Origin: Octopus vulgaris
Taxonomy: Eukaryota
Direction of reading: 5' to 3'
Length of the DNA: 64,000 bases
NCBI GenBank assembly: GCA_951406725.2
Contig: OX597825.1
Location: 17,236,001-17,300,000 of the forward strand
Shown here piece by piece: positions 1 to 64,000 of this stretch. The position numbers and the translations under genes are program-made. Position 1 is the stretch's first letter, and each line of letters starts with the position of its first letter. The notes under the pieces are model-generated. The model did not search any database and was not told the DNA's origin. It saw nothing but the letters and a program-made list of their open reading frames with translations.

Positions 1-106
1 CAAAATTAAAAGAGAATGGATCACATTTAGTGTATTTGAGTTAGAAACAGGAAATGATGCGCTGCTGTAATTGATCTTTTAAAACTGATTAACTTTAAAT
101 CGTCAT

Positions 107-169
<63 letters not shown>

Positions 170-244
170 GTATGAATATATATACATACTTATATATCTA
201 TATGCATATATATACATACACAGACGTATGTATGTACATATATA

Positions 245-284
<40 letters not shown>

Positions 285-700
285 TATATGCATATATATA
301 TATATATATATGTATATATATGCATATATACATGTATATATATATATGTATATACATATATATATATATATACATATATATACATACATATATATATGCA
401 TATATATATATATATATGCATATATATGTACATACATACGTCTGTGTAAGTATATATATGCATATAGATATATATAAGTATGTATATATATTCATACGTG
501 TGTATATATATATATTTATATCTATATCTATATATACGTACGTATATACAGCCATGAATAAGTACATACTATATATGTATATATAAATCTCTCTCTCTCT
601 CACTATATATATATATATATATATATACATGCATATATATAAATATGTGTATGTGTAAACATGTGTTTGTATATGTGTATATGTGTATATGTGGGTGTTT
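107..700. repeat. (TA)n/(TATACA)n compound microsatellite containing an internal inverted duplication
   Basis: Direct reading; the non-TA core at ~165-250 is the reverse complement of ~414-500. Confidence 0.95.
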
Positions 701-1400
701 ATATTTGGCTCGGAATTTGAATCACTATAACTGAATCTGTTTGAAGCTGTTTATCAGTGATTATTAAATGTTGGAATCTTCTAACGCTACCTCACTTCAC
801 TGACTCAGTACACCTACAATGATACTAGACCACAGCTTCAAATATATACATTCAGCATTGCACTCTAATGATGTTACACTGATTTCTTGATTTACCACTT
901 ATCTCTTAGTATTCTAGCGGCAACGTTTTCGTACCATGAAACATAACCTGTTTTCTTTTAAATTCCACGAAGGCATATCGACTACTTCGATTTGTTGCTT
1001 TCAGTGAAAAATGGGAATGTTTGCATTGTTCAGATACAAATTTCATTGCCTAGATACGTGCAAACTATTGCCTACTGATGTCCGACAATTATATCTCATT
1101 GGGACGTGTTTTTAGAAGGACAACATATATGAGAGGCAGACGCACTAAGAATGACACGCAGAGTGCTATTTTAATCTAATTCTGCTTCTGTGACATATAA
1201 CGATGGTAATTCAGGTTATTTGCAGCAACAGGGGATCTTCACTCATCTTTTATGTATCTGTGACAAAATATTTTGCTATTGGCCATAACTATATAATACT
1301 GACAGCGGCCATTGGTGTAGAAATGGATTTTCTTAACTCACTGAAGGGCGATTTCTGGATGCCACTTATTATGCATTTTGGTTTTAATCACACTCTCTAT

Positions 1401-1798
1401 CTCTTTACTCTCTTTTACTTGTTTCAGTCATTTGACTGCGGCCATGCTGGAGCACCGCCTTTAGTCGAGCAAATCGACCCCGGGACTTATACTTTGTAAG
1501 CCCAATACTTATTATATCGGTCTCTTTTGCCGAACCGCTAAGTGACGGGGACGTAAACACACCAGCATCGGTTGTCAAGCAATGCTAGGGGAACAAACAC
1601 AGACACACACATATATATATATATATATACATATATACGACAGGCTTCTATCAGTTTCCGTCTACCAAATCCACTCACAAGGCATTGGTCAGCCCGGGGC
1701 TATAGCAGAAGACACTTGCCCAAGGTGCCACGCGGTGGGGACTGAACCCGGAACCATGTGGTTGGTTAGCAAGCTACTTACCACACAGCCACTCCTGC
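1401..1798 (-). mobile_element. tRNA-derived CORE-type SINE, family A, full length
   Basis: Minus strand begins GCAGGAGTGGCTGTGTGGTAAG (A box) ... GGTTCAGTCCC (B box) ... CCTTGGGCAAGTG (CORE-like), has an internal TA/TG tract and ends AAGTAAAAGAGAGTAAAGAG; many paralogs in window. Confidence 0.9.
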
Positions 1799-2392
1799 AT
1801 ACATAAGAAATATATCAGGAGGAATGTTGCCGTAAGCCTCATCTTTCGCAATGAATATACATTATATGTGATACATAGGTGACTAATTTAATCTAGTATT
1901 GCTATTCTTGTGTTTAACAGCTACAGGTATGTATACATAATCATAATCAGACACATATACACTCTCACACACACACATATGGGTGATGAATGAAACAACT
2001 ATGATCTCGGAGGTCAGTTAATCAAACTCAGAAGAAGTCCTCTCAATATAAGGTTATGATACTCCTGCTCGTGATCAGAGATGCTCTAAAAGATATGCTG
2101 TACTAGTTATGGTCTAGCAACAGAGATGCAAATTTGGGGTATTGATCGAAATATTTTCTGGAGACCAACTTTTAAACCAGGACAAAATATGCAGACGTTA
2201 ACACTTACCAGGCAGTGGATGTCAAGGATTCTGATCTGAACTGATTGGAAGTGTGAAAATGTGCATTTGGCCCGATGTAAAAACAGGCTTCAGCAATGGA
2301 GAGGGACGTCATTCCTCCACGTGATCGGTTTGAAAAGTTTATAAACTGGTATGGAAGTGTGAAAATTAGTTACCATTTCCACCCCATAGTAT

Positions 2393-2433
2393 ATAATAAT
2401 AATAGTAATAATAAAAATAATAATAATAATAAT

Positions 2434-2511
<78 letters not shown>
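2393..2511. repeat. (AAT)n(AAC)n(AAT)n microsatellite
   Basis: Direct reading; source of the poly-N and poly-I/V ORFs. Confidence 0.97.
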
Positions 2512-3145
2512 TCTCAAACATTTCATTATATTTTCGTTTGTTTAATTTTATTCTGTTCGTTTGTTTTAATTACCATAGTTGGTATGAATACTAAATGGGC
2601 TATCAGTGAGAAACTATATTTCGAAATGAAGTAGAAAAAAATGTGAGACTTTTATGTTTAATGCATGTGTGGTTATTAGAAGTTAAAAACAAATGTCTTT
2701 AAATGTCTGGGAGAAAATTCAGTTACTGACGCGGATAGAAGCAGTACTTATCGAAAGGTTCCGAATAAACTGGTCGGGTGTGGGATGATATTAATATATG
2801 TTCCTATTTTTATAAGCACGAAACCAATGATAGCCTTAATATAGAAATAAAGAAATGCTATCCCCTATGCGGTGTTCAGCACTCATTTTTATCGTTCGGC
2901 ATTTAGGTGTATATATATAGATATATATATATATAGGGGAGGAAAACATAATAAGGCAGAATGTTAAACTGAAAGTAAATTTTAATAAAAATGGGTGTAC
3001 TTTTTGTATTTTAAAAATTTAAAAACATTTTTCATACACACATTCTTATTAAAATTTACTTTCAGTTTAGCGTTCTGGCATATTATTTTTTCCTCTCCTA
3101 TCATTTCTCCACGTGAGGTTAACACAACCCTAACATTTACTGACT

Positions 3146-3213
<68 letters not shown>

Positions 3214-3218
<5 letters not shown>

Positions 3219-3445
3219 CTTTACTACTCACAAGGGACTAAACATAGAGGGGACAAGCAAGGACAAGCAAGGGAGTAAGTCGATTACATCGACCCCAGTG
3301 CGAAACTGGTACTTAATTTATCGACCCAGAAAAGATGAAAGGCTAAGTCGATCTCGGCGGAATTTGAACTCAGAACGTAACGGCAGACGAAATACGGCTA
3401 CGCATGTCGCCCGGTGTGCTAACGTTTCTGCCAACTCGCCGCCTC
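3214..3445 (-). mobile_element. SINE family B (Deu/Nin-like central domain)
   Basis: Reverse complement of GGCGGCGAGTTGGCAGAAACGTTAGCAC...GAGTTCAAATTCC...GCCTTTCATC...GGTCGATAAATTAAGTACCAG. Confidence 0.85.
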
Positions 3446-3506
3446 ATAATATATATATATATGTATGTATGTATGTATATGCATGTGTGTGTGCTTGTGT
3501 GTGTGC

Positions 3507-3568
<62 letters not shown>

Positions 3569-4336
3569 GTATAAATGTATGGGGAGATAGGTAGACACGT
3601 TACTTTTATATGTGCGCAGTTGTAATATTTCGAATAATAGCAGGACATATCCTTAGATATTTTATCCTTTTAAATATATTCAAGATCTTTATTCACGTTC
3701 GCAGCGTAGCCTAATTTCGATTTTCCGTAATCTACGAAAGACTAATATATCAAATGTGTAACAACAAATTAGGTGAAGTAAATGAAAATCAATGTTGATC
3801 TCCCGAATAATACCTTGCTTCATGAATAAAATAAAGCATTAATGCAGAAAACAAATATAAAAAATAAATAAATAATGATGAATATACTTAGGAAAATAAG
3901 AGTACTAATAAATAAAGCCCAGTTTCTAACAAATACTTACAGTGTATTTAGAAATCTGTATAATTAATGTCTATTGTGGGAACTCGGACTAGACGAAACT
4001 TATCATTTATTTATCGCAAGAAGTCATTGTAACTTGTTGGCTGACATTGTTTATAGATTCAGTTCTGTACATTTTTACACACTTTTCTCTATTATAAGTG
4101 AAAAGTATATACAAGGCAAGTTTCAAATCGATATATTGTCGATTACTATCTAAAGCTAATTGCTTTGTTAATAATAAAAAAAAATGATTATATATTCATT
4201 TGAGAAAATATGTGTGATTGTGTGAAAATTAATTTAATGGTGAACAAGAAAAATGCAAAGACGTATTGGATTTTTAATGCAAGTAAAACATACTTACTGA
4301 AAAGTCCAAGATTCAGCTAAGTGAAATATATTTAGA

Positions 4337-4733
4337 CTAGCAATATCGCCCGGCGTTGCTCGGGTTTGTAAGAGAAATAACTATATAAGCATTTTTAGAG
4401 AGTTATAGCCAAAATAGCAAAATAGCAAAAATGCATTAAAAATGGAAAAAAATGATGGTAAATTTTTTTTAAATCGTGACTCATCGTAGACATTTTTAGA
4501 GAGTTACTTCCCTTATATAATAGCGAAAAATGCATTAAAATGGAAAAAAATGATGGTAATTTTTTTTTAAATCGTAGACTCATCGTAGACGCGCGCTAAT
4601 ACCCAGAATGGCTCGATATGAATGACGACTATAAGATACCCGGTTTTAGTTAAACTGCACCGCAAAATGTGGGAGTAGTTAGGAATCTAAATCGTAGGAG
4701 ACAGACACACAACTTGACTTTTATATATAAAGA
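4337..4733 (-). mobile_element. Complete non-autonomous Helitron (~397 bp)
   Basis: Minus strand reads A|TCTTTATATATAAAAG ... CCCGAGCAACGCCGGG (subterminal hairpin) CGATATTG CTAG|T: 5'-TC, 3'-CTAG, inserted between A and T, no TSD; internal ~100-bp tandem duplication at ~4390-4590. Confidence 0.85.
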
Positions 4734-5141
4734 TTTAACGACTGGGAATTCTTCAGTACTTTTACACGGAAGTAAATCCTAACCAGCACGTCCTTTTTTT
4801 TAAAATTCTATCTGTATGGTTTTCTCATTGTCTATTAATAAATAGAATTGCAAGTCCGAGAGGCGTTATCAGTAATGTTCAAGTCTCTCGGTAGCGATAC
4901 TGGCTTACCTATGTACACAAATGGAAAAAGTCAGTCAAGCAGCAGAATCAATTAAATCGACCAAATTCTCCCTCACTTGATATATGTGGAACTGTGTCTA
5001 TATTGTGAATCACTGTTTAATATAAATCGTTTAATCAGTTACCGTATCATAAGGATCCATCTATACTGTCATTAAGAAACACCAACTACATTGGCGTTGA
5101 GCAGATGAGAAGGAATATTACCGATTATAAAATAGTTATAA

Positions 5142-5412
5142 ACATAGGCGCAGGAGTGGCTGTGTGGTAAGTAGCTTGCTTTCCACACACATGGTTCCGG
5201 GCAAGTGTCTTCTACAATAGCCTCGGGCCGACCAAAGCCTTGTGAGTACATTTGGTAGAGGGAAACTGCATATATACAACGAGCTTCTTTCAGTTTCCCT
5301 CGACCAAATGTACTCACAAAACTTGTCGGCCCGAGGCTATTGTAGAAGACACTTGCCCGGAACCATGTGTGTGGAAAGCAAGCTACACCACAAACCACTC
5401 CTGCCCTATGTA
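5142..5412. mobile_element. Two family-A SINE heads arranged as a fold-back
   Basis: 5142-5268 (+) and 5291-5412 (-) are near-perfect reverse complements, and both lack the same B-box segment. Confidence 0.9.
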
Positions 5413-5438
5413 TATATATATGTATATATATGTATATA

Positions 5439-5499
<61 letters not shown>

Positions 5500-5654
5500 A
5501 ATAATAAAAGGGTAAAATTAATTAACTATCTATTAATAATTTTACCAAGTAGTGTTCAGTATGTAAAAAGACCATTTACGGCATATTTAAAACATTACGT
5601 TATATAATTAGGGTTCAGTAAAACAAATTACTTTACCACACACCGAACTTTTAG

Positions 5655-5835
5655 AAATAGCGGCCAAAAATTTTAGCTATTTCCCCTACTATAAGAAAAG
5701 TCTCCCAGACAATGTATACTCAAAAATACTCTCTATTTTTCTCTCTATACTTGCGTGAATTATGTTTGAGTATACATTGTCTGGGAGACTTTCTTATAGT
5801 GGAGGAATTAGATAGATCTTTTGGCTGCTATTTCC
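5655..5835. repeat. Fold-back inverted repeat (~70-bp arms), probably a retroelement terminus
   Basis: ...actataagaaaagtctcccagacaatgtatactcaaa and tttgagtatacattgtctgggagactttcttatagt... Confidence 0.8.
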
Positions 5836-5984
5836 AAAAATTTTAAAAGAATTTTGGGGAAAATTTTCGAAATAGTTTTCAAAAATTTTGGGGAAAATTT
5901 TGAAAAAATTTTTCAAAAGTTTTTGGGAAAAATTTTCGAAAAAGTTTTTCAAAAATTTTGGGGGAAATTTTCAAAAATTTCCCC
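5836..5984. repeat. ~34-bp homopolymer-rich tandem repeat, about 4 units
   Basis: Repeating aaaaattttggggaaaattttcgaaaaagtttttc. Confidence 0.8.
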
Positions 5985-5997
5985 TATCAATCTATCA

Positions 5998-6085
<88 letters not shown>

Positions 6086-6096
6086 GTCTGTCTATC

Positions 6097-6193
<97 letters not shown>

Positions 6194-6201
6194 ATCGATC
6201 C

Positions 6202-6252
<51 letters not shown>

Positions 6253-6345
6253 CATCTATCTATCTATCTATCTTTATGTCTGTCTGTCTATCTATCTATC
6301 TATCTATCTATCTATCGATCGATCCATCTAACTATCTATCTGTCG
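5985..6345. repeat. (CTAT)n microsatellite
   Basis: Direct reading; source of the (SIYL)n ORFs. Confidence 0.97.
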
Positions 6346-6570
6346 GTCTCTGTGTCTGATTGACTGTTTTCCGTATCTCCGCCTTCTCATCCTTCCTATA
6401 CATATGTGTGTATGTACGTATTAACGTGTATGTGTGTGTGTATATACATATAATTGTGTGTGAGTGTGTGTACACACACACACTCTCTCTCACACACAAA
6501 CACACACACACACACACGGGTGTGTGTGTGTGTGTGTGTGTATGACTGTGTATGTACTAGCATCTGTATG

Positions 6571-6845
6571 AAGGCGAGCTGGCAGAATCATTTGCACGCC
6601 GGGTAAAATGCTTAGTGGTATTTCGTCTGCCGCTATGTTCTGAGTTCAAATTCCGCCGAGGTCGACTTTGCCTTTCATCCTTTCGGGGTCGATTAAATAA
6701 GTACCAGTTTCGCACTGGAATCGTTATAATCGACTTAATCTGTTTGTCTGTCCTTGTTTGTCCTCTGTGTGTTTAGCCCCTTATGGGTAGTAAAGAAACA
6801 CGTATTTCTTCTGCCGCTACGTTCTGATTTCAAATTCCGCCTATG
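6571..6845 (+). mobile_element. SINE family B followed by a partial re-duplication
   Basis: AAGGCGAGCTGGCAGAATC...GCCTTTCATCCTTTCGGGGTCGA...GTAAAGAAA, then the gtatttc...caaattccgcc segment again. Confidence 0.85.
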
Positions 6846-6861
6846 TCACTTTCACTTACTT

Positions 6862-6943
<82 letters not shown>

Positions 6944-7072
6944 TATATTAAATTCGAGATAAAACCATTATTAGGCAAATCAAACAATGAAAAACTTAAG
7001 CCAATACATAAAATTAATTAATTTATATTATTTGAAATATATATCAAAATTTAATAAAAGATAATGAGTAAA

Positions 7073-7144
7073 ACACTACGATCGTTTCATGGCTGTCCAA
7101 TTCTTAATAATTCGAGTTATGGTTACAGTCAATCTTCAGGTGAT
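7073..7144 (-). ncRNA. Minimal type-I hammerhead ribozyme in a PLE-type terminal repeat
   Basis: Minus strand: UCAC-CUGAAGA-[UUGACUGU...ACAGCCAU stem II]-GAA-ACGAUCGU-A^-GUG; intact core, palindromic stem III, GUA cleavage triplet. Confidence 0.75.
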
Positions 7145-7442
7145 TCAAATATCTAAAATATAATCAGAAATATTTAAACAATATTTTAAAGATATAAATA
7201 ATATAATAATTTTACATATAATAAACTCTATTATCAAACTAGAAACATAGAACTTAACAATTTATATTATATCAATATATATATATATATATATATATAT
7301 GTGTTCTAGTTTTATTGAAGGGACTAGATTACTTTGAAATAAATTCTTTAGAATATTTTATTACATACTGGTCCAAATAACCGCACTTGGGAGACGTACT
7401 GTGAATACATTTTGTTCAGTGCAGTTCGATATAATACATGCA

Positions 7443-7497
<55 letters not shown>

Positions 7498-8329
7498 TCT
7501 AGATCTATTCAAATGTTAATATTGATATTTTTTCTGGTCAATTTAATGTTGAATTAACATTGTTGTAGTAAAGAGCACGTGTTGATGTGGTTGTATTTTG
7601 TCTCTATCAGAAATTAAGTACATTTCATTGGTTTTAGTTTACTAGAATTTTTCTTTTACTGCTAGTCAGAGACAGTTATTATGTAAATATTTAAGTAATC
7701 ATAAATAAATACAAACACTTGATATTCATGCAGCAATTCAAATAGCCTAGTGTGAAACTTTTACAGTGTAAAAATCGAATTGTATTATGATTGTCGTTGT
7801 TGCTGTTGCGGTTGTTGTTATTAATATTATTATTGAAACTCCTACACAGTGTGATCAAACTTTTCTAAAACATCAGAAATATGTTATACGTATATATTTT
7901 AAATATAAAACAGTACCGACGAGTTTCAGTTTAAAAGAGCAAAAAACGAAAGTATATTCAGAGAAATATGTTGTGGAATTTAACATTCATTAAGTTATTT
8001 ATGCTTAGAAAATGGTGTTTCCGAAATATGATGCCTCTTAAAGAGGCTGAAAAAGGATAGAAATCAAGGAAAAAGATAGACAAGAGTTTTATCTTTTGGG
8101 TAAATTGTTCATCTTCTTGTAAAATTCCATATTAAATAAGGATTCACATATATCAATAGAAACTTAATGAAGTGAACTGCAATCGAAGTTGCAAAGGCTT
8201 AAGGGGGTAGTTTTGAAAGATATACTGCTCACACTTAAAAAAAAAAATTTATACAAGAAAGTGATATTCCTATCTGTTAAAAATCTTACTCAAAATTATT
8301 TTACTATATGGATTCGAACCATTCATATC

Positions 8330-8522
8330 GGTTTCATATTTTGGCACAAAGTTAGCAATTTCAGGGGACGGATCTAGTCCATTACATTGACCTCAGTACT
8401 CAACCGGTACTATTTTATCGATCTCGAAAGCATGAAAGACAAGGTCAACCTCGACACAATTTGAACTCAGAACGTAAAGATGGATGAAATGCCGCTAAGC
8501 ATTTTGCACAAGCCCACCCTCT
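8330..8522 (-). mobile_element. Diverged SINE family B
   Basis: tttgaactcagaacgtaaag and ttttatcgatctcgaaag motifs. Confidence 0.75.
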
Positions 8523-8699
8523 TATGAATTCGAACCATCCATATTCTCAATTAAACATAACATACTCAGATCGCAGTTATAGCAAAGCTAACCAGACAGT
8601 GGATTGCTCTGGGTACTAAATATCATAAAAGAAAGCTTTGCTGTTTTCCTTTTATATGGAATAACTACAGACGGTCATATGTCCATTAGAATCTGACAC

Positions 8700-9200
8700 A
8701 TTTCATTCGCATATATTTACCATCAGAACACGATCGTCTTACTTCCAGCCACAATTATGGCAACATGCACTAGGGTAGGGGTATCAGGTATGCCGTTTAA
8801 TAATCGATGACAATACAATTGCCGCATTCAGTTTACACAGCTCACATATCCTCTATGTTCTCTGGACATAGTAACAGGTATCCAGCACCTTGATCATCGG
8901 TAATACAAAAGGATGCACATTTTGCAGTTATGGTATCGTTAGAAGCTACTGCAGATTACAGCTTACACAAAATGCAACTTAATATACAGCCACAAACCAA
9001 AAGCCACTGAAGTTTACGTTTATCCATCCCTCTTCATCTTCGTCGCCTGAAAGGACTTTTCAGATGCCTGAAGTCAATATACCTAAAGCAATAAACCAGT
9101 TTCTGACAGTTCTTTAGAATATTTTGTTTTTTCATGTTGTTCCAACAGGAATCGTGATTTCTGAACTCCTTGGCCAATGCCATTTCTAAACATGAATCAA
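8700..9200 (-). pseudogene. Highly decayed DNA-transposon ORF fragment, possibly AcademX/XPG-like
   Basis: Frameshifted minus-strand peptides FRNGIGQG, YLLLCPENIE and YPYPSACCHNCGWK resemble F.GIGK, LPPC and P.PSP..GW motifs; eye-level similarity only. Confidence 0.25.
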
Positions 9201-10289
9201 TTAATTAATATTGATAGCCGAGGATTTACATAACGTAACTCTGCGAATGCATTTGTATACGTTGCTCTTTTGTACTAACATTTGCTGGTATTTTATACGA
9301 TTTGAAATACTAGTTTATATTAAACATGAACTTCTCTTTAATATTACATTGACCTACTAGCTTTATATCGCTTTGATCTACTGCTTCATAACAATTTAAA
9401 CTGATGTTTTAAAACTCGTTCAAACGCTATTTTACATTCACCAGTAAAAACACCGCCACTTAGACCAGAGAGTTCTGTATAGTACAAATGAAAGCAAAAA
9501 AATCCAAAAAACAAGAAATAAACAATTTTACATAAATAAATACAATTACTGCATATTTTGTGTTCATGAAAAAAGTCACTGCTATAGTCTGAACATGTAT
9601 TTTTTGTATGCATTGTTGTGTGATTTTATTTGCAAGCTTTGTATTTTTTCCAGTTGCATAACAGTCTATATAAATCAATGAAATTTTTTGCAAGGTACGT
9701 CGTCATTTAGTCCGATATATGCCGTCTATGTTATAAAAAATAATTCCTAATGTAATATAAAAACATATATATTTATACGCATTTCGAAAGAAATATGTGC
9801 CTCGGTTATTGATTTGCTATTGTATCATACTTTGTTGGAACAAATCATATATATATATATATCCAAATATAAAGATATACCTACGCGTTTGTGTGAGAGA
9901 AAGACAGAGAAGGGGATAGGAGAAAGAAAATATCTGTGGTAGCTATATATTCACTCGTGCTGTGTAAGAAAGCAGTATATATATTCGTTACTTCCACACC
10001 AAAGTTAAGTTTACGTTTAGGAAACTTACAGAATTTATCACGATCACAATTTATCCAAAGATGTTTTCAGTGAACTAAAATACTAATCCTAAATATTAAT
10101 TGATCGGTAAACGGGTAGAATCGATACTTGATTCCTGGTTAATTTTTCGTAACACTTAGTCAACTATGGTCAATCTGCGAGGACTGAATTCATGAAGTAC
10201 TCCCGAAAAGCCTCTAATTAAGAGACAAATCTTCCTGAGCTGTTCGGCAATTCGTACTTCTTTCTGGTTTAACCCTCCAACCCGGAGTA

Positions 10290-10610
10290 TAGACCACTTA
10301 TAGTTTAATTCCATGTCGCATAAGTTTTCGCTTCTGTACTTATACTCTGCGATGAATGTCCCTCTTTCTCTAGTTCCTTTTGTGTTGATCTACGCCACGA
10401 ATTCTTAGGCCTACTTTTTTTTCTATATCCATCCGGATTACACTGTAAAGCACTTTTCGCTACATTTGGTATGTCTTTTCTAATTGCGCTACTAATCCAC
10501 TTCCACGTTTTCTTAAATATTTGCTCCCTAATCGAAACTTAATTTGTTCTTTGCCATAGCTCCATATTGTAGTATATTTAAAATTAGATGGCCGGAACAC
10601 ATAAGCAATT
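10290..10610 (-). mobile_element. Decayed RTE-clade LINE 3' fragment
   Basis: Minus strand encodes KTWKWISSAIRKD..AKSALQCNPDGYRKKSRPKNSWRRS, like the RTE C-terminal W.GH.LR...ALQWNP.G.R.RGRPK.TWRR motif. Confidence 0.7.
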
Positions 10611-10765
10611 CGTACTATTGAAAGTTTAATGTGATTTAATCACGATATTTTTCTTTCAATTTGTCTGTACACTCGCACACACATGCATATACACGTGCTT
10701 GTGCGTGCACGCGTGAGGGTTTTATTGCGTCGGTATAATGATGTCTGTATAATGTCGGTATAATG

Positions 10766-11340
10766 AAGGCGGCGAACTGGCAGAAACGTTAGCACGCCGG
10801 GCGAGATGCTTAGCGCTATTTCGTCTGCCGTTACGTTGTGAGTTCAAATTCCGCCGAGGTCGACTTTGCCTTTCATCTCTTCGGGGTCGATTAAATAAGT
10901 ACCAGTTACGTACTGGGGTCGATGTAATCGACCTAATACCTATGTCTGTCCTTGTTTGTCCCCTCTGTCTTTAGCCCCTTGTGGGTAATAAAGAAATAGG
11001 TATAATGATGTCTGTATAATGTCGGTATAATGAAGGCGGCGAACTGGCAGAAACGTTAGCACGCCGGGCGAGATGCTTAGCGCTATTTCGTCTGCCGTTA
11101 CGTTGTGAGTTCAAATTCCGCCGAGGTCGACTTTGCCTTTCATACTTTCGGGGTCGATAAATTAAGTACCACTTACGGACTGGGGTCGATGTAATCGACT
11201 TAATACCTATGTCTGTCCTTGTTTGTCCCTTCTATGTTTAGCCCCTTGTGGGTAATAAAAAAATAGGTATAATGGTGTCTGTCCTCGTTTGTCCCCTCTG
11301 TGTTTAGCTCCTTGTGGGTAGTAAAAAAAAATACGTATAA
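10766..11340 (+). mobile_element. SINE family B tandem array: two full units plus an extra 3' tail
   Basis: Units at ~10732-10998 and ~10999-11265 share flank and private variants; third partial tail to ~11340. Confidence 0.9.
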
Positions 11341-11635
11341 TGATGGACTCGGTCGCTCGCAACTCAAAGTGAATTACATGGTTGTAACTCACGGCGCGAA
11401 ACGTGTGACGTAGACTTGTAACAGCGAGGAGAAGCATACAACAATCATTTTCCTCCTAGCGACTAACATATGACAACTTAGAAGAGAGAATACTGCACCG
11501 CTGCTATCCTGCTAATTTGTCCATCAAATACGAGAAGGCGGCGAAATAAATTCAACTCGACGGGATTTGAAAATAGAGTTCATGAAGCCGAGACAACTTA
11601 GCCAATTGATTGTATGTCTGTATATACACGTAACT

Positions 11636-11938
11636 GGAGGCACATGGCCTAGTGGTTAGAGCACCGGACTCGCGGTCGTGGGATCGTGGGTTCGAATCTC
11701 AGACCGGGCGATGTGTGTGTTTATGAGCGAAGCACCTAAGGTCCACGCGGCTCCGGCAGAAGGTAATGGCGAACTTCTGCTGACTCTTTCGCCACATCTG
11801 TCTCTCATTCTTTCTTCCTGCATCTTGCAGCTCACCTGCGACGGACCGGCGTCCCGTCAAGGTGGGGAACCTATACGCCAAGGAAACCGGGAAACCGGCC
11901 CTTATGAGCCAGGCATGGCTCGAGAAGGAACAAACAAC
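11636..11938 (+). mobile_element. tRNA-derived SINE, head C with tail X
   Basis: GGAGGCACATGGCCTAGTGGTTAGAGC...GGTTCGAATCTC (A and B boxes); 3' part homologous to 63500-63595. Confidence 0.85.
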
Positions 11939-12445
11939 ATATATACGTAAAGACAGAGCGCTACTCATGTGCTGTCTGAATGAATACATGAACCATAGAT
12001 CAACAAATACATACACTAAATCCTCTTTGAAGTGGTCGGATTCACTGTTTCTCCATTCTATATTCTGCTTTTGAAACTATTTGTATACTGTTCAATACTA
12101 ACATCCTGGAAAGCGTAGAAAAATATTTGCAAATGTTGCTACCAACAGGATGTCTAATATTTTAGGTTAATGGACTAAGAAATTTTCATTTCACCGTTGT
12201 TATTATTTACTGAAAAACCCAAATCCCATGTAATATGAATCGTCTGAAAATGCATGTCGGATTCTCAATAGATCGAATTTGAGAAATTGCAGATTTCACT
12301 GAGAAATTCCAGATATGTTGCAAAAGCGACAGCGTAATTTTGCAACGAAATGTCCTGGAAGATGTCTACATTTCATCGTCTCAAATATCTTGGTTCATTT
12401 ATCAGCTAAGTTTAGACTGTGAGCGGAATATTTCACTTTTTACTG

Positions 12446-12502
<57 letters not shown>

Positions 12503-12516
12503 ACATACATATACAT

Positions 12517-12610
<94 letters not shown>

Positions 12611-12622
12611 GCATATATATGT
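12446..12622. repeat. (TA)n/(CA)n microsatellite
   Basis: Direct reading. Confidence 0.95.
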
Positions 12623-13031
12623 AGGTAAATGGATATGTATGTAAGGCAGATAGACATACAGATAGATAGGTACATATATCATATGAACAGAACAGCATAC
12701 ATAAGCACAAACATACGCAAATGAAGACTGAACGCATGGCCATATACACACGCACGCTTCACTCAAGGACACATATAGAGACATACATCTTTAGAGAACG
12801 GACGCACGTACGTAGTCACAAAATCCAACACATAGACATACTCAGACATGCACACCAAAGGAGACAAAGATACACACGCATATTCAAACGCATAAACACG
12901 AACACAGAAGCATGAATATGGAGACTACATACATAAAAATGTACACACATACATACATATACACATATGCATACACACACACAAACATGAATACACAGAT
13001 TCATGCATACATACATACATACATACATACA

Positions 13032-13062
<31 letters not shown>

Positions 13063-13350
13063 GTGTATGCGCATGGACACTGACCCACACGCATGCCCAC
13101 AATAAAAAAACAGAACGTACTTCGGATAACAGAGTCAACAACTAATGAAATGGCTGCAAGACGCAACGAAAAGTTTAGAAAAAATAAATAAGTAAATGAG
13201 TGAAAACTAAACCAGTGAGTGTGTTAAATAATAAGGCACTAAAAGAGAATGACTGTCCCCAGACACAACAAAATATGCTTCAACACATGAACTCAAATAA
13301 AGAATCTGGCAAAACGAAATCGAATTATTAAAATAACAAGAAAATTATAT

Positions 13351-13612
13351 ATGTAAAGTATAATAGCCATCTCAATATGGCTAACCACAAAGGGTGGGTG
13401 TTACTGTAGCTTTTAGCCCCAGGAGATCATCGTCTCCAGCTGGCTTTAGGCACACTATCTGTGCCCTTATGAAATTTGCAAAGGGAGGCCATCCCTTTCT
13501 CGTAAGCTAAAAGCTACAGTAACACCCACTCTTTGTGTTTTAGCCATATTGAGATGGCTATTATACTTTACATTGTCGAGCGGTTACTGTTTACATCTCG
13601 CTCAGAGATTTA
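13351..13612. mobile_element. Fold-back repeat family F, copy 1
   Basis: Arms 13351-13417 and 13506-13573; homologous to 35063-35260 and 50300-50534. Confidence 0.8.
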
Positions 13613-13989
13613 ATAATGCAAGAAAATTATAGAAAAGAGTAAAACAAACTGAAGAGAGACACGTAATCATATAAGGTAATCGCATATAGATATACACAGT
13701 GGCTTTGAGTACGCCAGATGCCGCACTGACGAATGAAACATAGGCATATAAATAAAAGGAAGACACAACTGCACCGAATGTAGACGCGAAAGAGTATACA
13801 TCAATTATATTATAGCTATTTTGATTATAATTATACAAACCGTGAATTATATCTTAACATTAAAATTTCATGCAAAGCTAACTTCCAAACTCCATTTAGA
13901 AGTATGCACACACAAACACACACACACCCGCGCAGACACAGACACACACACATCTATGCATGTATGTATGTATCTGTGTGTATACTTAT

Positions 13990-14047
13990 ATATATTATAT
14001 GTATTATATATATAAATATGTATATATATATACATACATATATATAT

Positions 14048-14078
<31 letters not shown>

Positions 14079-14270
14079 ATATATATGTTATATATATATA
14101 TGATATATATATATATATATTATGCATAAATATTATGTATATATATATTACGTATATATCATATATATATTATGAATATATATAATACACACACACATAT
14201 ATTATATATATAAATATATATGTATACATATATATATATATTTAGATATATAATATATAATGCATATACA
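13990..14270. repeat. Degenerate (TA)n tract
   Basis: Direct reading. Confidence 0.9.
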
Positions 14271-14678
14271 TATTAAAATACCCGCACTTGGAATGGGGAA
14301 CAGCAGAACACCAGAGAAAACAAAACAACAGAATACAATATTCACAAATGAAACGATATGAAAGTAAATGAAGATGATCGAATAAATATATTAAACTGAT
14401 AAAATAAATGAGAAGTTATAATTTACAGTATTGTCTATTGCTGATTCTGGCATCTACTGAACCACAAAACCACCAGATATATACGTACATAAATGCATGA
14501 ATACACATATGAATTTCTGCACACCACGCAGACACGCACGTATACGTACGCTGATAAGTAATTATTTTAGACTTGGTTATGCACCTGCTATCTCCTGAAT
14601 TCTATATTGTTTGTCTCCTTTGTAACACATACGAGTGCGTACCACCCTACACAGGTACACACACAGACGGACAGACAG

Positions 14679-14712
<34 letters not shown>

Positions 14713-14975
14713 ACATATTTGTAATACTATAAATTATAATTATAATTAAGACAACAGAGAGAACCATGCCTATACATTATAAGGTGTTGATATAGAGTAG
14801 ATGGACGATTTAGCGTCTATTTTCAGCATATAAGTATGGTCCTCTCTGTGATCTTTATTATATCTGTATGTTATTCTATTTTAAATCTCTATACATGAAT
14901 TTACCGAAGTAGGTCTGTTTTATATGCTGGCCACTCATAAAACTTTTAATGATTTTATCGTTTATTCTATATATC

Positions 14976-15054
<79 letters not shown>

Positions 15055-15261
15055 TATATATATATATGTATATATATACACACACACATATATATACATG
15101 TATATATATATAGTAAAAGCAATTAAGATTCAAGTCAATTCTAATGAATTCACTTGAATGCGGTACCTAACTTAGATGCACCAGAAAACTATATGGTATT
15201 AACCATACAATAATGTGGGGTGATTATAAATGAGAAAAAAGCAAGAAGAATGGATTAGTTT

Positions 15262-15352
15262 TTTTAGTACAATTGTTTCATACAAAGACAAACTTTATTA
15301 AAAGCTGCAAATATTGCAGCAAATACAAGTGTCCCGTACTCATCAGCTAAAA
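15262..15352 (-). ncRNA. Type-I hammerhead ribozyme with a long stem II
   Basis: Minus strand: UUUUAG-CUGAUGA-[GUACGGGACA...GCUGCAA UAU UUGCAGC...UGUCUUUGUAU]-GAA-ACAAUUGU-A^-CUAAAA; 6-bp stem I, intact core, palindromic stem III. Confidence 0.85.
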
Positions 15353-15529
15353 TACATATGAGTTCTCCAAGCATCCTAGTGGGTGAGGCTACACTCATGA
15401 AGTATCGGAGATAGTTCTATAAAAAGCAAATTTAGGTTGTAAGCGGACATATATATATATATATATATAGGCATATATATTTATATACATACATATATAG
15501 ATAAACATGCATGTATTACATATGTGAGA

Positions 15530-15700
15530 AGTGGTATGGCTAAATGGTTAGAACGTCGCGCTTACAAACGCCAGGTTGAGAATTCAATTCCCGATCAGCG
15601 CTGTGTGATGTGTTCTTGAGCAAGACTCTTTATTTCACGTTGTTCCAGTCCAATCAGCCGCAGAAATAAATTGTGGCATCATTGGTGTATCGGCCTTCAT
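15530..15700 (+). mobile_element. Diverged tRNA-derived CORE-type SINE, head D
   Basis: TGGCTAAATGGTTAG...AATTCAATTCCC...TTGAGCAAGACTCTTTATTTCACGTTGTTCCAGTCCA. Confidence 0.75.
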
Positions 15701-16206
15701 CTTTCTCTTGCCAGCATGCGTTGACTGGTATGCATGCGCGCTTGCTGTTCTTCCATAATATAACCTCTCTCGGACTTCTGCTTCGGTGGGGAGCATTGTT
15801 GGTGCACTAAGGGGGCTTTAACCTATATACGTATGTAGGTATATGAAAATCCTCTTAGATTATATAGCGATAAAAAAATTCATTAAAATTCAATTTAAAG
15901 TTTATGAGAATGAAATGAAGAAGAGAGAAAACTATTAACTGAAAAGTTATGGCCGAAATGTGTATAAATTTACCATGTTGTTACAATGTTTAATTCCGAA
16001 TACAGATTGTATATATTGATAAATATAATTAATTGTCTATAGCTTCCAATAAATGGGCAGTTGATTTTGTAGACTATAAAAGTCTGCACTAAATATGCGT
16101 ACACTTATATACTTTATTACTTAATTTACATACACAGACACAGACACAAACACACCACACACACACACGTACATTCATGTGTATATTCCTATATATTTAT
16201 ACATAC

Positions 16207-16284
<78 letters not shown>

Positions 16285-16380
16285 ATATATAGTTCAAATT
16301 TGCAGAAAAGCAATAGACGAAGACAGGTGTATGAACAACAAGCAAGTGTATTAGTTCGATGCTCGGGGAATTGAGAAGGT

Positions 16381-16416
16381 ATTTTACGTTTCGAGCCTAC
16401 GCTCTTCATCAGAAAG
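16381..16416 (-). ncRNA. Ultra-minimal hammerhead-like motif
   Basis: Minus strand: CUUU-CUGAUGA-A-GAGC GUAG GCUC-GAA-ACGU-A^-AAA; stem III is only the palindrome ACGU, so it would need to dimerise. Confidence 0.6.
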
Positions 16417-16743
16417 GAATAAAAGAAAATAAACCGTGAGAGAATGAAAAATACTTGGGGATTTAGCGATCGGGTTATATCGTATTGCTACAACGGTCAC
16501 GTTACAAGTCTTTATTAAACATATCGCAGTCAGGGATGTGGTATGCACAACATTCATGGTATGTCACGCAGCGCTCAAATCTTGAGTTGTGTAACATTCT
16601 CCATTCATTGATCAAGTCTGTAGTAATTAAATATTTTGTCATTCTCTCTAACCAGGTTGTTAATTGCTTCATATGTTATGTCTCGGTCCTCTGTGGATGC
16701 CTTCCCGTGAAATTTCCATACTTATCTACATACACATATACAT

Positions 16744-17385
16744 GATGGCCGTCCACTTGTGAGCGTGTACGACCATTGCTGACCTTTAGGAATATTGGGC
16801 GCTCTAAGACCAACTTACATTATGAAATTGCGGCTTCATTGGTGACTAATGAGCCCTGCCCTTGTGAAGCATACACGGCTACAAACATTGCAAACTAAGC
16901 TTTCCCCATCCAGTACACTAGCAGTGTTCTTTTGAGCAACACGCCGCTTAAATTCATAGGGTAGAATACGTGATCTATCAAAGGTATCGACCCCCTTCTT
17001 AACCTGCTTCCTCCATCTCTGACGATACGGGCAATGTTCTCCCAGTCGGTCTCATGCATATCACGGGCCTTTAATGAAAACTTTAGACAGTCCTTATATT
17101 GCAGCCTTGGTTTCTACCGGAGTCTCTTGTCGCTAAGTAATTCCCTTTATAGCCTCTGTTTAGGGATCCTGCTATCCTTTATTGGAATAAGGTGTCCACG
17201 TAACTGGTGATTTTGCACCATAGCCTCAATACTCAAGATATCAACTTTCCTCAGGACCTGTATGTCTAGGGTTTTTAAGGTCCAACCAACGTTCAGAATG
17301 TTTCTCAAACATCTCTATTGAAAGCATTCAAGAACGTTTACATGACATTTGTAAAGGGTCCATGTCACACATAAATAGAGGCGCG
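16744..17385 (-). mobile_element. Decayed RTE-clade LINE 3' end
   Basis: Minus strand: VTWTLYKCHVNVLECFQ*RCLRNILNVGW, SIEAMV, SRIPKQRLY, KPRLQYKDCLK, TDWENIA and a terminal zinc-knuckle-like C..CSRVC...GLISH. Confidence 0.85.
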
Positions 17386-17845
17386 ATACACACATACATA
17401 CATACATACATACATACATACATACATACATGCACACACATACATACATACATACGTACATACATACATACATACACACGCACACACACACCTATATTTG
17501 CAATATTGCCATGCAATAGTAAGCATTTGGTTAAAAATACATATGTACACGTCCAGCAGTATATTGTATTTTTAATTTCCCTTGGATGGTTTCTTAACCT
17601 CTAACTCATACACAAACACACACACATACACGCACATACACACTCACATATCTATATAATTGGGACAAATAATTATAAGTCGATTAGCGTGTTTAAATGT
17701 AGAGTATTGCATCGGCACATTTTGGGCTACTTGTTGTCATCCACAGTCATGGTACGCTTCGGTTGTATCTACTTCAGGAACTCCGCAGTGGCAGTTAGCG
17801 TAATACTATTAATTAACAGGAGACAGACTCGGTATTAAATCTTTA

Positions 17846-18340
17846 TTAGTTACAACGTATGTTTCGACCCATCTTAAACAAACAGGCCCCTTATTATCAC
17901 ACAGCCTTAGCTAAGGCTGGATATCGTAGGAATATCCTATACGCTCCTAGCAGTAGTAGTAGTAGTAGTAGTAATAATGATAATAACCATAATAGCTCAA
18001 TGACTAAAAGCATGAATACTTATTATTATAACCTTATCAAACACAACACTAACCACACACATAAAGTTAATAACCTAGATAATAGCATCACAAACCGAAA
18101 GAACAGGCTAAAGAGACGTAGATACATAAGAACCAACTATGCGCTAGAGAAAAGTAGCAAAATGCAATATAAATATTTGATACCACAAAATCTCAACGCT
18201 ACTCCAAACACCCGAACAAAATGCCCCAACAGGAAAGACAAAAGCCAGGACATCCTCGGGTATAACCCGAGTTAAAACCTATTGAAGTGGTAACCATGAA
18301 ACCTATGCTAAAGAAGAACCGTATTCGAATAACATGTATT
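17846..18340 (+). mobile_element. Penelope-like element remnant
   Basis: KQAPYYHTALAKAGYRRNILY resembles the PLE post-thumb motif; degenerate hammerhead-like cores near 18283-18340 (+) and an inverted GAAAC..GU half near 17850-17870. Confidence 0.5.
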
Positions 18341-18414
18341 TAGACATCTAGCTTTACAATGGAGCTATGTATAAGTAAAATGTACCAATAAATACCACCA
18401 GACATGATGAATAG

Positions 18415-20127
18415 ACTGGGAAGAGGAATAGTCCAGGGAGACACATTCTCTTCACTCCTTTTCTGCTTGGCATCGGCACCTTTATCTCATATATTAAATA
18501 GAACTGGATGCGGATAAAACTGTTAGACACCTCTTATAATTGAATGACCTAAAAATGTATGCTACAAATGATAAACAGCTGAAAGCATTACTACAGACAG
18601 TACACGAATTTTCTAAAGAAATGAAAATGAAATTTGGCTTAGAAATATGTGCCAAAGCAAACTTGAAAAAAGGAAAACTAGTTAAGAGTAGCCACATAAC
18701 ACTAGATAAAGCAAACGAAATAAGAGAATTAGACCAAAGCCAGACATACAATATTTAGGAGTCAATGAACTACATATGATACAGCACACGCAAATGAAAG
18801 AGAAAATGAAAAAAAGAATACTATAGACGAGTTAGATTAATACTGAAAACATAGGACAATGCGAAAAACAAGATAATAAGTATCAACACTTTAGCCGCCC
18901 CAGTTATAAGTTACAGCTACAATATTCTTAACTGGACACTAAATGAACTAATCATAATAGAGAGGAAAATAAAAAAAATAATGACAGGATTTAGGATGCA
19001 CCACTCAAAAGCTGCCATAGAAATGTTATATATACAATGTATAGAAGGTGGTAGACGCTTTATACAGCTAGAAAACTATTACAAAATAACCACAATAGGA
19101 CTGCAAAAATACTTGCTTCAAATGATAGGAAAACTAATAAAATAGCCGCAAAATACGAACAAGACAATACAAAAAGAACAGTATTCAGCCTTTAAGGAAG
19201 CTGACAAATACAAACAGGAAGTCATAGTAACTAACAAATATGAAGAAAAAGAAGAAACAACAAAAACTGTAAAACAAATGTAATCCATACTGAAACTAGA
19301 ACAGCAACGGATCATTATAAAACAATGGCAAGAAAATCCCCTTCATGGCAAATACTAGGCTACACTAAACGCAAAAGAAACAGTCAAAGCAAAATCCCAG
19401 CAATGACTGAGAAGCTTTGGACCCAAAGCATAGACTGAAGGATTATTAATTGCAGTATAAGACCAAATCCTTCCCACCAGAAATTATCAAAATCATATAA
19501 CGAAAAGAAACATAACAAGTAACTGTAGAATATGGAAAGATGGACAAGAAACAATGAATCATATTGTCTCTGCTTGCCCAATCCTGGCTATGAAGGGATA
19601 TATTTATAGACACAACAGAGTTGGGACCTATATACACTGGAAACTATGCTAACACCATGGAATAACAAAAGAAAAAAATTACATAGGCACACACCAGAAA
19701 AGGTCACAGAAAATAAGAAAGCAACAATACTATGAGATATGCCAATACGCACAGATAGAGAAATTAAGGCCAATAGGCCAGATATAGTTGTCAGAGATGG
19801 TGAAGAAAAATTGCCTTCTACTTGTTGTATCAATACTATCAGACGGCAAGAAATAGAAATACAAAGACCTAGAAATACCTAGAGGTAACTCGAATGTGGA
19901 TTCTAAAAGTAGAAACAATTTCTATCATAGTGGATGCATTAGGTATGATACAAAAATATTCAGACAAATACAAAACAAATACACCAGGTCTAACAAATAT
20001 ATATATAACATACAGAAAATAGCACTACTGGGCACATCACACATCTTACGCAAAACACTTTCAATACAGTAAGAATAAGAACATCACAGCAAGCCACAGC
20101 ACGTACTCAACGGACACAGAGCTACTG
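18415..20127 (+). mobile_element. 5'-truncated, decayed R4/Dong-clade non-LTR retrotransposon (RT, CCHC, restriction-like endonuclease)
   Basis: RGIVQGDTFSSLLFCLA; HLL*LNDLKMYA (decayed YMDD); MKFGLEICA; QETMNHIVSACPILA; RHNRVGTYIHWKLC; DMPIRTDREIKANRPDIVVRD; many stops and frameshifts; 3' end abuts (AAC)n(AAT)n. Confidence 0.92.
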
Positions 20128-20142
20128 AACAACAACAACAAC

Positions 20143-20186
<44 letters not shown>

Positions 20187-20194
20187 TAATAAAA

Positions 20195-20260
<66 letters not shown>
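20128..20260. repeat. (AAC)n(AAT)n microsatellite at the 3' end of the R4/Dong element
   Basis: Direct reading. Confidence 0.95.
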
Positions 20261-21586
20261 GACAAACGAATGAGACCTTGATATTAGAGAGACAGAGAAT
20301 TAATTATAAATGTGTATAATTTAGAACAAACAGTAACAGTCTGTTATTATAGTACTCGAAGTTTAGAATATATCGTAGCTCTTCGCCCAGACATTTGAAA
20401 CTCCGAGTACAACAACGGCAACCATTTGCTGTTTGTTTTAAATTATAGCACACACACATACACACACCACACACACACACACCACACACACACACAACAC
20501 ACGCCAATATCGTCAGAAAATTATAAATCCGAAGCTATCGGACTCTCCCTATATTTCAGGAGTTTCCTACGGAAGTACTGGTACCCACAGTCCAACTGGG
20601 GCCGATTACGGATAGCAGTTTTAAGGAGACTATCCCTTGCGCAGAGCCCGAGCCCTTCTACTTTGCCGGTGAAGAGAGGCTGTAAATCTGAGCGCTTTAT
20701 GGACGTGAAACCCTGGGTACCCAATCGATTGGGTATAATTAAGTTTTTCTTATATATATATATATATATATACGCGTGCGTCCGTGTGTGTGTGTTGTCT
20801 GCATGAGTTGATGGCTGGGTGATTATTGTCTGAAAGGTCTGTATATTGTTGCTTTCTACTAAGTTCCAGTATACATGCGTAGAGAATGTATGTGTGCGTT
20901 TTTGCTTGATGATATTCACTCATAAATAAGCAGAGACTTTTAAAAAATTAAAATTTAATTAGAAGCTAATTGGGCATTAAATATTAATATTTAATATAAC
21001 TTAATACCACCGTCCCCAACTTAAGATTTTAGTTTAGAGACATCGTATTTATTTAATAATTCCAGTATATTATAAAAACCCAAACGAAACATACGTGCCG
21101 AACACTTGAGATTTGCCATTCCATATGTAAAAGTATTAAAATTGAAATAAGCAAGAAGAACATATAAATATATGTTCAATATGAATTGGCAGTAAATTGA
21201 TCGAGAAATCATTCGAAATAATCTTAGACACTATTGATATTTATAGATTAATTGTAGATTTATAACCAAAGCTCTTTGAAAGATATAAAATATTATAAAT
21301 TTCTAATAAAATACTTTGAAAGTTACATTCAAGCAGACAAGCATAGATGTATATAGACATATATAGTCGTCTAGGAATATGTATAACGGCGTATGTAAAT
21401 GTGTCTATGGGGAACATATTTTCATTTAAATCTGTATGAAAATCACGACTGTGTTGTAGATTTAAATTAATTTAGATGCTTATTCTTAGATATTTTAATA
21501 TATTTTCCATAACGTTCCGACAGCAAAATTCTAAATCCATCGCCAGTGTTTTGATAAAAATAATTTTACCGTGCATTGTATTTTTG

Positions 21587-21620
<34 letters not shown>

Positions 21621-21912
21621 CACACACACACATATATATATATATATATCATATATATATATATATATATACATATGTATATATATAAAATACAAAATGG
21701 GACAAGGACGCAAAACATCCAGACAACTAGGTGATACAAAACGGGACAACAAGACATCCAAGTAGACGATACAAAAACACAAGGACGGGTCATTCGAAGC
21801 TTTTTTTCCTCAGTCAAGAACCGGATCATTCTTTAAGCTAAGAGCATTTGATTCCTCGGAAGAAAGCATCGAATGTATACGAAAACAAGGACAGAAAAAT
21901 AGACGATGTTAT

Positions 21913-21994
<82 letters not shown>

Positions 21995-22419
21995 CGGGGT
22001 CATCTTAACCCATGTGAATATATGCTAAGCTTCAAGGATTTATTTGTAAAAATATCACGAAAATTCATTAGGTAAGGACATCTGTAACTTGCAGAAACCC
22101 AGCTTGCAAGCTAATGACAAGACGAATAACTGTACGATACGTGATACAAAATTGTTTCTCATATTTTGCAACCACCATCGTCTTCCTCTTACAAATCTTC
22201 CTCTTTCTCTGAATATTAAAATATTCGTCTTTCCTCCTTATACTCTCGAATCTCTGGCGTTTTCTATGGAGACATGATTGAAAACATCAGTCCGGGCATA
22301 ACGTGTGGATGTTTACAGAGCGTAATGATTTTTAACCTGAAGTGTGTTCAGACTCTTCATTAGATTCGGAAAAGTAATTTAATTCCAGAAATTATAATAT
22401 TTTATGTGTTATCTCTAGT

Positions 22420-22840
22420 CTTTTGTCTCTTAGTGATGGAGTACCGTCTTGAAAGATTTTACTCGAGAGAATCGACCCCAGTACTTACTGTTCTGAAGCA
22501 TGTTTCTTAATCTGGCGAACCACTACGTTAGAGGACGTAAACAACCCTAAGCCTGTCGTTAAGCGATGTTCGAGAACTAAAATTTTTATAAAGACACCTC
22601 CCCACATATATATGTATGAACACACAAATACACACACATAAGACTACACACACACACATATATAAGCACATATACGACAGGCTTCTTTCAGTTTCCGTCA
22701 ACTAAACCTACACACAAGGTGTTCGTCGGACCGAATCTGTAGTGGATGCCACTTGCCCACGAAGCCGTGCACAAGAACTGAACCCGGAACTATGTTGTTG
22801 GGAGGCAGCCTTCTTACCACCCAGCTGCGCCTTCGCTTAT
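22420..22840 (-). mobile_element. Old diverged SINE family A
   Basis: ggcttctttcagtttccgtc, actgaacccggaac and atcgaccccagtactta motifs. Confidence 0.75.
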
Positions 22841-23622
22841 TTGTATGAACTTACAAAATATTTACGTCAGCACAACGAAGTTTACGGATGCCCATTGTTG
22901 TGAGTTTGTCAGCTAGTTTTGGGTCACTATTTTATGTGTATGTGTGTCAGTACGTGAGGATTCGCGGTTGTGTGTATATGAGTGTTGCTGTGTTTGTGTG
23001 TCTGGGTCTGTGTACGCACACTCACACACGCACGCACGCACGCACGCACGCACACACACACGGATATTTGAACTTATGAGCAGGGTAAATAAATAATATA
23101 ATTATAATACATATAATACAGTAAAATACATATAATAATAATACATATAATACAGTATCAATTAATGCACACTTATACGGAGGCCAACATATAAACATAG
23201 ACATAGATTTATTTCTAACAAAAATATTCTGTCAGTGAAATAAACAATTAACCTGCAATTAAATATATGCATAATACAACCCAGACAAAAAGTCACGCGA
23301 GCGTTAGGTATCATTTACAGTTTTAGAAAACTTTCCACAATTGACAAATGTTCGTAAGTAAGTATAACATTAAATAGAATCATCAAAATTTACGAGTAAA
23401 TTTTCCTAATATGAAATAAAACAACAGTAGCAACACACCAAATATTAAATCAGGATTTATTTTATTTTTCAGAGAAAATGTGTTTCCTACGTATGTAGTT
23501 ATATAGCAGTTTGAATCGAGTGACGACCCATAAAATCAATGGAATCCATTGAAGTTTGTAGCACTATATATATATATAATTTTGAAATTTACAGAAATTA
23601 GTTTGACGCTCAGGTAAGTGAG

Positions 23623-23660
23623 TCTTTCACGTTTCGAGCCTTTGCCCTTCAACAGAAAGA
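23623..23660 (-). ncRNA. Mutated minimal hammerhead motif, paralog of 16381-16416
   Basis: Minus strand: UCUUU-CUGUUGA-A-GGGC AAAG GCUC-GAA-ACGU-G-AAAGA; A6 changed to U and GUG triplet, so probably inactive. Confidence 0.5.
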
Positions 23661-23682
23661 AACACGAGGGAATAAATAGAAA

Positions 23683-23720
<38 letters not shown>

Positions 23721-23758
23721 GAAATATGTTACGAAAAGAAAATATAAAATACACGTGG

Positions 23759-23808
<50 letters not shown>

Positions 23809-25279
23809 TGGTTGAAAATTTAGAAATCTCAACGTTGTGTACTGGGCTTGCAGCATTTCGTTGTACATAGCAGCCAGTATTCAGTATTTTTCATGAATGC
23901 ATATATATGTGTAGCACTTCAGTGACCTGAGAAAGTACAGGACAAGTTATTACACTTGGAACTAGTTATTACATCTGGTAAAATGCAGAAGAAGAAAACT
24001 TTTAGTTAAAATATTGCAGCGAAGGATAAGATTTGAACATTAAAACTTATTTGATTTCAATTTACAAAGTAACATTATTATAAAAATTGGTACTATCCAT
24101 TTGCTAAAATATTGACACACTAGAATACTTAAAAAATGAGAGCTAGTAGTACCGATATAGCTAACGTTTTATACCAAGTGGGTAAATTCATTATGTAACA
24201 AATAAGCATTGGGACAAGACTAAATATGTGAAGTCTTGGCAATAACTTCGGCAATAACTCAAGTAAATTTTACTGTGAATTTATTGTCATAGGTAGATGT
24301 TATTATAATATACAATCATTTTTTATAACTCTACTTATGTACTACTAATTTATGTACTAACAGATTATGTACTACTATTATTTTCATAACCTATATCAAC
24401 ATTTCAAATTACCAATTAATAATTTAAAAAATGATTTTTTTTAAAGTGCAACAAATATTTTGCGTTATATTTTATTTTTAATGGAAGTGACAAGTTATTT
24501 TTAATAGAAGTAATAACTTGTACTAAAATTTTGAGTTTTAATAAAAGCTAATATTTTCTAAATCTAGATATTGTATTTGAAATTTTATCCTTAGCTGCAA
24601 TATTTTAAGTAACAAATTTTCTTGATCTGTACTTTACCAGATGTAATAACTTGTCCTGTACTTTTCCACATTTATAATATTAAGAATATTATTTCTCTTG
24701 CTCACACTTTCCATGTTATATATATATGTTAGCAGTTTAACAATGTACCAATAAATATAGGTAACCGATATGATATAGACTAAATATAGAACCACGGGAT
24801 GATTCCAAATATAGTGTATGCATAGAAATTTCTCCCTCTCTCTACCTCTCTTACTCTCCCCCCTCTCTCTCTCCCGCTCTAAATGTATATATGTAAAACT
24901 CCTTACTAAGTATATTCTCAATTGCCAGTTAATTCTACATAACTCCAAGCACGTTTAAATTGCCATGAAAATATTGGTATAATTTCCCGTAAACATTTGA
25001 ATTTAAATGAATTCTAACGAATAAATTATCAATCTCGTGGCCGACGTTGATTCAACGAGGGTATACAATTTGTTTGGCGTTTTCCCACTACACTCTACAC
25101 TCCCATACCTCGACGGATTCGTAGTCCTTAAATTAGTCATTGTCAGATAACTAATGAGTCTTGAATGTGCTTACTTCCCTTTTTAAAATACGTTAAAAAT
25201 GCGTCCTGAACAAAGAAGAAAAAAAACACATTTGTGACGACGGTTGTCATCTTAACCTTTATGATATACACTATCTTAA

Positions 25280-25620
25280 GAATCCAATGTCTCTGTGTTA
25301 TGCTTTCTTAGACCATCGTATCCACGCTAGCGCAGTAACCAGGAAATCCACATGAAATCTCAACACTCTTGAAGCAACTGCGCAACACAATTTGCTTCAT
25401 CAACGTGTATAAGAATATTAAACACTTGAAAAGCCAGCAGTTTTGATGAAGTGACAAAACGTATGCCAGCCAACAACAAACCGAAGACAAAGAAAAGAGA
25501 AAAACGCTTGATTTCATCGAAAACTGTCTCGTTCTGTCTGGTATTTGATATAATATCGATGAGGTTCATTCTATTTCATGTAATTGATGCTGGGTTCGAA
25601 ATCTTGAAAACAATCAGTTA
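25280..25620 (-). pseudogene. Decayed Helitron Pif1-like helicase fragment
   Basis: NLIDIISNTRQ, LLLAGIR, VAQLLQEC and KHNTETLD loosely follow the Helitron helicase order (LL.GGRTAHS; A.LL.EC.LI.WDE; EALD). Confidence 0.35.
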
Positions 25621-25793
25621 TAATTCAATGGTTGTTTATCTAGGTATCATATCGCTTATTGATGGTATCATTTTTGGCGTACTCATTGCTAAGTCTTTAT
25701 TCTGCTTGCTTTTTCTGTCCCGTCTGCTTAGCGCACATTGTTGACGATTTGGATCCCAGTATAAAATTAATTTTTTTAAAGAAAATTCCTTCT

Positions 25794-25910
25794 CAACATC
25801 ATGTATTCAGTTCCACTGCGTGGCCCCTTGGGAAAATGTCTTCTACTATAGCCTCGGTGTCACTAAATCCCCGTAAGCTGATTTGGTGGACGGACACTGA
25901 AAGAAGAACG

Positions 25911-25947
<37 letters not shown>

Positions 25948-26148
25948 TATATGTATATATCTTTGACAGCCGGTGCTGGTGCGTTTACGTCCCTGTATCC
26001 TTACAATTCAGCAAAAGAGATGATAGAATAAGTACTAGGCTTGAAAGATAAGTCCTGGGGTCGATTTGTTCGACTAAAACCCGTCATAGATTTGCCCCAG
26101 CATGGCCGCAGTCAAATGACTGAAAGACGTAAAAGATTAAAGGAATAA
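25794..26148 (+). mobile_element. SINE family A, 5'-truncated and diverged
   Basis: ccactgcgtggccccttggg ... internal TA tract ... ctggggtcgatttgttcgactaaa...cagcatggccgcagtcaaatgactgaaa. Confidence 0.8.
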
Positions 26149-27181
26149 CACATTACATTTGAATTTAATGTTTATAAATTTATTTGCTAATATGGCTCAT
26201 AACAAACTTTATATAATGGCTGTTAGTAATTTCTTTATTCGGTTTTGATAAAGAAAAAAATATTCGTAAGCTTTACAGACGTGCGTGGTATTAAAAATTG
26301 GCTTAAATATATTTCCCAACGGCGTAAAGGTTGAAAATGATTGAAGTAAACATTTCTGGCTTGTTTTCCTCAGCAACAATATATAAATAAATTGTATAAC
26401 TTGTAAATTTGTATTTTTCAAAACCGAATTTAGTTGTATCAAATTTCAACCAAAAATATAGAACATTTTCACATCAATATAACATTTATTCCGTTGTGTG
26501 CCTATGAAAATCCCCTTCTTTGTCATAACAAACATTTCTTTTATTTTGGACAAAAGTGTGTAAATATCGTATGTCATGTAATTTATATTTCTCAAAGCAA
26601 TGACACTAAATTCACAATGCGTTTGTGATAATTATTCAAGAATGATATATCTGTCTGTGCATATTTGATCCGAAAACATTTTTTGCAAGTGATTAACGTT
26701 TGTGAGACAAATCATTTACAAAATGATCGTTATTTTCAAGTTCTCAATATTCCCACACATTTTCCTACTCATACACAAATAAAACATTGTGGTTTTAAGA
26801 CTACTACCTTTCTCTTGCCGTCTTTTAACCAGAATTCAACCACAACTGCAAGCGTGGTTGTACATAAAATCGCATCGAGATTCCTGTCTTTCTAAGCTTT
26901 ATCTTCCTAACTGCCTCCCATATTCATTGCATCACACTGACTTAGTAAAAATGCACTGAATACAAAAGTCGTTTTGTATTCAGTCTCTTGTCATTGAGTC
27001 AAAACTACATCTTGTCCACCATCACCATGCGGTCACTCAAACACGCTGTCATTAGAGTTTATGTATAACAACCGTTTGCATCCACCTGATCTATAACTAG
27101 CACTTCCACAATCATTTATGTTTATCAGACTTTCTTCCATATCTCTGTCTCTGTCTATCTGTATGTCTATCTGTCTGTCTG

Positions 27182-27215
<34 letters not shown>

Positions 27216-27866
27216 CACAAACACCCACCCACCCATATATGTATATATGTAGATAGATAGACAGATAGTAGATATAGATAGAGATATAGATAGATACGGA
27301 AAAATATATATGACTGATGTAAACTAAATTGCTCAAACCTTTATTTTCACAAGCAAGTTGCTCCTCCTTGAGAAATCAATGGATTATGTAAATTGTATGA
27401 ACTGGGGCATATGTTATGATTCATATTAGTGACGAACCTGAATATAAAACAAAAGAAACTGATTCAGCAACGGCATCAATGTATTAGGTCGACATGAAAA
27501 AGTTTTAAATTGTAATCTAGCATACACAATACTAAAGAACAATTAATTTTTCAATGTTATCATTCTAGCGAGACATTAGTTTAAATTCTAAAATTTCTTT
27601 ATTCAAAGACTATTGACAGAAATTTCAGTTAAAATATAACATTTACCAACGCTCGCCTTGAGATAGCCATTTGTGTTTGTGTGAAAGTATCTTAGGTTAA
27701 AGATTGTTTTGCGGGCTGCAAATAGTTACTTAAAGATACCCGTAGACCGAATAGTTACGAATGTTTCAAACAGGTGCGATTTTATCTAGCGCGTTGCTTG
27801 CGCCTTCTTGCACTTGACAATGATTCGTACTACAATACTCGTGAGGTACAGAACTTTCTTGTAGAA

Positions 27867-28026
27867 CAGGAGTGGATGTGTGGTAGGTAGCTTGCTTACC
27901 AACCACATGGTTCCAGGTTCAGTCCCACTACGTGGCACCTTGGAGCAAGTGTCTTCTGCTATAGCCTCGAGCCGACCAAAGCCTTGCGAGAGGATTTGGT
28001 AGACGGAAACTGAAAGAAGTCCGTCG
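27867..28026 (+). mobile_element. SINE family A, 5' half ending in the TA tract
   Basis: caggagtggatgtgtggtagg...gaaactgaaagaagtccgtcg. Confidence 0.85.
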
Positions 28027-28055
28027 TATATATGTATATATGTATATATGTATAT

Positions 28056-28100
<45 letters not shown>

Positions 28101-29429
28101 ATACATATATAGTAGAAGATACTTGCTCAATGTTGCGAACGTTGTAACCGAACCCGAATCCGCAGCGTTTGGCTGTGTGTATATGTGTGTCTCTCCTTGG
28201 ATGTCAGTATTAATGGACGTTTGCATGAGTCTGTGGCCTGCGTGCTTTCATATATTTGATTATGCATTTGTGTATGAATACTGCGAAAATATCATTCATT
28301 TTCTAGTCGTTTATGTGAACAAATCTTCAATAAATCGAATGATTAAAATGATTTAAAATTATTATCGACTTAATAGAATCCGATGCTATCGTGATATCGG
28401 TCTGATTCCATAGTTTTGCTATGAAGATGCAGCTTTTTCTCTCTCTTTTATTTTCCTTTTCATTTCTTTATAGAATCTGAAAACTCGATTAAATCTATTT
28501 AATGAATGCACGTAGTTTTAGTAACATCACGTGATAGAGTATCCATTTTCTCGTCCTATCGCTAGAAACATTATAATGAAAAAAAACAAAATTAATCATT
28601 GCCAAATAGACGCATACGTTCAGAAGTAGACAGACACACGCCGGGGTAAAAGTGTGACTGTATGAGCTTTTGCTTAGATAAATGTGTCTGTGTGGAAACG
28701 TATGGTTGTGTGTCATTGTTATGCAGAAGCCGGTTTGCGTTCGTCTGAAAGAAATAGCAAATATGTTTTTTTTTCTTTTCTCACTACGATTCGTGATCTC
28801 CTGATAGAACGACTAAATTTCCGATGTGCTTTATATTATATTTGTTTATTCTTTGATTATTTTTTTCATACATTTCACTACAAATTGCCTCCCAAAAAGT
28901 AATAATTTTCGAAATACTGTTCATCAACAAAACATTTTTCAGAAATATTGTTAATAAGAAAATATTATATTATACGTTTCATATTTTATTGCTAGATATA
29001 CAATTTGATATATAATTCCTATCAAATTATTGTGTCACATTGATACTGGGAAAGTATATTAACGTTTTTTAATATAAGAGACTCATGAAAAAATGTTTTA
29101 AGTTAATTAAGGAGAAAGCACAAAATGATGTTCCGAAGTTATATAGCTCCAGGTCAGCTACTATCAATCAGGCTCGTCATCAAATGCGTTGCCTCTCTTA
29201 CAATCTTGTCTTCTATTCATACGTAGCGTGTGTATCATCACTCTTCATAAATGAATCCATGACAGCGTTTAAGGGAATTGCACAGTGCTTTCCATTAGAT
29301 AGAGTGATACAGTAGACAGATAGTCGCTGTTGAATTGGTAACTGTTTCTCTTTCAGCCCATAGGCGTATCTGAATAAGCTAAACGATGTTCAAACGGAAA
29401 TGCGATCATACATTCTCCTTAGCTCTCCC

Positions 29430-29508
29430 TACACACACACACACATATATATATTACTATACACATATGTATGAATATATGTATGTATATGTATATATAT
29501 GTATGTAG

Positions 29509-29549
<41 letters not shown>

Positions 29550-29763
29550 TATGTATATATGTATATATATGTATATATATATATGTATGTAGGTATATAT
29601 ATATATGTGTGTGTGTGTATGTTTGTATGCATATATATATATATGTGTGTGTGTGTATTTATATATGTATGTATGTATATATGTGTGTGTATATATATAT
29701 GTATTTATATATATATATGTATGTATATATATATATGTATATATATATATGCGTGTGTGTGTT

Positions 29764-29803
<40 letters not shown>

Positions 29804-29830
29804 AAGAGAGAGTGAGAGATAGGGGGAGGG
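29430..29830. repeat. Compound (TA)/(TG)/(TATG) microsatellite
   Basis: Direct reading. Confidence 0.95.
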
Positions 29831-30477
29831 AGAGGTAAATGAATGACAAAATAATATAAGTTCCATATTTACCCACATTTGCTTACAGCTGTTCCTTAGA
29901 TCCGAACGATATCTTGTAACATCTGCTATATAGAAATGGTGTTGACCAAATGCTGGTTTAAATGATATAAGCGTTTGAAGCGGGGTCAATCACTTCAGAC
30001 TTCTTCTCCACCGGCGCATGCTTACGGTGTGAATAGCCAGAATATTGAGTTCTGCCACCGTTATTGTTAACAACATCAGAGAGAAAACAACATAAACCTA
30101 ATACATATGGAATATAACAATAAAGGGATATACTTAATAATACAGGTCAATGGTGAATATTATTGCCTTGTATTTTGATGTGAGGGTTAGGACCAGCTCT
30201 TCAGGAAATCTAGAGAGAAAATATGTTGACAGCTGATTTCTCTTCTATGTGTATATGAAGGGTTATTGAGCGTTGCTGTATAGCATCCAGTTCACGTTAC
30301 TTCGCGGGGTGTGCTTGTTAAATAAAATCGCTCCTTTTATCCGCAAGTTACCAGTGTTCCTTTCTGTATCAGATAGTTAAGGACAGGCGTTGATTTGGAC
30401 GTTAATGAGAATGAATAATAATTTAATCAGTATTTTTTGAAGATGTTTAAAACTCCATCCTTCTTTATGATATTTTT

Positions 30478-30843
30478 TTCCGTCATTTGATTGCGTCCAT
30501 GATGGGAATACCACCTTCAAGGGCTCCAGTCAAACATATCGACCCCATGTCTCGTATTTTATAAAGCTTAGTACTTATTCTATCAGAGTCTTTTGCAGAA
30601 TCGCTAACTGACGGGGACATAAACACACAGACACTGGTTGTCAAGCGGTCGTAGCGGAAAAGTGATGACATAAACATACACACATACGCACGCACACAGA
30701 CACACATATACATATACGACGGGTTTCTTTCATTTCCCATCTACCAAATCCAGATACACGGCTTTGTTCGGTCTGAGTCTATAGTAGAAGTCATTTGCCT
30801 AAGGTGCCACACTGCGAGACTGAACCCGGTATGTTATGGCATA
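30478..30843 (-). mobile_element. Diverged SINE family A
   Basis: gacgggtttctttcattt, tgcctaaggtgccac, actgaacccgg. Confidence 0.75.
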
Positions 30844-31477
30844 AGTTAAAATTTCTTTCTTCTCGAAAAGTTCGAGACTTCAAACTTCACTTATACTCCG
30901 CTGTTTCAAGTTCTTTCTTATACATAGGCACTGATGTAGGCTGTGTGAGCGTGAGGTTATGTAGAGATAATGTCAAATATGAGCAAACGGGCGTAGCCAC
31001 ATCACTGTCTTTTGCTTCCTCTCTTAATACTATGTTATTACTTTTTTAACTGACACTATCTATTCTGCTATACCTCATTACTTAACCATAATATTCCCGA
31101 CTGGATTAGATTAGTGCCCGAAACAAACACCATAGTTTATTGTTGCAGCCATAGCTATTGTCGTAGAAATAGGCATAAGTTCTATAATATTTATAACATT
31201 TAAACGAATTAAGATTTTAATTATTTTCATTACAATACATACACTCACATACACTCCTACATACCTACCTATCTACATGCATGCATAAATATATATATTT
31301 ATTTACATACTGCACATGCAAGGACTCCAATACCGCGCATATACATAAATGCATGCAAAAATACTCTATTGAGGTTGTAATTCCAGTGGAGCCTTGGATC
31401 TAGGTTAGAAACCGGCTCTTCTATTTTTTTTTACTTTGGCAACAAATATTGAAGAAAAAAAAACAAATAATAATATA

Positions 31478-31651
31478 GGCGCAAGAGTGGCTGTGTGGTA
31501 AGTAGCTTGCTTACCCTCCACATGGTTCCGGATTCATTCCCACTGCGTGGCACCTTGGGCAAGTATATTCTACTATAGCCTCGGGCCGACCAAAGTCTTG
31601 TGAGTGGATTGGTAGATGGAAACTGGGAGAAGCTAGTCGTATGTATGTATG

Positions 31652-31718
<67 letters not shown>

Positions 31719-31927
31719 ATGTTTATGTGTCTGTGTTTGTCCCCCCAAAATCGCTTGACAACCGATGGTGGTGTGTTTACCTCCCTGTAACTTAGCGGTT
31801 CGGCAAAAGACACCGATAGAATAAGTACTAGACTTCAAAAGAATAAATCCAGCGGTCGATTTGCTCGACTAAAAGGTGGTGTTCCAGCATGGCCGCAGTC
31901 AAATGACTAAAACAAGTAAAAGAGTAA
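31478..31927 (+). mobile_element. SINE family A, full length
   Basis: GGCGCAAGAGTGGCTGTGTGGTAAG ... internal (TA)(TG)n ... AAACAAGTAAAAGAGTAA. Confidence 0.9.
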
Positions 31928-33607
31928 GGGATACTTCTATACATAAAACGTACATGTATTCATACATATACACCTATCTGTACACACGCATTTTCGTTAC
32001 ATCTCTTGGTTTACTGAACTTGATTCGTGTGACAATATAGTACGTATTCCCGTGACTGTCTCCGCGTACCGAGCCAATTGATGCACACTACAACACAATT
32101 AACCACACAGCGTAGAAATATTTCTCTTACATTATTATTTTTTTCTTTTGAAAATCACATATTTTGTTGTTGTTATTATGTACAAATTTACAAATTTTAT
32201 GTGTATTTTATTCACTTCTGGAAATAGATAAAAAAAAGCTCGTTTAACCAAATATTTGGATTCGTGACAATGTTATTATTTTCTTTCGTTTTCTGCTCTA
32301 GTAATTCATGAAACAGCACATGAAACTGGACACTTAATTAGCCTAGTCAACAGAGTGTCAAACAAACTGAAAGCTTGATATTTTGCACGACTGATACGCT
32401 AACCCATGTCTATATTCAAGGAATAGCAAAATCGATTGGGCATGCACCGTAAATGCTATCCATATCTTATCATGTCAGAAAACACGATAACGAACGGATG
32501 AGTTGTTCGCTTAAACAACCCAATTTTTATGAACGATGGACCTGGTATCATAATTCAGACTACGATTGTTTCACACAATTTTACCATTCTTAAATCAGTA
32601 ATAGTGGATAAATAGATTTAATCTATTCAATTGTTCTAGTAACATAATCGAGTAACCGCCATGACAGGGAACACAAAAATAATTTATGACATGCAAAGCT
32701 AACTATTTTCTATTGGTATGTCATAAAACAAACGGCTACGCCGCCATAATTCTATTGGAAAAGCCAGAAGCACCTCGTTATAAAGCACATTTGTTAACAG
32801 AAAGACTAAACCCTAACGATAACTAAGGAAAATTGGAACATTTAAACCTCGTATAGTTGGGTAACGAATGAAAAGATAGGAAAAAAATTTTCCGCACCCT
32901 CACATAAAATATTTCTGAGCTTCATTATTAGTTATACATAAACGTCAACATGAATAAGTTTTATTTAGTAAATGTAGTGCAAGTCAAGTGAGAGAGAAAG
33001 AGAGGAATGAAAGAAACAGACAAAGTAAAAGAAAGGTGAGAGTGAACAAACAGACCAAGTCTGGGTCAAAGTGTGAGATTGAATTTATTGTTAGACCGTC
33101 TTAAAATAGAATAACGTTCGGTTCGTAATTTTTAAGAGATTTTTCAAAAAATCTTAGATATACACACATAGGTATGTACACACGTACTTACATACTACTA
33201 AACGTATACAGACGCACAGACATGTCTAACTTTATCACTGCTCATTCTATTCTGAATTTCTTATTCGTATGTCAAATTGGAAGATATTTGTGTAGAAATT
33301 CTAGGAATTTATTACGATAGATATCATTTAAAAAGCATTACATAAAATATTTTATTAACTTGCAAGATTATTTTTCCATTTAACAAATATTTGAAAATGA
33401 CTTTGGTATTAAATGTTTTCTTTTAAACAGAAATAATATAAAATTGTACAAGTGAAAGGCAAAATCATTTTTATGCTTGTGATAACGCTAATTTATGGCA
33501 GAAAACCATCATAAATTTCTTCCTAAATGGCAGGTGAATTGAAGATTCTTTTTCTTCATAACTATTGTTCGTAGTTTATGTCTTTCCTATAAGGTGATTT
33601 TTATTTG

Positions 33608-33685
<78 letters not shown>

Positions 33686-34384
33686 CATGTAGGCTATTAT
33701 TTGATTTGCATAGTTTCGCTTACAGATATGTAAGAAAAAACAATAAACGAAATGTTTGCTGTTCCATTAACCTTTTCTCCTCTATTCATAATTCATTCGA
33801 TATCATCTTCAAATGTTAAACGCATAACTTTGACCAACAAAATTCATGTCTCAACATTAGATTTAAAGTTTACTTGCTCAGATTATTATATGGACAAACC
33901 ATGTAACATTGAACTCAGCTTCATTTGTTGTGAAAATATTATGTATGTGGTACTTATGGAGGGCACCAGTCTTAAAATGGTGACTTGAGATGCAGGAATA
34001 ATTGAGTCGAATAAATGAATAACCTTAAGAAGTCTCATATGTGATTAATTATCATTCGAAAATTAGCCATGTATTGTCTTAGATGCTTGCGGTTATCACC
34101 ATTTCTATATTCTTTTCTATGTGTGGGAATTTCGTTGGCATAAGCCTAAATATCATCCATCATTCTTTCTATAATTTTACACTGAATAATCGTCTTAGCA
34201 ATAATTGGATGAATTTCCCCACAATTAACTGCTACAGCAGCAATTAAACATTGTACATACAGATACACACACAAAAATACGTACACACATTCACGCACGC
34301 ACGTGAGTACTTACGCACAGTGACAGTAATGCAAACAAACATACCCACACAAAGATACAAGTAAATATACAAAAACACACAGAC

Positions 34385-34606
34385 ATACATATATATATAT
34401 ATATATATGTACATATATATACGTATATATATATATGTATACATGTATATATATGCATATATATGTATATATATATGTATATATATATGTGTATATATAT
34501 ATATGTATATATATGTATATATATGTATATATATATATGTATATATATATATATTCGCATTCAACTATATACGTATATATATATGCATATATATGTACGC
34601 ATATAA

Positions 34607-34640
<34 letters not shown>

Positions 34641-34666
34641 GCATACAACTATATACGTATATATAT
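34385..34666. repeat. (TA)n/(TATATG)n microsatellite
   Basis: Direct reading. Confidence 0.95.
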
Positions 34667-35062
34667 GAGACGTTGGGCAAAAATGCTCATTTATCATAAA
34701 ACGATAACACCAACAGGACAGCAAAATTAATTAATGTAAATATTTAGAAATAAGTGAAGTGTTTCGTTTGGTACATCACACCACCAAGTATTTTGTAAAC
34801 AGAATATCCTTGACATAAGACATCGTTTATTTACTAAGCAATCATGAAATAGTATAGAGGAACACCCAAGATGGGAAGACCGTAAAATAATCACCGAACG
34901 CTACAACATCAATGGCAGAAACTTTGATAGCATTATTGTTTAAAGTGTATATTAAACCTTACATACAAGATCGTGGAAGACGTTAGTTAACACGACCTTA
35001 GATTGTCTTTCCCAGAGATAGATAAACTGCAGAATATGTACACACACACACACATATATATA

Positions 35063-35259
35063 GTGACGTATATTTGCCATTGAAATATGGATAACCCCTA
35101 AGGGTGGATGCTACTGTAGTTTGTAACCCCAGCAGGCCACCGCCTCCAGCTGGAGGCTACAAACTACAGTAGCATCCACCCTTAGGGGTTAGCCATATTT
35201 CAATGGCAAATATACGTCACGATGTGTTGTAGCTACTGTTTATAACTCGCTCTGAGATT

Positions 35260-35260
<1 letters not shown>
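35063..35260. mobile_element. Fold-back repeat family F, copy 2
   Basis: Arms ~35063-35127 and ~35155-35220 around the palindrome gcctccagctggaggc; the 3' extension runs into (TA)n. Confidence 0.8.
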
Positions 35261-35333
<73 letters not shown>

Positions 35334-35369
35334 ATGTATATAAACATACAATCACGCAAGACGAAAGAT

Positions 35370-35610
35370 ATTCTCCCATCAGGATAATGCTCGGCCACAT
35401 ACAACAACGATGACATTACAAATGCTGGAGTAGCTTGAATGGGAAACGATGCCCCACCCACCATATTTGCTGAACATTAGCCCTTCTGATTATCAGTTCT
35501 TCCGCAGTCTTCAAAATAATTTCGACTGAAAAAATATGAATTCTGTAGACAAGGTCAGTACTGGAGGAGTATTTTTCCTCACGGACAAGTGAATTTTGGA
35601 AGAGGAGCCT
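35370..35610 (+). mobile_element. Decayed mariner transposase fragment
   Basis: HQDNARPH and LEWETMPHPPYLLNISPSDYQFFRSLQN match mariner HDNARPH and HPPYSPDLAPSDYHLFRSL; in-frame stops. Confidence 0.85.
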
Positions 35611-35611
35611 G

Positions 35612-35987
35612 GGCCTCAACTATGCGAACCTGTTCTTTGGCTATGTTGAGGTCCAAATATTCGTAAATTTCACTGGTCTCACTCCCGAACTATATGGCCG
35701 TTATATTGACGACCTTATCGGTGCAACCCAACCTCACTCTCCCGCGAACATCTAAACTCCTACCTCTCTTTTGTCAAATATTTCCATCCTGCCCTCTACT
35801 TGTCCTGCACTATCTCTGACACCTCTGTTTCCTTTCTTGACATTTCGGTCAGCTTTCTTCACTCCACTCGTACCACAGCCATCCACTATAAACACGCATA
35901 CTCACACTCATACCTCAACTTCTTCTCCTCCCACCCTCAACACACCAAGCTTTTCATCCCATATTTCCCAATTCCTCCGTCTACGTA
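35612..35987 (+). mobile_element. Penelope-like reverse transcriptase fragment
   Basis: NYANLFFGYVE...YGRYIDD, then FHPAL, SVSFLDISV, HSYLNFFSSHPQHTKLFIPY and QFLRLR; frameshifted. Confidence 0.9.
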
Positions 35988-38049
35988 CACTTTTTTACCA
36001 AACTTGTATATCTTGTCCTTGCCTCTCCCTTTTCTATTGTCTCAGTAATCCTAATTTATTGAACCAGAAACAAAATTCCAAATTTCTTTCCCTACGAAAT
36101 ACAATTTTCATTCTGAAGAATATAAACTTCACTTATACTCCGCTGTGACAAATTCTTTCTTTGATGTATCTACTTCTTGTTTTAATTCTTGCTGACGCAA
36201 CACATAATTATTTCCCTGTGACTATACAATATTTTACTTTACTTCCGTTCTTTACATAGAATTACCTACTTCAAATATAACAGTTGAGAAAAATTGCTCC
36301 GCCAAGCTGACTTAATTAAAACTGGTTTATAGATACATGATGTAGAAGCCAATGGTTTTGATCCATTCAATGTACCGTTATAATGTGTCTATTTGATATC
36401 GACTGTGGACTATGGAATATTTGATATCAAAAATTGATGTCATTTTTAATATTACAACCTCACATTGTATAAACAATACTATACTTTTTATGTCGATAAC
36501 ATGATACTGCGCAATAGAAATGATGTTGTGTATTGATATAACATCTATAAAGTAAAGAAATGCAGTGAATATGAATCTCGAAACATTTTGGAGGATTTGC
36601 AAAAATATATTTCCTTTAGCGCATCGACATGTCTATTCATATTGTGGGTACAATTCAGCCAAGTGCAGATCATAACGTTACAAGATAAACAATGGTATAT
36701 GCGTAGCCATATTTTCGAGACAGAAAACCAAACTGTAAATATACAGAGATTTCTTATCTATGACCAAGGAGCACGTATACTGTATGCTTTAATCTGTGTA
36801 CATTACATTATCAAGGGGCCTGTTCTGTGTCATTGGCTAAATAAGAACTAAGGAACATTTAAGGGTTGGCAAAATTGACTGTGGAAATTATTTTGTTATT
36901 GACGGTTTCCCTTTCACACACATATCTTTAAGCGAAGGCTAGCTCGATGTTGCTTTATTCGCATCCCAAGTGATTTGCGATCACATATGAGCAAAACTCG
37001 ATTTCCTTCTTATATTTAGCATGAATGATTTTTCTTTCTAGTTAATGAGAAATGTTTTAGGAGTGTCTTCGGATATAATATTAAGCATTAATTTTAAATC
37101 ATATTTCATGCTATCATGATATCATTACATAATTGTGCAACGGAAATGTAAATTTTAAATATGAATATGTATTTCGTATTTCTTAGAGAAATATGATCTC
37201 ATATCAAATTTGTTTTATCTATCTGAAAAATGTTTTCCACCATGGGACAAAATATTCTATTCTCTTCTCGCATACCCATTTTATTACAATGGTTTAGATT
37301 TGTTAATATCCAACAGACAAGAGAAATGTTATAGACTGATGTGAGAGACAGGTTAATTTAGATTATCGGAAAAATGATCTTCGCTATATGCATTAAAGGA
37401 GAAAAAATATTCAGATACGAAAACTACATTTAGCATAGGAAAAATATAAACCATAAATAATGAACGTGAAAGCAACATAACGACGCTGGAGCCATTGCCA
37501 CTATAACTAAAACGCTTAGAAAAGAGTTAATAGGTTTTATGTTGTTTGAATAAAAGTAAGTACGTCAAAGGAAATCTTCTTAGAGACACAGCGATGAGAA
37601 TAAAACGAGTATTCTCCTTTGTTTGTCTGTGATAAAAGAAAACTGTCTTCTTCCACATTCAGACAAGGTTGAGAGAAAGCATATCATACGAACCATTTTC
37701 ATTTTTCCCCATTTATATATACAAGGAAGGGGAACATAAGTAAATGCTGTCTTTTCTGCTTGTTGTCGATATTCAATTACTGCTATTTATATTCTTCATA
37801 GAAGGAAATCTTGTTAGTGCTTACATATATGGTGGAGTCTTTGATATTCCATTTCTAAACACAGGATAGGACTTAAACTAACAACGTCTTTTGATTGTCT
37901 TTTTGAAAGAGAGTTATTCATGCGACAAGGAAAAAAATGTAATGTCATTGTAATAGAGTGCTAGAAATCGTAAAACTATGTCTTCAGTTTTCACCCTTGT
38001 AAAATCATATAGCAGCCGCCCGAGATTATGTATGGGAAGAAATGTCCCA

Positions 38050-38620
38050 GAATATTGTAAGGTGAAGAAGTGTAGTTATAATGCAGATTAACATATCTGC
38101 ATGTTTTAAAAGAAATAACGCTTCTGCTTGGTGTGATCATTATCAAATAGATGTACATGCTATACAGAACCATAATACTCACAATGAACACAAAGGGTAA
38201 TAGGGTGTTGGTTATGATTTTACCCAAGATGGAGTTGCCGAGACGAATAAAATGATACGTTCATCAAGTTGGGCGATATGTTACGATTGTTATTCGCTTC
38301 CAAATATGAGAAGATGGCACCTCTGAGAAATCAACGGTACACTTTCACAAACATGAGCAACTTCATCAGAAATAATAACTGTAATTGCCTATGTTTTAGA
38401 TTCTGTGGACACTGCATTGCAACAAGGTTACTATGTAGGTGGATGCATTTAATTTTGGCAGGTATAATACTCCAAACACCGCAATGAAGTATCCACGCGT
38501 TTCTCGCATATCGAAGAATGTCGGTTCTTGATTTGAGCTGTATTTGGATTATAATGAAGTGGTGCTACATTGAATGACAAATTTATTCTCTCAAACCTGC
38601 CTTTCTACACCATAGGCAAG
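38050..38620 (+). pseudogene. Possible decayed Helitron Rep-linker fragment
   Basis: Scattered peptides (HQVGRYV and an HL..NQR-like segment) resemble Helitron GRYIS..EA and HLE.GQRVYF motifs; heavily degraded. Confidence 0.3.
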
Positions 38621-38895
38621 TCCAGGCAACAAGAGATATGCTACGAACGCAGTAACTGCACTATATACGTGTTATTCTGAGAAAGGGTCTCCTAACAGTA
38701 TTCAAGGATATACCTTTTTTTATAAGTTGACATTTTGCTATTTTCGTTTTCTTCCACAGAGTCGATCAGAAAAGCTATTTCTACATACGTAGAGTGACAA
38801 GTCTTTAAATAATTTCACTGAAACTTTCCTGGTTACAACCAGCCTGATTTTGCTGCCACTCGATGTATTTTATTGATAAAGAGGTGATACACTGA

Positions 38896-40018
38896 CGTGA
38901 AGTTCTTGCCCGGTAGAAGGGAGTGGCACATAAACTCCCCTCAAAACAAAATTTCCTTCCAAAGGTTCTGTCCATAACTGACACCCTATAGCGATGTGTA
39001 CATTTTTGGTGATTGCCTAATTGGTAGATACCGTAATTTATCCGTAAATATCGAGTTATCTTTCAATGCTGTTCGTCTGAAGACGGGAGATAAATTTAGT
39101 GACACAAAGGATGCTTTCCATTTGTAGTCACCTTCAAAGTTTTGCATGCGTGTTTGTTCCCGTTTAGTGAGAAGGAACGGCAATATATTATTGATATATA
39201 TAAATAATGTAACGTTGTGTTTTGCAGGTGAAAAGAATTTGACGTGAATTTGTGGTGTCTCAATTACTTATAGATAGCAGAAATTAAACATTGTTAGAGC
39301 TAAGTTTTGAGAAATATTACGACATGGGAAACTGGAACATATTTTAATAAATAAAGTATGGTTCAGTGGAAATGTATACATTGGGATCCCTAAGAGAAAT
39401 AGTAGTTTTTCAAAATTGTCACAAGTACGTCTTAGATATGCAATTCTCATTTCCACCCAGAATGCGTGATCCTCTATGGAAATCACTATAACAGATTATA
39501 ACATCCACCACTGGGTCAGTTTTGCTGCCACACACAGACATTGTATACTTCATTTGAATAAAGGACTTACCCTAATAATTGGCATTAAGTCCTTTTCCAA
39601 CAGTCTCTAAATTCTATAGCAAAGTCATATGTTTTAAATTTCCTATTTCTACCGGTAATATGGTGTTCTCTGCGCTTCAGAGGTTGATGACCTCGTACCA
39701 CCTATGTTCAGCTACTCACAGCTCCACCATTCCTCTTCTTCTTTTCATTCAAATTATGTTCACTACCTTAGGTACCGCAAGAAAGAAACATATACATTGT
39801 TTCCTCTTCAGGATGCGAATTCTCTGGAAGCCTCTAACTACTTTCTGTTCAGATTGAAGGACAAGTCGGTTGTCCGTTCCTTCATATTAATACAAAATAA
39901 ATGCATTGGAGATCTTCAAAACGCTCCTCTATATCTGTGTTATAGATAAAATAAAAAAGAATTCCGTGTTAACGATATGAGCTGAGATGAACAAGAAATA
40001 AATTGGAATCATTTCCAA

Positions 40019-40065
<47 letters not shown>

Positions 40066-42329
40066 GACACACATACACACAAACACACACATGCACATAC
40101 ATATTCACGCATACACACACATATATATAATGTAAATATATATATAATGTTTATTACACACAGACACACACACATAGATTAACACCTAAAACGCCCTTAC
40201 TAGAATCATTTGAAACCTACAACCTCAATGAAATCTCTATTATAGATACTTTGTTCAAAATATATCTAGTTTTTACGTGAATATATTATATCAAATCTAA
40301 ATTTCAATACGGCCATGATGAAAAGTTATATATAATACGACATTCCGAAAGTGTAATATTGATGCAAATGAGAAATGTTGGAATGAAAATCCAAAACAAG
40401 AACAAAACAATAATACTGAAGAATGCGGCGATGACAATATAATAAATACAAAGGAATAATGGATTCTACTGAGTAGTCATAAACATCTTCTATATAAAAA
40501 ACATATAATGAAACGGGGAGTTGATATCCGTTGCGTTTGTCAGGCCATTAAGCCACAGTTGTGAAATAGAATTCATTAAAGAGAAAATAAAAATAGTACC
40601 ATGGACATTATATGCTTCTACATGCAGAATATTATGAGCTCATAAAAAGAGAGTGTAAATCATTATATGAAGGATATATGAAGCTTTTTATTTATTTTCA
40701 TTCGTTTCTCGGTGAAGCTTGGACATTTGTAAGATTCTTGAAAGTGTGTTAGCTTCGGAACTCAATGATTATTAATAGGAATGAAAATATTGGCAATGTA
40801 AACTGAAGCATAGCCACTCTTAGATTTTCAAACACACAAATGTACACACGCGATTATATGCATTCGTACAGCGAAATATTAATGGCATATTGAACTCATA
40901 CGGAAATTATGAGGGAAAGTAAAGTGACGCAAAGTATGGATAAGTGGTTTTTAGACTAATCACGCTACACAAGTAGAAACTATATATTACTAGAATTCGC
41001 TCTTACCGTATATTTAATACATTTTACTTGTGTCCACTTAAAGATAAAGCAAGTGTTTGCGATCACATTTAAGCCAAAGTTCATACAATGGGATGCAATT
41101 CCGGTAGGTACAAACAAAGAAAGAATCTGTTATAGTATAATGAAATATTAAATTGAATACTCTTCTAATTTGCTCACTGCGGAAAACGTAAGCGCGAAAC
41201 AATATTAAAAACACAATGTAGTTTCAATCTACGACCCATTGAATTATTTCTTCTTCATTTATTTCATTTTGCGTCAGTAATCCGACCTATAAAGCTATGA
41301 ACATTACAAATCCGATTCGACGTACCTAAATCACAAACGAAGTTAAAAGGGATTTTGTACCTAGTCGAAAATAATCTAAAATAATTTCTTTGCGCTACAC
41401 AGAAAGTACTTCGGATTTCATTTAGGGAGAATATGTGATAAAAGTATTGAAGACCGTTGAGATCGTGGCCTAGAAGTTTCTAGAATCAGTGTTGAGCTAG
41501 TTCTAGTTTTAAGGCGGCGAGCTGGCAGACACGTTAGCACGCCGGGTGAAATGCTTCGCAGTATTTCGTCTGCCCATACGTTCTGAGTTCAAATTCCGCC
41601 CGAGGTCGACTTTGCCTTTCATCCTTTTGGCCTCGATTAAATAAGTACCAGTTTTACACGCTGGAGTCGATATAATCGACTTAATCCGTTTGTCAGTCCT
41701 TGTTTGTCCTCTCTGTGTTTAGCCCGCTGTGGGTAGTAAAGAAATAGCTAGTTCTAGTTTAACATTAAGAATATTGAAATTTGTCTTTTCGTCTTGTAGA
41801 TGTTTAGGAGAGATTTAAAATTATGACATTTTGGATATCCGTAGATTCTACACGCAAAGTTGGTCTTAATCGTTAATGCTGAGTACTACACATTTAAAAC
41901 ATTGGCAATGATATATAGAGGCCGATTCTCCTTTACATGTACTTCTATATTTACACCTGTCTCGAGCATATCCGTGATTCATACGAATATATTTAATGTA
42001 AAATACGTGAAATCTGAAGAGAAGTAGGTCAACAGTAATCTACATTTCGTCAATATAAGTATCAGCAATCGTCTGTCGGTGAAAGATATATTATAATCTT
42101 GTAAGGATTTATGTAAGTCTTCGAAAGAGAACGATTTGTAATTGACTGAAGCTTACAAACAATACTTCCGGTGATGCGAACTACTAGGAAGTCTACCAAT
42201 TAGGCAATCACCAAAAATGTACACATCGCTATAGGGTAGGGTGCCAGTTATGGACAAAACCTTTGGAAGGAAATTTTGTTTTGAGGGGAGTTTATGTGCC
42301 ACTCCCTTCTACCGGGCAACAACTTCACG
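38896..42329. mobile_element. ~3.4-kb segment bounded by ~135-bp inverted repeats (putative non-autonomous TIR element)
   Basis: 38896-39028 is the reverse complement of 42192-42329 with a few substitutions and one 5-bp indel; no transposase ORF or clear TSD seen. Confidence 0.6.
41511..41745 (+). mobile_element. SINE family B with a 15-bp TSD
   Basis: agctagttctagttt at 41495-41509 and 41746-41760. Confidence 0.92.
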
Positions 42330-42343
42330 ACCACCATGAATGA

Positions 42344-42400
<57 letters not shown>

Positions 42401-42753
42401 AGTGTATGTATATATGTGTGTGTATGTAAGCATATATGTATTTCCTAAACAAATTATAGAAGTATTCACTCTCATGCATATAATACTATTAATTTACTGT
42501 AACTCACTATCTAATATTTATTTACCATTTATGAACCATACTGAACCCATTACCCCTAGGTCAAGGTGTATACCAATATTAGTAATCAAATGATGTTCAA
42601 TCTGTTTAGATGTTTTAGAAATACTGGAATTTAATTCTTTGGGCAAAATTGAAACAGCTGTAAGAGGACACGTTGATATTTTGCACACCAGTGCCTATTA
42701 TACTACTTGATCACTTCTTCATTAAGCTTTTCGAAAGGGAATTATAATTATTT

Positions 42754-42830
<77 letters not shown>

Positions 42831-43429
42831 CTGTGTTTCGCATAGGCTAAAATGAAACCATTTGCATAATTCCATAATACCTATCTACTTGACAATCTTG
42901 TATGATATGAAGATAATATAAAATAGCACATGACCAAAGGAATGGAATTTAAAACAGGACAACAAAAAAAACTCATAACGCTGCATAAATGTAAAAGAAG
43001 AAATATGCGATAAATGATAAATTCTGTTCTAAGCAAATATTTCAAAATTTATGGAATTCATAAAAATAAAAAATGTGTAAAATATAATATAGTGTACATA
43101 AGAAATAATTTTTAAAAATAAATATGCAGAAGAAATAATATGTTAAACAATAAAGATAAAATGAAAGTCGTTTCTGACTCTATTAAATCAAAACATGATA
43201 GCAGAAGTTATAAATATTAACATATATACTAAATTGTAATAATTAGAGTATGTACACTGGTGAATATGCAATAACGTTCTGTCATACATTTTATTTTAAA
43301 TAGAACCGTAACAGATTATTCAAAGAGTAAATTTTACTTTTATGAAAATCACTTACCGCTTGATGGTGGGGAAAAAAGAGAAGCCAAATAAATAAATTCA
43401 ATAAGCTTTACATTTTTTAGTCTTGTAAT

Positions 43430-43570
43430 TCTTTTGTACTCTAGCCACAGGGCCCGAAATTTTTCGGGAGGGGAGCAAATCGATTATATCGACCCCAGTA
43501 CGCAGGATGGAAGATAAAGTCGACCTCGGCTGAATGTGAACTCAGAACATAAAGACGGACGAAATACCAT
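43430..43570 (-). mobile_element. SINE family B fragment
   Basis: tcgaccccagtacgca, aaagtcgacctcggc, gaactcagaac. Confidence 0.75.
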
Positions 43571-43864
43571 AAAGACGGAAGAGCAAGTTCAAATCATTGA
43601 TGCAATTTTATACCAATTGCTATTTTTACTTTTGTTATGTTACGATTATATTATACTTTAGTTTGATTTTAATCATTACTTACTACATATAATTCAATTG
43701 TTATTATTATTTTTATTGTTAAAGTGAAAACATCTGACATAAAATAGAGAAATATGTTTCACTTTTAACACATAATACTGAAATAGTGGAGAATATATGA
43801 TATTGCTATGGGCTCGCTCTAGGTAAGAAGTTGAACATTTGTTTTTGACGAGGAAACTACATGG

Positions 43865-43968
43865 ACGCTAAGCAAGGCATGTGTAAAATTTGAATGAAAT
43901 TGGTTGTGTAGCTCTCAAGTTTTAGGGAATCACACATACAGACAGACAGACACACACACATTCTCAGT

Positions 43969-43978
<10 letters not shown>
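43865..43978 (-). mobile_element. Possible Helitron-like 5' fragment
   Basis: aaatttgaatgaaattggttgtgtag...(acag)n acacac...ttatatataa layout resembles the 5' end of the 4337-4733 element; no 3' CTAG end found. Confidence 0.35.
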
Positions 43979-44025
<47 letters not shown>

Positions 44026-44105
44026 TGAGCATATGTATATATATATATTCATATATATATACATGCATACATACATATATATATACATATATACATATAC
44101 ATACA

Positions 44106-44182
<77 letters not shown>

Positions 44183-44210
44183 CATATACATACATACATG
44201 CATACGTGTA
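43970..44210. repeat. (TA)n compound microsatellite
   Basis: Direct reading. Confidence 0.95.
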
Positions 44211-44900
44211 TGTGGGGGTGTTTACATGTGTGTACTAATTCTCTTAGAATTATGAATGTGACGGACATTAGATATTGTACTTAAAATCACTTTGGACTAT
44301 ATATATATATATTATATCTAATATCTCACTGAATGACTACTTATTGCAAACGCGATAAGCACATTGTTACTTTTTTAGAGGATGAATCCATATAGAGTGT
44401 GAGGAAACCATTAGAATATTTACGATGTCTGAAAAATGAAGAGAGAGAATAAATAGATTGAACGATATAAGGACTTTATTAAGAGTTACATTTTTACTTG
44501 TTGCTTCTATCATATATTTTATATTTTATATTTTATGTTTTAATTTGCATTGTGTATCTGGTCTGACGCTCAGTTTTCCCTGAACAAATTATATGGAAAA
44601 ATATGCTAGTCCTAAACCTCCGTAGTAGTCGAAAACAGATAACTATTTAAAGCCACAAATATCTATTTATGTATAGAACAATTGGTGTATATTAGTAAAA
44701 CACGTATTTATTGTAATGGATAACCATGCGCGTAAAAAAGAATATATTATGGGAAAAAATAATGATTATTATTAACATCGCATTTGAAACTTTAGTGGGT
44801 GAAAGACAAGCGGGATCGATGTAATCAACTTAACACCTTCGAAATTGTTGGCATGTACTGAAATTTGAAACCAATTATTATTTACCTAAACAATTGATAA

Positions 44901-45288
44901 CTGGGGGAAGCACTCCGTCGGTTACGACGATGAGGGTTCCGGTTGATCCGAATCAACGGAACAGCTGGTTCGTGAAATTAACGTGTAAGTGGCTGAGCAC
45001 TCCACAGACATGTGTACCCTCAACGTAGTTCTCGGGGATATTCAGCGTGACACAGAGAGTGACAATGCCGGCCCTTTGAAATACAGGTACAACAGAAACA
45101 GGAAGTAAGAGTGAGAGAAAGTTGTGGTGAAAGAGGACAGCAGGGATCACCACCATCCCGTGCCGGAGCCTCGTGGAGCTTTTAGGTGTTTTCACTCAAT
45201 AAACATCACAACGCCCGGTCTGGGAATCGAAACCGCGATCCCATGACCGCGAGTCCGCTGCCCTAACCACTGGGCCATTGCGCCTCCA
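44901..45288 (-). mobile_element. tRNA-derived SINE, head C with tail Y, probable TSD attgataa
   Basis: Minus-strand head GGAGGCGCAATGGCCCAGTGGTTAGGG...GGTTTCGATTCCC; attgataa at 44893-44900 and 45291-45298. Confidence 0.88.
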
Positions 45289-45606
45289 CTATTGATAATT
45301 CACTACCTTATGAAAAGATATGTTATGAGACCTTGAATTGCTATATAACCACAATTAGATTTATAACTGGCAAAATGTTTGATTATATATTATTACTATT
45401 TATTACTATAGCCCCCATCAGTATTGTTCAGTTATTTTCTATCTCTGATTTAAACATTGACCGATGGTGGCTCTCCAAGTTCATTCTCTCTTGCTTTTCT
45501 CCTTTCAATGCAGTCCACCCCTCTTTACTTAGCTAACCATCATACTAATTAATGGGGACGGGGTGGAGTATGCACAGAAAGTTTCTAAATTATTACATTT
45601 AATTAT

Positions 45607-45765
45607 GTAGGAGTGGCTGTGTGGTAAGTAGCTTGCTTACGAATTACATGGTTGCGGGTTCAGTCCCACTGCGTGGCACCTTGGGTAAGTGTCTTTTACT
45701 ATAGCCTCGGGCCGACCAAAGCCTTGTGAGTGGATTTGGTAGACGGAAACTGAAAGAAGCCCGTC

Positions 45766-45805
<40 letters not shown>

Positions 45806-46043
45806 GTGTGTATGTGTGTGTATGTGTTTGTATGTCTGTGTTTGTCCCCCTCCAACAGCGTTTGACAACCGATGCTGGTGTGTTTACGTCCCCGTAACAT
45901 AGCGGTCCAGCAAAAAGAGGCCAATAGAAGAAGTACTAGACTTACAAAAAACAATAAGTCCTGGGGTCGATGTGCTCGACTAAAGGCTGTGCTACAGCAT
46001 GGCCACAGTCAAATGACTGAAACAAGTAAAAGAGCAAAAGAGT
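45607..46043 (+). mobile_element. SINE family A, full length
   Basis: GTAGGAGTGGCTGTGTGGTAAG...AAACAAGTAAAAGAGCAAAAGAG. Confidence 0.9.
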
Positions 46044-46393
46044 ATACTACTATCGTTTCCCTTGTTTCCTTTCAAATATCTGAACATGTTCTGTTCTATT
46101 TTTCAGTAATTTGAAGTATGGAAGCAGTTTTAGTTTAGCAATTTTACAGTTTTCCAAATATATTATTTTATCTTATTCGGATATTAGTTGTAAGCAGATA
46201 TTACAGAGAAAATATTTGGTTTCCTTGATCCTTGATGCAAACCCGTGTATTGAAACATACTTCATCCTTTCTCAGGAGAACCATTATTCTAATACTATAC
46301 CCATACACTGTTTCAATTTTACTTCCATATCATAAATTTGCTAAGTGGTTAATTTAATGAATTTAATAACCGACTATTTGACTGATCGTTCGA

Positions 46394-46482
46394 TTAGTCA
46401 ATCATATAGGTAATCATATATGTATAGTCAATCATATAGGTAATCATATAGGTAATGAATTAGTCAATCATATAGGTAATGA
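46394..46482. repeat. Short tandem repeat of tagtcaatcatataggtaat, about 3 units
   Basis: Direct reading. Confidence 0.8.
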
Positions 46483-46521
46483 AATTTCTTTCCTCGCCAT
46501 TCGCCAGATAAAAAAACCAAA

Positions 46522-46553
<32 letters not shown>

Positions 46554-46879
46554 CTAATTTCCTTGAAGTGGAAAGTAATAATTGTAATCGTTCCACACAA
46601 GTCTGTCTTCATTGGATGATTGCCTCTGTCTTGACACCGTGGTACTTTAAGTAGGAAATCCTGTTCTTGTACATAATATTAAGTCCATAGCAATATAAAG
46701 GACGCAGTAATTTAGTAGAGAGAAAGAAGAGACAGAGATCACATGCTAACACAGAAATATTTACATAAATATATATGGGGCCTGTTTTTATATATGTACA
46801 AGAATAGCTGCATATAAATTCTGTGGAAAGGGTTTCAGCCCTATATTTATATGCTGATATTTACAGCATTGAAGACAGT

Positions 46880-47085
46880 GATCTGGCGGAATCGTTAGCA
46901 CATCGGGTAAAATGATTAAAAACATTTTGTCCGTCTTTATGTACTGATTTTAAATTGCACCGAGGCTGGCTTTACTTTTCGTCATATCAAGGTTGATAAA
47001 CTGACGGTCAGTTTAACACTGGGATCGATGCAATTAGCTTAGGGCCTCTGCAAAATTTATGCGCTTGTGCCACTATTTGAAATCA
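46880..47085 (+). mobile_element. Old diverged SINE family B
   Basis: ctggcggaatcgttagcac...ggttgataaa...actgggatcgatg. Confidence 0.6.
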
Positions 47086-47313
47086 GTATGTATAGCATTT
47101 ATATTGCTTTGAGAATTCGAAATGAATTCAAAAGGTCGCTTTGGTTCACTTGTAGAACGTCTGTCATGTCAATACATCAGATGAGTATGTGTCTCATGAA
47201 AGAGTTCCTTTTCTATCGAAGAGGAGTTTTCATCCCAAAATTTCCACGGTACTATTTGCGTGCGTGGCTATTTACAATTAAGCCACTGATTAAAAGTAAA
47301 ACTGGCAAGCAGG

Positions 47314-47375
<62 letters not shown>

Positions 47376-47869
47376 GATCGACTGTGAGTGCAAAATAGAG
47401 ACACAGAGAGCATTGACGGAAGAAGGGTTACAAATATGATTAAAAGCAAAGAAAAACATCATCTTGTCTGAATATAACAAATATTTAAGAGAATAATAAG
47501 AATCCAACGAGTTGCGTTGGCGACTTTTCAATTAGTCTTTGGTTTTGTAAGACATTATCAATAATAAAGACTGTAGCACTATTTATGTGTCTCTCTATCC
47601 AATAATTCTCTTCCATGGTAATAATCTGCAAGATGAAAGATTGTTAGTCCATTAAGCTAAATCAAGAAATCTCGAGTTATAAGTCTTCGTTCTATTTTTC
47701 TTTCATATTTGTAACAATTTGCAGTCATTTTATTAAAGCTATAATAGAGTTCTGTGAAAGAAAATTGTTACTGATTTGGTTTTTGAAAAAATATAATTAT
47801 TGGTTTTAAATAAAATAATGTGGAATAACAACAACATCAACAACACCGATAAAAAATATTAGCAGCAAT

Positions 47870-48130
47870 AATCTTTTACTTCTTTCTGCCATTATACTGC
47901 GGCGATGTTGTAGTACCATCTTGAGTTTAAGTCGAACCAATTGAACCCAGGTGATTATTTTTTTTTAAGTAGGGTACGTATTCTTCCGATGACTTTTGCC
48001 GAATTTCTAAGTTACAGAGTCGGAAGCAAGATTAAACTGGTTGTCAAGCGGCGTGAGGACAGCCACAGGCACAAATAATACACTTGTACGTAGAAACACG
48101 TCCCTCACTTACACATACGATGGGCTTCGA
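47870..48130 (-). mobile_element. Old diverged SINE family A, 3' part
   Basis: actgcggcgatg, agtcgaaccaattgaacccag, ggttgtcaagcgg. Confidence 0.55.
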
Positions 48131-48224
48131 TAGCAAACACATTCACTTACTGGTCTCTTGTCGATTGACAGAGCAAGTGGTTAATTTTTATTCTCTTGTC
48201 TCGACACCTTGTCTTTGCCGTTCT

Positions 48225-48480
48225 TAATAACAAACTGAAGGGAATTAAACATAATAGAAATATTGAAAAAAATATAACAAGTCTCCTTGGAAAATTCCTC
48301 TCTTTATATTAAATTCCCTTAAGGCTGTCTCACTCGAGGAAAGATCTACTTAAATTTTTTTCGTGCTATATCTAATTAACCCGCTTATATTGTTTGCCAT
48401 ACTGAATATTCTAAAGCATTCGTTTATCCATGAGTGTGGTGCCATATCATACGCTTTCCTATGATCTTATTCGAAATATC
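48225..48480 (-). mobile_element. R4/Dong-like RT fragment
   Basis: Minus strand DHRKAYDMAPHSWINECFRIF and IKRGIFQGD..FLLCLIP. Confidence 0.75.
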
Positions 48481-48599
48481 ACCCCCCCGAACCTAGTTTC
48501 TTCCGCATTTGGCTTCTTGTCCTCAGCAGTTTCAACTACACTATTTATTCACAGACAAAATATCCTCTGGTCAGTCTCAATCTATTGCAATAATACAAT

Positions 48600-49125
48600 A
48601 TTACCAGTGTCACTCATGGCTTCTTATTGAAAGTGTTAACATGCTTATGATTTGTCGGGGTCTAAACGATGGGCTACAGCAAATATTCTGTTTAATACGA
48701 CAGATTTGATTAATACGACAGATTATCAGTTGCATGACCTTAACAAGCTGAGCATGTCACTTAGTGGCTGACGACACGTGCATCTCTGATCATGAGGACT
48801 AGTGAGGGAGCACAATAGCCATGTGTTGAGAGGGGTCTCTTAAGGTGTACATAATACACCACAGGAAACATGAGTGTTTCCTTCATTATCCTTAAACAAA
48901 CCTACTTCGGTGGCCTTTTTGGGCGGGATGAGACACACTAGCTGAAGAAAATTCTAACTGGGTCCCACATGCAAGGTCACGAGCTGTTTAACTTAATACG
49001 AAGTCGCCACGTCGCGCAAATATGGTTATGGTACTTGTCAGGCAGGTACTCAAGATGGCTGTATTGGTATACGCATATTTCTAACCCAGTTTCACTTTAA
49101 TGACATGCGCTGCTCTCTCAACAAT
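48600..49125 (-). repeat. Unclassified interspersed repeat adjoining the R4-like fragment
   Basis: More GC-rich block; its tgatcagagatgc segment recurs at ~2072-2084. Confidence 0.45.
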
Positions 49126-49560
49126 TATAATAATCGTTTCTACAATAGGTACAATGCCTGAAATTTGGCGGAAGGACTAATTGATGACATCGACCGAGGT
49201 GTAAGACAGGTACTTATTTATTTTATTGATCCCTACGGGATGTAAAGGAAAGTCGGAAAAGAAACACATTCAAAAAATAAAATATTCGTCTTCAGTAACA
49301 GAACAAAGCAAATAAACCAACAACATGGCACAGTATCCGTATGAGACTTGAGAAGGTTTCGAAAAGCTTGGTTTACGACGAATGTTTCTCGAAATAATAT
49401 CCAAACAAAGATTTAGCTAGATAACATGACACCCATTCGGATAGTTGAAACTAGGATATAGTCGTGATCTATATAAAATATATGTTAAAGAAATGCGTTT
49501 CCCCATGACTGCAAATATATCTGTTTGTATAGATATATATATGCATAGTATATATACAAC

Positions 49561-49638
<78 letters not shown>

Positions 49639-50299
49639 CATGTATATATATATATGTATGTATGCGTGTATGAGTATTCATATATATATATATATATATA
49701 TATGTACATACATACACATACAAAAACACACACACACACGCACACACACACGCACACACATATATATATACATGAACGTTTGTGTGTGTCCATATCCGCG
49801 TGCACAAAAACGGAAACGAACGCGCACGCGAGCCTGTTTTTCTATGCTCGCATAGATAGAAACATTGCGATGGTGATGTTGGTGATGTTGGTTGGTGATG
49901 CGGATGCAGCTGAGGACTATGATGATGATCGCGTCTATCATCGTGATCATCGTTACTATCATGATCATCAACGTTGTCATAAAACATTCCATGTAGAACA
50001 CAAAAAAAGCTACACAGAGAAAAGCTTAAAAGCAGTGGCAGAAACACATTACTAAAAAACAAGCGACATGCGGAATGATTTATATGATATATGAATTAAT
50101 GAACTGTCGAGACAATTTACACGCATGTCAGCATTTTATAAACTAAACTAATTGATATCTCAGGAAAAAAAATGACTCACATCTATTAATATAATACATA
50201 AATATGAAGATAAATATTTTTTTTTTTATAAGTATCGCAGTTGAAATCGCATTTCGCCACTAGAATTCCCATGGATACAATTTATCTATAAGCAATAAT

Positions 50300-50534
50300 A
50301 CATCTCTGAACGAGGTATAAACAGTAACTGCAAGACAATGTGAGGTATTTTTGCCATCTCAATATGGCTAACCACTAACTGTGGGTGTTACTGTAGCTTG
50401 TAGCCCCAGGAGAACATCGGCTCCAGAGAAGTGTGCCTGTAGCCAGCTGGAGGCGATGTTCTCCTGGGGCTACAAGCTACAGTAACACCCAGCCTTAGTG
50501 GTTAGCCATATTGAGATGGCAAATATACCTCACA
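50300..50534. mobile_element. Fold-back repeat family F, copy 3
   Basis: Arms ~50339-50427 and ~50445-50534; the extension at 50300-50338 is homologous to the tails of copies 1 and 2. Confidence 0.8.
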
Positions 50535-50574
50535 ATTTATATATAGACATACATATATATATATATGCACATAT

Positions 50575-50825
50575 TGACGATTGACAAGTCCCTTAACCTT
50601 TTGGGAGTTGTTGGGGCGCTGCAACCATGTAGTGTTTCCAGGGTGTGGAAGCCTGGTGCAGTATATCCCTCTACCTGCTAAATTCGTTTCTACAGCTGAG
50701 TGGACTGGGGCAATATGAAATGGAAGTGTTTTTGCTGAAGAACACAACGGATCGCCCTGTTTAGGGATCTAAACTACGGTCTTACGATTGTGAGTGCAGC
50801 ACCCCGGCCAATAAGCCAGGCGCCT
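50575..50825 (-). mobile_element. tRNA-derived SINE, head D, with a distinct tail
   Basis: Minus-strand head GGCGCCTGGCTTATTGGCCGGGG...CCAGTCCACTCAGCTGTAGAAA. Confidence 0.75.
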
Positions 50826-50890
50826 CTACATATACGTACATACAGGCATAGATAGATAGATGGATAGATAGATAAATAGATAGATAGATG

Positions 50891-50922
<32 letters not shown>

Positions 50923-51303
50923 CATACATACATACATACATACATACATACATACATACAACAAATTTGTACACAAAAGCAAAACATATTAACGGAGAAA
51001 GAGCAAAAGAAACTGTCATGAATTCTCCAAATCCAATCTATTAGTGGTAGAGTGAAGATGGGTAAATCATTCCAAATATTCTCTGAGATCATTATGTGAA
51101 TAGGTAGGTGTACGTAGCAACAGCTCAATCAACACGCCAACTCAACCACATAATTACAGATACCAGGAGCCCCATTAACTCAAGACATCTCTCCCTATAT
51201 ATATATATATATATATATTGATAGAAATGGCAAGACAACAAAAGAATGAAAGAGAGCAGGAGTTTTCTCATGGGTACCGAATAATTGTCACATATTTATA
51301 TAT

Positions 51304-51385
<82 letters not shown>

Positions 51386-51924
51386 TATTTCTAACACAGA
51401 GAGTGTGAGAGAGAGAGAGGAAAACAGAAGGAGTGAGAGAGAGATGTATTTTACTTTCCTATACGCCTAACAATTACATTCCTGCATGTTGCATTACTTC
51501 GTTGCATCCAGCTGTGTTCCATATATTTTCAATTCAGTAATCCCTCGGCTATCGCCAGTTTTACGTTCCAAAATATCCCGCGACAGGTGAACAGCGAGAG
51601 ATTAAAACGTATTTTGAATATTATATATTGGCAGAATTATTGCTCTGAAAATATATATTTTCTTAAAAATATCCTCAACTAATATTTAAACAATCGCAAT
51701 AATTGGTAAAGACGAGTATTGTTTTATCACATTATTTCTAATAACCTCCTTGTACCTTCATTGGCATCATTCTCCAATAGGTTGTATGCGCCAGAAATAA
51801 CTGCTTTAATAGCACGTCCTCCCTTAAGGTAGATTACGACTGTGTATATTTTTGGAGTTTAATACATGGAGAATTAACAAAAGCACTAAATAGCTCGGAT
51901 ACGATACCTTCATTTATTATTTAC

Positions 51925-52235
51925 TGATTTCAATTATTGGACTGTGACTATACTAAGACAGTGTTTAGTCGAAGAATTCAACCCAGTATTTCATAACATT
52001 TTTAGTGTGTTAATTACTCTGTCGCTAGGTTACGAGCACATGGTGACAAATCATAGACAAACCAACGTCCCTTATGAGGCAATGGTATTGGTGGGAACAA
52101 CAGGCTGTACGGCAGGCTACTACACTGCTTCCGTCTACACAATTCCCTCACTAGGCATTGGCCTGCCCAGGTCTACAGAAGACGTCACTTTCAAGAGGTG
52201 ACGCGCGGTGGGATTGAACGTGAAACCACATGGAC
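51925..52235 (-). mobile_element. Very old SINE family A copy
   Basis: tttagtcgaagaattcaacccag, cttccgtctac, ggtgggattgaac. Confidence 0.5.
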
Positions 52236-52334
52236 AGATTAGGCGACTTACTCTCCATTTTACGACCTGAAACTCATGTAGATAACGTACCTTTTACATT
52301 AGGTATTTCTTTAATGTAAAACTTGCTACTTTAT

Positions 52335-52730
52335 AATCCTTTCTCCTAAAGGCACAATGCCTGACATTTGGGGCTTGGGGACTAGTCGATTACAACGGCT
52401 CCTGTGTTTCACTGGTACTTAATTTATCGACCCCGAATGGATGAAAGGCAAAATCGACCTCAGCGGAATTTCAACTCAGAACGTAGTGATGGATGAAATA
52501 CCTATTTCCTTACTACCCACCAGGGGCTAAACACAGAGGACAAACATGGACAGACAAACGGATTAAGTCGATTACATCGATCCCAGTGCGTAACTGATAA
52601 TTAATTCATCGACCCCGAAAGAATGAAAGGCAAAGTCGATCTCGGCGGAATTTGAACTCAGAACGTAGCGATGGTCGAAATACCACTAAGCATTTCGTCC
52701 GGCGTGCTACCGATTCTGCAAGCTCGCAGC
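52335..52730 (-). mobile_element. SINE family B, tandem or nested pair
   Basis: Two successive ttatcgaccccgaa...aaaggcaaa...aactcagaacgtag blocks. Confidence 0.85.
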
Positions 52731-54758
52731 CATCCATTTCTCAGTTCATGTCTGCTAAACGCACATTGTGTACAGAAAATTTTGTGCCGTCTTTTAATCT
52801 CTTTCACGTTTTACATTTGTATCAGCGTATATTCCTCAAATTAATTCATTCTGGTTTATAATTGAAAGTGGATATAGTTTCTTTGATATAATATGACTAT
52901 AGGTGATACTTATTTGTATTTAGTTTCGTGTCATTAGGAATACTAATCAAATTTGCATATATTTGCTTTAACATTTACAGTCTATTGCGTATGTTATATT
53001 ATGCTTGCTTCATTTATCCCTAAGTATACGTACATATGTATCGTGATACCGCTTCATTGATTTTTAGATGTTTATATTGTTGTGAACGGGTGATCTCGCC
53101 TTTCTAATTTCCATTTACAGATTTGTTTGTGGTGTTTTCTTCAAGTTCTTACAACTATGTGTTGTGATTTGTGACTGTTAAGTGTGGAACTACAAATTAT
53201 ATGACATCCTTTATCTGCTAAAGCGATCCGTATAAAATTGAAACTTTATTGGCTAAACATTGTAAGGTAAAATATATTCGCTTGAGTTTTCAATACGTTG
53301 GCTGAATCGCTGGAGCATGCCACAAAATGATCTGCAATATTTCTTTACTTTTCCAGGCTCAAATTCCAGCCGAGATTAACTGCTACATTTTGTGATAGCT
53401 AAAAGCAAGTATCAGTCAAGAATCACACTCAATAGTACCGACAAATTACCTTGATTCAAAAGTGCTGTATTTTTGCCTAAATTAGAACCTATTATTATTA
53501 TTATTATTGTTATTATTTAAGGTGGTGAGTTGGCAGAATCATTAGAACGCTGTGTAAAATGCTTAGACAGCATTACGGCTATCTGTACGATCTTGTTCAC
53601 TTCACCGCAGATCCAACTGGGGCGATGGCTGGTTTAGGCCGACTACATACCCTATGGTCACGGTTGACGAGTAAGTACTTCACGGAGATGAGAACTAACT
53701 AGAAACAGTTTGTTGGGTAGTCCGGCACCATATGAGCAGATATCGCCAAATGGTGAATTCGGCGCCACGTGGCACCGGCTTATGTCCATATTCCTAATCT
53801 GATTCCATTTTCTTCCTAGATTTTCTCAGTTCTTGACGAGTATTTTCGAAAGTTAAAGGTTAATAATGAACGCACTCGTACACAATTTTTATGGTTTCTT
53901 TAGTTCAGGGAACTCGTTCCTGCATATGTCTGACTAACAATTCCCCGAATGATATACACAAGTTCAAAAGCAATTCAGCTTGTTTAGATTAGGATAAATT
54001 CATGTAGTAGGAATACAGAGAGTAATATTCAAAGAAAACGCATGGATGATAATTAAGATTGCGTTACAGTGAATATGTCACGAAATGAATAAACCGGTTG
54101 TTTTTATCTTGACATCCATTAATTGAGATGAAGTATTACCGCGTAGTATATGGGAACACATGGAGTGAAAGTATTTAATCTTGTGATTGATATTTTTGTT
54201 TATAGTTGTATACAGTTTGATTAATTAAATGCTATCTCATTATGCACTTGTCAAAATTGTTAGAACAGGATTATAATTAATAATGGTGATTGCTACCCGT
54301 AAAACAGATATCATGAGTATTTCCATCAACATTATCTTGTTAATTATACTCTTCCATCATGGGGTTTCCTATCATAGTGGGCAATTATTTGAAAAGTTTT
54401 ATACAGATTTTATACGGGAATCAAATATAAGAGTCTCTTAAATCGTTACATCGTTTATTTTCCCCTTCCAAAATATTAGACATCTTACCGTTCACGCTAA
54501 GGATTAATCCCTTGATGTACATTGCATAATTCAGTCACCAATAAGTAGTTCATCTTTCTATATAAATATTTCTATCTTTCTCTAACGAAAGCAAGAGTTT
54601 TATTTTTATATAATCACTGTCTCACGAATATTGCGTATATATATATATATTTACTCATAGTCTCTGAATTTACTCATAGTCTCTGACTATTTCCTCTTTC
54701 TCACTAGACCGCTGGTGGCAAAATAATTTCTATTGAATTTTTTGCTACCCTGAATTGA

Positions 54759-54803
<45 letters not shown>

Positions 54804-54805
<2 letters not shown>

Positions 54806-55107
54806 ATCACCGTGACCGACCAGGCTATCAGATGTTGCTACACCTAGATGGTCATAACGTGCTTTTCACATTGATTTAGCCTCTAAATGATGCCACCTCG
54901 CTGGCTAAGCGAGCAGGCCAACTGAAGAAAGAGTGAGAGAAAGTTGTGGCGAAAGAGTACAGCAGGAATCAACACACCCCCTGCCGGTGCCTTGTGGAGC
55001 TTTAAGGTGTTTTCGCTCAATAAACACTCACAACGCCCGATCTGGGAATCGAAACTGCGATCCTACGACCGCGAGTCCGCTGCGCTAAACATTGGGCCAT
55101 TGCGCTT

Positions 55108-55108
<1 letters not shown>
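54804..55108 (-). mobile_element. tRNA-derived SINE, head C with tail Z
   Basis: Head homologous to 45100-45288; 3' region differs from tails X and Y; flanked by (TA)n and (CA)n. Confidence 0.85.
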
Positions 55109-55183
<75 letters not shown>

Positions 55184-56196
55184 GTATGCACACACAAACA
55201 CACATATATATGCACGCGCGTGCGTGCACACTCATGCTTATACCTTAGATTGAGGAATTCTTGCTGTGTGAATCACGGCTGTGTGAATTGATAGCGCGGT
55301 CTCTCGCTCTCTCTCAATCGTTCTCTCCCAGGTCTTGTGTTCTTCAATATACGCTCTTCAAATCTTGTTTACCAACTGTGTCTGGTTTCGCTCAACAATC
55401 TATTACATAACCGCTGTTACACTTCTTTCTGTTCATAAATACCACCCTTAAATTTTCTCTGAGAATTATCGCTGCGTCAGCTACATGTAGCCAAATCTAT
55501 TATGCCAATCCTTTATTTTCTCCGTAAACTGAGATCTCAAATATATTCCCTACCTTTAGATAAATGGTGTTTTCTTCATCAGAAGGAAGTCTTATGTTCA
55601 CGCCTGGAAGCATAATTTTGAAATATGATAATAACAAAGAAGTATTAAACCAGACACTTTCAGTGTTCATCCATTCATTTTATCGTCATATTTCAATTAA
55701 AACGGCGCAAGCGAGTATGGCATGGATAGAATAGAAGCTCTTTGGTTTCATTGTATTAACTTTAGTCCCATTTCCAGTGTCGTTTGATATGTAGAATGAT
55801 AATCCGGTATGGCTTTATCTGCACAGTTTGAAGTGGAGACAGAATAATAAGTCTTTATAGCAAATGAATGGCTGATTAGTTGCCATGTCCACATTTATGT
55901 CTATGGCGAGAGGTTTTATGTGTTGTACGACATTGTCAGCAATCGCGTTTGTACTATTTGTTTGCCGTTAGCACATACCATGAAATATTGTAAGAAAATC
56001 TTCGATCATAATATCATTGTAGAAGTAACGACGCTCCGTATAGTTGTTGTCGTGGGAACAGTCCTGCATGAACAATCGTATTTGTTGAAGAATTATATGA
56101 TTGGCTTTAATGTCTACATCAATTGGAATGTCCTCGTTAATTAAGGGCAAACTTTTTTTTAATTAAAAGAAAATTGAATTAAAAGAAAATTTATGA

Positions 56197-56840
56197 AACA
56201 CCAAGGAACAGATAATTTTCCAAATACTGTCAGAGATTATAATTTAACAAATATTATTGTAAGTAGGTAATCCGTTCCAGAAGCCCTAGGAATTCTCGAA
56301 CATTAGCTATGAAATATTACATATTTTTTGGTGTGTTTTGTATAGGTTAATTTTTTATTTGCCAGTTAACACTGCTACTTCAAACACCATGTATTGTTTT
56401 TGTTTCAATGACGTTGATATACAAAAATGCATTATCCAAGATTTTGTACTATTGATATGTGTTGTCAAGTGAAAGATTCGGTTCATTCGTTCCCTATTTA
56501 AGATATGGTCACGTCCATTTTGATTTCAATACGCATTCTGTTTTTTTTTACGTGAAAATATTATCTTCTGGAAAAGCTTTCCAATGGAACGATAATTAAA
56601 TTACATCGAACCATAACGATTGAATAGAGTTAAGCCAGATCTCACAACGCTCAGCATATGTTGTGTTCGAATATATAATAACAATGTGAACTTATAAAAA
56701 ACACACCAAAAATATGTAATATTTCATAGCTAATGTTTGAGGATTCCTAAGGCTTCTTGAACGGATTACCTACTTACAATAATATTTGTCACTTTATAAT
56801 CTCTGATAGTATTTGTATATTTATCAGTTCTTATGTGTTT
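56197..56840. mobile_element. MITE-like or fold-back element with ~150-bp diverged inverted arms
   Basis: 56197-56348 versus 56688-56840, e.g. aatattattgtaagtaggtaatccgttc and gaacggattacctacttacaataatatt. Confidence 0.65.
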
Positions 56841-57306
56841 GAGTAATTTTTTATCATCTTGTGTTTTCATTCATCCTCGTGAACACAAACTTGTGTCACT
56901 ACTCACAAAGAGTTATGATTATATTGTTATTCTAAAAACAAAAGAAACGAATATTTTGATTTATAATATTTGCCATACTTATAGTGAGAATCGTTTGATT
57001 TAATTAAAATGTGAAAGATCCTCTGCAATAATGTATCATAACTTTACTTTGTTCATTTAAAAATTTCCTTATGTTTCATTTCTTTTTTTTGTTTTACGTC
57101 TCTGCTTTATTCTCTCGAAGAAAACTTTCAGTTTCGTAGTATATCTAGAGAAACCAAGATAATTTACAACTTTTGAATGTAATGATAGCTTCTCTCATTT
57201 TGTTTGTTTGTCATCATTAACAATTAAAACAGTAAAACTTATTTATTTGCTTGTTTTGTTAATTATATAGCTTGACGCTATATATTCATATATTCATATG
57301 AGTGTG

Positions 57307-57346
<40 letters not shown>

Positions 57347-57472
57347 TGTGTGTGTAATTGACACTAACCTACGTTCGTAAATGCGTACACACGATCACTC
57401 ACATAGCATACACACATGCACACATACAAATATATACATGTATGTGGGTGTATAGTGACATACATACATACC

Positions 57473-57555
<83 letters not shown>

Positions 57556-57567
57556 GTATATATATAT

Positions 57568-57611
<44 letters not shown>

Positions 57612-57671
57612 TAAGTTTTTCATTCACGCTGATAAATTAGATATATTTTTCTTAACAAAGTGCATTTTTGG

Positions 57672-57729
<58 letters not shown>

Positions 57730-58116
57730 TCCTTCCTAAAGACAAGACGTGTTTATACCTGTCTCCTCTCATAGCTCGTCCACCTACCGTTCTTAGTATT
57801 TTTCTATCGTCTAGGCCTAACAGCCCTCATTGTTTGTTTTTAGTGTCTTCTTCTCACTGTCCTGTTTTTGTTACCACTTTCACCCTCCACAAAAATCACA
57901 ATTTTTTTTTCATTTGCGGGAAGGACTGTTTCAACGAAGTTGCGTATTGCACTTGCCTTCAAAGCGCGGAGTAGATGAAACAGGGACAACTGAAGAAGAG
58001 GAATATTCTTTATGTTGCATGACTCGTTTATCTGTTTATAATATTTATATATTATATACATATATAATATATTATATTATATTATATTATATTATATATA
58101 TTATATTATATTATGT

Positions 58117-58147
<31 letters not shown>

Positions 58148-58188
58148 AAGTCAGGATAGAAAATTCTAAAATAATTTTATAAAGAACA

Positions 58189-58230
58189 TTTCATTACCGG
58201 TTTTAGTCATTGAGAATTTTTCAACTGTAA
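58189..58230 (-). other. Degenerate hammerhead relic
   Basis: Minus strand UUACAG-UUGAAAA-AUUC UCAAU GACU-AAA-ACCGGU-A-AUGAAA; layout kept, core mutated. Confidence 0.4.
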
Positions 58231-58370
58231 CAATTGAATAATTAAATTCAGAAAAATTAAAAGAAAAGTTTTTTAAAAGAATATTTGTATAGTGTTCAAA
58301 TATTAGTGGCATTTTCCTTGTTTCTGCCTTTCTCTGTCTCTCTTGTTTACTCTAGTGGGTTCGAGGTCGT

Positions 58371-58432
<62 letters not shown>

Positions 58433-58477
58433 CACAACGACCTAATTTAATACTTTTGATATATATTTAAAATAATA

Positions 58478-58645
58478 TAAATTAATTAATTTTATGTATT
58501 GGCTTATGTTTTTCATTGTTTGATTTGCCTAATAGTGGTTTTATCTCTAATTTAATATATTATAATATAATATATTTATACTATAAAATTGGATTTAATC
58601 CTAAATCTGATTTTTCCCTGTAAGTTTGGATTTATTCCCTAATAT
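58478..58645 (-). mobile_element. PLE-type terminal repeat fragment
   Basis: Reverse complement of 6951-7025 (the family carrying the 7073 hammerhead) and of 59500-59648. Confidence 0.7.
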
Positions 58646-58714
58646 TTTATTATTAATTTATATATATATAAATTAATAATATTTTATTATTATTTCCCTA
58701 ATATTTTATTATTA

Positions 58715-58791
<77 letters not shown>

Positions 58792-59419
58792 ACATTTTCT
58801 CACAGGATTCAGTGCTTTGATCTGCTTCTAACTCGTCATTGCTTTTTATTCTTTTGTGTTTCGATTTTTGCTGCGATGTCTTAGAAAATAACCTTGACAC
58901 TTATTCAGTTGTTTTTATTTTGGTGTCAAAAACGTATTCATGCACTCATTCCCCTCTGACTATTTGCACTCATTGACACCAGAGATTTCGTTATTGTTTT
59001 ATTCTTTTATTCAGTTAGCTATTAAGTGCTGTATTGTTTCATCTGCAACTTTGATATCAATTATTGGTTATGCCAACGGAATTATTTCTGTTTTGATTGC
59101 CATGATGTTAAAAAACCAAGTACTTTCCTTGTTTCACAGATTAATGTAAATATGTTGCTCATATGTTGAATAGCTCTGTATTATAAGCGTGTTCACCGTT
59201 GTGATTCCTATTGCCTCTATACTATCCTTTTCAGTTTAATAAATATATCATACACGATATCCATACGACTTTTAAATTAATGAATAATTTCTACCACGTT
59301 ATTTCCACTAGAGTTATTTATTTATTACTGTATTGCGTATACATTCTACTCAATTTGTCCCACATAAGTGTTTCTTTTAAAATATTCCATATGCACCCCC
59401 AATTTATACATATACATAC

Positions 59420-59479
<60 letters not shown>

Positions 59480-59499
59480 TATAATAATAATAATATATT

Positions 59500-59723
59500 A
59501 TTAGGAATAAATCCAAATTTACAGGGAAAAAATCAGATTTAGGATTAAATCCAATTTTATAGTAAAATATTATAAAATATTATTAGAGACAAAACCACTA
59601 TTTTGCAAAACAAACAAGGAAAGACTTAATCAATACATAAAATTTTAATAAATAGTCTTAAAATTTTATGTATTGATTAAGTCTTTCCTTGTTTGTTTTG
59701 CAAAATAGTGGTTTTGTCTCTAA

Positions 59724-59730
<7 letters not shown>
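59500..59730. mobile_element. Same terminal-repeat family, with a near-perfect fold-back
   Basis: Arms ~59577-59648 and ~59659-59729 around a ~10-nt loop; both sides abut (TA)n. Confidence 0.8.
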
Positions 59731-59774
<44 letters not shown>

Positions 59775-60390
59775 CTCTCTCTCTTTTTCTCTGTCTGTCT
59801 CTGTGTGTGTGTATGTATAATGAATTACAAAATAAACGTCGCAATGTAAAATATTATTTGCGACTGCATGGGTTTTATCACACCAGGAAAATATCACTGA
59901 CCAGCACACCACTCTCTTTTGAAAACACAAGGATTGCAAGTAGCGTTCCAACGCGCCCAATTTTCATGAACATAGTAATGCTCACGAACGCATTTTTAGG
60001 AAAAGCATGATGTACTTGCAAAATGGTGACTCATTGGGTATAAAAGGCACCCCAAATTACCGGCCTAACATGCGATCCCCTCACTTTTTATATTGGTGTT
60101 GTTTTTACTGCTGAATTAAGTAGCCGTTTTATATTGCTTGTTTTAAGTTTACCCTTTGGGGATTGCCTGTTTTCATCAAATCTGTTTCTGCGCCTTCTGA
60201 CGCATTGCCTGCGGTAGCAGGCTAGTGTCCATTTACCGTTTCCCCCGTTGAGGTATGAATTGTTTTTTTCTATGCAAAAACAGTGCAGCATAGAGGGTAA
60301 CAACTTCCAGTGTGAATCAGAAGACCACATCGTGGGGCAGTCATCTGAACAGGCTCAAATTAACAATATTGGAGGCAGTTACGCGTCCAT

Positions 60391-60622
60391 GGGCGGCGAG
60401 CTGGCAGAAACGTTAACACGTCGGGCGAAATGCTTTGCGGTATTTCGTCTACCGTTACGTTCTGAGTTCAAATTCCGCCGAGGTCGACTTTACCTTTCAT
60501 CCTTTCGGGGTCGATAAATTAAGTACCAGTTACGCACTGAGGTCGATATAATCGACTTAATACCTATGTCTGTCCTTGTTTGTTCCCTCAATGTTTAGTC
60601 CCTTGTGGGTAATAAAGAAATA
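60391..60622 (+). mobile_element. SINE family B with a decayed TSD
   Basis: GGGCGGCGAGCTGGCAGAAACG...AATAAAGAAAT; flanks ggcagttacgcgtcca and ggtagttaagcttcca. Confidence 0.9.
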
Positions 60623-61099
60623 GGTAGTTAAGCTTCCAAGGCCGGTCACCAGTGAGCGAGTGCAAGTCAGTCGAGAAAAACGCGAAGATTATAAGGAACG
60701 AATTCAGAAGGAGAGGAAGCACTTAAGATTGATCCCCAACCCCAGAGGAAATTATAAATAGCACGAACAGGAAAACTATCATTTAAAGAACATCGTTGAT
60801 GGCAGCACAAAAACAGAGAAGGCATCCTTGGATGCCTTCGAAAAATGTTTACGCCAAATATGGAACGAAACAAAATTCATAAACAGATTTCATGTATTTT
60901 TTCATATATTTATATATTCATAAGAAATAAGTTAAATGAGGCTACTTGGGATGTGGAGCTCGAGCAGCCGTCATTCCACCAAACATGTTTTATATTTAAT
61001 ACGTTCTTTTTGTCATTCATTTTTTTAAAACCACTTTTGTTTGTGTGTCCTTGGTCCGTCCACTTTGTGATGGGCCTTTATGGCTCGAATAAAATCAAT

Positions 61100-61555
61100 T
61101 CGTTTCCCGCGACTGACAAGAAATGAGAGTGAGCCAGCCATCGGACGTTTCTATGCTGGTCAGCGTCCATAGATCATTGTTAATGACTTGAACGGCAGTA
61201 TTCGGACAACTGAGAGACTGAGGGAACGATAGAATGCTACAAATAGCAAGAATGATCGTCCACGCAGTGGTCGACAGATGATTAAAACAGCACGTGAAGA
61301 TCGCCACCTGCAAGTGCAGCACCCGCAGGAGCGATTCCGGAGGGCAACGTAATCACCTGGGCAAACCATAGGGACGCACTACATACCCAATTGTGCAGGC
61401 ACAGTTCGCCGCTGGCTGAGAATTTTTCAACCTGCCTTGTCGACGTCCGGCTACGGGCTCCATCCTCACAGATCGTCATCGACCGGTACGTCAGTAGTAG
61501 ACTCAAAAATGCCATAACTGGCGATATCAGCAATGGTCAAACGAGATATTGAGTT
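61100..61555 (+). mobile_element. Decayed Tc1-like transposase, N-terminal HTH region
   Basis: FPRLTRNESEPAIGRF, DRPRSGR, AREDRHL, GTVRRWLR, CRRPATGSILTDRHR and NWRYQQW match the Tc1 DNA-binding region; stops and a frameshift. Confidence 0.85.
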
Positions 61556-61658
61556 AATCTCTTTGGATTCAGAACACTCCGGCATCATGTGATACCATGT
61601 GACGTCAAACATTTTTCAGGAAATGATGTTTTATAATTAGGAGATAACGGTTTATTAA

Positions 61659-61756
<98 letters not shown>

Positions 61757-62486
61757 ATATTAAAAATAATTACATTCTTTCATGAATCAGAGTTGTGAGT
61801 ATGAAGTGTTATCAATTTAGCTATGGACGCATTATATCAAATTAAGAAGAATTTTATTTACTTATTCGAAATAAGTATTCTTTTGCATTATTAATCCCTT
61901 ACCAAAATTCAGAGTGTTTTTAGTCACATGCATTTGGTTTTCCTTTGAAAATATCAAACAGAGGTATCAAAAGAATATACTTCATCACTGACAGTTATAT
62001 AAATCGAAATTGATAAAATTTTAATTACATAGTTTTCAATGATACGGTATACTAAGTATTTTGGTGAGTAACCAAGTTTATATCATTGCAGCTTTGCTTT
62101 GTATTACCCTTCCAATGAGTGCTATATTGAATTAAAGTAATATTAATCCATAATTCTTCTAAGCATTACTAATTGTAGTTTGAAGTTCCACAGACACAGT
62201 CACACATACACGCACAAACAAATGTATTTAGGCTTGTGTGTATCATTTATTTCTATTTTGTTACATTTCTATTTGGTTATATTTAACTATAGAAATTAAT
62301 TCCTCTTCGAAGGTTATTTTATTTTCAATTCATTCATTCTTAGAGTTTATCCCATCATATATAGTCTAAATTCATTTTTTTAAAAATTATGATACGATGG
62401 ATAACATATACATATTCAAAAGAGTATTCTAACTTTTATTACCCTATATCACACATGATATTTAATCAGTTATAGATATATTCGAA

Positions 62487-62798
62487 GGCGCGTGGCTTCG
62501 TGGTTAGGAGCATTCGGCTCATGATCGTAAGGTCATGAGTTCAATTCCCGGCGGCGTGTTGTGTCCTTGAGTAAGACACTTTATTTCACGTTGCTCCAGT
62601 CCACTCATCTGGCAAAAATGAGTTGTACCTGTATTTCAAAGGGGCAGCCTTGTCAAACACTCTGTGTCAGGCTGAATCTCCCCGAGAACTACGTTAAGGG
62701 TACACTTGTTTGTGGAGTGCACGTTAAATTCACGAGCATGCTGTTCCGTTGATCGTATCAGCTGGAACCCCCGTCGACACAACCGACGAGGTGCTCCT
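62487..62798 (+). mobile_element. tRNA-derived CORE-type SINE, head D with tail Y
   Basis: GGCGCGTGGCTTCGTGGTTAGG...GAGTTCAATTCCC...CCTTGAGTAAGACAC; tail 62622-62798 homologous to 44908-45092. Confidence 0.88.
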
Positions 62799-63007
62799 TT
62801 GATATATTTTGCATATATGTATTGCCGTTAAGGTCTTCGGATATTCACAATATATTGCTATTATCCGAATGCTACATATATATTTTTATGCATACATTGT
62901 TCTCTGATATTTTGGTTTACATAACTTGTGAGCTCGTTTTTATTTCAAACCCCTAGCAGGTTTTACGACATGCTAGAAAAATTAATTTACCTTAAAACAT
63001 ATTACAA

Positions 63008-63128
63008 TGGTACTTAATTTATCGACCCCCGAAAGGATGAAAGGCAGAGTTGACCTCGGCAGAATTTGAATCCAGATCGCTAAGACGGACGAGATGGTGC
63101 AAAGCATTTAGACCGGCTCACCGCCTTT
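63008..63128 (-). mobile_element. SINE family B fragment
   Basis: tggtacttaatttatcgacccccgaaaggatgaaaggc. Confidence 0.8.
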
Positions 63129-63353
63129 ATCACCTAGGAATATTAAAAATGTTTATCTTAGCGTAAGAAAATAATGCATTTTTTAATCCATAAAAGATGG
63201 AACGCATCACTGAGTCATACATGAGTTAAGATTACCATTTCTCAACTTCACATGCATGAGACAACTCATCTCTCGAAAAATATACCAATCTTGTGTCAAT
63301 ATCTCGTGAGATAACATAAAATGAAAATAATAATATTATTTATATTTGGGATC

Positions 63354-63595
63354 GGCGTGGCTTAGTGGTTAGCTTGTTGGACTCATGATAATAAGATTGT
63401 AGTTTCGATTCCTGAACCGGGCGACGAAATGTGTTCTTGAGCAAAACACTTAATTTCACGTTGCCCTAGTCCACTCAGCACAAATGAGTAAACCTGGAAT
63501 GGACTGGCGTCCCGTCTAGGTAGAGTATATATGTACCATGGCAACCGGGAAACCGACCCTGTGAGTCTATATGACTCGGGAAGGACCTTTACTTT
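63354..63595 (+). mobile_element. tRNA-derived SINE, head D with tail X
   Basis: GGCGTGGCTTAGTGGTTAG...TTGAGCAAAACAC; tail ggactggcgtcccgtc...aaccgggaaacc as in 11843-11935. Confidence 0.85.
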
Positions 63596-63679
63596 TTTTG
63601 TTTTACTATAGTATATAAAGAAATCAACTAAAAATCACAGGCTGGTAGGGAATGCAACTCAGAAATTGTACAATGTATT

Positions 63680-63915
63680 AAAATACGTGATAGGCATAAG
63701 AGTACAATAAGAGTAGGGAAGTCACATTAAATAGGAGTTTGAAAGGCAAAATTTACCAGTAGCAACTTCAATATATTTTATAGGATCTGGTATTCTGAGG
63801 ACGATCAGCCTATGAGAAATGCAAAGGTGTGTAGCGAAAGATTGCTGTGGATCGCAGCAAAAACTGATGTATTATCGAATTTATAAAGGTTACCAATATA
63901 ATCAATAGATCGTAT
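63680..63915 (+). pseudogene. Possible decayed PLE GIY-YIG endonuclease C-terminus
   Basis: Frameshifted QNLPVA, SEDD and QQKLM peptides resemble PVA.HF..HS..D and E.KLI..L motifs. Confidence 0.3.
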
Positions 63916-64000
63916 ACTCATTAACGAACGTCAATATAAATGAATAATATAAAGTGATTTTCAGATAATGATATGAAATAATAGAATAAAATGAGTTGAT

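Follow-up and report, generated by a model that had tools for sequence, protein, structure and literature searches.

Fold-back repeats in an octopus genome as probable two-armed insertions of a 354-nt hammerhead-bearing element

The window analysed here is a 64,000-nt stretch of the Octopus vulgaris genome (GenBank GCA_951406725.2, contig OX597825.1, positions 17,236,001 to 17,300,000). It holds three fold-back copies of one repeat family, and we consider it highly probable that they are 5'-truncated, two-armed insertions of a 354-nt hammerhead-bearing repeat, likely pasted by the reverse transcriptase (RT) and endonuclease of a Penelope-like element (PLE) acting in trans. The RNA motif that a sequence-only reading had picked out in these copies would then be the folded 3' domain of the repeat, likely a recognition or start element. 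We observed directly the unit, a hammerhead motif 210 nt upstream of a fixed 3' end, two fixed arm ends, target duplications and covarying helices in the 3' domain. By its sequence-level features the element is a retrozyme; its self-cleavage and a circular RNA are predictions from sequence.

Window copies and the full repeat unit

The three homologous fold-backs (copies 1 to 3; 13351-13619, 35060-35265 and 50290-50534) each have a one-sided tail of ~43-48 nt outside the duplicated arms. They had been described as a family with a common tail on one arm, which BLAST between the copies (E 1e-53 to 1e-14) and the arm maps confirmed, and the tail of copy 2 runs into (TA)n as had been noted. The genome comprises 2.8 Gb in 227 contigs, and the window is about one third GC with many microsatellites. 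For unit coordinates, the reference point is where a conserved 9-mer close to the 3' end finishes (in copy 1 this 9-mer is window 13602-13610); on this scale each copy, mapped on longer relatives, consists of an inverted arm and a sense arm (Table 1). The inverted arm of copy 1 ends 13 nt before reaching the hammerhead cut site. The arms of copy 2 join at a palindromic octamer, and this copy is inserted in a TA repeat.

Table 1. Features of the window, with positions counted from its first nucleotide
Feature	Position	Strand	Remark
Copy 1, left target-site duplication, 12-13 bp	13338..13349	.	identical to 13620-13631
Copy 1, inverted arm, unit -197 to -37	13351..13510	-	contains the motif of the sequence-only reading
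Copy 1, sense arm, unit -103 to about +9, subfamily C	13506..13619	+	arm mapping
Copy 1, long-range helix, 5' strand	13516..13523
Copy 1, tail, between two inferred start points	13574..13619	+	arm mapping
Copy 1, long-range helix, 3' strand	13583..13590		in tail
Copy 1, right target-site duplication	13620..13631	.	matches left one
Copy 2, inverted arm, unit -129 to -36	35060..35153	-	arm mapping
Copy 2, sense arm and tail, unit -108 to +6, subfamily B	35150..35265	+	arm mapping
Copy 3, left target-site duplication, 14 bp, 1 mismatch	50277..50290	.	flank comparison
Copy 3, sense arm and tail, unit -125 to +11, subfamily A	50290..50426	-	arm mapping
Copy 3, inverted arm, unit -147 to -38	50424..50534	+	arm mapping
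Copy 3, right target-site duplication	50532..50545	.	flank comparison
Fold-back of another family	5137..5416
Fold-back of another family	5646..5842
Minimal hammerhead motif, other family	about 16380..16420	-
Frame, presumably Naiad-type	17850..18275	+
31-aa frame, presumably mariner-type	35434..35526	+
Decayed Penelope-type RT fragment	35549..36045	+	frameshifted

Several other features lie in the window. The decayed RT fragment, 280 bp from copy 2 and past its TA run, looks like a separate insertion; over 44 aa it is 75% identical to an abundant family whose frames reach 1200 aa. The 31-aa frame, which we take to resemble a fragment of a mariner-type transposase, had no match in a Pfam search. 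A second frame presumably resembles the C-terminal part of a Naiad-type PLE protein; similar frames are present in L027 and L102, and the Pfam search of the window frame gave no informative match. The minimal hammerhead motif of another family sits upstream of a 3' end running into a TA repeat. One of the two fold-backs of other families (5137-5416) belongs to a very common repeat found again near 22600-22800. An Rfam scan of the whole window gave only microRNA-type matches on simple repeats or hairpins among the matches listed (150 of 276).

Searches of the same genome with the three copies returned 2401, 1359 and 1869 first-look candidates, which are not copy numbers; per search, 40 candidates were scored and 30 loci taken. 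The loci fell into subfamilies A (copy 3), B (copy 2) and C (copy 1), with 67-83% identity between them. Our A/B set comprised 58 loci and the 3 window copies, with L001 and L031 left out as duplicates of window copies, and includes two loci with common flanks (L037 and L038). The C set comprised 27 insertions after L091, L102 and L105 were left out as duplicates.

The full unit is non-coding and has a period of 354 nt. Long copies continue into a second unit: each copy that exceeds one unit (L002, L004, L028, L098, L103, L104 and the L121 array) leads into a further unit and not into an open reading frame (ORF). Protein-coding capacity was absent from the 11 units compared, in which the longest ATG frame was 19-55 aa, frame length varied modulo 3 and no frame was preserved; the idea that the 3' region is what is left of an ORF was likewise dismissed. 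The element contains no RT or GIY-YIG ORF and thus does not qualify as an autonomous PLE. GC content was 0.41-0.48 in all 11 units. Sister families have periods of 359 and 362 nt, and both monomers and tandem repeats occur. Assembled contigs from 4 of 14 presumed-RNA runs cover the unit and carry no strand, end or level information.

Related families are widespread. Among sixty 10-kb stretches sampled at round coordinates, 6 contained members, which scales to roughly 28,000 loci with a wide margin, and only one of the six members was of the A/B/C type. Families D, E, F and G have a hammerhead at the homologous place. Family D forms an array (L121 2095-4766; G000:C1, about 20,002,100-20,004,770) of five sense and two inverted units that is young and has TA repeats on its flanks; all 5 complete sense-arm and 2 inverted-arm hammerhead motifs listed for it are canonical. 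Family E (L181-L200) is very young: its copies are 99% identical and its 362-nt units stand in tandem, with at most about 11 in a row. It has a U3-A8 hammerhead and a tail of about 65 nt. Family F is old (about 80% identity between copies), and the hammerhead pattern parsed 7 of its 16 old copies, taking the wrong triplet in 6 of these 7.

Hammerhead motifs and the folded 3' domain

The hammerhead lies 45-70 nt upstream of the previously noted motif; on the strand that reads toward the tail, its cut is predicted at -210. Its core is reached by 24/61 A/B insertions and 15/27 C insertions, and by none of the three window copies, which lack it because they are truncated at their 5' ends (-197, -129 and -147). 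The earlier statement that the family has no CUGANGA/GAAA core is therefore correct for the truncated window copies only, as full units of A, B and C have a hammerhead. The family is not hammerhead-less, which removes a false lead. That the RNA strand is the one read toward the tail had been assumed, rightly in our view: the hammerhead is on this strand, and circular folds were more stable on it in 4/4 natural units (3/4 by z-score).

Loci had been chosen by their 3' region only. Subfamily A yielded 16 full-length hammerheads in 14/29 loci (12 canonical, 1 with U4C and 3 otherwise changed) and subfamily B 14 hammerheads in 14/29 loci (8 with U4C, 1 canonical and 5 otherwise changed). Among 16 distinct hammerheads of subfamily C, 15 had U3 and A8 replacing C3 and G8, and 13 of those were otherwise intact. 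The hammerheads of A, B and C are of type I and combine a stem I of 6 bp with a 3-by-1 internal loop and another stem of 5 bp; stem III is short and mostly palindromic. Compensatory changes were found in stem I between families. The closing helix of the hammerhead arm (7-14 bp) was present with changing sequence in 11/11 rows of the alignment described below, 9/12 unpaired columns of the core were conserved, and in the single-sequence fold of an A unit the hammerhead caps a long arm (z -3.74, reached by 0/100 shuffles).

Rfam model HH9 (RF02275) matched L098 of subfamily C along the full model length with 34.6 bits (E 3.8e-7), against a gathering score of 52. No hammerhead was reported at the gathering score in 17 subfamily A loci or by E-value in the L002 unit, and the D and E loci gave none at E 0.01. 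The stem II base of the A and B hammerheads is mismatched (C-A at 10.1/11.1), and most B hammerheads have U4C, so cutting may be poor. Natural core variants have been described in which U3-A8 is active, U4C is weaker and a palindromic stem III permits dimers (Perreault et al. 2011, PMC3088659, in the text accessible), and 8/9 Xenopus retrozymes gave no cleavage in vitro according to the available part of a preprint (bioRxiv 10.64898/2026.07.22.740005). Activity of the A, B and C hammerheads is accordingly stated here as predicted.

To describe the 3' domain we aligned 11 natural units (A, B, C, D, E and G; about six lineages) by sequence only, leaving F out. RNAalifold recovered the four main helices that had been proposed from the window copies (GGCACA/UGUGCC, AGCC/GGCU, GGAG/CUCC and GCCAU/AUGGC), which were kept at 91-96% of cells, together with a long-range helix from the motif to the tail that the sequence-only reading had missed and that covaries across sister families. 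The five supported helices paired in 95.5, 90.9, 90.9, 87.2 and 96.4% of cells. The first hairpin (GGCACA/UGUGCC) is well supported in the aligned units and missing from copy 2, because copy 2 is too short; in an exhaustive helix scan this hairpin and the long-range helix ranked highest for double changes. Over 35 named pairs, 87.5% of cells paired and 15 pairs had changed on both sides, values reached by 0/500 shuffles for either measure, with the caveat that the rows are related and the structure derives partly from the same alignment. Covariation had been named as one check on the motif, and it was found. The single-sequence fold of an A unit reproduced the alignment helices.

Two further pairings and a loop proposed at the same time fared worse. 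AGCU/AGCU, put forward as a possible pseudoknot, paired in 72.7% of cells with zero true double changes, the two apparent ones stemming from shifted D rows. The ACC/GGU helix was weak (66.7% of cells). The twister ribozyme has a conserved L4 loop and two pseudoknots; the string said to recall this loop occurred in 2/11 rows, both of the copy-3 subfamily, and had no Rfam match. A bulged UGG was conserved in at least 10/11 rows. Pairing between its two G and a pyrimidine run further downstream is possible in 28/33 cells, with one-sided changes only.

What the 3' domain does is most likely to serve as the recognition and start region of a reverse transcriptase and not as a catalyst. The inner start point keeps a distance of about 10 nt ahead of the long-range helix's 3' strand even between families that have diverged by ~30% or more, and this constancy relative to the helix favours a recognition or start role, in which the domain would bind the PLE protein. 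The main rival to this role is that the 3' helices only aid compact, stable folding of a small circular or multimeric RNA and have no specific task, which agrees with our identification of the element and differs just on the job of the 3' domain. The whole unit does fold well (z -3.74; circular z -4.2 to -6.4) and the 3' part alone only modestly (z -1.71; opposite strand -1.54), and covarying helices flank the hammerhead too, all of which speaks for this rival. Against it stands the fixed inner start, and we regard it as the less likely account, though one to be taken seriously.

The genome offers at least seven related lineages in which the 3' fold and the inner start are constant and the sequence has drifted by 30% or more. 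Such natural variants could help to reveal the template features recognised by a PLE reverse transcriptase, and the subfamilies are natural hammerhead core variants usable in activity tests.

Insertion footprint and proposed mechanism

The ends of the arms were confined to few places. The sense arm ended at about +3 to +12. An outer inverted arm was present in 46/61 A/B insertions, where 40/46 stopped at -34 to -45, and in 16/27 C insertions, where 13/16 stopped at -35 to -38; the remaining 15/61 A/B copies had no outer inverted arm. The D array ended at +5 and -35. In family E, mapped from 11/20 loci, some of them overlapping, 7/17 ends lay at -36 to -43 and 7/17 at +23 or +24. Target duplications of at least 9 bp flanked 27/56 insertions and 0/56 shifted controls after a simple-repeat filter; 22/28 non-simple duplications measured 12-14 bp, and two of the longer ones were still repeat-like despite the filter. 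The insertions therefore show the footprint of a PLE, in which the 3' end is fixed, the 5' side is truncated and copied in inverted orientation, and a tail is present on one side only. The Penelope-like layout that had been suggested for the fold-backs is upheld.

Three subfamily B copies (L044, L053 and L056) are inserted at nearly the same spot just downstream of the hammerhead of another family, with similar 11-12-bp duplications. A target preference for another PLE terminus is a possible explanation of this common site.

Arm ends within 4 nt of the hammerhead cut were rare (1/102 in A/B and 2/27 in C). Arms read through the cut site with no pile-up, so the linear cut monomer is not the usual template, which is likely to be an uncut multimer or a circle. 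We propose that a multimeric transcript would be cut by the hammerhead, probably as a dimer because stem III is a short palindrome, and would possibly be circularised. A PLE protein would bind the folded 3' domain and nick both strands of AT-rich DNA, 12-14 bp apart. Synthesis of cDNA would start internally, once at +5 to +11 and once at about -37; both cDNAs would abort at variable lengths and then be joined back to back, which would yield a fold-back with a one-sided tail. Short copies would end before the hammerhead.

A candidate source of such a protein exists, since the genome has intact PLE-type RT frames (RVT_1, E 6e-10) with a GIY-YIG-type nuclease. We distinguished three PLE RT families: two are young and have RT and nuclease frames of 775 aa, and the third is abundant, its longest frames measuring 1200 aa. 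In 34 ten-kb stretches around these families, no profile match was continuous with an RT frame, only separate insertions being found, and none of the three shared a terminus with the 354-nt unit. Three loci (L256-L258) are tandem PLE copies with a 4271-bp period, in which an upstream frame of ~450 aa overlaps the 775-aa RT and nuclease frame; a hammerhead pattern search of these loci found none. At another locus, a 356-aa frame (L067 59-1126, +) presumably represents an exon coding for Prp8, a spliceosomal protein. Some 400 bp further downstream is a family copy that probably sits in an intron.

The copies could instead be truncated termini (pLTRs) of an autonomous PLE and no separate non-autonomous element. 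Such termini carry hammerheads and the same tail, and retrozymes in print derive from pLTRs, as far as the accessible texts go. Against this, copies of more than one unit continue into another unit and not into an ORF, and the frames, at most 55 aa from an ATG and varying in length modulo 3, preserve no coding sequence; we consider this origin very improbable.

A further proposal had been that the motif is a different, perhaps undescribed, ribozyme or a pseudoknotted cis-element. As a self-cleaving ribozyme or catalytic pseudoknot beside the hammerhead, the bulged-UGG domain would process the RNA where the hammerhead is weakened by U4C or the C-A mismatch, giving a two-ribozyme element. Its attractions are the covarying helices, the conserved UGG with its pairable pyrimidine run, the variant and perhaps weak hammerheads of A and B, and 11/102 A/B arm ends within 2 nt of -127, inside the motif. 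This cluster was rejected as a cleavage mark: it coincides with the edge of the 113-131-nt queries combined with palindrome joining, and with an 81-nt query, which biases ends less, 0/27 sense ends fell between -125 and -150 and no sharp ends remained inside the motif. The unit already has a hammerhead, so the idea that the motif stands in for one in a family of hammerhead layout fails too, its own hammerhead being lost from the window copies by 5' truncation. Conserved unpaired columns of the motif were few and scattered (13/58) when compared with the hammerhead core, and the pyrimidine run is absent from family F. Neither the AGCU pairing nor the variable twister-like string helps this proposal. 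Rfam searches of copies 1 and 3 at E up to 10 gave no ribozyme among 2 and 7 matches, and no covariance model of HDV-like, pistol, hatchet or twister-sister ribozymes matched the 3' motif. The Rfam searches of L098 and of the L002 unit likewise gave no ribozyme match at the 3' region. We give a second ribozyme in either form very little credence.

A DNA transposon (a MITE or fold-back element) with long terminal inverted repeats would account for the fold-back shape and the target duplications, but arm lengths that vary by copy, a tail at one end only, one-armed copies, tandem units and an internal hammerhead make it scarcely credible.

Comparison with known systems

The insertions read as probable products of PLE machinery acting on a retrozyme. 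According to the accessible parts of the literature, insertions of PLEs are truncated on the 5' side, include inverted 5' copies and have a tail of 30-40 bp (Craig et al. 2021, PMC8557442). In work with a purified PLE protein, both strands were cut and extended at AT-rich sites, synthesis began at two internal positions flanking the tail, and hammerhead cleavage was not needed; what the RT recognises on its template was traced no further than to the first 172 nt of the ORF (available portion of Frangieh et al. 2024, PMC11167929). Retrozymes have been argued to be non-autonomous PLE derivatives that arose from pLTRs (bioRxiv 10.64898/2026.07.22.740005, likewise in part). Among the openly accessible papers listed on octopus Penelope ribozymes and on retrozyme twin priming, none describes this family or its 3' fold; Repbase and most subscription papers lie outside that scope.

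With the Rfam hammerheads of clan CL00010, our motifs have in common the three stems, the internal loop of stem I, the core and the cleavage triplet; they differ in that the best score is below the gathering score and the A and B units are unrecognised. Resemblance of the 3' motif to twister or HDV-like ribozymes is much slighter: the loop string matches in one subfamily only and is not conserved, and pseudoknot covariation and an Rfam match are both absent.

Termini of PLEs (pLTR and tail), for example PAc of the anole, likewise have a hammerhead upstream of two internal start points, a one-sided tail, an inverted 5' copy and AT-rich and TA targets, as far as the sources at hand describe them. 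The 354-nt element differs in having no ORF, and its start points are placed 173 nt and about 218 nt downstream of the cut site. Its tail of 43-48 nt (about 65 nt in family E) is also longer than the 30-40 bp in the parts of the PLE literature consulted.

Metazoan non-LTR retrozymes are the closest match. Retrozymes were recognised here by a monomer of about 150-450 bp, the occurrence of monomers and tandem repeats, and GC below 50%, all of which the family shows. With the elements in the available portions of the published descriptions (Cervera and de la Pena 2020, PMC7229834; Li, Clavereau and Pollet 2026), the family has in common a non-coding monomer of 350-365 nt with a GC content of 41-48%, one type I hammerhead per unit, an organization from monomers to tandem arrays, and target duplications of more than 4 bp, which here are mostly 12-14 bp; mussel retrozyme units are given as 350-390 bp. 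The octopus family differs from them in that most copies are truncated two-armed fold-backs and in that the cores, as read from sequence, vary by subfamily (canonical, U4C, U3-A8 and C-A at 10.1/11.1).
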